A DNA stretch of 61,983 nt, the filler included, from Globobulimina sp. (Eukaryota): assembly GCA_003354225.1 (NCBI GenBank). It is 24 parts of 24 records of this genome, joined end to end, with 100 filler letters (N's around TTAATTAATTAA, not from the genome) between each part and the next. Parts side by side here need not be neighbours in the genome. Positions count along the whole stretch, not along the records: positions 59,499 to 61,983 come from PIVH01006401.1; 23 more parts are not named here. One strand, written 5' to 3'. Each line of letters starts with the position of its first letter. Position 1 is the stretch's first letter. A model generated the notes under the pieces. It was not told the origin of the DNA, did not search any database, and saw only the letters and a list, made by a program, of their open reading frames with translations. A program made the translations under genes and the position numbers. Of the stretch, positions 1-61,983 are shown piece after piece.

Positions 1-19
1 ATGTTCAATATTACAAGCA

Positions 20-913
20 TTAGCAATAAATTAGGACAAGATTTCGTATCAAAAAGATTAAATAATATGGACACAATAATTGAAAAACACGACATTTATG
101 GCGTATCAATATCCTTAATAATTTATTTTGTTGCTCTGCAGTGAACTCATTGAAAATATCAATGATAAATTGACCGATATTGACGTTATTTAAAATATAA
201 TGATTGATCACGGAGCGGTTTGTAATTGTATTGCGTTGAAAAAATAATCTATTTAACCATTGTTGTACAGTATCATGCGACTGATAATAAGCAATGATAG
301 TTGACATAATGTTGGATGACACATAAACTCTGTTGTCATAATTTGTAAATACATGGTTGGCGCTGTCATCTGCGGAGGAGGTCAATAATGCGTTTTCGAC
401 GCTGTTGCTGTTATTTTGTGATAATATTGGCATCACATAATCGGTATTTTTCTTTTTTAGGCCATTTATGGACACTTTTCCAGGATGGCCAACAGAATCA
501 GGCATATTCCATACAACGCGTCTATCAGAAATAGAATATCTCCTTTTTTCATGGTCATAGACCATGAATGATTTAATAAATCCATATATTAATAAAGTAT
601 CAGTGACACAGTGTTTGAATAATTTATTGCTCCATTCTCGTTGACCGGTGCTGTCATCGTTTGTTTTTTTAATAAGTGATTTCATCTCAAATATCATTTG
701 GTGATATATATAGGCTTTGCATTGTAAGCGAGTGTTGTCGTCGATGCCGCCGTCGCGAATACATTGTAATGCATTTAAAAAGTTAACGGTACCTTGGCCC
801 ATAATTAATATTGTCACCGTGTTTTGGGAGAGTTTCTCCTCTTCGTCTAATTTTTTTTGAATACCATCACATTTCTCTTTTTCACGTTTCCTCTCTGATA
901 CGTTATTACCCAT
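20..913 (-). CDS. Degenerate heterotrimeric G-protein alpha-like protein (N-terminal similarity only)
   Basis: Starts MGNNVS (myristoylation-type). A charged helix (IQKKLDEE) follows, then VTILIMGQG...LNALQCIRDGG...YIYHQMI, colinear with the G-alpha N-terminus KLLLLGAGESGKSTIxKQxxIIHxxG. The GKS(T) of the P-loop is absent. Confidence 0.55.
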   Translation of the reverse strand: MGNNVSERKREKEKCDGIQKKLDEEEKLSQNTVTILIMGQGTVNFLNALQCIRDGGIDDNTRLQCKAYIYHQMIFEMKSLIKKTNDDSTGQREWSNKLFKHCVTDTLLIYGFIKSFMVYDHEKRRYSISDRRVVWNMPDSVGHPGKVSINGLKKKNTDYVMPILSQNNSNSVENALLTSSADDSANHVFTNYDNRVYVSSNIMSTIIAYYQSHDTVQQWLNRLFFQRNTITNRSVINHYILNNVNIGQFIIDIFNEFTAEQQNKLLRILIRHKCRVFQLLCPYYLIFLIRNLVLIYC

Positions 914-1130
914 TATTTTATTTAATTAATTGACCGACAAACCAGAGGTAATTGTTTAATGGTAAACTAGTTAAAAACTGTTCGCTGTTTCTGAAAAACA
1001 CCACAGATACCGAGTACCTTACAGATGATCATTCCTTTAGAAAGGGTATAATAATCTATCTGTATTTTTACTTAATATAACTTATAACATCCACATCAAC
1101 CATACACAGGTTAGACGATTAATTGTCATA

Positions 1131-2435
1131 TTGCTTATAATATGGCTGCTCATTGGTTTGTCAGATTTAGTAATGAGTAATATCTACACATCCAAGCCAT
1201 TTATTCAATATTATTTATTATTTCCATCGGGTTTTCCAGTCATTCTAATTTATTTTATCATTGCATTTGTTTCAATTTTGATCAATGCCGCATGGATTGT
1301 CATTGATTATTATCCAGTTCAAATGTTTGGATCTTATATTCCAAGCCGTTGGAACTGTAAATGGTCAAATGTTTGGAAAGCATTAATCATTTCATTCGTT
1401 GCAACAATCTTATTTGCTTTATCACCATTAATTAGTTTACCAATTGTAATTTTTATATGCGCCAAAAGCGCAAAAGCACGAATGTTAGATTATCCATATG
1501 CTGATAAAATATTTGGTGCCATTCGTGATATAAATGCAAATTTTAACGAGAATATTATACAGTTATTACCAAATGGAAACACGTTATGGCATAATACATT
1601 ATATTTACGTTGTTTATTTTGTACATCATTCCATTTGGTGGTACATAATAAGGACAGAAAATGTTATATAAAGGCATTGCTGCATATTATCAAAATATCA
1701 ATGAATACAAATAACACAAATAATACAATTGCAAGCAAAGTGGAGAGCATATATTTGGAATATTTTGTGGATAAACATTTGGATTATTATTATTCAAAAG
1801 CTTCAATGGATGGATTAAAAGGTTATGCCAGAGATTACGTTTATATGTTGGTTTATATATTTTGTGTTGAAATCGGATTATTTTGGACATTGACTGTAGT
1901 CTTAGTATACCCTGTAATTGATAGACAAAATGAAAACATATTGACTATGATTTGGATATCAAGAGATGTTTTACATTTGATATTGTTTGTATTGATAATA
2001 GTTTTATACTTTGAACAGATTAAAAGTGAGATAAAATATAGGTTTTGTTGGAAACATCCCAGTGCGGGGCGGGTACGTTATCATTATCGAAAATGTTATG
2101 AATTTATGTATAGGATATTATGGTTTTGTATTGCAAGGGATACGATACATGATTGTATTATAAATATAGTGGATATTAATGATAATGAAGATGTTAAATG
2201 GATGGAACATATGATTATTGAATATTGTGTTGGTTATAAAGCAGTGTCAATGAATGATGTTGATGCATGGGATAATATGATATATGCGAATCGAAAGTAT
2301 TTCTCAGAGAGTGAGCAATGGGCCAATGAGGAGACAGTGCGTCTCAAAGGGTTGAACCATTATGTCCACAACAAAGACGTTAGTTTAAGTGGTGTTTTTC
2401 CTGTCAAAATTATGATGTTGCTGCAGGCGCAATAA
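1131..2435 (+). CDS. Multi-pass membrane protein, unknown function
   Basis: 434-aa ORF with several long hydrophobic segments; no family motif recognised. Confidence 0.6.
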   Translation: MLIIWLLIGLSDLVMSNIYTSKPFIQYYLLFPSGFPVILIYFIIAFVSILINAAWIVIDYYPVQMFGSYIPSRWNCKWSNVWKALIISFVATILFALSPLISLPIVIFICAKSAKARMLDYPYADKIFGAIRDINANFNENIIQLLPNGNTLWHNTLYLRCLFCTSFHLVVHNKDRKCYIKALLHIIKISMNTNNTNNTIASKVESIYLEYFVDKHLDYYYSKASMDGLKGYARDYVYMLVYIFCVEIGLFWTLTVVLVYPVIDRQNENILTMIWISRDVLHLILFVLIIVLYFEQIKSEIKYRFCWKHPSAGRVRYHYRKCYEFMYRILWFCIARDTIHDCIINIVDINDNEDVKWMEHMIIEYCVGYKAVSMNDVDAWDNMIYANRKYFSESEQWANEETVRLKGLNHYVHNKDVSLSGVFPVKIMMLLQAQ

Positions 2436-2488
2436 CGGAAATATTTATTGAAATTTCATAATTTTCATAATTTTCATCGCGTGCATTT

Positions 2489-2588
2489 NNNNNNNNNNNN
2501 NNNNNNNNNNNNNNNNNNNNNNNNNNNNNNNNTTAATTAATTAANNNNNNNNNNNNNNNNNNNNNNNNNNNNNNNNNNNNNNNNNNNN
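2489..2588. other. Artificial contig-joining spacer (first of 23; recurs about every 2.59 kb)
   Basis: N44-TTAATTAATTAA-N44, with stops in all six frames. The flanking contigs are unrelated and about 2488 to 2485 nt long in descending order. Confidence 0.98.
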
Positions 2589-2954
2589 AAACAAAAGGTA
2601 ATTGATGTATTAAAACATTTTCTTGCCATTATTGCAATATTCCTCATGTAATATAGAATATTCCTTGTATTAGTACATAACATAAGCTATTACCTGTAAT
2701 AAAACGAACCACGCAACGAATAATATCTTGACAAATCCATTGTTTTGTTGTGCCATTAAATACGTTGGATTGTGCTTGTGATTTAATAACCAATGTGATC
2801 CCATGACTGTGCGTGTTTGTTTGTTTGTGTATTATTGATTTAAAAGTGAGATCAGCAACGTTTCTGTTCTTATTTATATGTTGTCGGAGCTTTTAATGCA
2901 AGTCAAGGACAAAATCATTCATTTAAGCTGGTTTTAATCTTAGTTGGACATTAT

Positions 2955-4739
2955 ATGAAAAACCTTAAACACATGGCATTTAAAGGTTTACAACCAAATA
3001 AAAATGTGGATACACAAAATGCATACAAATCAGCATACACCAAAGCTGTACGAAATTCGATTCTGGATTTGCGAGCAAAAGGTATCACCGAATTGCCGGT
3101 TGGAATTTTTCAACTCCATGAATTTGTACCAGATGATAATGGATGGTGGGAATTGTTGGTACCACACACATTGTTATTAACTCACAATAATATTCAAAAT
3201 TTAAATGCACCAAATAATTATAACTGGAGCAATGCCTGGAAAAGCTTACAAACTTTAAACATAGCATACAATAAAATTGATGAAATTCCGTCGGAGATAT
3301 TAAAATTAGAATTTTTGCGGAAATTAATGTTTCATCATAATAATTTAACAAATATTTGCTTTGCTGGTTCACCATCACAGAATTTAATGCATATTGAATT
3401 ACAGAACAACAAACTACAATCTTTGGATGAAAATATTGGACAATGCATAAATTTACAATATTTAAACATCTCCCATAATAATTTATTATATCTTCCTCAA
3501 TCATTGTCAAAGTGTATTAATTTACAATTATTTGAAGCTACAAACAATAAAATTAGCGGTGATTTAAACAATATAAATTTTTCAAAATTGTCCTTATTAA
3601 AAGAGTTTGATATTTCAAACAATAACATAACATCAATAGGTTCATCATTGTTTTTTTTACCATCATTATATCGATTATCTGCGACACAAAATAAAATAAA
3701 TAAAATCTGTACTAGCAATAATAAAGAAAATGAATTTGAACAAAAACAAGATTCCCAATCGCATTTAATTGAATTATATTTAGGAAACAACAATTTATCA
3801 CAATTTCCTTTTGATTCATTGAGATTGCATTCATTAAAATTATTGGATTTGAAATGCAATAAATTTGAGAAAATTGATAAAAATGTTTGTGAATGTTGTG
3901 TTAATTTAGAAAGATTTGATATTTCTGGCAACGATTTGCAAGATATCCCCGCGGAATTATCATTGATGCGAAGTATAAAAACAGTTATTATTAAAGGAAA
4001 TCCTTTGCGAAGAATGAACAAATCGGTGTTTAATAATGATTCACTTTTATTAATAAATTATTTACGAAAACGATTAAAAAAAGTAGAAAATATGGGAAAT
4101 ATTGATATTAATTCAAGGCATAAATTAGATGCAAATAATATACAAAATGGAGAATTAAAATTAAATAAACATAATTTATTATCATTACCTTTAAATATGT
4201 GCAAAATGGTAAATTTATGTCATTTAGAATTGGATGATAATAACTTATCGGATATTGATGATTTAAAATATTGCAAACATTTGAAACATTTAAGCGCAAA
4301 ACAAAATAATATTTGCCATATAACAGCATTATTGGGATTGGATAAATTGCAAGTTATTGATTTAAGCGTTAATAAATTACAAACAAAAATGATTTCGGAT
4401 TTGAATATCTGGCCAGATTTATATAGTTTGAGGTTAAGTTATAATCAAATGACAAATGTATCAAAACTGCTGCAATGTATAAGTTCAAAAAATATGAATC
4501 TTTTAGATATCGGAAATAATAAAATTAACGTATTTCCTCATTCTATTTTAGATTGGAAATTATTGCAAGTTTTGGATTTATCAAATAATGATTTATCGCA
4601 AATTCCTTTTACATTGGGTGCACTCAATAAATTGAATTCATTAATGCTGTTTGGAAATAACTTACGAAGAATGCAAAATGTTATCAATCACGGAAATACA
4701 CAAAAAATATTGGAGTGGCTCAAAAATAGAATTCATTGA
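2955..4739 (+). CDS. Leucine-rich repeat protein (LRRC40-like)
   Basis: Many LxxLxLxxNxL repeats; N-terminal GWWE motif; two GNPLRR/GNNLRR...LxxR cap motifs. Confidence 0.85.
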   Translation: MKNLKHMAFKGLQPNKNVDTQNAYKSAYTKAVRNSILDLRAKGITELPVGIFQLHEFVPDDNGWWELLVPHTLLLTHNNIQNLNAPNNYNWSNAWKSLQTLNIAYNKIDEIPSEILKLEFLRKLMFHHNNLTNICFAGSPSQNLMHIELQNNKLQSLDENIGQCINLQYLNISHNNLLYLPQSLSKCINLQLFEATNNKISGDLNNINFSKLSLLKEFDISNNNITSIGSSLFFLPSLYRLSATQNKINKICTSNNKENEFEQKQDSQSHLIELYLGNNNLSQFPFDSLRLHSLKLLDLKCNKFEKIDKNVCECCVNLERFDISGNDLQDIPAELSLMRSIKTVIIKGNPLRRMNKSVFNNDSLLLINYLRKRLKKVENMGNIDINSRHKLDANNIQNGELKLNKHNLLSLPLNMCKMVNLCHLELDDNNLSDIDDLKYCKHLKHLSAKQNNICHITALLGLDKLQVIDLSVNKLQTKMISDLNIWPDLYSLRLSYNQMTNVSKLLQCISSKNMNLLDIGNNKINVFPHSILDWKLLQVLDLSNNDLSQIPFTLGALNKLNSLMLFGNNLRRMQNVINHGNTQKILEWLKNRIH

Positions 4740-5276
4740 ATATTAAATTTGACTCTGATTTGTTTTTAATTTTTCATATAAATTGACAATATTTACATTT
4801 TAATTTGCCAAAATACTGATAAGCTGCAAAATGTATTTTGCTTACTACCCCCAAAATCTTGCTAATCGTTGAAAAGTTAACGAAAGTAAATTAATTTTGT
4901 ATTTCTATTAGTTATCACCATCTTCAGTTCCGGATATGATGGCCATGGTTAAGCGCTTTTGGAGTTTGCTTTGGGTTTTTAAGAGTAAGTTTTTGATATT
5001 GAAACCTTCGCATATTTTACAACACTACATGTCAACTTTGACATTTAACAACAAACTTTTGAGCATAATTGATGCANNNNNNNNNNNNNNNNNNNNNNNN
5101 NNNNNNNNNNNNNNNNNNNNTTAATTAATTAANNNNNNNNNNNNNNNNNNNNNNNNNNNNNNNNNNNNNNNNNNNNATTATAAACCAACGACAAGTACGT
5201 GAAGGTGATAATCATTTTCCAAATGAACTTTAATTAAGTTTTTACTTTTTCTGTTGAACTTTTACTTGCACTTTAC

Positions 5277-7563
5277 ATGTCGTCTGTGGCTGATGGAAAA
5301 CTAGTCAAACCACTGTATGCTGCCTTTATTACCATTGTGACGCATATATATAAAAGAAACTAAACCAATATTATTTTCTAGATTACATGAACCAGAAAAT
5401 GAACCTTTAGCTTACAAATTGGACCAGAAAAATACAGGATTACAAATTGGAGCACCAACGATTCCTCTCAATGACGATGAACATAAATCAAATTCAAATC
5501 TATGGCTTCGTTTCAATGATATAAGATTATCAATTCTCGATTCAAATTCCGAGAATCAAGATAAGTTTATATTAGATGGCATATCCGGTGAAGCATTTGG
5601 CGGTGAATTATATGGCATAATTGGTGCATCGGGTGGTGGCAAAACCACATTACTCTCAGTTCTAAGTGGTAGAATTGGCAGAGTCGATGGATTATCATCA
5701 AAATGTAATATTTATGGAAATGTTCAATTGAATGATACCAGAATGAGTTGCTCCAATGTCCGCAATTTTGAATATTTACGTGATTCGACGGCTTTTGTGT
5801 TGCAGGAAGACTTATTATTACCAACAGAATTGGCCAGGGAAGCGATTCAAGTGTCTGCTTTGTTGAGGTACTGTAGTTCAGAAAATATATACTTGCTATG
5901 ATTTGCATGTCAAAAATTGCTAACAATTCAATTTATATTTTTTGATTTTTAATGCATATAAATTGAACTAAATACGAGGCTCTGTTTGTTGTGATTGAAT
6001 ATCTGCAATATCCATATCCATGGACAATATTATCAGTTATATACAAATCATAGACACACTCCCAATGTACTGTTAATTTTAAGATTGCCAAAGAGTATGA
6101 ATAAGCAGCAAAAACTGAATAAAGCACAAGAAATATTATCATCATTGGATTTGACCGATGTGCAAGAAACGAAAATCGGTGGTATTGGAGTGCGTGGCTT
6201 ATCCGGTGGCGAACGCAAACGTGTTAGTATTGGCATTGAATTAGTAACAAATCCTGAAATGTTAATGCTGGACGAACCAACATCTGGGCTCGACAGCGCC
6301 ATTGCCTTCCAAACCATGCTATTATTGAAGAAATTAGCAAATAACGGTAAGTTAGTAATTGCCTCATTACATCAACCATCATCTGAGATATTTAACACTT
6401 TGGATCGTGTTTTAATATTAGCGAAAGGAAAGGCAATCTATGAAGGAAAAGCTTCGTTATTACCGCAATATTTAAGTTCCATCGGTTATCAATGTCCAAG
6501 ATATTCAAACATTGCTGACTTTATTTTACAACACGTGTCTGCTGAAACAGTTTTTTTTATCTCTTCGTGGGATGAATATTTAAAAAAGAATCCAACCCAC
6601 GAACCGATTGCAAAAGCACCCTCGAAAGTGGTGGATTATTCAAAATTAGACATTAATGCCACCAAAATGGCCCCATTTTGCAGTCAAATCAGAATTTTAA
6701 TGAGGCGACAATTTTTAGTATTTATTCGAGACAAAGTACCAACATTTGTCCGCTTTGGACAAGCTTGTTTTACAGCGTTATTAGAAGGAGCTTTGTGGTA
6801 TAATTTGACTGCAATCGACGATATTAATTATTATATAACAATAAATGACGAGAAGCAAGAAAGTAATGTGATGATTGAGAATATGAATAATAGGTTTGGC
6901 GGAATATTCTTTGCGTGCACGTTTTCGGCGATGAATGCGATCATGACCGCAAACTTAACATTCCCTGCACAGAGACTAGTTTTTCAGAAAGAAAGAGTTG
7001 GGAATTGGTATTATACGCTGCCGTGGATATTTGCAAAATCATGCATTGATTTGCCAGTGACTGGAATAGTGATATTGCCGTTTAGCATTATTGTGAAATA
7101 TATGGTTGGTTTTCATACTGAATGGTATGAACTATTTATGATATTATCACTGATTGCGTTGGTTGCTGATTCAATGGGCTTTTTGTTAGGTTGTGTTGCT
7201 AAAAGACCAGACGTTGCGATGCAATTAACGCCAATGACTATTATTCCGTTGTTTTTGTTTAGTAATTTCTTTGTGTCAAATAAAACTATCCCGGTTTGGA
7301 TACGATGGGTTCAATGGATCGACTGTTTTTATTATGGGACGGAGGCACTTTGCATTTATGAATTTGATGGGAGGATATCTGCGGATGGAGTGGATGTTGG
7401 CGCTTCTTTTTTGGATATGTTTGATATGAAACCAGATAATAAGATGAGAAATATATATGCTTTGATAGGCTTATTCGTTGGATTTCGAGCGATTGCAATA
7501 TCGGTTTTGATTGCTTATTCTGGGTTTTTGATGGCCCAAATGTCTAAAAAGACAACGATTTAG
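5277..7563 (+). CDS. ABCG (White-like) half transporter; exons 5277-5314, 5382-5867, 6084-7563
   Basis: Walker A GASGGGKTT, signature LSGGERKRVSIG, Walker B LMLDEPTSGLD, H-loop LHQP, C-terminal ABC2 membrane domain. GT-AG introns 5315-5381 and 5868-6083 restore the frame and the ALLRLP motif. Confidence 0.93.
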
Positions 7564-7764
7564 GCCGATACTAGGAAAATAGATATTAAAAATAGAAAGT
7601 GTTATGAAAACAGAATTTAAAGAACAGTTTGATTTAATTTCACGCGGTGCAGTTGATATCCTGCNNNNNNNNNNNNNNNNNNNNNNNNNNNNNNNNNNNN
7701 NNNNNNNNTTAATTAATTAANNNNNNNNNNNNNNNNNNNNNNNNNNNNNNNNNNNNNNNNNNNN

Positions 7765-9096
7765 AGTTGCTATTATCACTTGGATATATCATTCGGATAT
7801 TTCTAGCCTTGAATGTTTCCAATAACTGAGCCACATCAATCAAAGTTGGTACAGTAATACATTCCTCTTCGGTATGATATACCAATACAGCTTTTCCATT
7901 GACAGAATCTTTTATCAAACATTGATTCTGATCATTCCTCCCAAACGCCCATAAACCTCCATCTTCGTCCTTTGCAAAACAATGTTTTTGTCCGGGATAA
8001 ACCTCAACAATCCTCTTATCGGCAAATCTCAACCTTTTCGGAGCACATATTTGCGAATCCAGATTCATTGGGTTTTCCTCACAGCGGTGTTCCTCACCAC
8101 ACTGACAATACAAATTACTGCCCCATACATATAATTCATGAGTCATTGATATTACATAAACTGTAGAATCTCCACAATAAATATTCTCTACTTTGATATT
8201 ATTCTTCTTCAAATATTCACTCTTTGCTACTTTTTGTTGATAAGTTATCCTTCCCGCGGACCCTATTGTATATCCAACGTCATACAAATCATTATTACCA
8301 TCAACAAAAAATGACGATCTCATACTCGCTCTTATTTTAATAATTTTGAGGCCATCCAAATCCAACAGCGTTAATTTTGAAAGCTGTTTTTTTTGCTGTT
8401 TTGAATGAAAAATAATATATTTTTAATAGAAAACACCTTTTCAATATCCTTTGGAAGCCCTAATTGATAATATCTGTTATGCCCAACACCGTAAACCTTT
8501 CCATATTGTGTTAAAAATAATGAATGCTCTCTGCCATTTTCTATCTGAATAATGTTAGATTTGAATGGAATATCAACCATTTGGGGAATCATTACATTGG
8601 ATTCGCTGTCCACAGCACATTGTTTGTACCAATTATTGCCAAATGAATATAGTTTTGTGTCATTGAAATGTGTTAGTAATAAATATGTATGACATGAGTT
8701 GAAACATTGTGAATTTGATATATTTTCAAAAAATTCATTCAGTTCAAGATTGTGCGGGAATATTTTTCCACCATCAAACTGTTTTTCTTGGCACAGTCCA
8801 AGCTGTCCATCCTCATTATCGCCTGCTACATATAAATGATTATTTACTGTCACAAAGAAAGCAGCTCTTCCATTGATATAAACCTGTTTCATCTCATCAT
8901 TCATCTTCATTTCTTCAAACACATTTGCATCGGTATCGTCTGTGGATAATTTCACTAATCTTAGGTCATAAAAATATCGATATGTAATGCGTAATATTCC
9001 ATTGATCATATGTGAATCTTCAATCTTTATTCTGCGGCAAAATCCGTAAATGAGTAACCTATATCTTTGTCGTAGCAATTCTGTTTGTAAAGACAT
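7765..9096 (-). CDS. RCC1/BLIP-II repeat protein, 3'-truncated; intron 8384-8436
   Basis: RCC1 motifs GDNEDGQLGL, GREHSLFLT..GKVYGVGHNRYYQLGL, YVWGSNLYCQCG, LWAFGRNDQNQC. A 53-nt GT-AG intron joins the two ORFs. Confidence 0.88.
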
Positions 9097-9456
9097 TTGT
9101 AACTTAGATTTTAAACACTATTATCAATCAATTTTCTAGTTTTCCAGGCTTTGATGTTTACCTAAAAAAACTTTTAGATTTTGAACAAACATTTACTTTT
9201 ATAAAAACTTTCGTGTTATTTTTATCCTTGCACACAAGCGATCTGTGTAAAAACACATTAAAATACCTTATTTATTAATATTCATAAAACAAATTAAAAC
9301 ATTCACTTTTTTGTTTTTACATTTCTAAAACATCATAAAATGCATCAAAAAACAACATAAAACAGCACAAAAACACAAAAAACAATGTATAAACACGTGT
9401 ATTGTTTGCAGTGCACGTGACACAAATTAGAAATATATGTACAACAAATCAAATAA

Positions 9457-9747
9457 TTAAGTTTTTTGCAATTGGAATCTATATGAATAATTTCCTTTGG
9501 ATGCATTTAATTCGAGTGGTGTGGCATCGTTTAGTGGATGGATAATTTGACTGTCTCCATTATTGATACAATCTGCGATTTTCTTAAATTCACTTTCGAC
9601 ATCTTTATAATCCTCCTCTCCATACATTACCTCCCATGTTTGCTTTGTTACCTTGTCCTCAATTTGAATGGTTATAGTTTTATCATTTGGTTCCATCTCA
9701 AAATGCATTTTATAATCATGCTTCTTTGGCACATACGCATTCGCCAT
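9457..9747 (-). CDS. Small hypothetical protein (96 aa)
   Basis: ATG-to-stop ORF with globular composition; AT-rich flanks. Confidence 0.55.
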   Translation of the reverse strand: MANAYVPKKHDYKMHFEMEPNDKTITIQIEDKVTKQTWEVMYGEEDYKDVESEFKKIADCINNGDSQIIHPLNDATPLELNASKGNYSYRFQLQKT

Positions 9748-9913
9748 CTACGTATAATACTTAATAAGTAACATCATTCAAAACAACAGATACTGGCCAT
9801 ACCGATGATATTGACTATGTTTATAAAAAATGTTTCAGAATGATATAATAAGACGTTTTTGAAAACTTCCGTTAAGTGAACTTATTCATCAACAAAAATC
9901 CTTTTCAATCACA

Positions 9914-10252
9914 ATGTCACATCAAATATTAGACGACAAAAAGGATAAAAAATGTATCGAATCATTTATCCCAGCCACCCAAATCGACGTAAACAACATC
10001 TCCCTCGGCACCCAAATCTATTACCTCTACAAAGAAGAAGACGACAATACGATCCTCTCCTGGTATTGGGGTATGTCCATTGCTCACCTTTCTCCATCCA
10101 CACACTCCGAAAAACCAACATAAACAAAATGTAACAGGATGTGTCATCGAGATCGACAAAACTAAAAAAAACGGAGAATATTATCATATATGGCATGACG
10201 ATGAAGAGCCATGGATTGATCTATCAAAAGACAGAAAGGATTGGAAACAAAT
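9914..10252 (+). CDS. Tudor/SH3-fold-like small domain protein, truncated; intron about 10071-10138
   Basis: Spliced reading LGTQIYYLY...WYWG-CVIEID...YHIWHDDEEPWIDL resembles a Tudor-like beta barrel; GTATGT donor and AACAG acceptor. Confidence 0.5.
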
Positions 10253-10352
10253 NNNNNNNNNNNNNNNNNNNNNNNNNNNNNNNNNNNNNNNNNNNNTTAA
10301 TTAATTAANNNNNNNNNNNNNNNNNNNNNNNNNNNNNNNNNNNNNNNNNNNN

Positions 10353-10424
10353 GGGGCAAGTGGTTCAATTTATGCGAAGTTGCTTTTAAAGAAATTGGGA
10401 GAGATTAAAGAGCAGTGGTCCCAA
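10353..10424 (+). pseudogene. ubiX: Fragment resembling the N-terminus of bacterial UbiX flavin prenyltransferase
   Basis: Translates GASGSIYAKLLLKKLGEIKEQWSQ, matching the (T)GASGxxY FMN-binding start of UbiX. It is fused in opposite orientation to the DUF1445 gene. Confidence 0.55.
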
Positions 10425-11103
10425 TGTGGATTGGTATTCCATTAGATTTAGTATATTTGTTGCATATTGTTTGCATTTTATCGATTTGTGTTGATTTGAT
10501 TGGTCGCATTGAGACAACCAAGTAATTATTTTCAAAATATTCAAAATCTTTTAATTTAATATTTGTAATATACATTGATACATTTCGATTCATTTCATAA
10601 TGTCTCATACTTATACCATTTTCAATCAATTCATTTTCAAACGAAAAAGAACAGCCAAATATAAATGATGAAAGATTTTCATTTTCATTCTCCCAAATTT
10701 CAGAAACATCATTCAATTCAATAAAGTCATACTTATTGTTTTTTGATTTATTAATAAAATGATATCTGTATTTTGGTAAACAATATCTAATATCACAATT
10801 ACTGTTTGCTACAATTTGTGTGAATGGATTGCCATTTTTTAATCTTTCCAATATGGTAATATAACTATCATTTCTTTTGCACCATTCATTGAACACTGTT
10901 GCCGATGGTTGTGGTAATATGACCACATTTCCTTGAACATATTCCTTTGCCAAACCTACAGTGTCTTCTTTGTATTCTCCATTTATTATATGATGACGTA
11001 TTGTTGATGGAATTGCTTCTTTTAAATCGCATTTTGAAAGTGATGCAAATGTTCTTGTGCAAATTTTATATAAACTCATCAACTCTTCTCTAAATATACA
11101 CAA
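10405..11103 (-). CDS. DUF1445 / D-glutamate cyclase-like (putative hydro-lyase), C-terminally truncated
   Basis: Motifs VQGNVVILP, DIRYCLPKY, GCSFSFENEL, NVSMYITN, VVSMRP, GIPIHIG. Similarity stops abruptly after HIG. Confidence 0.85.
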   Translation of the reverse strand: MCIFREELMSLYKICTRTFASLSKCDLKEAIPSTIRHHIINGEYKEDTVGLAKEYVQGNVVILPQPSATVFNEWCKRNDSYITILERLKNGNPFTQIVANSNCDIRYCLPKYRYHFINKSKNNKYDFIELNDVSEIWENENENLSSFIFGCSFSFENELIENGISMRHYEMNRNVSMYITNIKLKDFEYFENNYLVVSMRPIKSTQIDKMQTICNKYTKSNGIPIHIGTTAL

Positions 11104-11208
11104 TATTTTTCTTCACTAACTCATAATGGCTTCGTTAGATTTTACTGAGGTTCATTCTCTTTATTTAATGCATATGACTAGCCATACAAATATCTGATTT
11201 AAAAGGAC

Positions 11209-12840
11209 ATGGATATCTCAGCGAATGCATTGAGTAACAAAAAGCAGCAATGTCTGAGCAATCCAACACACTCTCGTTACATAATAACATTGAGCACATA
11301 CAAACTGATCCAGACACACTCCTCGTTCATTAAACAGCTGCTAACACAAAACAGATATACATCGCCTCTCTCGTACCAAATAATACCGCGTAGCAACACA
11401 GCAATCCGGCAATATCCGACAGATTTTATTATCATAAACATCATGCATCGAAATTCAACAACAGCAGACAACATAGTATCACTTTTGCAGCAATCCTCTG
11501 AGATAAAATACATAAATATGGACAAAATAATACATAAGAAACAGCCCAACAAACGGCACCTACTTTATTCCGATCATCAACACGCAGATTATCGCAGTGG
11601 TACGTTAATTGACAATATCTGTGAAAGGATATAGAAAAACAACATATATATATATTTCAATTCAATTAAGGTGGAAAACTGTTGAGTAAAATGATGCCAT
11701 TCGAAGATGAGCTCGCCAGCACAGAGCACCGTCGCTCATTGTTGGGTCATTTCCGCATCACCGAGCATTTGGGCGCCAAAACTTTATGGGATGACGGCTA
11801 TGATGGCAAGGATGTGAATGTGGCAGTATTTGACACTGGAATCAATGAACAACACTCTCACTTCAACCACATCGAGGAACGCACCAACTGGACAGATGAG
11901 GATCAGTTGGATGATGGTATTGGCCATGGAACATTTGTGAGTGGTATTATTGCCTCAAAATATAAGGAATGCCCAGGCTTTGCCCCCAATGCCATTCTGC
12001 ATACTTTTCGAGTGTTTACCAACCAACAAATGTCATATACTTCGTGGTTTTTAGATGCTTTTAATTATGCCATATTCCGCAAAATGAACTTATTGAATCT
12101 GTCCATTGGCGGTCCTGATTGGTTGGACATACCTTTTGTGGATAAAGTTAATTGTTTGCTTTGTGTCTGATATTGACAGATTTTGCTGATTGAACATTTG
12201 AAAGAAAGGTACGAGAGATGCAGGCAAATAATGTCATAATGATCACGGCGTGCGGCAATGATGGAAAATACGGCACTATCAACAATCCGGCGGATCAGCT
12301 GAGTGTGATTGGTGTTGGCGGAATCACTCAAAACAATGCGCAAATCGCCAACTTCCAGTCGCGTGGCATGACAACTTGGGAATTGCCATTTGGATATGGA
12401 CGGGTATGATATATATACTTTTGATATAGATAATATTATTTGTATTTGTATATATTTGTTGAGGTGAAACCAGATATTGTGACTGTTGGACAGTCTCTGT
12501 ACGGCTCGTCAATGGACGGAGGCTGCAGAACATTGAGTGGGACCTCCGTGGCCTCGCCGGTGGTGAGCGGTGTGGCCGCCTTATTAAGCTCTGTGATCCC
12601 CGCTGACATTCGATGGGATATTATCAACCCGGCCTCGTTAAAACAAATACTCATCGAATCTGCCGATCGCATGGACAATGTTCGCTTATTCGAACAAGGA
12701 AATGGTCGCATTAATCTGCAAAACGCCTATAAATACATAGTCGATTACAAAAAACATGTCTCCGCTGTTCCCGCCTCCTTAGATTTCACCCAATGTCCTC
12801 ATTTCTGGCCCTTTTGCAGACAGCCTTTGTATCACAGCTG
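11209..12840 (+). CDS. MBTPS1: Site-1 protease (SKI-1/S1P, subtilisin S8), partial; introns 11600-11670, 12147-12208, 12404-12463
   Basis: Catalytic D (VFDTG), H ([11 protein letters not shown]) and S (GTSVASPVV); [37 protein letters not shown] prodomain site. All three GT-AG introns restore the frame. Confidence 0.93.
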
Positions 12841-12940
12841 NNNNNNNNNNNNNNNNNNNNNNNNNNNNNNNNNNNNNNNNNNNNTTAATTAATTAANNNN
12901 NNNNNNNNNNNNNNNNNNNNNNNNNNNNNNNNNNNNNNNN

Positions 12941-13057
12941 CACATTTTTTGCGGAACAGAATTGTGGAGTTTTTGCTATGTTTTATGGAACAATCATTGC
13001 GGAAATGTCAACGTGATATGTAGTTAGTTTATGGAACAGGTTTTTGAATTGCGGAAA
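12941..13057 (+). repeat. 117-bp exact direct repeat at contig start (copy 1)
   Basis: Identical to 15311-15427 (cacattttttgcggaac...gaattgcggaaa). Confidence 0.95.
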
Positions 13058-13189
13058 CGAAAAGCGGATAATATATACAGCTCCGCAAAATGCTTTTTCA
13101 AGTTAGCTTTTTTGACGAAGAAAATAAAATAAATTAAATAAAACATGTTTTGACCACCAGTTGTGATTCGACTGTAGCATTTGATTCGA

Positions 13190-13780
13190 ATTTGGAAGCG
13201 TGGCATGCGGATGATCTGTTTGTGTTGGTATTTGATGTGAGGCATGCAGATGGTCTGTTTGTGTTGGTATTGAATCACGTTATTGTTGCTTGTAAGATTG
13301 CCTGTGTATAATGAATGTGTGTTTGTGTGTGTTCGAATAATTGTTAAAAAGTAACTCTATACCTTCTTGCAGCATGCCAAGCACTCATGTTGAGTTGAGC
13401 AAAGAAGCAAAGATGAAAATAAAGTTTTTTTTATCAAAATTTTTATTTACAATTTTTAAGAATTATTTTTATTCGCATTTTGGTGTTGGTATTGGATGCG
13501 TGGCATGCGGATGGTTCTGTTTGTGTTGGTATTGGATGCGTGGCATGCGGATGATCTGTTTTTGTTGGTATTGGATGCGTGGCATTCGGAGGATCAGTTT
13601 GTGTTGGTATTGGATGTGCGGAGGATCTGTTTGTGTTGGTATTGAATCACGTTATTGCCTGTGTATAATGAATGTGTGTTTGTGTGTGTTCGAATCACTG
13701 TTAAAAAGTAACTCTATACCTTCTTGCAGCATGCCAAGCACTCATGTTGAGTTGAGCAAAGATGAAAATAAAGTTTTTTT
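13190..13780. repeat. Degenerate ~36-bp minisatellite plus duplicated ~150-bp block
   Basis: Units like tgtttgtgttggtattggatgcgtggcatgcggatgatc; block about 13254-13430 recurs at about 13627-13780. Confidence 0.85.
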
Positions 13781-14418
13781 TACAGTGAAGTAAGCTTAAA
13801 ATGACGTTTTTTCGTACATCACCATAATGCTGTCTGCATCTCGTGACACAAAGCTCAATCTTCGATGTCCAGATTCTAAATTATCATGGTTACAACGTGG
13901 ATGCATTACAAATTCTAATTTGGTCAATTACAATCATGAAAAATGGGCAAATATTAAATTACAATCATGAAGTATTAGAAATACAAGAGAATGATGAAGA
14001 AATTATAGCACATCTCGTAAAGGATTTAATTTCAATCATTATCGTGAAATTTTTATTTCGAAACGTATCGATTTGCGCGAGTTCTACTCATTATATCTAT
14101 CATCTGACAGAACCATCTGACACAACATCATGGAACATGATTATATGCTTTATTTTGCGTTTTAAGCTCATTCATTCCAAACTTAATATCCAGACTTAAT
14201 TCCAAGACTTAATATCCAAACTTAATATCAAGCATAGTTATTAACCCGAGTTTAAACATTAAAACTTTTATGGAAGACATACGATGATCCAAAGTCCAAA
14301 CCTAAGCAAAAATTGAAACGTTCTTGAAATACATGTATATCCAAATGAAAATAGGAAGAAGCTAGCATAGTAGAAGTACGATACAAAGCACAATTTTACT
14401 TGTCATGTCATGTACAAA

Positions 14419-15190
14419 TTACTCCCCACCATCTTCATTCCTACATTTCCAACACATTTTTTCATTTCCAGGTCCACCATAAACCAACTGTCCACGGATC
14501 CTACTTTCATGACTATTCCTCCATTCATCGACACTAAAATTCAAATCCGCTCTATGTATGAACCTCTTTGGATACTGCGGTATCTCAAACTCCTTTCCAT
14601 CAACACCTTCCTCAATGTTATACACTTTATGCAATTCATTAAACTCCTGCACCCGGTCATGTTTATAAAAATGAAAACTGACCGCATGCTTTGCACAGCA
14701 TTCCTGTGCAATGCCTAATGTCTTCGGTTTCAAATGAAAATACCAAAACTTACTTCTCCACCTCAACCGTTTATGGTATTTCTCCCGAAATGGACTGAAC
14801 CGCTCTCGATTATATTTATCCAATGTATTGGTGGGATCAATGCCAATCGAATGCAAACAAACGCCCATCGAAGGATCCTCAAAAGCGCCCGGCCGCTGCA
14901 CACATAAACACTTACAAGCTTCGCCTTTCTCCTTTCGAACAGGCGACGGGTTCTGAAACGAATCGCTCTCAAATAAAGTGAGCAATTTCGTCAACGCTCC
15001 ACGTGATAACGCATAACAACTGCCAGCATTAAACACAATGTTGCGAGTCCTCCATAAATGCATCAGTGTATTGCCAAAATACCAAGCTTTGTTTGGATTG
15101 AAATATCGCGCAAAACCTTTGAAGTTTATCGGACTGAAAAAAGTGTCATCGTCAATTTTGAGGAACCATCGGGCACCCAACGCATCCACG
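14419..15190 (-). CDS. GT31 family glycosyltransferase (core-1 beta-1,3-galactosyltransferase-like), 5'-truncated
   Basis: WFLKIDDDTF, WYFG, NAGSCYALSRGAL, EDPSMGVCL, RERFSPF, ECCAKHAVSFHF. No signal anchor; the 5' part is replaced by unrelated sequence. Confidence 0.85.
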
Positions 15191-15310
15191 ATTATATTAT
15201 GGAGGCGTATCTCAAGTAACGCCAAGGAATTCGTATGATTTCGATGAGGATTTTGCAATGTTAAAGATTGATTATTGCATTGATGCATATTCAATTGGAC
15301 TAAAAATCGG

Positions 15311-15427
15311 CACATTTTTTGCGGAACAGAATTGTGGAGTTTTTGCTATGTTTTATGGAACAATCATTGCGGAAATGTCAACGTGATATGTAGTTAGTTT
15401 ATGGAACAGGTTTTTGAATTGCGGAAA
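15311..15427 (+). repeat. 117-bp exact direct repeat at contig end (copy 2)
   Basis: Identical to 12941-13057. Confidence 0.95.
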
Positions 15428-15777
15428 NNNNNNNNNNNNNNNNNNNNNNNNNNNNNNNNNNNNNNNNNNNNTTAATTAATTAANNNNNNNNNNNNNNNNN
15501 NNNNNNNNNNNNNNNNNNNNNNNNNNNTACATTTTCATATCAATAATCCGCGTTATCTTTCAATAATAGATACTTTACATCTTAAAATGTCTACAACTTT
15601 TTCTACAACAAACAGAGTTCATTTCAAAAAGGTAACGTTTTTACGAAAAGAGCCAAGTCAAAAAAGTCCGCTAACTTCAATTTCATCCAAAAACTAAAAA
15701 AAAATTGTTTGACACGTACAAATAAAACCATATATTAATAGTACAATGATAGGGGAAAAAACACAGTGTCTCTACAA

Positions 15778-17939
15778 TCAATTATTTGCCAATTTGATCA
15801 CATTGAGTTGTATGGGTGGTTTGGAGGTAACATCTTCCGCAGAAACAAGCATAATACAATTCCTATCCACATGGACCGCAATCACAATTTTCGTATCCCG
15901 TTTCGGTCTCGCCTCAATATTCACAATTTTAAACACTCCAATCAAGCGACATAACTTATTATTATTCGACTCTCCTTCATAGAATTTCATCTTATACGTC
16001 GTCTGCTTATTATAATAGGTATACCGTGTCACAGTTTTCTTACATGGACACGTATTTTGTGCAGCAATAATCAATGTATTCTCGATATTATTTGTAGTCG
16101 CATCTTCCATCCGAATCGAATATGGCAACAACTCCAAACTGATGGGCGAAGATAATAATTCCTGATCCACTGCAATAACAATGGCACAACCTCGACAAAT
16201 ATATAACTGTTTCATATTCGCATCGCCACTCTCATTCACATTAAAAAATAAATTAAATAACGAGATAACTTGTGGTATATTGCCGCCATCGCCAATCAAA
16301 ATACATTCATCAATCTTATGTTTATCTTGTTTTAATTGGTGATATTCTTGCAATATTTTGTCAATACAGTTCATAATATTAAACAAGAATGGATTCAAAG
16401 CAATTTCGTACAATTTGCCAGTGGTTAATACCAATTGCAGCGAGAAGGTACGATAAAATCTCTCATAATGAATTTGAACCTCTTCATTGGCATATTGGTC
16501 ATGCAAATGTTCCACGATGGTATCACATAACATTTGTGACCGAAATCTACATTTTAAAGCTTCTTCGTTATAGTTATATTCTTCCTGTTCATCGTCGTCG
16601 TCTTCATTGCTTTCAATGGCTTCAATCTCTTCTAATTGGCGGTACACAAATGTATTATTCTTATAATCGTATTTGGATAGGTTTTTAAGTCTATTTTTAT
16701 CGCTGCTGATGTTTATATGCGGTCGATAATAGCCACAATATCCATCGACAAAGGACTGAATCACATACAATGAGAAGGCATTGATCATTTTCCAGATGCC
16801 ATAATTTATATTTCCTGAACAATAACGAGCACGGATGAGATTTATATGTTTCTTTTCTTTGCATTCTATAATGGAAATGGAACACGCTATGTTTGATATA
16901 TCCGCGATCAAATAACATTTGTTTTTCTTTCTTTTTTTGTGTTTATTTTTAGCTTTCTTGCCTTTTTTTTTATCTTTGCTGTCTATGTTATTATTGTTAG
17001 TGCTATGATGTCCATTTAACTGCAAACCGTTTTTATAATATCCATTATTGGTATTGGGGGAATAGCCATTCTTATCATAAACATACGGCCGATTGTTATA
17101 ATCATACTCGTTCTCATGCTTACTTTCTTCATTATTGTTAGTATGAGCCTCGTTGTTCTTGTTTTTTTCTTCTAGTTTTCGCATTTTTATCTGACTATGG
17201 CTCAAATAGACGGATGCTGCCATGCATGAGGTCACTAGTCGTAATGGCTCAATATTCACTTCCTTTGCCGCCTGCAACAATGCCTTTTTATAATTAATAT
17301 TATATATTTATGATACATTGTATGTGTGCAAGGATAACACAGTGAACATACCAATCGTTGTAATTGTCCAAATGTATTAGGTATTGATATGGCGACGTGG
17401 GCAATGGGACAACCAATTTTGTCCTGAGCTTCCTTCATTATATAGTCTAAGAATTGTGATACAATTTCAATGATGGTGAAGACGTGCGGTTCATTGGAAG
17501 AGGAGGTGAAGTTTATAGGAATGCCAATATCTTCCTCAATTAAGGGATATTTAGGTATTTGCGGATGTTTTATGCGATCGATTTTAATAATTTTATAGGT
17601 GACATGCTTTATGAATTGCTGTACCGATTTATCGTTATATTTCTTGCCTAATAAGCCGAAAAATTGATAGATGGAATTGTTTATATTGGTGATGGAATGT
17701 CGAATGGCTTCTGCACCGTAATAGGTCTCGTTTTGTGTGAATGTTACTAAGGATGGGATTTTAACCATTAAATCGTTGAAGTCGCCATTTTCAATGCAAG
17801 ATACTGAACACCATCGTTGTCCTAAACGAATACCAATGGCAATGCGTTCTGCTCTATAGATGTCGAAATCAGATGGGTTGTGATATGACCAGTCTCCTGA
17901 ATGATGCAATCTGTGTCCTACGCCGTCGGGCATGAACAT
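15778..17939 (-). CDS. Highly divergent Hsp70-family protein; intron 17284-17351
   Basis: IAIGIRLG (for GIDLG), IPSLVTF, IPNTFGQLQR-ALLQAA, LIGDGGNIPQV, LLPYSI, KFYEGE...LIGVFKIVNIEARPK..KIVIAVHVDRNCIMLVSAED (substrate-binding beta domain). Confidence 0.85.
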
Positions 17940-18218
17940 GGTTAAGTAGAAAAGATTCAAGAATGATATCAAAACATGTCAAAATATCTTCGTCACAACG
18001 GATATCACACATGCNNNNNNNNNNNNNNNNNNNNNNNNNNNNNNNNNNNNNNNNNNNNTTAATTAATTAANNNNNNNNNNNNNNNNNNNNNNNNNNNNNN
18101 NNNNNNNNNNNNNNTTTGATGTTTTGGGGGCTCACTACAAGATAAATATCAATCTGTCTTAAAAAAAATCCCTAAAATCCGATGGAAAACTTAAATAATT
18201 GACAAAACAAAAAAAAAA

Positions 18219-20601
18219 TCATTCATTTAATTTGTCATTGAAACGCTCCAAAGCGTTTAACGTAGAAAATTTCCATCGGTCAACTTGATCATCATCCGTA
18301 TTACATGAATTTGTGGCGTCCGCTTTGTGTTTTTGTGGTGATTCGTGTCCATATTTGCATGATACATATACATTTTCTTTGTTTTTTCCAAATCTTTTAT
18401 CTTTTCTTCTTTTTTTATATGCTTCACTTCTTTCTCTTATTCGCTTGTTTCTTCTTTCCCTCTCTCTCTGTTTCATTTTCTTCTTTTGGCGATCATTTAT
18501 ATCCATATTAATCAAATCAAATCTATCCGATATCATTTGCTGTTCGCCGACATTATATAATGATGTCGCTGTGTTTATATATGATACATAATCCTTATAT
18601 GATACATGTGTTTTTTTATCAGATATTGAACATAATAATCCATTAAAACATTCATTTACATTGCTATTGAATGCAATGAAAAGTCCTTCCAATAAATCAT
18701 CAGTCAGATAGTCATTAAAATATTTCTGCATACAATTAAAATATCCCTTGCTTGATGGATATGCGCTCGGTTTCCCATTTTTATCCAAATAGTTCTTTGA
18801 TATATATATTTCGCCGGGTTTTGCACGGCAATAAGAAGTATATTTATTATACGGGGCTTTGCGACAATTTCCGTGCCCGTAACATATATGAATTAACATG
18901 GCAGCCAATTCGGCTCTGGTTTCATCAAAATATGTACGATCCAATGCAAAATTATTAGTTTGATATGCTCGCTTTCGTCTTCTTAATATTTTCGTTGTCC
19001 ATTTATATAAAATACCACGATGTTTCTTGGATTGCGGGTGCGTAAATTTTGAGTTATCCGCTTTCCCGGCTTTCCATATATTTTTTCCTTTTCCTTTCTT
19101 AGAATCCACTCCTTTGCCAATAAATGCTTTCAAACAATGATTGAAATCATTTGCTTTCTTCGTTTTCGTATTCTTTTTCTTATTCACTTCTAATAATTTC
19201 TTATTAGACGGTGTGTCTAAATCTTTCGTAGCGATATCACACGGCAGACCGGCGTCCGCTAAATGTCCCAACATCACACCCAATCCATCCGTCTCTATGG
19301 CACCAGCTGATTTATAATGATTTTTGCCATACCGCGATCCACGGTTTCTATGGTAATTTGCGACTACTTTGCTGTACACACAAACAAAAAGCAAACTAAT
19401 ATCAAACACACAAAAATGAAACAAACAAAGCAAACTGAGCTTGTCATGCAATGTCAACATAAAAGCCTTCAAAAGTTTTTCACTAACATCATTTTAAATG
19501 ATGGACTCACTCTGAAACACAAAAACGCAAAAACGTACCTATTTTTTTGTGTGCGAGGATCGATATTTTCTAATTTTAATATTGCCGTTGCTTGACCCAA
19601 ATTGGAGCCAAATCCTTGCGTATTATACGACCCATCGATACCTAAATTTGTGTCTTTTCCGGTTGCTTTTTTATCTTTGATTCCTTCTTCAATTGCTTCG
19701 TCCATATATTTTGTTGCCAATTCACTGCTTTTTTCATCTGCGGCATCTTTGTATCTTCGATATGTATTCTTTGCCATATTCGGCAGTCCAAAATAAACAT
19801 CAAATTTATCGCCCAATGAATATCGCAGTTTGCAATGCTGCGTCAATGATGCCAATCTCATACCATTTTTATAATAAAGTTTGCCGCCAATCTTCGTTTT
19901 CTCTCCAAATAAAAATTGGCAGACATACCAACCACATTGACACGCGATATCACATGACATTGTATACGCTGTCGATGTGTTGTTGTAACCGCGCAATATC
20001 GCTACGGTACATGTACACTGCTTCAATAATGTGTCATCATTCTTATTATTCACAAACTTATTCATATCAAATAATATATTCTGATACATCCCAATAAATG
20101 CAAAATCCACTAAACCGAAGCCACTGAGCGGTGTCAATGCTATTTTCTTCCCACTTTTCAAGTTATGGGACAACGGTCGGTCTGGCCGTCTATAATTACG
20201 TGCTGTGGCCGGTGTGCATACGGCGGAAGGAACGGATTTTCGGCGTAACCGAATCCGTTTCATTGCTTCATTCATTTTTTCTGTTCGTGAGCGCCGCTCC
20301 GAAACAGTTACTATGCGCTCTTCTAATCGTTGAGGGAACGCGGTGATGGCACATTCAATGCCTTTTTTATTTGCTGCACTGTCATAAAAGAAGTCAATAA
20401 ATGCATTTTTGTCTTTGTTAATTAATTCCATCCATTTACTTTCATCCACGACCAATAACTGAGCTAAAAATTTCATTTTCTTTTTCTTTAATGTGCTAAT
20501 TGACCATTTTCGATCCTTCATATTGCTATATTTTGTATATTGGTTTGTGTGTAAATGGTATTTACCATTTTGCTTATAATGCACAAAAACAACAAATAAC
20601 A
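18219..20601 (-). mobile_element. Mutator-like (MULE) DNA transposon transposase, 5'-truncated; intron 19372-19538
   Basis: LGIDGSYNTQGFGS, SAGAIETDG, KDLD, DFNHCLK and NSNVNECFNGLL..KK match the DG(S/T)W..RG / S..ME / DGD / C..H / T.NES.N layout of Mutator-like transposases. A 167-nt GT-AG intron joins the two ORFs. Confidence 0.8.
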
Positions 20602-21074
20602 NNNNNNNNNNNNNNNNNNNNNNNNNNNNNNNNNNNNNNNNNNNNTTAATTAATTAANNNNNNNNNNNNNNNNNNNNNNNNNNNNNNNNNNNNNNNNNNN
20701 NGAGGTAGCGAGCAAAAAATTGGTGAAAGAGAAAAAAGAAATATTTTGCATGATTATGGTTCACGGTATATGCGTAGTTCTGCGCGAAGTTCGGCGCATA
20801 ATGAGTTGTAACACACATAATTTATGATTAGTTTACGCATTTGCATACTTTTATAAATTGTACCACAAAATTTTATTCTGAAATCAATTGTTTTCCACTC
20901 CTACTTTGTAAGAAGGAATTTGTTACACGCTTTTAAAGGTTGAATGAATCAGTGAGCGGTTTTTTGATAGCTATGTAAGAGATAGCTATGTAATTTAGGA
21001 TTATGTCTACAGTTTATAATTAACACAATTAATTTAACAAAAAATCAAAAAGTCGCAAAACGTTACTTATTAAG

Positions 21075-23188
21075 TTATTGTCCATCATTTACGGCAGCTA
21101 ACAATCGACTATTTGGCATTATTTTATGTGACTCACTATTTCTATTCACATTGTTACTACGCTTATGATGATTGATTGGTTCCTTTATATTTTCAGGCGA
21201 CGCTAATTTCAATGCTTGAAAACATTTTACATTCCAAAATAGGAAATATTCCACCACACACAAAGTAGCAATATGTCCCACCAATATTATAATCCTCAAA
21301 CCGGATAAATCCGATGTTTGACAATTCTCTGATTGTAACTTCCACACAAAACTAAATGAATACGACACTAAAATCGTCGATAAATAATACAATATCGCAA
21401 TATAAAAATTAAAATATTTAAACATCTGCGACGATGGACACGATGTATGCAACACAAACAACTCACAAAGTGTTAAAACAACCGGCGTGAAAGGCGGGAT
21501 AATCACCAATGAATAATCAAACGTATCGAAATACGCAAACCATGGAATAATACACATAGCGGAACAGATTAGATTTACGCAAAAAAACCAATACGACAGC
21601 GGACGAATCCGGGTGTGATCCAATGAGAACTCGGCTAAATATGCATTCCGTATATTTTTACCAATGAATATCGAAGGCGATATAAATTTATATATGGCAA
21701 ATATGCCAAAGATACTGATAAACGATACCAACCCCAACAGTATGACAAACACAGTGATATCAAACGAAGTGCTGAACGATTCATCATTGTCCAAATCAAA
21801 TTTCAATAAATAAATAGGCCCAGAATTCACTTTACATGTAACATCCTGGCAGTTTATAATCACACTCCCATTGAATATGCCGCCACCGCTCCCGCTCTGA
21901 TCCATGACTTGCGAGAATATAACCAATGATTGTTGCGATATATACGGTGAAGCAGACACCGATATTTGCATCGAAATGGTCTCAAATTGGCCATTGGATA
22001 CAATGGCTTGCGTCGGATGGTTGTAATACAAATCCGTGCAATTCCAGGTCGCCAGGTTGTAATTGCAAGACATACTCATTAAACTGCTGGAATTCTCAAA
22101 AAAAATGATAGTGGGCAAACAATCCGGTTTTGACGAGATTACAATCTGCGGGAAATCGATGGTTTTCACTCTCCGCACGCCGTAATACATTTTATTGGCG
22201 GAATTGCAGAATATATTAAAACAATACAACAACCATAATTCATCCACATTGATATTGCCGTTTCCGGTGCTCATTATATACGCGGTGATGAACAAAGGTA
22301 AGCCCGTGGTCTCTGAGGAGGGGCCATATTGAATCATGGAAATGGTGTTGGTTTTTAGGCCATAAATATTGCTCACAACGGTTGAATTTAATTCTTTGCC
22401 AATGGATGGATTATCGCCGTATGAGTCGCAACTGTCTACTAATTTGGAGGAGGATAACCCGCACGTTCCCACTACCAAAACGTACACGTTCTTGTAGAGG
22501 ATGGTGCCGTTGTTGGTGATATTGACATTTCTGCAGAACATTACGGTCACGAAGTTAGCTTCGGAGCTGTAGGTTTCTTGGATGGCGACGGAACCTTTGC
22601 CGACCGAGCCGGCGCCGCCAGGTTTTATGCCTATGTATGGATTATACCATTTATATAATATGCGAGTGCGAGGATAAAATGTGAGAGAGAAAATACCCAA
22701 TGTGACATAGGGTGGATTGGAGGCAAAGGAGGAGCGTGGTTTGCCGACCCAAGTGTGGCAATAAAAGTCTTTGCATATTATGACATTTAATATGAATTGT
22801 TTCAATGTGTGCGAGTATTTGGAATATGTGAACATAGGATAACGGTTTTGAGAGCGTAAATCGTTGTATGTCGCTAAGGATATTGAAGAGCCAAAGGTTT
22901 TGCTGAGAGCGTCTGAGTTAAAGGAGGTTTCAATCACAATTTCGTCCATCGTCTCTTTACTGCACGCTTTGTCGTAACAGATGATGAATGAGATGGAGTT
23001 TGAGTTTGGTTTGGCGGTTAATGAGCCATATCCGATGACGATATAATATGTGCAATGTAGTTGTTTGCCGGCGAGACCGCCTGTTCCTGGCACGTGTTTG
23101 GCGCATGAATGGTAGGGAGATGTTTTAGGGTCGATGGCGATTAAGGAGGATGAATATAATTTTACGTCACATTTTAATGTTTAGATCG
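21075..23188 (-). CDS. Large ectodomain plus multi-TM membrane protein, 5'-truncated
   Basis: More than 672 aa; repeated (I/Y)CxxxxC motifs in a beta-rich ectodomain; about 5 hydrophobic helices at the C-terminus. Confidence 0.7.
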
Positions 23189-23288
23189 NNNNNNNNNNNN
23201 NNNNNNNNNNNNNNNNNNNNNNNNNNNNNNNNTTAATTAATTAANNNNNNNNNNNNNNNNNNNNNNNNNNNNNNNNNNNNNNNNNNNN

Positions 23289-23719
23289 AAATAATATTGA
23301 ATTGTTTAGGATATTTCCGTGTGGATTATTTTTGATTAACATTGAATTTGTAACAATTGTATATCCATCAAAAATATCAAAATCTAAATCAATGTTAGAT
23401 ACTAAAAATGGTGGCGCTAAATAGTCCGATCTACGAATAACATGATGACTCTGTTTCTGGTTTTAATTATAATTATATTGCAATGTTTTGATTGTTTCAA
23501 TTTATAAAAAATAATTTTAACGTTTTCAGATGATTGAGATGATGAAAAGTGTTTTCTTTTGACTTTGCTCTCATTGTATTGTGTCAGTGATTTTCGTTTG
23601 AATGTATTGATTGATGATATTATGTTTCGTCTGTTGACGACGCCGAACAATCTGGACGCGTTTCTATTGTATTTATTCATCATTTTCTGGAAATTTTTAC
23701 TTTGCATTCTCGAGAGCAT
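23289..23719 (-). CDS. pepN: M1 aminopeptidase N (PepN-type), N-terminal part with transit-peptide-like leader; intron 23457-23521
   Basis: After splicing it reads ...SSSQSSEN-KQSHHVIRRSDYLAPPFLVSNIDLDFDIFDGYTIV, the PepN start (R.DY..P.F....DLDF). The leader is rich in Arg/Ser/Lys and poor in acidic residues. Confidence 0.8.
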
Positions 23720-23909
23720 TGTGTTGCGGAAAATGAAAAACAAAGGCGTCGGACATTAACAATGACTCCTACCAAATTAAAAGTGTCTAAACAAGGTTGG
23801 AATGTCTAATAAAAACAATATGGAAATGGATGATGGTTTATTGAGACTTCCATTTCCTTGTTGTCAACAAAACACCAAAATGAATATAATTTTGGATCTA
23901 AATACAAAA

Positions 23910-24155
23910 TTACGATCCTTCAATCTCATGCATGCCCAGACTTTCCATTGATTCATTTTTCATCAATTCATTGCTCATTCTACATTTTAAATACCGTTGA
24001 ATTATATCTTTACATCTATATGCCTCTCCATTATGCCGTTTGATGCATGATAAATATGCATATTCTGCTTTCGTGCATTCCTGTAAGTGATCCAATGGAA
24101 ACGCTCCTTTCATTGGAGGTTTGGTTCCTGATCTCGCGATCGGTTGACTTGACAT
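23910..24155 (-). CDS. COX19: Cytochrome c oxidase assembly factor COX19 (twin CX9C-type CHCH)
   Basis: PPMKGAFPLDHLQEC...YLSC...C...YLKCRM..ELM......LG is the COX19 signature. Confidence 0.92.
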   Translation of the reverse strand: MSSQPIARSGTKPPMKGAFPLDHLQECTKAEYAYLSCIKRHNGEAYRCKDIIQRYLKCRMSNELMKNESMESLGMHEIEGS

Positions 24156-24239
24156 TAGAGCTGAAACATATATCCGATGTTTGGAGAAAAAAGATCCAAA
24201 GTAGAATGCTTAAAAAATAATAAAATATCAATAAAAATA

Positions 24240-25049
24240 TCAATAAACAGCACCATATTTCCATGAAAGATAATCTCTATATTTTTTATATTGTTCTTCA
24301 GTTAAATTCAACCAAATGTGCGCTAGATTCTGTTCCTCCATTTCAAAATGCTCCAATGTCTTTGTTTGATATTCTTTAATTAATTTTTCAAATTCAACCA
24401 ACTCTCCACATTCTCTTAATGTTTCTGTCATATTTGCTTCAGTGGCATGATCCGCACATAATTCATTTAATACACTCTGTTTTAATATGGATTTATCCAA
24501 ATTTTCCTTCATGAATTTAAATAACATATTTTCCTCGAAATCAACGTGTCCAGTTATTTTTTTATTTAATTTTAGTAATAATTTCTTTGCAGTCTCTAAA
24601 TCCGTTGATGCTGTTTTAACAATTTCCGCAATTGAAATCCTATATTTTTCGTGCACAAAGAACCAGTTTTTTATTCTATTTTGGAATGGATGTAATTTCC
24701 AATTTTTTCGCCAATAATTTTTAGATGAAATCAACATTAAAGCTTCAATTTTACCTTTTTTATCTGCTTGTTTATCAAAATCAGGATTGACACCAAAACG
24801 AACAAATAATTTTGCTAAATCTTCATCAGATAATGCATTAAGATAACCATTCAAATATGGCCCCAAATCATTATTGTCATCATTAGCTTTTTTTTCATCA
24901 TCATTATCTTTGCTATCTTGATTCTCAGACTCTGGTAAGTCAATATTCAATCGAACCAAAATATCTTTTGCATTGCTAATTGCGCATTGTTGCGCTGATT
25001 TGGACAGTTCGCTCCAATTAATTGTTGCGCTAACCACTTGATTACCCAT
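24240..25049 (-). CDS. N-myristoylated hemerythrin (HHE) domain protein
   Basis: ATG at 25049 gives MGNQVVS. Metal-ligand pattern H(EKYR)...HVDFEENMLF...LCADH...HFEMEEQ. Confidence 0.75.
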   Translation of the reverse strand: MGNQVVSATINWSELSKSAQQCAISNAKDILVRLNIDLPESENQDSKDNDDEKKANDDNNDLGPYLNGYLNALSDEDLAKLFVRFGVNPDFDKQADKKGKIEALMLISSKNYWRKNWKLHPFQNRIKNWFFVHEKYRISIAEIVKTASTDLETAKKLLLKLNKKITGHVDFEENMLFKFMKENLDKSILKQSVLNELCADHATEANMTETLRECGELVEFEKLIKEYQTKTLEHFEMEEQNLAHIWLNLTEEQYKKYRDYLSWKYGAVY

Positions 25050-25362
25050 TATTTCCAATAATTCAGATAATGTTTTGAGTCAAAAACTATTTACATAATA
25101 TTATGTTAATCCGATTATCGCAATACAATCTGGAAATGTTTGATCCTTGCACTTATAGCAAAACGGTTCATGTGATATTAAATTTATGTTGCAAACATTT
25201 GTTGAAATCTAATAATTTGCGCAGAAACATCAACATTGTCCTTAGAACATATCGACATGACCATATGGTATATTTTATACTTTACAGCAATGTTTTTAAA
25301 TGCAATTCCTTGATCAACATCGTTGACCCAATACGGTATACTATAAATGTTTAAAGAAAAAT

Positions 25363-25775
25363 ACATGTAATTACATGTAATTTTCATCTAATTTTCATCT
25401 AATTTTCATGTAATTTTCATGTAATTTTCATGTAATTTTCATGTAATTTTCATCTAATTACGTGTAAATCCATTAAATAATTTGATAATAACTATACTTT
25501 TTTCATTTTCATTGCCATTTCCATTGTCACGAAAAAATTTTTTCATGAATCCATTTTTTTTCATTTTCATTGCCATTTCCATTGTCACGAAAATTTAATG
25601 AAATTACGTGTAATTACGTGTAAATCCATGAAATAATTTGAAAATAACTATATTTTTTTTCATTTTCATTACCATTTCCATTGTCACGAAAATTTAATGA
25701 AATTTTCACCTAATTACGTGTAAATCCATGAAATAATTTGATAATAACTATATTTTTTTTCATTTTCATTACCAT
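25363..25775. repeat. 11-bp microsatellite (taattttcat[g/c]) followed by ~100-bp degenerate tandem units
   Basis: About 7 copies of taattttcatN, then repeats of taattacgtgtaaatccat...tttcattttcatt(g/a)ccatttccattgtcacgaaaa running into the contig end. Confidence 0.9.
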
Positions 25776-27090
25776 NNNNNNNNNNNNNNNNNNNNNNNNN
25801 NNNNNNNNNNNNNNNNNNNTTAATTAATTAANNNNNNNNNNNNNNNNNNNNNNNNNNNNNNNNNNNNNNNNNNNNACTTATGTTCAACAAATACATAATA
25901 TAATATTGGATTTCTAGATTTTTTATCATTATGAACGCCTTGTTACTATGTTCAAATATGAATCCCAAAATATGCGGTTTTTCACAACTGTGTATTCCGC
26001 TGCAGATAGAAACGTTTCTCAAGGTTTTGAGCAGTTTTTTCTGTCAATCAGCAACGCATTTGTTACCATATAACGTTTTTGTCACCCAGCAATTCATTTC
26101 TGTACAGACGCAAAGTTCTAAAAGTCTTGGAATTCCTAAAAACGACAATGATTATGAAAAGAAAAGTAGTATATATTAGAATACAGTATACAGGTCACTT
26201 TTTTTTTGGTTGGGAAGGCGAGGCACTGGCGTCGCCTCGGTTCATTCTGGATCACCATCAATCACCGACAATTTCACCAACAATTACCTCGGTTCATTAT
26301 TTATCCTATACTATCTAACTCGGTTCATCGCCATCACCATTCGTGCTCAAACCATATTCCCACAAGTCAAAATCAGAAAGAAAGTGTGGGTATATATAGT
26401 AGTATCATAATTGTATATGGAATAAGAGAAACCATTGAAAACATTTAATGACCTTCTCCCAATTATGAGGCATCATCTTGATCCAATATCCGCGTCGAGC
26501 TGTGTAAACGATAGTCGCCACAACGGAGCGTCACCATACATAGATAAGATTCGAGTATAATTTGGTGAGAGACTTGTTACCGATTAATGACCCGACTGAT
26601 CCATAGTAGTTGTATGAAGGAGGTATACCGGATGCCACCTAAGTATAGCAACATTGCGAGTAAGTCATAGTGATGTATGAGGAGGTATACCGGATGCCAC
26701 CAAAAGCAACACGCGACGACAATAATTAACACTTATTTCGTTTTGTACCAATCTGTTTTTGTACCAATCCGTTTTGTAATCCGTTAATAGTTAACTTCAA
26801 AACTTTTCTGATATTTTTACTTCAAAAAAAAACCGTCTAACCAACTTACTTCAGTACTGACCAGGCTCGAGGGACTTCATTTTTTTTGCACATCAAATAG
26901 AATATTTACATCGCCATCAATTCGCCATCAATTCGCATTGCCATCAATCGCCATCAATTCGCCGTCATCACATCGCCATTAATTCGCCATCAATTCACAT
27001 ACTGATTTTATCGTCGCCAAATTTTATTTGATTCGTCAGCAAAAATTCATTAATTCGCCACGCAAATTCGCCACGCAAATTCGCAATACT

Positions 27091-27915
27091 ATGTCAGCAC
27101 GCAATGATAGCCAGGGTTTATGCCGAATTTCGCCAGACGATTATTCCGACGACGATAACAAGGTTGTGGAAATCAGACAATCGCCAATGGGTATATCTCG
27201 TAATGATGGACCATATCCCAGTCAAGGTTTTTATGCACCACGAACCAATTTGCACCAAATACAGAATAACTCCAACAATAACAATTCGAACCAACCACGT
27301 ATCAATAACAATTCAATGGAATGGAGTTCGTCAGCACCATCGGTTATTTCATTAGCATCAACATTGGAATGGATTGATGTCCAAAAACCAAAAGCAATCA
27401 TATCAAAAAAACAACGATCAAAGATGGTTTATGCAATTGATAAAAAAGCGGAATTAAACAATATTTTTAATTATGCTGTTCCCGGAAATAAATTGAGAAT
27501 TAATGCGGATATTTTTGATTTAGAAATTAAAGAATATTTTGGTACGATTGTTTTTAAATTAATATCGATTGAAAAACAACATTTTAGATTCGAATGTCAT
27601 TGGATCGATATGGTATTGTTTCATTATGCGGTGGTGATTGATATCGGAAGACCCGATTGGTTCGATCATTTAAATTATGATTTAATGAATCAGATTGAAA
27701 GTGCAATTGCATCAAAACAAAAAATGCGATGTGGATGTTGCCTTAAACGATTAGTTAGATGGAGCTCGGTAATTGTGACGAATGGTGGTGAATTAATGAT
27801 GCCAGGATTTGGTCATTACAAATGGGCCAACAAATATAATATTATAAATAAAAAATGTTATGATGAAGTAAATGATATTGCGATGATGATTAATGAAATG
27901 AAGAATACGGAATGA
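27091..27915 (+). CDS. Orphan protein with Asn/Ser-rich N-terminus and C-terminal CGCC motif
   Basis: Intronless ORF from ATG 27091 (MSARND), preceded by tcgccatcaat repeats at about 26910-26995. Confidence 0.6.
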   Translation: MSARNDSQGLCRISPDDYSDDDNKVVEIRQSPMGISRNDGPYPSQGFYAPRTNLHQIQNNSNNNNSNQPRINNNSMEWSSSAPSVISLASTLEWIDVQKPKAIISKKQRSKMVYAIDKKAELNNIFNYAVPGNKLRINADIFDLEIKEYFGTIVFKLISIEKQHFRFECHWIDMVLFHYAVVIDIGRPDWFDHLNYDLMNQIESAIASKQKMRCGCCLKRLVRWSSVIVTNGGELMMPGFGHYKWANKYNIINKKCYDEVNDIAMMINEMKNTE

Positions 27916-28165
27916 CTGACTGACTATTTTTTTGGTGACTGACTATTTTTTTTTTTGTATTTTAAATAAATAGTTGACAATTATACATCTCATAATCCGA
28001 GAGTAGGTTTTCGAGAGTAGGGTGTGTTGACGAAAAGCTACTCTCCGATTATGAAAACAATTCAGCTACATCTCATAATCCGTGTTCACCTTTTCGTGTT
28101 CACACCTTGAACAAAATAATGTGAACAATCTCATAATCACAGCTACATCTCAGCTACATTTTTTT

Positions 28166-28362
28166 TGACCCTTCCTCAACTGGAAGGATGATTTTTTCTG
28201 ACCCTTCCTCAACTGGAAGGATGGATTTTTTCTGACCCTTCCTCAACTGGAAGGATAGAATTTTGACTTTTTTATTTTGACGCCTTGCTGACTAGGAAGG
28301 GTACTTTTTTATTTGACGCCTTGCTGACTAGGAAGGATACTTTTTTATCTGACGCCTTGCTG
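28166..28362. repeat. Tandem hairpin repeats of two variant types
   Basis: 3x tgacCCTTCCtcaactGGAAGGat, then 3x tgacgCCTTgctgactaggAAGG (the last is truncated), separated by T-tracts. Confidence 0.9.
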
Positions 28363-29692
28363 NNNNNNNNNNNNNNNNNNNNNNNNNNNNNNNNNNNNNN
28401 NNNNNNTTAATTAATTAANNNNNNNNNNNNNNNNNNNNNNNNNNNNNNNNNNNNNNNNNNNNCTATAGCTTTGACCGTGTTACCGCTTAACGGTACTATA
28501 ATGCTTTCTATAATTTCCGACTATAATTTCCGACTATAATCTTTGACTCCAAACTATGACTCCAATCAATGACTCCTATCTATGACTCCTATCTTTGCCT
28601 CAATATTAGCTGTGTGGGGTCTTAGTGCAGAGTCTTAGAGCAGGGGTCTGAGTGCAGGGTCCCAGTGCAATGTCCTGAGGATAGTATAGGATTTTACTTT
28701 GAATAAACTGGAATTAAATGAATCAGTCTCTATTTGTTTAAGTTTATATTATTTTGACTTGACTTTGAGATATGTTTTCAACCGGATTGCATTTACGTTA
28801 TTGTATACTTATTGGATATAATACGGATTTGCCTGACTTGTTATAATTGATTACACATTGAATTATTTGAGATATTATTGATTTTATTCTATTTTCCTTT
28901 GAATCTAATTAATTAATCTTTAATTATGTGATACACATTCAATTATATATTGATTTAATAACCATATTGAGATAAATTGTAATTACAAAATTGTATTCAA
29001 TTCAATCATTTACAATATTATTGGTCTATAAATTGGATAATTTGTTTTATATTTAATATCCGATTCATTTGCAATAATATTGGATACTTATTATAAATAA
29101 CCATAAACGTTTCCAAATTACAAACTGGTTTGTCTCAAATTACAAACTGGTTTGTCTCCAATTGCGACTATTTTGGATCAATTCTACTGACTCTGACTCG
29201 TTGTTTGACCCATGGTCCGGCCACAAATGGCCGAACCACCCAAAAAGTTTTAATAAGAACAAAATAAAAAACCACCTGTGAGTCTTGAATAAGACGTCGG
29301 TGCCAAGTAACTATTTATCTTGTTTTAATCTTTTAATTTGATTTATTTATTTGTTGAAATTATTGGTTGACAAAAGTCAAACAATCACACACAAACTAAT
29401 TATAGCAGAAACACTTCGTTTTATTTTATTAAGCGATTCCCGGCGGTGAAGGATATTAAGTCTTTGCACAGTGCTGTCATAGCAGTGGATCTCTCCACCA
29501 CTTCGTTCCGCCAGCCCGCAGACTCCCCACCCCACCACCCCTAAAATCTGTATTTACCATTTTAATTTAATACAAACATTAGATTCTGCCCCATTTATTG
29601 TGTGAAATTTCCATTAATTTTGATTTTTACACATTAATTTTATTCAATTAATATCTACGCATTGTCGCATATTAATTTGCATTCAATCAAAT

Positions 29693-30921
29693 ATGACTGA
29701 ATTAAATACAGACAATCAATTAATTGAATCACCAATCCATCAAAATATTAATCAAATTCCATCAAACAACACTCCTAACTCATCCCCAAACATTTCTCAA
29801 TCCCATAATCCCTCCACATCACTCTCCAATATCTCCCTTTTTGATCATAATAAAAATCATAATTCATCCGATAATATAAATATTACCAAAAAGGATCTAA
29901 AAAATTTATGTATTCTCATCCAATCCATTATTGAACCCAAAGGAATTGATACCGGTAAACTATTTAATTTAACCAATGGTTTCTGTTTTGATATGGATGA
30001 TGAGCCCAAATCGGATTTGAATAAATTGAATATATTATATTCAAATCTTGATAACCGTTTACCAGAGAATACCATTATTCCCACCAAATTAACAAATGTT
30101 ATTTTGGAAGCATCAACCAAAAAGCAGTTCAATTTATATATTAAACACCATAATATTGAAGTCCTTTTGCACAAATATAGACAACATGTGCAGGACAATT
30201 ATCTCCCCGATGAATATAAGCCACAAATAACTATCCCCAATTTCCTACTTCAACGTGAGTCAAACAAAAACAACTTCAGAAACGCAAAGAATACGGCAAA
30301 ATTGCGTGGCAACATTATTTGGACTACATTGGGTCACAAAAAGTGATTGCGGATCGTATCAAAGCGGACCTTTCATCTGACTATGACTCTACTTTGCAGT
30401 TAGTCATTGATGAAATGCGTGAAAACGATTCTCTACCTATTGGTTTAGAACCAAATCAAATCAATCTCAATATTAGAACTGAAATTGTATGCTATGAACG
30501 AATTATTAATCGATTTAAAAAGATAGCCAATCAAAAAATTATTAACGATTGTGCTATATATAATAAAAAGATTAATATTATTATGAATAAAAAGAAAAAG
30601 GGAAACCGTAAAAAACGGAGTGATAAAGCTGAGGATGTTGACTATGAGAATACCCATTTATTTATTAAATCAAAAACAAAAACGAAAATTCCTAAAAAGA
30701 AAACTAAATTTGGTTTAATTAATAAATTAAAGAAAGCGGATAAAAATTTAAATATTGTTATTAAGGATAAAAATAAAACTCCGAATAATCCTCGGAGTTA
30801 TTATACAAAAAATAAGAACAAAGGACTTACAGGGTTAACTCCTATAAGACGCAGAATCATATATTCAGATATGATTTATGAAATAAAGGGGATCTCGTCC
30901 GAGATAATGAATTATATATGA
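29693..30921 (+). CDS. Lys/Asn-rich hypothetical protein split by one frame break near 30255 (possible retroelement ORF1-like)
   Basis: Two overlapping ORFs; the second frame is open from 30259. Either a 1-nt deletion or a 35-nt GTGAGT...CAAAG intron (30255-30289) joins them. Confidence 0.5.
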
Positions 30922-31049
30922 CTATAAAAAATAATTCTTGTTTATGCAANNNNNNNNNNNNNNNNNNNNNNNNNNNNNNNNNNNNNNNNNNNNTTAATTA
31001 ATTAANNNNNNNNNNNNNNNNNNNNNNNNNNNNNNNNNNNNNNNNNNNN

Positions 31050-31314
31050 CAATATCATTATCATCGTTATTTGAATTGTTTATGTTTCTATTTCTAGGAT
31101 TCCTCCTTCTATTCCTATTCCTATTCATGTTGCGGTCAGTGTTATTGTTTGTATTTTGAATCGAATTATGGTTTGAGTTTCGGTTTCGGTCTTGATCTCT
31201 GCTGCGACTTCTACTGCGACTTCGACTTCGTGTATTGGTGTTTGATGGTGATTGTCGTCTTACTAATCGGCCTGAGGAGTTTCTTCGCCATTTTGACTCT
31301 CCTGAAGAAGGCAT
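31050..31314 (-). CDS. Arg/Ser- and Asn-rich protein N-terminus, truncated
   Basis: MPSSGESKWRR...RSRSRSRSRSRD; open to the contig edge; divergent from the next gene. Confidence 0.55.
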
Positions 31315-31509
31315 TAATAAAATGCTTTTTTTTAGTAAAGAAAAAACATTTTTATTTTGTAAAAAACGTACAAAAATAGCGGAGAAAGTATCCAAAAATC
31401 ATGCAGCTGTGTATGAATCACATGCAGCTGAATATGAAATTTCAACTTATATTGTAAATTCGAGATCAAATATCACTGACAACTTCAACTGCAAATTAAC
31501 TTTCAAACC

Positions 31510-33536
31510 ATGGCAAAGCAAATTTTGAAAATATCAAACTGGAAGTTAGGATTGATTTTAATGTGTTTAGGAAGCGTTGTATTTTACGTGTCTTTCATGT
31601 CACAAACGCAAAATACTATGATTGCTGAAAATATTCTATCTAATCAATTTCCAAATAGAACTCATCCACTTTTACAAAACGCCAAATTATTAAATAAAAC
31701 CAACGAATTAAAACAATTACTAACCAACGCAACATATAATCTGCAAAAAGAGCAACGTAAAGCCGATGATATGCGAAAAAAAGTTGATCAGCTACAGACA
31801 CACTTAAATCATCAAACAGAGCAACTCCAACAATTAAATGAATTTAAACAGCAATTAAACAATATGACGGATTTAAGAGATCAAATACAACACAAACTAG
31901 CACACAAAACTGAAGAAATCACATTCACCAACAATAAAATGCAAAAATTACAACAAAGAATCAAAGATTTAACAGCAATAACTCCTGCTAAATATAAACG
32001 GTATGATTTTGAATATATGGCCAGTTATGATAACTGGATCAGAGGCATTGGCGATCAATATCTATCCAACCAAATCACCACAAATTGTTTATATCCCTCC
32101 ATAGCTGACAAATTAAGTTTTGCTCAGGTAATTAACACAGATATTTATCATAACGTCATTGAACAATGTACCAATGGCTCGTTTACCAATTTATATCATC
32201 GTACATTAACTGTTGACTGCAGCATAAAATACAAACCAATGATTGCAGAGTTGGATGATATTTATTATTCTCATCCAAAATATTTTCAAAATGAGTTTAA
32301 ACCATTCATTAATACTTCAGCCACTCAGTCCATATTTGTTTATAAATTAAAAAGGAAGACACGAATCGTATGGACCAAATGTGGCGATTCTTATGATATG
32401 AAACTATCTGTGCAACCTTTGTCTGTTGAAAACGAACGCTTTTATAAATATAAAAAAGAGAGAATTGCCACCAAATTCGGGATTGAAAGCGACTCAGAGT
32501 CAGATATATTGCCTCCAAATATTGTGATATTTGTCCTCGATTCAATGGCACGATCTAATTTTATTCGGTCCGCTCCAATGAGCAGTGATTATTTATCGCA
32601 TTTGATGTTGAACCCTGAATCAAAAACTAATGTTTTGGAGTTTTTTAGATATAGTACTGTTGGATATGGTCATTCAGTAAATTTAGCGGCATTGGCGGGC
32701 GGAAGTTGTACTGCACAAAACTGCCAACAAACTGCATTTAGTGATTGTGTTGGATTGAGTCATGCAGTTTTATGATAAATTGGGATATTTTGTACCTGGT
32801 TTTAGCAGATATGATATGAATGCAACAGCTCCCAACTTGTTACATGACAATGAATGCGATTTTTATTTATCAACAAATGTATTTCCAGATAATTGCATAT
32901 CATATCAATTTAATATTGATTATGCACAACAGTTTGTAGTGCAGTCTGTTAACAAAGTATCGGATGTTCCTTATTTTTTGATAGTAGATACAAAGCGGAA
33001 TAATATGGAAACGTCGCAGTATTCATATGTTAACGTTGTTGATAAATATTTGCGGGATTTAATTGAAAATATTGATAAATCTAAAACTATTTTACATATT
33101 ATATCAGCAGATGGTGGTTATAATGAAGCAGGTAATGTGTATGGACAATGGGAGGCAAACAATCCTGTTTCAATCATGTTATTATCACAATATTTATTCG
33201 ATGGAGATATACTTAATATGGAAATCTTGAGACAAAATCACCAGAAACATATCAACCATTATGATATCAATCTATTTTATAAAGAGTTAATGTTGAAATT
33301 TATCAAAAACGAGGAGACTTTGGCAAAATATAAAAGTTTAATATATGGTACATTGCCAAAATTTGATCCCAAAAATGATTTTGTTTTTAGCCAATCAATA
33401 ATTAGTACAGAAATATCTGATGACAGAGCATGTGATCATATTATGGATGGAAGTTGTTTTTGTGATGTTATGCAACCAATGGACATCGCTGCGGCTTTAA
33501 TGCAGGATAATATTGAAAATATACAATTGATTGTCA
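31510..33536 (+). CDS. Type II membrane protein with coiled-coil stem and DUF229-like (alkaline phosphatase/sulfatase superfamily) domain; frame break at 32741-32762
   Basis: N-terminal TM and coiled coil; PPNIVIFVLDSMARSNFIRSAP, YSTVG...NL..L.GG, ILHIISADGG, GQWEANNP, INHYDI. Confidence 0.75.
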
Positions 33537-34067
33537 NNNNNNNNNNNNNNNNNNNNNNNNNNNNNNNNNNNNNNNNNNNNTTAATTAATTAANNNNNNNN
33601 NNNNNNNNNNNNNNNNNNNNNNNNNNNNNNNNNNNNAGTGTTTCGTTTCTTTTTCTTTTTGGATCGATTTGCATGTCAGAATCAGATGTTGTTTTCTTCT
33701 GTTTTCATCGCTCGTATATCTTTTTCCACACAGAACCGAACCGCTTTAAACTCTGTCAGAATTGTTACATATTTTGCATACAAACTGAATTTGTCTTTTT
33801 ATGGTGTTGACTCACATTTTTAGTTAGTTATTATTATTCAATTCCAATGTCATTGGACCACCATTTTAAACAAACTTTAGTGGGGGTGTGTGGTTGGGTG
33901 GCGTGGGTGTTTGGGTGGTACGCGTGGGTGCTTACACTAGACTCACTGTCTTGGCGAGATGCTGGATTACATTCTGATTTATGCTTTCAACTATTTTGAG
34001 GGCAGTCAAAAAAGAGGAAATTTCTGCAACAATCCCGGCTACAACGGAGTACAAAAAAATTTAATGA

Positions 34068-34197
34068 TATTGATTCGGGTAGGATTTAAACCTACATCTA
34101 TGCGAATTGAATGTATAGCATTTGTTTGTAATAATAAGTTATTGCTAACAAACTCTTTCTTCATCGTTAATCTCTAAACCGCTGAGATCAATCAATA
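34068..34197 (-). other. Degenerate tRNA-like sequence (pseudo-tRNA or SINE head)
   Basis: Minus strand shows a D-arm TCTC-AGCGGTTTA-GAGA, a T-arm GTAGG-TTTAAAT-CCTAC and terminal pairing TATTGATT/AATCAATA. The anticodon region is long and irregular. Confidence 0.35.
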
Positions 34198-34515
34198 TTG
34201 ATCCAACGAACTTGGTTAGTAACCACCATATAAATGAAGGCGAGCCTCCAGGATACGACCGGAGTCGCAGACGCATTCTCTATCATTGAGATACCGAACC
34301 ATTTGTTTTTGTTCTTGTTTAATCTCCATAATCAAAACATATATTTAATACATTCAAGTATTGCAACATTTGATTAATGGGACAAAGAGTTATTCGATAA
34401 CCATCACAGTCACTTCAGCATAATCTATAGCAAAACACGGAACCTCTTGGAATCTGTACACATGGCTAGCATACAGAAAATTGGGTAACCACTACTTTAC
34501 CAACATTCCCTTATC

Positions 34516-34708
34516 ATGGCGCAACAGCAGGAGTTGAATGCTGTTATATATCTCAAATTTAGTGAAAATTAATGAAAAAGGTTGGAATATGAAATTATTC
34601 ATCGATACAGATAAAATCAAATTATTTTTATGTTGTAATTGTGGTCATATTGCATGTGATGCAGTTGAATTATCGTGTAACCACAATGATGATGATAAAA
34701 TATTTTGA
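34516..34708 (+). pseudogene. Truncated RING-finger (TRAF-type N-terminus) gene fragment
   Basis: KGWNMKLF...FLCCNCGHIACDAVELSCNH...KIF then TGA where the next Cys is expected; apparent frameshift near 34550. Confidence 0.5.
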
Positions 34709-34711
34709 ATT

Positions 34712-36123
34712 TCATACAATCTCAAATGAGTTCACATAAAATTGCTGCAACGGATTACCATTTGCAAATTCTAAAGGAATGGAATCATAATTTCCTTGCT
34801 GTTGATACATACCATCACGCTGACTGCGGGAATTGCGCCAATTACGATATTTCCAAACACTGATCATCAACACACAAATAACCAATGCAATACCTATTGC
34901 AATCCCGAAATAAATAACAAATCCTCTTTCCCAAAACGATAGTTGTTCATCGTCTGCTTTTTTATAATATATTCTCCAAATAACGTTTGAAAGATCATCA
35001 CTAACTAACATGGATCCATCGTGTGATAATATTTCAATATCAACCGGTCGTCCCCATGGCGGATATCGTACATCCGTATAATTCGTATTATTTATAAAAC
35101 CATCTAAAAATACATCAACGTCCGTAATGACATTCGTCCAGTTATTATCTGAAAGTTGTTCAACCTGAACATGAACCACAATCACACGATATCCAATTCT
35201 AACCAGATACCGACTGTTCCCATAATTTGTTCCATGCTGAGCTATAAATATTGCATTCCTATATTTTCTTGGAAACTTATTATTGTTATTATTATGTTCC
35301 ATATCCGGATAAAATTGCATTCCAAGAACAGCAGCATGAGGTCCTTGGGGTTGGATTGAAACGGTAAAATTGCTCTGATTGCAATTAATTCCATTTCCAT
35401 AATCTGGATCATCCCATCCATAGCTTTTAAATGTTTCGCGATTTGCTGGATCACCAAAACCAACACTATGACAATACGGAAATCCAAAATGTTCCCCGTT
35501 TTTGCGAACAACATTTAATTCATCGTCGGGTCGCAATTGAATAGTTTCCATATCCGCTGATGTTGTGGCACCGTTATCAGTGAACCATAATTGTTTTGAA
35601 ATAGGATGGAAATCAAAACCGACACTATTTCTCATTCCCTTTGCGAGTATATATGAATAATCAGATGCGTTTATTTGCTGTGGTTGATTTGTAGTATTTG
35701 TGGGATGTCGGATAACATTATAACATCTTATTTATCCTTCAAAAGCATACTGCGACATACAAACATCACATGGATGGCCAAATGCGATACATAAATGTTG
35801 TCTGTCTAATGCAAATCGTCCATAATGTCGTTCATGATTATTCCTGAATGCATTATATGGTAATTCCATAAATAAAGAACATTGTAAGTTATTATTGATA
35901 GCGCTGTTGTTATATAACATGGATAAAACATAGGAATGTACATTATTACAAATATATAAATCAATAAATGTCATAAAATAAATATCCTCTGATTCTGTAT
36001 CAATGACAAACTGGGTAATAAAATTTCTATTTTGTGTGGCATTTAAATATGTTTTATTTACAACCGGTATAATTGCATCATTTGTCCCGTCTGATTCAAT
36101 ATCTATTAAAGCATAAACAGATT
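34712..36123 (-). CDS. Membrane-anchored L-sorbosone/PQQ sugar dehydrogenase-like beta-propeller; 5'-truncated; in-frame TAA at 35732-35734
   Basis: VYALID..SDG, AFGHPCDVC, AKGMRNSVGFDFHP, LWFTDNG, PDDELN, HFGFPYC, PHAAVLGMQFY, IFIAQHG, GRPVD, DGSMLVSDD; C-terminal TM. One frame throughout apart from the single TAA. Confidence 0.85.
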
Positions 36124-36223
36124 NNNNNNNNNNNNNNNNNNNNNNNNNNNNNNNNNNNNNNNNNNNNTTAATTAATTAANNNNNNNNNNNNNNNNNNNNN
36201 NNNNNNNNNNNNNNNNNNNNNNN

Positions 36224-36446
36224 AATGCTGTAATGCAATAAAACCAAATACAATACATATGTTCAATAATATTTTAAAACCTTTTGGTGCGTTATCTCCT
36301 TGACCAGGACCATCTTCTGTGGTTGAACTTTGATCAGTTGTTTGTGATGTATTTGTATTGTATTCTGTATCCATTGTTGAAAAAAAATCATCCGTTTCTA
36401 ACATGGTGCTTGATAATTCCCAACTTGTTGTGTTTGCAATGGCCAT
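36224..36446 (-). CDS. Ser/Thr-rich N-terminus followed by a TM helix, truncated
   Basis: MAIANTTSW...STTEDG...ILLNICIVFGFIAL; open to the contig edge; head-to-head with the P450. Confidence 0.5.
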
Positions 36447-36542
36447 AGCTGATGCTTTGATGCTTAACTAAAGTGACAGAGTTTTTTTGGCTTAAATGTT
36501 TTTTTTGCTTCCCACATATTCCATCTATTTAAAAAGCGCATA

Positions 36543-38384
36543 ATGGGCAATATATTGTCCCAACCGTGGCCAATTGCAAAGAAGACAGTATTCAATGCAA
36601 TACTTCCCATTAAACATAAACACAGAGCAATCGTTTGTGTCTGCTGCATCGGCTTAGCATATTCAATTTGGAAAAGACGAGCCATTCCGCATCCAAATAT
36701 CCCAATGAATGAAGCATCATCGACTTTTTATTTCGGGGATTTCTTCAGATATATAAATAACAGCAAATCGAATGACCCAGGCAAACAATATTATGAGTCA
36801 GTGGTAGTGCCGACATTGGCAAAAATGAAAGGCAAACATTATTTATTTTGCGAATCCAACCCAGCAATTCCAGGACTACCAATTCCCAGATATGGTGTCA
36901 TTCTGTTTCACCCTCAACTCGTCAAAATAATATTTACTGACAAATTTGAGTCATTTCAAAAAACGCAGCTCATTCATGATCCATTGGAGGAGCTGTTTGG
37001 TGATGGAATATTTACTGCAGATCCACCGCAATGGCGATGGCACAGAAAAGTGGCGTCGAGAATATTTACTATGCGGAATTTAAAAGATCATATATTTGGA
37101 TGCGGCGTCAGAAATGCTCGGATATTGATCGATAAAATGGCACAATACAAGAATAACGGAATAAATAACGGTGTCATGGATATTGACGATTTGCTCGGCA
37201 GATTTACATTGCAGTCATTTGTAGAAAGTGCATTTGGTCAACATTTGGAAATCATTGAGTCCGCACCCACTAAACATCCATTTAACGCCGCATTTGATAA
37301 CATTTGGCATTTATTGATGATGCGATATGGCGATCCTTTTTGGAAAATTAAACGAAAATTTAAAATTGGGCGCAGGGAAAGTGTTGAAATTCCGGGTAAT
37401 ATCGCGATATTAAATGATTTTGTTTATGGTGTCATTAATTCGCGGAGAAAGAACCAGCCATTGTTTACTGATGAAACTGGCGACGAAAATAAGAAATATG
37501 ACCTATTATCGTTATTTTTGAGACATAAGGAAACTTTGATTGATCCAGACTCACAGTTGAAAGAGCTCAGAGATATAACTATGAATTTTGTGATTGCCGC
37601 CAGAGACACAACAAAGGTATATATCTACATTGAATTATCTATATTTGCATTCTCTGTGTTTGTATTATTCAATTTAAAGGTATTAATATCATGGTTTTTG
37701 TATGAAATTAGTTTAGGTAAAAATAGACATATTTTATCAAAATTAGTTGGAGAAATTGATGACAATTATTTTGGTGACAATATTGAGGGTAATAATTTAT
37801 CTCCGTCTCAACTAAAGTTACTTTTATATGATTTAATGGCAGATATTTTTACTGCTGATATTGTAAATGTCATTGTGTCATACTTTGGTTCATATTCATG
37901 TGATGATATAAATGAAATACAATATGATGATAAATTTGCGAATGGATATAAATATTTAACTGCGACGTTGTTAGAGACGCTGAGATATCGTCCATCCGTA
38001 GCATGGTTAGCCAGAGTTGCTGTGAAAGATGAGATTGTCGAATTTGATGGCAATGTGTATACAATTTGTAAAGGATCGAGTGTGGCGGTTAGTTGTTATT
38101 CTTATTCCCGAATGAAGCATATTTTTGGTGATGATGCAGATACTTTCAATCCAGATAGATTTGCGGAAAAAGGAATAAATACATTTAATATGTATCAATA
38201 TCCATATTTTAATGTGAAGCCAAGATTTTGTTTAGGTAGAAATGTTGCAATTGCTCAAGCCAAAATTGTGGCAATTTTAATATTGCGGAATTTTGTTATT
38301 GAACCAATCAGAGATCAAAATGTAACCACTGTGTTTTCGCCAATAACTTTCATGAAACATGGGTTTAAAATAAAATTGAAATAA
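36543..38384 (+). CDS. Cytochrome P450 (CYP86/CYP704-like); probable in-frame 63-nt intron 37617-37679
   Basis: LFGDGIFTAD..WRWHRK, I-helix AARDTT, ETLR, FNPDRF, heme motif FNVKPRFCLG. Confidence 0.92.
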   Translation: MGNILSQPWPIAKKTVFNAILPIKHKHRAIVCVCCIGLAYSIWKRRAIPHPNIPMNEASSTFYFGDFFRYINNSKSNDPGKQYYESVVVPTLAKMKGKHYLFCESNPAIPGLPIPRYGVILFHPQLVKIIFTDKFESFQKTQLIHDPLEELFGDGIFTADPPQWRWHRKVASRIFTMRNLKDHIFGCGVRNARILIDKMAQYKNNGINNGVMDIDDLLGRFTLQSFVESAFGQHLEIIESAPTKHPFNAAFDNIWHLLMMRYGDPFWKIKRKFKIGRRESVEIPGNIAILNDFVYGVINSRRKNQPLFTDETGDENKKYDLLSLFLRHKETLIDPDSQLKELRDITMNFVIAARDTTKVYIYIELSIFAFSVFVLFNLKVLISWFLYEISLGKNRHILSKLVGEIDDNYFGDNIEGNNLSPSQLKLLLYDLMADIFTADIVNVIVSYFGSYSCDDINEIQYDDKFANGYKYLTATLLETLRYRPSVAWLARVAVKDEIVEFDGNVYTICKGSSVAVSCYSYSRMKHIFGDDADTFNPDRFAEKGINTFNMYQYPYFNVKPRFCLGRNVAIAQAKIVAILILRNFVIEPIRDQNVTTVFSPITFMKHGFKIKLK

Positions 38385-38810
38385 AGGTAAAGAACAAAAA
38401 TGAAGTCGTGTTATATTATGTGTTGTATAACTTGTATTTTGTATCTTTTTTTTTTGTATACTTTTGAATGGTTTTCCGAAAATTAGAATGACATACATTT
38501 TTACAACGGAAAGCTGATTATTTGAATTTTCAAAATGTATTACAAATACTAATAAAACAGTCAGAAAATGATTAAAATTTGAAAATGATCATAAAACGTT
38601 AGAAAATAGTCATAAAAACTCTTTCGTCAGAAATCTTTTCTGATTCATCTAAACAAACATCTCCAAAATCAGATTAGATCATGTATATTATTATTTTTTT
38701 TTTTTTTTCTNNNNNNNNNNNNNNNNNNNNNNNNNNNNNNNNNNNNNNNNNNNNTTAATTAATTAANNNNNNNNNNNNNNNNNNNNNNNNNNNNNNNNNN
38801 NNNNNNNNNN

Positions 38811-41297
38811 TACACTGATCAACAGTCGAAAGCTATAGAGAATTATATGCAAGTTATGCTGCAATATAACAAGAAGAATTCGAAAGAAGTTGTAGTTATG
38901 TTCCCAAATTGGCCCATCACCACACAGTTAACGAGCTATTCGCAGATTAATGTGTTAACGGCACCCTTTATGGGTTTAATATGGAATACGATATTGTACC
39001 ATATGTATATCAACGACAAAGCACGTGTCAATGTGACCAATTTCCAGAAAATACTGCGTTTAATGTCCGTTGCCATTCAAGCCATTCTCGAAAACAGATT
39101 CGATTTAACCTCTACAAACGGCGGTAAATTGATACAGAATTTTGTAAAAAAAGATTTTCAATTTAGGTTAACAAACGAATGGGATTACATTGCCGACGAT
39201 AATAAACCAGAAATCATGCAAAAATATCAAGATACCAAAGAAAATATGGATATTGACAATGAGAATGATGCCGATATAAATATGCAGAATAATGACATGC
39301 AAAACAATGATAAATATTCTACGCAAGCCTTGGAAACCTATAATAAAGTAATGACTCAGAATGGCATTGGCGTTGGTAGCAACGTGTGGTTTTTATGTAA
39401 AATGTTAATCGATTCTAAAGCAAAAAGCATTGCTCACATTGAAGCATCGCAATTGCTGTTAATTGAGAAGATATTGGGCATATTGTATTGCATCAACATT
39501 CCGGAAATAAAAAATATAATTTCGCCGTTATGGTCGCCCCCGTCATCAGCCAAGAAAAAGAAGAAAAGGAAAAAAAAAGTCAAGCTGACCGCTGCAGAAA
39601 AGCGCAAACTACGCGCTCAAAAACGTCAGGCTCGAATCCAGGCTCAGATGAAGGCGAAAAACGAAGGATTTGGCAAGTTGCATGAGGAGGAAATCAAGAA
39701 AGATGAACTGATGCAAGAGCTGGAAGAGAAACAACAGGCGGAAGCCTTTGGGATTGGCGTGTCTTACCAATGCATTGTGTGTCGGAGTCGCGACAAACAG
39801 GACAGTATTTCCATGATGGCCTTTGCCACCAAATGTGGCATTATGCACAAACTGTTGAATAATCAAAATCTGCCCTTTGTGGGTGGCAAAGAGGACGAAA
39901 AAAAAGATGAACATGAATGGTATAACAAAGGCGTCAATTTCTCGTTTTGTGGACATTGTGTACATAAATCGTGCCATGATACGTATGTTAAACAGATCCA
40001 ATCTGCGCATAATAATTCCGCGCATTATGGCGGCCGCGGCAGCATAAATATTCTGAAGAAAGAGTTTTGTTGTCCATATTGTAAGACTGTGAGCAATATA
40101 TTGGTGCCATTGCAAATTGTGTATAGGAATAAAAAAATTAATGTGGCAAAATTTAAGTTGCAACATATTGATAATGGCGGTGTGGAGTGGCAGGATAATG
40201 ATGATGTGGATGGTGGTAAAACTACGGTTATTCGCAAGAAATTATGTATTGATTTTTTTACATCGCTTTTTTGTATTTGGGACAGATACCAACATTCTAC
40301 CAAGCAACATAGCGACTATTGTGACCGGATCGGAGCCGCATATTCCACCTTAACTATCTGTAATGTATTGACGTACAGTATAAATTGCCAGGAAATAATT
40401 TTCCGAGATTTGGCACCGCATTCAAGAAAGGATCGATTAAATCGCATTGTAACAAATATGAATGCATTTATTGCGGCATTGTGGTTACTAGCGAGGCAAA
40501 CTAATTATCAATTTGATACAAACAGCCATAGAATGATTAAATCGACGGTTTTTGATAAAGATATCATTAAAAAGTATAGCTGGCAATTTGTAAAAAGGAA
40601 AATGTTTAATGACAGTAATGAATCGAAAGGAAACGAGGAGTCAAATAAATATTGTTATGATCCATTTAGTTTATTATGTCGAGCTGTTATTTGTTATGAA
40701 AGCACATTTTCGTTTGAAAATGCAAGTGTTCATATTAATAATTCACAAAGTAATGTTCGAATGGACACTGATGACGACGAGGAAGGGGAAGAGGAGGAAA
40801 AAGAAGATAATGCAGCACGAGATTTGTATACATTGTTATTAATGTGTTATATTATGCAAATAACACAATTATTAATCTCATACAGCCATAGCAGCAAACA
40901 ACAAGTAGATAATTATAAGAATGGGATAATAATGTTTGTAAAAAATAAAGATAATTGGAATGATATTATAATTGGAATCATACCATTTTTGAGACGTGTC
41001 TGTCTTTTATATAATTCGTTTGGATGTGTTGATATTTTTGGTAATAAGTTGGATGATCAGTGGATGGATTGTGATGAGAATGAATGTAATGCATTATGTG
41101 ATATATTACATATTGACAGAGTTTGCGATGTATTTGAGTCTATTTTGAATGATAAAAATAAATATTTTTTAAATTATATGAATAATATAACTAATTTGGA
41201 GATAAATTACTTTATCAATAAATGAAAGAATAATGAATGGGATAAATGTGAAACATTTTCATTGATCAAATTGCCATTAAATTATAATGATTTATTT
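38811..41297 (+). CDS. UBR1/2/3-type N-end-rule E3 ubiquitin ligase, internal fragment; in-frame TGA at 41223-41225
   Basis: Basic helix RQARIQAQMK; split RING-H2 CIVC...FCGHCVHKSC...EFCCPYCKTVSNILVP; IPFLRR; after the TGA, LIKLPLNYNDL. Confidence 0.85.
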
Positions 41298-41885
41298 NNN
41301 NNNNNNNNNNNNNNNNNNNNNNNNNNNNNNNNNNNNNNNNNTTAATTAATTAANNNNNNNNNNNNNNNNNNNNNNNNNNNNNNNNNNNNNNNNNNNNATG
41401 GTTTGTACTCTGTTTTTTTTTTACATACAATTATCATACAGCAAACTTTTGATTTTTCGGATCTTACATTGAAGAAATTGATCGACAAATCATTCTTCAA
41501 TGTGTATTGAGAGATATTTATTTGCATAAAAATCTAAAATTTAAATAACAATCAATTCGGTACGTTGCTGCACAGCTTATTGTGTACGAAATTCGTTGTT
41601 TTTATTTTCATTTTTGTATGAAAATTATATGCAAATAAAAACAACAAATCGTGGCAACAACGCACCAGTAATCCGATAGATTCATTCATTGATTATTATT
41701 TTGCTACATTTTTATGCAAATACATACAACAAAAACACAAAATAAATATCTTTTTCACCGTATTTTGTTTACATTCACACTCTGAACGCATTGAAAAATG
41801 AGGCTTTCATCGCAAAATCTAATATCATACATACACACTGTGACAGGATGAGGCCACGTCAGTTTGCAAACAATTAACCAGTTCA

Positions 41886-43883
41886 AGTGGCTGTTGGTTG
41901 GGCTTAAATGACCAAAAAGACACTCGAGTCTACGAATGGACTGATGGCACGGCATGGGATTACGGCACAGTGTTGAACGAATATCCATGGTATATCTCAG
42001 AGCCAGGCTCAGCCTCCTCGCAGTTATGCATTTTCTTAGACCCTTCCAACGGCGCAGACCCAGGCGAGTATTTAATGGATGATTATTGGTGCGAACGTAC
42101 CAAACCTCGCCCACTCTGCAACGCGCCGAGCGAAATCTGTGCGCCTCAACAATGGAACGTCATTCGTGGCAGTCCCAATGGCTGGACCTGGACGCAAAAA
42201 CCTTGCGGTGTCGCCAAAACCGTCCAGGAAGCAGAGAGTGTCGCCCTTTTGGGCGATAAACAATATTTAAACACTGCCGGTTTGTACATACACTGTATAT
42301 TTCCGCTGGAAATTATAACCTATAACACTGAAAAAGGCGTATTAACCATCGACATGATGTACAGCATCACGTCATTGGGCGCATACGGCAACGCCGGGCT
42401 TGCTCTGTATTTCGACACAACCGATTGCGACAATTACTATTATATCGGTATATGGGGCGAATACTCAATGATGTTCATCGGCAAATATGTCAACAACGTT
42501 TGGAGTCTGATCCAGCACGCTCTCATTGCCCCCGCTTATGTGCTCAATGTGCCCTATTCATTACGTATCGAATTGACCGCCGGTACCGAATGGAATATAT
42601 TACTAAACTCGCAACCATTGATCGCAGTGTCCGACAATGAGTTTTCTAACGCAAATAATAAATTATCCGGCTACGTTGCACTACGAAATGTAAACGCGAT
42701 GTTCGACGTAAAATCGTTATACATCTCTGGCGAGGTACAACACGACGATACCACCAATAATTGGTGGCGACAATGCACCAACGCACCTACGGCGGCGCCG
42801 ACATTGTCCACTCTAAATCCGTCAGTGGCGCCCACCGGTTTTCCTACCTTGGAACCCACATTGACGCCGTCAGCCGCACCCACTGCAGACACCAACTCGC
42901 CGTCGACCTCACCCACCCAATTACCGTCGACGTCGCCCACCGTCGAACCCACCTTTTTGCCGTCCACCTCACCTACAATGGAGCCGACCTATTTGCCCAC
43001 ATTGGAGCCGACAGTGACGAGTCGATCGCCCAGCGACTCTCCGACACTTTTCCCCTCTGAGGTACCTACTGTTTCTCCCTCCAATAATCCGACAGTTGAA
43101 CCAACAGTGCATGTTGCAACGAATAATCCCTCTCTGAATCCGACAAATGAACCGACCGCAGAACCTACACATCAGGTTAAAAATCCCTATTCCATGTTCA
43201 CCAATCCCTATTTGAACTCGCTTTTGTATGACTAAATAATAAATATGTCATTGATGCTTATTATTTCGTCATAAAAGTGTCCCCAAAAACTTTCTAGTCA
43301 GCTCAGTAATGTTCGAATGACGCTTTGCTGATTGTTGACGTTCGTGAACTGAACATGGAATATTTGTTATGCGACTTGTTGTGTATATTCTATTCTGTTA
43401 ACTAAGCCGACCAATTCGCCCACCAATGAGCCCTCGCATTCTCCAGTCACCGCCAATCCCACCATAAGCACCGTGGTCGATGTCAACATCACTGATCATG
43501 TGATCCAAGTATATGAAGAAAGCATCGTAGTGACAGAGCGACGAAGTCAGATGATTTGGATCGTTGGCATACCGATAGGACTCGTAATGTTTTGCTTTTT
43601 TGGTGTATATTTGCTGTATAATTACTGCAAACAAACTAGAGAGAATTTTAAAAATAAAAATGTCTGCGTTGATGATGCAAGCCTTCGCAAACAAAGTAGA
43701 TCCAATTCAATCCGGTTAGAAACCGAAGAGCCGGAGGAGGCTGACATTGCTTTACAAGTGACGCAAAGTGAGGCATTTGAGCAGGAGGAGGAAAATGAAG
43801 AACATAATTTGTTGCAAGTTACCACTCCAAATGGGGTAGGTATTGATGATGAAAGTGGCGCATTACATGACCCTATTCATACG
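41886..43883 (+). CDS. C-type lectin domain plus beta-sandwich, Pro/Thr (TxxP) stalk and TM; intron 43176-43406
   Basis: WVGLND...YEWTDGT.WDY...W...EP...C...MDDYWC...C; about 35 TxxP repeats; TM IWIVGIPIGLVMFCFFGVYLL. Confidence 0.8.
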
Positions 43884-43983
43884 NNNNNNNNNNNNNNNNN
43901 NNNNNNNNNNNNNNNNNNNNNNNNNNNTTAATTAATTAANNNNNNNNNNNNNNNNNNNNNNNNNNNNNNNNNNNNNNNNNNNN

Positions 43984-45550
43984 TATGTATGAAAATTACT
44001 ATATTCTGACTTACATTCCTTTTTAATCCTTCATTCTCGTACAATAACTTATCATTTTCACATTTGATGCGATTATGAGCATCCACCAAACGACGCGATA
44101 TCTTTTGTAATTTTATGATTTCGCGATCGCGCGCAGATAAATCGCCATTTAATGCATTGATTTGGTCCAATTGACACTCATTCTCTTGTTTCAAACATTC
44201 AATTTTTAAATATAACGGCGCCAAATTCGAATTATCGTTCTCTTCTTCATTATTAAAATTATTATTATGATGGCCATGGCCATGGCCCTCTACAACGGCT
44301 AAATCCTCTTCTTCCTCTTCGTCATGGTCTGCCTCATTGTTATATTCGTTAAAAATCGATTTATTCATCTTATGATCCGAAATTATATCATTTTCAGTCT
44401 CATTGGAAATTATATCATTTTGTTTTAAATCTGTGCTCGACGTCGATGGTACACTGTTATTGTTATTATTATTTATATTATTCATATTCATATTATTTAT
44501 AGTTTGCGTCTGTGGCTGTGTCGGTGTTTGTATTTGTATGGCTTTTTGTACAGTTTTCGGCACAGAGACTGGGACTGCCACAGGACGAGGACTTACCGGC
44601 CGCGGCGGAGGAAGCGGTTGAGGTAGCGGCTGCATTTGAGGTTGGGGCTGTTGCTGTTGCTGTTGCTGTGGGGGTGGCTGATGTTGTGGCGGTGGCTGTG
44701 GCTGAGGCTGAGGAGGCGGAGGGCGTATTTGTTGGATTTGTTTTATTTGTTTCTTAGGGCTTTGCGGCGAGTGATATATGATTTGATGATGGTGATTAAA
44801 ATTGACAATTTCGTTTAATTTGCACCATGAATGTCGAAAGGGACAACTTATTTTATGGCATTTCTTATTATTTATAAAGAACTCGCAATAGCGCTGAGTG
44901 CCATAATTGGCCTCTAATACGCGTCCATCGTCTAATTTTTTATGGTTCATCGCTTGGACCGCTTTGGCAGCCGATATATTCTCTAAATATTTTATATGTA
45001 CACACATCCAATTGGTTCGAATGCAATTCTCGTTGTCAGTGATGGTGATATCTCGGATACGGCCAAATTGGCCAAACCATCTCTTGCTGGCTAATATGGT
45101 GCGATTACAGATGCTTTTGGGTAATCCAGCTACATAACAAATATCCCGTTGTTGCATTCGTATTTTAAGTAAAGATTCGCGACTTAAATTACCGTGTAAC
45201 GAGGAGGCGGAGGAAGAGGAGCAACCTCCCGATCGCGAATAATTATTATCATCGCTGCACATATTTCCCGTTAAGCTTCGAATACGCAATTTTTTGGGCG
45301 ACATGGTTTTAGAATTCTTGTTACATGCAATGCGCGACGCATACGATAATTTAGGTTTTGGTGTCACTGATATTACCGGTTTAGGTGGGATGTTACTGTT
45401 GGAATTATTAGTAATTGTATTTGTTGTATTTGTTGCATTGTTGGCATTATTCATTTTATTATTATGATTTTTCCATTTTTTATTCCTTCTTCGTTTTTTA
45501 CTGTTGTTATTATTGTTGTTCATATTGGAAGAATTCTTATTTTTATTCAT
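43984..45550 (-). CDS. NOT4/CNOT4-like RRM plus CCCH protein with Pro/Gln-rich region and coiled coil; no N-terminal RING
   Basis: IRMQQRDICYVAGLP, FGQFGRI, ANYGTQRYCEFFINNKKCHKISCPFRH. Confidence 0.8.
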
Positions 45551-46031
45551 TGTCTATGACTTAATTCTTTTCTTTTTAAAATTTTGTTGATTTTGTGTTG
45601 ACGAACGTTCCAATGTGGGAGCATGCAAAAAAACAAAAACGAACTTAAAAACTTTTAGTAATACGAAAAACGATGGAAAACACACAATCATAATTGGAGT
45701 CATAAAATGTGTTTCGCCGCCATTTCCTTTTCTAATCTGTAGAGTTCTGCTTTCGATTTAATTGATAAATCGGTAAATAAGTGTAATGGATTAATGATTG
45801 CCTTCGCCTCATATTATGCATATAGAATAAGAGCATGAGGTCATTGGTATCCTCGCACTCAGTGCACAATTTGTTGCGAGACCGCATGCTCTTTTGTTTT
45901 ATGTTACCTTAAGGCATTAATTTGGTATAGCAAATTTACACGGATTTGTATGTTTATTTTTGCTTTCTGTGCCATGATTAAAATACACAACAAATCAACT
46001 TTGCAAAACACAAAAGATTTTTTTTTGCCTC

Positions 46032-46469
46032 ATGTCGCAGACAATGTTTGCAATCAAGAAAGGAGGCGGTCCCAGCAATTCGTCTCATTCAAACACAAGT
46101 AATTCAAGCAATTCAGCGCCGACTAGTAATAAAAAAGCATCAGTAACATCATCAGCAACATCAGTATGGCAAAAAAAAAAACGCAAACGCGGTAATAAAA
46201 ATAAAAATAAAACAAACAAGAATAATGAATTAATTTCTGATGACAACTCGTCGATCACCACAAACGACGAAGGAAAAGAATGCACGAAAGAAATTTCTCA
46301 TAATCTCGACCCAAAAACTGAGACTATTAACAATAACATCAACATCACCAACAACAATAATAATAATAATGACAATGACGCATCCAAATCATCATACGAT
46401 CCCACCTCAAATCCGTATTCCTTAGAAAATTACAAAAAAAATCACGAGTTACAAAAAAAAGTGGAAAAC
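46032..46469 (+). CDS. Low-complexity protein N-terminus with basic cluster, truncated
   Basis: MSQTMFAIKK...KKKRKR...; open to the contig end. Confidence 0.55.
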
Positions 46470-46868
46470 NNNNNNNNNNNNNNNNNNNNNNNNNNNNNNN
46501 NNNNNNNNNNNNNTTAATTAATTAANNNNNNNNNNNNNNNNNNNNNNNNNNNNNNNNNNNNNNNNNNNNGGATTTCGAATTTCAAAGGGTGGTAAAAAAG
46601 TTGTCAACGGTGACACAGAAACGGTGGATTTATTACGTCTCAAAACAACACCATGCAAACATTTCAAAGAAGTTGTAAAACGTTTTCGCATTTTCTACAA
46701 TCACTAGTCAATAAAACAAATAGAAATGTAATTCTTAAAAACATGTGAAGCGGTGCCATCTCGAGATGGTGTATTTATTTTTTACGGAATAGTGAAAAAT
46801 GTAAAAACAAAATTTAAATTAATTAAAAAATATATAACTATTGCAAATATTTAACATTGTTTTTATCG

Positions 46869-49055
46869 TTATCTACCATGTTGAATTAAATGTGTTTTTA
46901 AATATCTAGCTTTTGTCGCACTATACTTACAATGATTGCATTTATAAATATGTTTGCTATTTAAATGTTTAATCCAGCATGAAATTGACCATTTTCCTCT
47001 ATCTCTTCCACATAAGTTACATTTTCTCATTTTCGATGCGGACAACGAATCGATTTCAATTATATCCTCAGATGAAAACTCAGATTCTGCCTCTTCCTCT
47101 TCCTCTGCCTCTCCATCATCATTCTCCTCTTGCTCTGCTGACACTTTTTCTGCTTCTTCCAGCTGATTCAAATATTCTTTATCAATCACATTTAACTCTC
47201 GCTTGGATTGATTTGATGCAATGTTATAATCCAAATCAACATCGACATCATTCCTATCCATATCATGACCATTAAATATTTGTGATTTTGCGTGATTTAC
47301 ATATTTAGCAAATGATATCAATTTATTGACAGCCAATCCATCATCGAAATATTTAAAATCATTAATATTCCCATTAATGATTGAATTCATATTTTTAAAC
47401 AATTCATTTTGTGGATGCACACATTCATTATATAACTCATCGATGGCTGACACACATTCATTCGTATACGTCGGCAAAGTATTTATTGCCGGCACATAAA
47501 TATCATTATCACTGCCACTCTCACTGTCACTCTCATTGTCATTCTGCACTAAATTCCTTTTAAACGCATCAATCAGAGCCATTTTATATCGATATTTGCT
47601 ATTTCTATCCGCATATTGTTCATATTTATCGTCCACAATTCCATGCAAATCATCACAAGCAACATCTTGATGAATATCATTCATTTCTTGTTTGTGCGAA
47701 TGAATATTATTATCATTATGCTCCATATCATCCACAATCAGTTGGGACGACGGCGTCGATGGCAGCTGCACCTTCGCAGGCAACTTATTCCTAATTTCCT
47801 TCTCAACATTTTCCATCAAACACTTATTCCGAAACTGTCTCTGTTTCAACGCATACAAAACACACTGTATTTCCGCATACGCTTTCCGCAATTTCAGCAA
47901 CTTCATATTCTCATAAACATAATGCACGCCACCTCCTCGTATCTGTAAAATGGGCGAATGTTTACGACAAAACACACCGCGCTCAACTTCATTGTCCATC
48001 AAACTGCCGGAAAATATCCCGCATAACACATGAAAATACAGATTGCAGTCCTTGTGACAACAATGTATGGTACAACCTTCATTGCAATGACATAGATAGC
48101 ATTTTCGTGTAATATTGAGTCCATTTCGTTTATTTTTATTTTGCATTTTAATCAATTGATCCACGCCTTTAATTTTGCCATTGCCCTCCGCATTGAATGA
48201 ACATTTATCGATATACAGCACACAGCATAGATGCACCCACTTTCTATGATCCACAAGCTTCAAAGCGCCCCCTTTTCGAGGACATAATACGCATTGCACG
48301 CTGTCGATATTCCCTTCCATTAACACCTCACTCTCCTCATACAAAGCGCCGCTTGCTACAGACGATGAGTTTGAACGTGAATCTATTTTAATTTTATTCA
48401 GTTTCGGCACTTTAACAGCTTTTGCATACTCACGCACACATTCACACGCATCACAACACCATACATCGCAATCTCTGACGATGTTATAACATTGCAAATG
48501 CACACAAATACCGCAATTGCTGCAGGAGATTATCTCATGTCCATTGTCCACGAAACACACTGCACATTTTAAGGGCAAATACGTGTCACGAATGATGTTC
48601 AAATACTGATATTTGTCACTCATTGAACTCAAAATGCGCTCTCGTTTATGGATTTGCGCAGTGATATTATTCTGAGTTAAGCCCTGACGCCGCAAATATT
48701 TAAATTTATTAAAGTTTCGATTCTGTGCACCACCCAACTCCAATGGCGTATGTTGCGTACAATAAGAGACGCATTGGAGGCTACCCTCTGTGCCTTCGTC
48801 CATGTACATTTTCATAAATTGTCCGTTAAACCACGCACAAAACACATGATAGAATATCACGCAATTTGGCGAACAGCATTTGATAAAACAGCCCGCGCAT
48901 TCTTTGCAAATGGCACATTTATTTAAGTTGGAATCGCAAAAATAATCCATCAAAGATATGGCGGTGAGGTTGGATTGGTTGTCATTTATTTTATGTTTTC
49001 GTTGTTTTCGGCGACTTCGAGTGATGGGGCAATTTTTGTTTTTATTTTGGGGCGA
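46869..49055 (-). CDS. PHD/ePHD (PZP, BRPF/JADE-like) chromatin reader with C-terminal C2H2 fingers; 5'-truncated
   Basis: CAVC...CSNCGICVHLQCY...WCCDAC; CVLCPRKGGALK...WVHLCC; CYLC...GCTIHC...FHVLC...FCRKH; YKCNHCKYSA...LKTHLIQH. Confidence 0.85.
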   Translation of the reverse strand, partial: SPQNKNKNCPITRSRRKQRKHKINDNQSNLTAISLMDYFCDSNLNKCAICKECAGCFIKCCSPNCVIFYHVFCAWFNGQFMKMYMDEGTEGSLQCVSYCTQHTPLELGGAQNRNFNKFKYLRRQGLTQNNITAQIHKRERILSSMSDKYQYLNIIRDTYLPLKCAVCFVDNGHEIISCSNCGICVHLQCYNIVRDCDVWCCDACECVREYAKAVKVPKLNKIKIDSRSNSSSVASGALYEESEVLMEGNIDSVQCVLCPRKGGALKLVDHRKWVHLCCVLYIDKCSFNAEGNGKIKGVDQLIKMQNKNKRNGLNITRKCYLCHCNEGCTIHCCHKDCNLYFHVLCGIFSGSLMDNEVERGVFCRKHSPILQIRGGGVHYVYENMKLLKLRKAYAEIQCVLYALKQRQFRNKCLMENVEKEIRNKLPAKVQLPSTPSSQLIVDDMEHNDNNIHSHKQEMNDIHQDVACDDLHGIVDDKYEQYADRNSKYRYKMALIDAFKRNLVQNDNESDSESGSDNDIYVPAINTLPTYTNECVSAIDELYNECVHPQNELFKNMNSIINGNINDFKYFDDGLAVNKLISFAKYVNHAKSQIFNGHDMDRNDVDVDLDYNIASNQSKRELNVIDKEYLNQLEEAEKVSAEQEENDDGEAEEEEEAESEFSSEDIIEIDSLSASKMRKCNLCGRDRGKWSISCWIKHLNSKHIYKCNHCKYSATKARYLKTHLIQHGR

Positions 49056-49155
49056 NNNNNNNNNNNNNNNNNNNNNNNNNNNNNNNNNNNNNNNNNNNNT
49101 TAATTAATTAANNNNNNNNNNNNNNNNNNNNNNNNNNNNNNNNNNNNNNNNNNNN

Positions 49156-50330
49156 ATTTTATTTTTCAATTTTTTATTTTGTCGGATTTGTTTATGTATC
49201 ATATTAAGTAATCTGTAGCATAAAACTTTTGCAGGTTTGCGTAACTGTGCCCAATGCATCATTTTCCCGCAAATCGATTCTAACGCATGTCCTGAAGCAT
49301 AGCGATATTGAATCACTAAATGTAATGCTTTTACCAATTCCTTAAATTTATGGTTTGGTATGAAAACATGTTTTGTAATTAAATCAAAACCAAAACCATG
49401 TACAACACCTTCTTGTATGGCATTTTCATCTTTTGCGTGAGATACATTTATTTTTAACTGATCACACATTGCATCAAATTTATCTGCCATTTCTTTTGCT
49501 TCCTCCTCACTGTTTGCTGCCAAAATGAAATCATCAATATGCACTAAAATCCGATTTCGTTGTTCAAAACTTAAATATTTGTGTTCTAAAATCCAAATTA
49601 AAATCTGTGCAAAGTGTTGACAATTTGCTGCAGCTGATGCTACGCCGTAAGCTTGCCTCAAATCCCTAAAACTGAGACCAAAGATACAATATTGTATATA
49701 TTTCGAGTCTGCTGAGGCAAGGTTTATTTGTCTGAAGGCGTCTTTTAAATCTCTCAAAGAAACATATTTATAATTCATTAAAAGCTCAATATATTGGCGT
49801 ATATTTGGTAAAGTTGGCATTTTGCATTTTTCTTTGTCAACCAATTCATTTATTGACACTGTTCGACGTGTACTATAAGATCCGTGTCTTGCAACACGTA
49901 TTTCTGTTAATAATTTTGTATCATTATTTCTTTTCGGTACACATAATAAATTAAGATTATAATGTAATGGTTTATGGGTGGTTGTTATATATGATTTTTG
50001 TGCCTCTTTTACCATTCGTGTTAATATTGCTTTTAATTCATTTTTATCTCTGACTATATTAGAAACGTGTTTCGATAATTTGGAGGGGTCACGATTTTTA
50101 AGCCATAAAGGGTATCCATCCTTGATCCAATTTATTTCTATTTCTCCGTCGGGATGGTCGCTTAAATAATCCGTGAATAAATTTATATTAAAGTGTTGTG
50201 GTATATTGGGTGGGTGTGCCCAAAGATCAGCTAATTTCTGGAGTAAATTAGCACAGTCCTTGTCTACTTTTGAGAGTATCGGAATATGTGATCCTGCATA
50301 TAAACGAAATGGAGACACATTATAAGACAA
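49156..50330 (-). CDS. Reverse transcriptase (DIRS-like), 3'-truncated
   Basis: DHPD...IKDGY, VPK, SINE, RDLKDAFRQI, YGVASA, VHIDDFIL, K...HGFGFD, LESICGKM. Confidence 0.88.
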
Positions 50331-50435
50331 CTGTTTCTATGATGGACAAATAACTAATTTTAAAAAATGGGAATCAATCAATTATTTAATTAAATCAAAA
50401 ACGAAATTAGTTGTCAATCAAATAAAAATTATTGT

Positions 50436-51581
50436 TTATTTAAATATTTCTCGACAGTGAGGAATTGTATGTGAATCATCTCCACATAAACACGTATGGA
50501 CCCTTTTCATTCCTCCGGTTCTACAGATTGGACCTTTGGAGAAACACTTTTCGTTATCCATATTATGTCCGGCACAATAATAGCCACTGAAATCCTTTTT
50601 ATATTTATCTTTTAAACTTTTTCGTGTTTTGTCCATCCAATTTGTTATCCGACTAATTCTAGCATCTCTTTCTTGTTTTGTTAATTGTTGGTATCGATTA
50701 TTATTAAATTTGCCCCCTCGATTGTTATTATTATGTTGGTTTTGTGTGTTATTCGTTGTTGGCGTTGTGTTGGTTAACGATTTTTGATGATTCATTAAAG
50801 TTTGTTGTGTTTTTATTAATTTGACATGATCATAATCAGTGAACATATATTGTAACCACATTGGGTCCACCGTTGCTTGCAATTTCTTCTCCGTTTCGAG
50901 AGCCGAACGGAGTGTGACATGTTGTAAGGATATTGTAATTGAGATGGCATCTTCGATCGCTATGGACATTGACTCATTTAAAAATAAATAAAATAACTGT
51001 TCATTTAAAAGAGGATCAATAATTAATTGAGATATCAAAATCGATGCTCTTTGCCAATCACTTAAAGCGACATTTAACATTCTGACATATCTATCGACCT
51101 CATCTGAGGCACTTATCTCATCGATATGTTTCTTTTTGTACATAATATTCAGACTTTTGATTAAATCGTTTCTCTGTTTACCAACATATAATGACCAATT
51201 ATTGAAAATGATTATCACTTCGTTAAAAAACGTAGACACATTCGTCTTATCTTTGAATATGTTATTTATCGTTGTCGTGGGATTTGCTCTGATTAAATGT
51301 TTAGTTTTCTTTGTATTTTTCATGATTGCTAACATAATATCTGTAAAATTCTGGGGGTTCACTCTCCAAACAAACATTAATAAGTCCATTTGTGCTGTTG
51401 TCACTGTTGATTTTTTGCCTTTTTCTTTTTTCTTTTTCGTACTTGATTTGCTATCATCTGAGTCATCATCATCTATATAATGACAAAAACAAACATAGAA
51501 ATGGATATATTTAGATTTGTTATTTAATTTTGCAGCTACATTGACATGACATTTTGCACAAAATGTCATGTCTAAACTCAT
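50436..51581 (-). CDS. Gag-like ORF1 with C-terminal Cys/His cluster
   Basis: YCAGHN...C...C...HTCLC...H...C after an Asn/Gln-rich linker. Confidence 0.65.
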   Translation of the reverse strand: MSLDMTFCAKCHVNVAAKLNNKSKYIHFYVCFCHYIDDDDSDDSKSSTKKKKEKGKKSTVTTAQMDLLMFVWRVNPQNFTDIMLAIMKNTKKTKHLIRANPTTTINNIFKDKTNVSTFFNEVIIIFNNWSLYVGKQRNDLIKSLNIMYKKKHIDEISASDEVDRYVRMLNVALSDWQRASILISQLIIDPLLNEQLFYLFLNESMSIAIEDAISITISLQHVTLRSALETEKKLQATVDPMWLQYMFTDYDHVKLIKTQQTLMNHQKSLTNTTPTTNNTQNQHNNNNRGGKFNNNRYQQLTKQERDARISRITNWMDKTRKSLKDKYKKDFSGYYCAGHNMDNEKCFSKGPICRTGGMKRVHTCLCGDDSHTIPHCREIFK

Positions 51582-51741
51582 AATTCATTTAAATTATGCT
51601 ATTTATAATTCTTAATGCAATGGGTCTTAATAACTATGTGTNNNNNNNNNNNNNNNNNNNNNNNNNNNNNNNNNNNNNNNNNNNNTTAATTAATTAANNN
51701 NNNNNNNNNNNNNNNNNNNNNNNNNNNNNNNNNNNNNNNNN

Positions 51742-53620
51742 CATTAAATGTTTTATTGTCTAAATTGTCTTCTTGTGTTCGTGAAATTGTGCTGTTAATA
51801 TTATTATTATCACCAAACACACACAATTCGGCGGAAACTTTTGTTTTTTGTTCATTATAATTATCAATATTATTTTTTGTAGCTGGTTTTATAAACGCTT
51901 TTGTAACTTTTGTGTCAATGATTGGCTGCTCATATTTTTGCGTAGCAATATCACGCTCATGTTTAAGTTGAATGATTTGTTGCTTTATCTGCATTAATAA
52001 TTTCTGTTTCCGATCAATCTCCATTTTGAGTGTCTGATATTTCCCCTCTTCTTTATTTATTTTACATTTCCTAAGTTGTTTAGTTAGCATTTTAATGGAG
52101 ACTATCAACTGATTCTTTTTCCGTTTCATAGTTTTCAATTCAATCTTCACCACATTCTCATTATTATTATGCCCATAAATAGCAGATTGAGGTGAAAATA
52201 TATCAGATTTTGTATCTGTAAATGCTAACGAAATACAATCTGTTTTATCCATATCAGATGATTGCAATTGCTGTACATACAAAGTTTGCGTTTCTTTATC
52301 ATCCGTCTCAATCAATAAATTATTATTATATTCAGAATTGATTGCATTTATTGGTAGATTGCTCTCGATGCATTTTAAAACTCTCTCAATATTTCCCGCA
52401 TCGATACCAATCGAATCCAATGCGACTTTATCGAGTAATACTAATTTATTTCCATCAATACCATGGCTTCGAAACTTATCTACATAACGAGCTATATTTG
52501 CGTGCTGCGTTAATATTTTTGGTAGATACTCTCTCAGCCATTCACCAACATGCTCGATGGTCCAATGCTGCACAACATTACATCTGTCAATATCTAAATG
52601 TGTATCTTCATTCTGCTCATTTGCTGTATTATTTTGTAAATAAGTGTGTCTCGGCGATAATGTATTATTTCTAATTCCAATTTCCATAAAAGACTTTCTT
52701 TTAAGATCAGCTTTATTATTTCGACACATTGTGTCATATTTCATGCAGTCATTTAATAGTTTTTTATTGGAAAGCATTAGTTTATGATTATCATTTTGCA
52801 AATCGTTGATTTCTTTTTTTGATTTGAAATAATTCGTTTCCATTGCTTTCAAATTTATTTCTAACATTTTATTTCTATTTCCTTGCGCGGCAAAATCAGC
52901 TTCAAGTTGTTGGTAATTTTGTTTATATTCTTTGATTTCAATTTGTAATGGTTTAATATCGCTATCTTTTTCTTTATATTTGCTTAGTTCTTTTATTGTG
53001 TTCCAATGGGTTGTTTTTAATTCATTTAAACCGTTTTCATAATGTTTTTTATCCGCAATATTTTTATTTTTTAATTTCTGAAATAATTCTTGAAATGATA
53101 TGGCATCTCTTAATTTTAAGCGTAATGATCTGTTTTGAAATTGTAATTTATTTTTTTTATTTATTATTCCATCCATATTCTCTTTTAATTGCATAATAAT
53201 ATGTTCTTTGTTTTTATGTTCTACGTTTAATTCAATAAATGATGTTTTTAATTCCGTGTTTTGATGTTGTGAACAGTTTAATAATTCTGATAATCGATTG
53301 CTTTCGTTCATTAATTCTTTTATTGAACATCTCATTGTTTTGAAGGATTCTGGGTTCTCATCCTCTTCTTTTTCATTTTCATTTTCGTTTTTGAGATCAT
53401 TGCTGCATTTCTTTTGTCTTTCAGTTAATAGATCTTGTTCAAGTTTAATAATTGTATCAGTTAGTTCTTCATTTTGTTTTTCAATGATGCAACATAAAGT
53501 ATTTCGCTTTTCTAATTCTTGTTTTATTTCATCAAATTGTTTACTAATATCATGCTGTACAAATTTGGCTAAAATTGCTTCCAATTCGTGTATTCTGGCA
53601 GTTGATATCGACAGTTTCCT
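51742..53620 (-). CDS. Long coiled-coil protein with SAM domain, partial
   Basis: Heptad-rich region; WTIEHVGEWL...YVDKFRSHGIDGNKLVLLDKVALDSIGI. Confidence 0.8.
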
Positions 53621-54327
53621 TTAAAATATTGATAAATAGATATATGTATTAAATGTTATATAAAAAGCAAAGTCAAGAAACTAAACTTTAAGTGATGTTT
53701 TCGAAATGTTTTTTGAATGAGAAAAGCTGCCTCATTTTGTAAGTTTGAAACCTGCTCTGTACGGCATTCATCCATAATGCATTGTTTACAGCGTCGTAAT
53801 TTATGAGTATTCATAATTATGCATTGCCACTGATGCTACAATGCCAGCTGTGAGGTTTTGGACGTTGTATTTATTTCCACTGATGCTGCAATTGTCTTAT
53901 ATTTGTTGTATTTATTTCATTCATAGAATGAATCTTTCAACGTTTTTGATCTTAATTTCTTTAATTAAATCCGATATTTTATTGCTTAATGAATTAAAGA
54001 ACCATTTGTAATGATGATAGAATCTGTTGATTTGGAAGACATTAATTACTCTTCTGTTTGATTTTTACCAACCATTAAATCCAGTATCTACAACAAAGTT
54101 TTTAACCATAACTTCATCACTTCAACAAACAACAATACCCATTACCCAACCTATCATCATTCTAAACACATAATGAGCAAAACGTAAATTGCGCAATCAC
54201 AACCCATTGGAAGCAACGTGCATCAATNNNNNNNNNNNNNNNNNNNNNNNNNNNNNNNNNNNNNNNNNNNNTTAATTAATTAANNNNNNNNNNNNNNNNN
54301 NNNNNNNNNNNNNNNNNNNNNNNNNNN

Positions 54328-54515
54328 ACGTTCTTCAGCACCTGGTGCAACCCATAACCAGTAATGACCATCAAAGTCATCCTTGAATGCAGCCTGAGTC
54401 GGAAGATAACCGGGCCAGCATTCACCATAACCGATCGACATCACAAACGAATCGGGACGCAATTTCTGCGCAAGAATCTGGTATCCTACAAATGACTCTC
54501 CTGGAAAAAGTACAA
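54328..54515 (-). pseudogene. Bacterial-type protein fragment (ceramidase-like C-terminal motif)
   Basis: LFPGESFVGYQILAQKLRPDSFVMSIGYGECWPGYLPT resembles the PGE.F..Y...GY....GY.PT motif of bacterial neutral/alkaline ceramidase-like proteins; GC-richer than the adjacent DNA. Confidence 0.55.
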
Positions 54516-54971
54516 TATATTCACGGTGAGTGTTCATTGAATGATAATGATTCAAAAATAATGCATTCAGTATATGGATTTATATTATTTTGGAAAACCT
54601 GTGAATTGGGTTTTGGAGTTTATGCGGCATTGAATGTATCTCGCATTCGTTCAATGATGCATATTTTAATAACATTTGATGAGACAGGAATTCAGTTAAT
54701 ATCCATATTACTAACAGTGATTATTATCGGTGTATCAATGAAAATATTATTAATTGCAAATTTGTATTCAAATTTATATTATTTAATTACTTCAATGGCG
54801 CTGTTATTGATTGGAAATATTGTGTTATTTTTAAATTTATTCCCACGAATAATTGCTGTAATTACAAAAAATGAGGAAAAATATCAGAAATCACCTGATC
54901 AACGGATAGAATCCAAAATAAAAGCAACGTTAAGCAAATTTTCCACTGGAAGTAGGGCTAATTTGTTGTAA
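54500..54971 (+). CDS. Class C (GABA-B-like, 7tm_3) GPCR C-terminal fragment
   Basis: YIHGEC...WK..ELGFGVYAA..VS...FDET..., three TM helices, then LFPRI. Confidence 0.6.
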
Positions 54972-55144
54972 TATATAATGTCATTAATTATTTATTGTTT
55001 TTGTTTATGGGAATGCTGTGTTAAATTGTTAATGTGATCAATTTACAATATATGTCACTTCATAAAAAGATAACCAGATCACGTAATATCTTTTTTAGTT
55101 CTTGCTTTTTGTCTTTTTAGTTTTTAGTGAAGAATGAGTGAAGA

Positions 55145-56813
55145 ATGACTCAACGCACAAATGGCATCAAAGGACCAATATCAAAACAACAACAGCAAAA
55201 TCCACAATCTATGAAACAAACTAGAGAACAAAACAAAAACAATAGAAACTCAAATAATATGGACACACTGCGAATGAAGGAAAAATATTTACAAATACCA
55301 GTCGATTACAATTCAACCTCATTCACTGATTTTGGAGGATTAATGACAAAACAACGAAGTCTGTTATCAGACAATACCAATGATATCAACCTTAACGACA
55401 ACACATTTTTCTCACGGTATATACTCCATTCTTGCATTAATATCCTTGCACTCATTCAGATATCACATATAATCCCAAAACAGCTTCAAGCTTTTAATTG
55501 GTCCCAAAACAGCAACAATTAATTATAACCACAACACCAATCCAAGAACAATGGATAAATCTTTACCCACCGTCGACGAAGAAGAGAAACGCTTTGAAGA
55601 AGACGTGGAAACAGAGAGTACCATATCATCTAAAATTGCGATGGAAAATAACAAACCCTCACAAGACTACATTCGCAGGTTTTGGATGAGCGACAAAAAT
55701 TGCGGTCAATGCAGTGAATGCGGCGCAACGTTCCATACTTTCCGCCGCAAACACCACTGTCGTCTCTGTGGACGCGTGTTCTGTCAAACTTGTTGCAGTG
55801 AGAGAATAAACATAAATAAATTCAAGAAACTAAAGAATTACTACACCAAACTCAACAAAGAAATGGACGACAAAAACAGCGCACAAAGCAATGGCAACAA
55901 TGCGACCAACGGCAGTATGATCAGAGTCTGTGTATTCTGCAGCAAATTGCAAACAAATGATCGCTTATTAGGCATAGCAGTGACTTATCCCAACAATATG
56001 AACAAGAAACAGCTCGAAATGCAGGAAAGCAAATATGATGAAACTATGAATCAAATCTACGACTTCCATATGAAATATGTGATTAAACAGTTGTGCCGCT
56101 TCGAGAAGCTCAACAAAGAATGGTTTGACTTAATCTACGCGTTCAGTAAACGTGCGAACGACACTGTTTTCCCCGACATCCTGTCCTCTGGCCACGATTT
56201 CAATGACATCCGACATTACATCAAAGTGAAACGCATTCAGGGCGGCACCATCTCGCAATGCCAATTCATTGATGGTGTGATACTGCGCAAGAACGTGGCT
56301 CATAGGAAAATGAGAGTGGATATTGAAAACCCGTCCATTTTATTACTGGACCAAGCCATTGAATACCATCGCATGAACAGCAAATTCCATTCCTTTGACA
56401 TCCTATTAAAGCAAAACGAGGAATATATGCGCATGATTGTCAATAAAATATGCGATTTAGGCCCTGATATCGTCATTGTCTCCAACCAGGTGTCACGCTT
56501 AGCAGTCAAGGAGATGATGCTGGAGAATATCACGCTTATCAGCAACATCGAATCGTCGAGTATGGAGCGGATAGCGCGTGCTATCCGTGCGCCTATCATC
56601 GGATCCATTGACCACATCAACCAATTAGACGCCAAATATGCGCTGGGACATTGCGGCAGATTCTACATAAAATATTATAATTGCGACCCAAACGGGAACA
56701 AAGGCCGGCGAACTCCGCTGTTGTTTTTTGATAAATGTCCGGGAAGCAATGGCCACGGACATAGCACGATATTGCTCCGCGGAGACAAGAAGCCAAATTT
56801 ATTGAAGGTCAAA
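55145..56813 (+). CDS. FAB1: PIKfyve/Fab1 phosphatidylinositol 3-phosphate 5-kinase, N-terminal part; intron 55417-55483
   Basis: FYVE WMSD...C..C...FHTFRRKHHCRLCGRVFC..C...RVC..C, followed by the CCT/Cpn60-like domain DIRHYIKVKRIQGG...KNVAHRKM...TILLRG. Confidence 0.92.
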
Positions 56814-56959
56814 NNNNNNNNNNNNNNNNNNNNNNNNNNNNNNNNNNNNNNNNNNNNTTAATTAATTAANNNNNNNNNNNNNNNNNNNNNNNNNNNNNNN
56901 NNNNNNNNNNNNNTCGCAAATATACACAGAAAGAAAAAATCAAATTCTGGTGGCAATGG

Positions 56960-59235
56960 ATGGTGCCACAGACATTGGCCAGAGTCAAACAGTTAAAGTC
57001 CGACCGTTATTTGGATCACAAATGCAATCAATTAAAACGTTGGAATACTCCGCATTTTGCCGAACGTGTTATTTATAAACAAGTCAAACATTTTAAAAAG
57101 GCTCGATCCGCCGACAAAATGGTCCAATTCGCCGGTGATTTTGAGACAAATTCTCATGGAAAGAAACGTCGGAAAGAATTTGTAAAATCAATACTTTCGA
57201 CGTCTACACCATCTCCGCCACCTTCCCATCATTCACATTTTAGTTCCACTCCAATCCGAGACAGTGACGACGACGACGCCAAATCCACTCCGCATTCCGC
57301 TGAACAACGCGCTATGTTCGCGGACAAATTAAACCGAATGAATCAAGATATCAATGCAAAAATTGATCGCATTGCCCATACTTTAAACAAGTCCGGAAGC
57401 CGTTATTCGTTCTCGGCCTTCGATTCCCCAAAAACGAAGCTCATCACACTCCAATCTCACGCCATATCTGCATTGACTGTCGACCGCAATCAAGACAAAG
57501 AAGCGGCGATATTCTTAGCCCAATCAGTCGCGAAAGAAGAAACACGATCCCATCAAGATATTGTCATGGAAGTTATGCAAAGAAAGATGAACGGCAATAA
57601 GCGAGCCGATACCGCATCCAATAAGGAATTAGTCGCAAAAGTTGAAGGTCTTTTTTTATAAACTTTGTGGTATTTTAATTGTTGTGTTGACATAATTAAA
57701 ATAAATCACTTATCTCCTTTGAAACTTAACCACCTTTTTCGAAAACGATTTCTTTGTGATGCGTTCGGCTGACTTTCATGAAATGCACGGTACTGCAGCA
57801 GGGTCTCTGTACAGCATAGAATGACACAGCCTTTCTCATTCTCGGAATTTATTTCCTAAGTAACGGTGTTTCACTGCCTTTCTCTCTCTCTTTGCGTTAT
57901 AACAGGAGTCAAAAACTGACTTTACTTCCAGTAGTTTTATGTAAATTTTATTATGCAAATTATATTATGCAAATGGTCCTCTTTATGTACATTGAGATCT
58001 GTCCTTTTTATGCAAATCCGGTTTTATGTCAGAATTAGAGTGTCAGAATCCGTTTTTATGCAAATCCATATGTACATACTACGCAAATCCACAGTTTCCC
58101 TGTCTTATCATGCAAATTCTTCAGCAAATGTTAACCGCGTTTCCCACAATATATAGGTGACACGCGCTCAAATAAAAAGATTAAAACAAGAAACCAAATT
58201 ATTCGGTTCTTTACGGGGTTTGCTACAGCAGATCATGTTGACATCCCCGTCTTTTTACATTCCACATTAAAATATCTCTCCACGTCCTATGTCATTGCCG
58301 ACCTCAGTTCTCCGTCAAAAGAGCTCCATTCTGTATTTAAATCAAAGCATCCAATGTATTTTATATTAAATGCTTGGAGTGATACCATGGACTTTGCATT
58401 ATCAGCAATCAATTCCTCCCCAACCCCCTCTCCTTATACACGTTTATTAATTGACTGGGTCCAAATGGTTAAGGTTAATATCCAATTATTTGGCACCAAA
58501 ATCCAGCATTTTGTGAAAAAACCGTATTGGAATGTGGTGGGTTTTTGGTCGACAGTCATCAAACTGTTACAATATTATCTCGTGCACAATGTGCCAATTT
58601 GCATTTTGATGGATTACAATTCATTCACACAATCATTCCATGATATTTCTCCCAAAAACAACATTATTCAATTCTTATTGAGCACATTTAATGATTTTAA
58701 ATTAGATGAATATGAAAAGGATAAGAAATTTAATGTTTACATTGATCAGAAACCACATTTTAATCAACCAAATATCAATCGTACCAACCATGAAACTATT
58801 CATTTTAATAAACAATTTGCGGAACATCGCAACTTTAATAACAATCGTCATGGCAACAGACGACCTACGAACCGACCCAATAATTACAATAATCGCTCGA
58901 ATAATTTTAATAATCGCTCAAATAATTACAATAATCGCCCTGTTAACCATGGCAATCCGACGAGAGAGAATTTACGTTTATTACGTCGGACAACGCATGA
59001 ATGTGTAACCGAATATGGCACCACGTGTCCCAGCGATATTTGCATGTTCTTTTTTGGGTTGGATTTATGTAAAAATCCGAAAAATCAATGTGAGCCATCG
59101 CCAGATGCATATTATAAACATAAATGCGCATTCCATCCGGATCAAAGCCATTCATTCAAGGCATGCGATACAGCCAAATCAAAACCAAATATCTATAAAA
59201 AATATGTTGACAAATTCAGCAAAATCAAATTCTGA
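56960..59235 (+). CDS. Probable spliced gag/ORF1-like protein (predicted intron 57648-58156) ending in a Cys/His knuckle
   Basis: Phase-1 donor GAAG/GT and acceptor ATAG/GT join the ORFs; the second frame is open from the acceptor. C-terminus ICMFF...C...C...KHKC.FH...H...C follows Asn/Arg-rich repeats. Confidence 0.5.
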
Positions 59236-59575
59236 CTTTCTATTTTTTCTCGTTATTTAATATATGTGTCCCTGTTATAATGGGCTCTCTCTCCTAAATA
59301 TTTACATTAGTTTTAGCATTTATACATGCACAATTATATGAACATACTGCTACCACTCTTTCCCACCACTCCTGGTCCCATGGTCCACGAGTTACATTNN
59401 NNNNNNNNNNNNNNNNNNNNNNNNNNNNNNNNNNNNNNNNNNTTAATTAATTAANNNNNNNNNNNNNNNNNNNNNNNNNNNNNNNNNNNNNNNNNNNNAA
59501 AAAAAAAAAAAGGAAACTGAGACTGCAAACGACAAACAAGTTTTTTGATGTACAAGGAAAATCTTAAATTATCAA

Positions 59576-61238
59576 ATGACTTACACACTTGCACAGCAAT
59601 GGCTTTGTCTTACAGTTGTCTGTGCTGCGTTAATTACATCAATTCTATTCCCGTTCCTATATCCACGCTATCAGTCTGAAATGCAATCTTTTTTGCAGAA
59701 CAATGATAATAAAATAGTACCGTTGCATATTAAACATGAAACATATCCTAAACCGGCCGTAATAAACCATATTCACCACAGACATGAAGAGAGAAAGCGG
59801 CATCAGTCTCAATGCAAACCGTTACCTCCAAATATACAAAAGATACAGTCTTCTTTTTCATTATCTCTATCAGATTCAAATAATGATATTATGTCCAAGC
59901 CTCATATACCTTCATTATTATTAATAGCACCGCCAAAGTGCGGTACAACCACATTCATGAATACATTGTCAAGATATCCAAACATTGTGCAATTTGCTGA
60001 AGAGCATCATTATTGGAATCAAAAATGTAATATTAGCAATGTTCGCAGCCAACGAGGACTCTGGGAAACATTTGTGTGGGGTGTGCTCTGTCTGCTCTTT
60101 TGTGTGGGGTGGGCTCTGTCTGCTTTTGTGTGTGTCGTCTAACCTAAACTCTAAAAATATTTTTTTTCGTGATTGATTGACTCGAACATATGTGTAATCA
60201 CTTTATGACGCTCAGAGCCCACCCCACACAAAAGAGCAGACAGAGCCTACCCCAGACAAGAGCAGACAGAGCACACCCCACACAAATAAAACTAAGCTAT
60301 CATTTGTATTGGAAAATATATTGCAGATTGTTAGTAAGGCTATAAATAATAAATCATGTTCAATCAAACAGTACCAATTGGAATGGGAGCAGGCATCGAA
60401 AGTATTGGATAATGCGTCATGTTGGAAACACAAACAATGTAAGTTTCCAATGATTTATATTAATGAAACGGATACTAATTGGTATAATTACTGCTATTTG
60501 ATTGAGAAAGCGCCGTTTTACTCAAACTTTGCATGGATTCCTATAATTTATGCAAACTTATTACCTAAAGTTAAATTGTTGACTATTGTGAGGAATCCAG
60601 TCACGCACATTTTAAGTGCAGCATATGCGTATAAACCGATTGTGGATCGGCAGAATTTAATTGTTTTGGATAATTTGAGTGCTCATTGTCAAGCAATAAA
60701 TAATGAATGGAATGCATTGAAACATAAACAGCCAACAGAACGATATTGGACAATGAAGCATTCCTTTTATAAACCATTTATTATTCAGTTTATGCGAGAA
60801 AAGTATGCGTTGTTGCATATGAATGACAGTTTGCTTTATAGTTGGTCGGCATTTGTATTTCCAACAATATTAATTGCAGTGTTTGCTTATGATGAAGTTG
60901 AACATATTAATTACAAAGTAATCCAATTTGAATGGATGTATTCCAATGATCAAAATATTGCAGAATTAATGAAATCAATTTATTGTTGGCTGATGAATGT
61001 AAATAATGAGCAGTGTAATAAGGCAATAAATAATGATCAAAATACCAAATTATTTGCAATGATTGGAAAATATAATCATGTCTCACCACCAACCAATGAT
61101 ACAAATTATTATAGTGACTATTATCAACATAAAATAAGCTCTTTGTTTGATTCATGCAACACAGCATTGTTAAATGTGTTGTATGATAAAAATTTAATGT
61201 TTGGTGACTGGATTTCTTGGAGCTACAGAAATACATAG
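59576..61238 (+). CDS. Golgi type II sulfotransferase (HS3ST/Sulfotransfer_1-like); predicted intron 60074-60296
   Basis: N-terminal TM; 5'-PSB LIAPPKCGTTT; EEHHYW; EKAPFY; 3'-PB KLLTIVRNPV..ILS. Confidence 0.85.
60070..60287. mobile_element. Foldback/MITE-like element with 30-bp perfect terminal inverted repeats and ~28-bp internal subrepeats
   Basis: 60070-60099 atttgtgtggggtgtgctctgtctgctctt is the exact reverse complement of 60258-60287; 2-3 tandem subunits per arm. Confidence 0.8.
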
Positions 61239-61296
61239 CCGCGATCTTTGACTCTTTTCATTTCTTTGCTTTCCAAATTGGCTGCGAGTTAAAAAC

Positions 61297-61983
61297 ATGG
61301 CACAGCATTTCAAATACAATAAAAAGCGATACAATTCATTTCGACAATATAATTCTCAGAGAAATTACAATCAAAACGATGATTATAAACGTAACTCTCA
61401 AGCAAAATGGATCAAAAAATCAGCCACAAATGAAATTAATAGCAAACAATATTATCGTCAGAAAGTATGGAGTTATATGGAGAACAATAATATCGCTCTA
61501 TTTCCGCGTCCGGTTTATCATAGAATACCAAATTTTATTGGTGCAGAAAAAGCAGCACTTCAACTATTAAAATTGGAATGTTTTATAAATGCCAAAATAG
61601 TGAAAGTAAATCCAGACAAACCACAAGAATATGTACGTTATTTATGTTTAAAAATGAACAAAAGATTATTAATTCCAACCCCTCGATTGAGTAATTATGC
61701 ATTGTTAAATGAAATTGTTATACCGTCAGATTTAAAAAACAATGCTAAAACATTGCAGATGGCAGCCACAAGAAAAGGGTTAACACAATTTGGACATTCA
61801 TTATCTTTGAATAATTTATTAAAATGGAACACAAATAATAACTTTAATAAGATTGACATTTGTATTGTAGGCTCGGTGGCCGTGGATAAAAAAAATGGAT
61901 ATCGTATTGGTAAAGGTGAAGGATATGCAGATATTGAGATAGCTATTCTGAATGAACTGGGATTAATTGATAAAAATACACAA
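61297..61983 (+). CDS. MTHFSD: Methenyltetrahydrofolate synthase domain-containing protein (5-FCL-like), 3'-truncated; missing from the ORF track
   Basis: RQKVWSYME...FPRPVYHRIPNFIGAEKAA...VKVNPDKPQ...PTPRL...IVGSVAVD..GYRIGKGEGYADIE. Confidence 0.9.
   Translation, partial: MAQHFKYNKKRYNSFRQYNSQRNYNQNDDYKRNSQAKWIKKSATNEINSKQYYRQKVWSYMENNNIALFPRPVYHRIPNFIGAEKAALQLLKLECFINAKIVKVNPDKPQEYVRYLCLKMNKRLLIPTPRLSNYALLNEIVIPSDLKNNAKTLQMAATRKGLTQFGHSLSLNNLLKWNTNNNFNKIDICIVGSVAVDKKNGYRIGKGEGYADIEIAILNELGLIDKNTQ

Follow-up and report, generated by a model that had tools for sequence, protein, structure and literature searches.

The window analysed here, a stretch of 61,983 bases from Globobulimina sp., consists of 24 separate contigs of 2,485-2,488 bases each, which are arranged in order of descending length and joined by N44-TTAATTAATTAA-N44 spacers. 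Since features on either side of a spacer cannot be linked, the true context of the foldback element described below is given by the last contig only (59499-61983, approximately 2.5 kb), and the remaining 23 contigs served as a sample of about 59 kb of the same AT-rich genome, with a GC content of about 0.27-0.44. The last contig starts with a run of 13 A residues (59499-59512). The assembly probably broke at this homopolymer, and hence the upstream region of the gene is absent. The contig carries two coding blocks on the plus strand, one on each side of the element, followed on the same strand by a neighbouring gene for a methenyltetrahydrofolate-synthase-domain protein (61297-61983; Pfam 5-FTHF_cyc-lig, 6.6e-20) that runs off the contig end. 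The best named relatives of its product are metazoan MTHFSD proteins with approximately 50% identity, and unnamed relatives are closer (69-77%). Elsewhere in the window, contig 20 contains an open reading frame on the minus strand (49158-50336) with a reverse-transcriptase domain (RVT_1, 1.8e-09). This retroelement fragment indicates that mobile elements exist in the genome sample.

The upstream coding block (59576-60073) extends from Met1 to Phe166 and, from the first methionine onward, shares 55% identity with residues 1-145 of P0001, a predicted protein of 468 amino acids with the source label eukprot that is the sole close homologue of the gene. Its N terminus carries a hydrophobic anchor, and the block also contains PPKCGTTTF, the PAPS-binding loop. 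The downstream block (60285-61238) begins with NKTKLSFVLENILQ, ends at the TAG stop codon at 61236-61238 and is 60% identical to P0001, with its NKTK aligned to NKTN of the homologue; the open frame from 60198 to the same TAG (61236-61238) likewise gives a 60% match. This block includes the 3′-phosphate-binding region RNPVTHILSAAY. P0001 lacks approximately 20 residues including the PAPS-binding loop (20 alignment columns, corresponding to CGTTTFMNTLSRYPNIVQFA at 59921-59983 in the window), which makes it an imperfect reference; the gap may stem from a mis-predicted intron in the gene model or may denote an inactive isoform.

When 1.84 billion representative proteins were searched with a profile, only 51 relatives were recovered at E <= 0.001 (P0001-P0051), 22 of them at <= 1e-10. 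This sulfotransferase family is thus very small, and it is divergent and uncharacterised; for most members no Pfam match exceeds the threshold. Its profile matches heparan-sulfate 3-O-sulfotransferase 1 (HS3ST1, 5.5e-11) and the NDST sulfotransferase domain (7.7e-09), and of the 26 members that were aligned, 12 show Pfam Sulfotransfer_3. The two gene halves in the window are themselves weak in Pfam, exon 2 alone giving E = 0.021. An AlphaFold2 model of the homologue P0002 (mean pLDDT 82.7) retrieved sulfotransferases as top Foldseek matches, with target-normalised TM scores of 0.56-0.60. The proposal that a sulfotransferase gene is interrupted at this site is backed by the family profile, by Sulfotransfer_3 and by the matches of the P0002 model, and membership in a PAPS-dependent sulfotransferase family with a 5′-phosphosulfate-binding loop, a 3′-phosphate-binding region and a predicted fold like that of heparan-sulfate 3-OST and NDST enzymes is supported. 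In the family, the PAPS loop is followed by a conserved helix of the pattern W-x-x-[FY]-[LIV]-x-x-[FYW]. A tblastn search of the window with all 51 family proteins for empty-site paralogues gave no match outside the last contig.

The element itself was previously described, in a sequence-only reading, as a perfect 30-bp inverted repeat built from tandem subunits of approximately 28 bp, with arms richer in GC than the other introns, and each of these features is directly observed. The left arm (60070-60134, 65 nt) begins with the 30-bp terminal inverted repeat (60070-60099), followed by the second unit and a partial unit of a 28-bp repeat that is present in 2.3 copies (60071-60134). The right arm (60213-60287, 75 nt) consists of three units of 20, 26 and 28 nt and ends in the exact reverse complement of the left terminus (60258-60287); its tandem unit measures 26-28 bp and recurs 2.7 times (60213-60286). 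In an offset register, 60085-60118 and 60213-60246 also pair over 34 bp without a mismatch. The arms enclose an AT-rich, non-repetitive central loop of 78 nt (60135-60212, GC 0.31), which carries every sense-strand stop codon of the element, whereas the GC content of the arms is 0.52 and 0.56 as compared with 0.32 for the remainder of the contig. The right arm exceeds the left one by 10 nt, its middle unit having diverged to 26 nt, and over their common region the arms differ by two mismatches and two indels, in addition to the 10-nt gap where the right arm is longer. Comparison within the window revealed no relation of the arms to the flanking sequence. The 28-mer has three matches, as opposed to none in 100 shuffles of the window, and no comparable inverted repeat occurs elsewhere in the 24 contigs, where the next longest perfect one within 700 nt measures 15 bp and is AT-rich.

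The base composition of the arms is strongly biased. The left arm contains 1 A, 9 C, 25 G and 30 T, with 13 GT and no AG dinucleotides, and the right arm contains 31 A, 29 C, 13 G and 2 T, with 13 AG and no GT. Neither arm has a stop codon on the sense strand, and the reverse complement is nearly alike, with 10 GT, 11 AG and a single stop within an arm. With a perfect 30-bp terminal inverted repeat, a length of 218 bp, no coding capacity and loop stops in all frames, the element corresponds to a TIR/MITE-type repeat, and its internally tandem-repeated arms flanking a unique middle domain correspond to a foldback transposon. Judged by its architecture, it is a miniature foldback element, and the same architecture suggests a mobile origin.

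Folding of the RNA from 60060 to 60310 gave a predicted free energy of -126.4 kcal/mol, as compared with -60.3 +/- 4.5 for shuffled sequences (z = -14.8). A long and nearly perfect stem of this kind could be a functional unit in its own right, namely a precursor of small RNAs (hpRNA or mirtron-like) residing within the gene, and it resembles the Rfam families MIR6224 (51.4 bits) and MIR5998 (46.7 bits). However, this likeness is one of structure only, and the scores lie far below the gathering thresholds of 171 and 180 bits, respectively. Moreover, both strands match the miRNA models, as would be the case for any long hairpin, and the score for SNORA23 (28.2 versus 45 bits) likewise does not indicate an H/ACA snoRNA, nor do the former indicate a miRNA precursor. 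We therefore give a hairpin-RNA function only the faintest chance. MITE-derived miRNA precursors such as MIR6224 and MIR5998 likewise form hairpins that are long, nearly perfect and about as large as the element, a likeness in structure only with scores under the thresholds.

The upstream reading frame continues into the element and terminates at a stop codon at 60140-60142. The sequence-only reading had proposed that the element is almost exactly a spliceable intron, extending from a GT at 60074 to an ACTAAG acceptor at 60296. In line with this proposal, the donor GT lies just inside the left repeat, and excision of 60074-60296 (223 nt) restores the frame to give WETF|LSFVLENILQ. The junction 60073/60297 is nevertheless not supported by homology, since the acceptor would remove NKTK (60285-60296), which aligns with NKTN of P0001 and with the family motif. 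Nor is the near-coincidence of element and intron special: with donors taken from 60040-60142 and acceptors from 60190-60330, a total of 108 GT/GC-AG pairs keep the frame open without a stop, a consequence of arms in which 13 GT and 13 AG are available and bases that could form stop codons are nearly absent. The variant in which the element entered the 5′ edge of an existing short intron has to be dropped as well, as the gap between the right repeat and the AG comprises just 9 nt and is coding by homology. Finally, the acceptor motif was said to be shared with an ordinary intron. AACTAAG does end at 43406, but the heptamer occurs four times in the window with 4.65 occurrences expected, and a motif at chance frequency lends the comparison no weight. 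That the ATTT...AAAT ends might mark a U12-type or AT-AC intron was also considered and was rejected on the consensus of such introns.

The candidate intron that ends at 43406 (43176-43406, contig 17) is an in-frame GT...AACTAAG segment of 231 nt, which is unusually long for this genome. It contains an exact 13-bp inverted repeat near its ends (43188-43200 and 43350-43362) and folds with z = -3.8 relative to shuffles. This may be another hairpin-closed intron, or it may be due to chance.

The position of the element within the gene was read from a MAFFT alignment of 19 of the 51 homologues, selected because their matched stretch reached the element region. All 19 contain an ungapped block of six residues, conforming in most to [LIV]xx[FYW]xx, which precedes the position of NKTK in the window; the W-x-x-[FYW] before the block is aromatic in 18 of 19. 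Examples of the block are LILYAS (P0001), LNMYLF, LARYAN and LTQFSF, and in the P0002 model it constitutes the C-terminal half of a confidently predicted helix (142-153). In the window the order is WETF, element, NKTKLS; thus, the element directly occupies the place of the six-residue block, and the block is missing. Furthermore, five homologues were placed independently by tblastn, and the starts of their alignments, at 60267-60291, all lie upstream of 60297. Given the homology of NKTK, the presence of the block in all 19 homologues and these alignment starts, 60285 is the most likely point at which the coding sequence resumes. The block is not recovered by any of the 108 GT/GC-AG pairs that preserve the frame, and the nearest ones leave STPHT or VTPHT or remove NKTK. 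A potential micro-exon in the loop (60198-60215), encoding SLYDAQ, has L, Y and A in common with the LILYAS block of P0001, yet it departs from the [LIV]xx[FYW] spacing of the family and a stop codon comes before it, so that we consider the resemblance a coincidence.

The absence of six expected codons exactly at the element, together with the highly fragmented assembly and its contigs of approximately 2.49 kb, could point to an artefact of assembly or amplification, either a fold-back chimera or a short-read mis-join at a repeat. In a fold-back chimera, adjacent genomic sequence is duplicated as a perfect inverted copy. In contrast, the arms are foreign to the flanks, differ from each other in unit number, by two substitutions and by indels, and enclose a unique loop. 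That the arms are foreign and mutually different excludes a simple fold-back chimera. In addition, the flanking frames are compatible with an insertion and a deletion that were both clean and a multiple of three in length. Sequencing adapters are presumably not the source of the palindrome either, as we see no resemblance to them. An artefact is accordingly very unlikely; unequal arms (65 versus 75 nt) that differ from one another and from the flanks speak for genuine repeat DNA.

The base of the stem coincides with the codons for Phe166 and Asn, and removal of 60074-60284 (211 nt) would be in frame and give WETF|NKTKLS. This raises the alternative that the element is removed at the stem base by non-canonical, hairpin-guided excision at the RNA or DNA level, which would join Phe166 to Asn. 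Introns of this kind are known in Fritillaria, Amoebophrya and euglenids, as described in the available part of a review (PMC11282704). However, the ends would be GT...CA, whereas the candidate ordinary introns of this genome appear to be GT-AG, and the product would still be devoid of the six-residue block. We regard such an excision as highly improbable.

An alternative of greater weight is that the inserted foldback element is an introner-like intron, which is spliced out by the spliceosome so that the gene remains functional with a slightly altered loop. The candidate pairs are 60074-60269, 60076-60271 and 60074-60296, the ends of which would be brought together by the RNA hairpin. The GT at 60074 is located exactly on the codon boundary after Phe166, and both halves of the open reading frame are intact. 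The 5′ arm offers 13 GT and the 3′ arm 13 AG (10 and 11 in the opposite orientation), and the arms are nearly free of stops, hence approximately one third of the GT-AG pairs preserve the frame. This is the composition expected of an intron-generating element that can be rescued by splicing in any frame or orientation. Precedents exist for hairpin-forming elements with inverted and direct repeats in Amoebophrya, as far as the available text of PMC7789003 goes, and the gain or loss of neighbouring codons is reported at introner sites in the accessible part of PMC9860276. Several observations are nevertheless at odds with an introner. No canonical pair gives back the conserved six-residue block, and relative to the intron-less homologues splicing would therefore not leave a near-intact coding sequence. 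The splice candidates within the arms, GT 60074 as well as the AGs at 60269 and 60271, are base-paired inside the very stable hairpin of -126 kcal/mol. Moreover, the element differs in both length and GC content from the other candidate introns in this genome, which are short and AT-rich: a search for joinable reading frames elsewhere in the window, albeit a noisy heuristic, suggested ordinary introns of approximately 45-70 nt with a GC content of 0.17-0.39 and GTAYGT or GTGAGT donors, which renders the element atypical as an intron. What defines introner families is that similar copies are numerous and have been shown to be spliced, and many of these families restore the mRNA exactly by means of a target-site duplication. 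At this locus we found neither further copies in the 23 other contigs nor a significant target-site duplication, and a comparison of the element peptide with longer proteins, which is a weak test, gave no match. On this evidence a spliced introner is unlikely, though it deserves serious consideration.

The search for copies in the other 23 contigs (approximately 59 kb) employed the 28-mer with up to three mismatches as well as blastn-short of the whole element, and neither revealed a further copy. Likewise, a 23-mer scan of prokaryote genome contigs yielded no match, and the weak test mentioned above, with a 44-residue open reading frame derived from the element, identified no candidate among longer proteins. 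As had been noted before, a clear target-site duplication is absent. AAAC (4 bp), for which the right boundary has to be moved by 1 nt, is the sole exact direct repeat, and repeats of at least 4 bp were obtained for 121 of 2000 random site pairs at a slop of 1 and for 667 of 2000 at a slop of 4. With approximately 6% to 33% of random pairs doing as well, this repeat is at chance level. At or near the element boundaries we observed no direct repeat longer than 4 bp, and thus no 8-10-bp duplication of the foldback type. A model in which all 218 bp (60070-60287) were inserted with an imperfect 5-bp duplication (GAAAC/AAAAC) into an empty site LWE-T-KLSF was ranked below the model with ancestral codons for F and NKT, because it requires a chance match of F, N and K to the family and the previous absence of ten residues; the 4-bp repeat is itself at chance level.

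The architecture is reminiscent of FB-like transposons (Drosophila FB, Tetris, Galileo and Tm1), which likewise have arms of tandem units, unequal unit numbers and a unique, non-coding middle. For Tetris, the available part of PMC4079207 describes long inverted repeats of tandem units with variable unit numbers and a Mutator-like target-site duplication of 8-10 bp; further foldback relatives are nematode Tm1 (PMC3169594) and Galileo (PMC3573991). In contrast to these, the present element measures approximately 215 bp rather than hundreds to thousands of bp and lacks an 8-10-bp duplication, so that the likeness is one of architecture. Introner families span 30-654 nt and 5 to more than 2,000 copies, and have terminal inverted repeats with or without a target-site duplication, according to the accessible sections of PMC9860276. 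Like the introners of Micromonas, Aureococcus and dinoflagellates, the element is short and non-autonomous, has terminal inverted repeats, lies in a coding region with a GT near its end and falls within 30-654 nt; unlike them, it is present once in 24 contigs, has no evident target-site duplication and is accompanied by the lack of six codons. Hairpin-forming introners are reviewed for Micromonas, Fritillaria and euglenids (PMC11282704, in the part available). As in the introner elements of Amoebophrya, the MITE-derived introns of Fritillaria borealis and euglenid introns, the inverted repeats at the ends can pair and thereby let the exon ends approach each other (available parts of PMC7789003 and PMC11282704). 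The repeats given in these excerpts are, however, 8-20 nt in Amoebophrya and 3 nt in euglenids, with direct repeats of 3-5 nt at the borders, whereas the stem described here comprises 30 perfect bp and more than 60 bp overall. Of the features of the Amoebophrya elements, the inverted repeat is thus present and a direct repeat at the borders is not above chance. In addition, relaxed splice-site rules are documented for the three lineages, while the candidate introns in the window are of the GT-AG type. In a full-text literature search no paper of the collection searched contained both the words foldback and introner, a result that bears on the co-occurrence of these words only.

Taken together, these results make it on balance probable that a foldback or MITE-like element was inserted into, and damaged, a coding exon of a Golgi-type sulfotransferase-family gene, and that the element is not an established intron. 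The inserted unit, a palindromic repeat that is non-coding, of the foldback type and about 211-218 bp long, would have entered the exon between Phe166 (TTT, 60071-60073) and Asn (AAT, 60285-60287). It most likely represents a DNA transposon of the non-autonomous kind, or else a copy of such a transposon captured in break repair. As the six-residue segment at the insertion site is present in all homologues, the event appears to have removed approximately 18 bp. Most simply, a single event would account for both changes, the gain of approximately 211 nt (60074-60284) and the loss of approximately 18 nt of coding sequence, and the last three bp of the 30-bp repeat would then reach into the TTT and AAT codons on either side by chance alone. 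Broken by the stop at 60140-60142, the frame would represent a null allele or a young pseudogene of a multi-member family. Any rescue of the transcript would have to proceed via cryptic GT-AG pairs in the arms and would not recreate the ancestral protein. The otherwise intact coding halves are consistent with a recent event, and the gene has presumably lost its function, but two flanking blocks free of stops and frameshifts suit equally well a gene that stays functional through splicing of the element.

As a single insertion, the element would likely harm one member of a small sulfotransferase family, and the value of the finding lies in local annotation: gene models should avoid the junction 60074/60296. 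A more far-reaching possibility, which we consider quite doubtful, is that this AT-rich genome with its short introns harbours foldback introners of a family not recognised before, which would be orientation-blind. With a 5′ arm devoid of A and a 3′ arm devoid of T, the arms would be free of stops in every frame and both orientations; owing to this and to GT donors and AG acceptors juxtaposed by the hairpin, the insertion of such an element into an exon would usually be survivable and would create a new intron with small gains or losses of codons. If further copies and splicing of the element were demonstrated, it would be another example of introns made by transposons, with a design principle in which stop-free arms provide donors and acceptors in both orientations, and intron gain would be directly testable in this organism.
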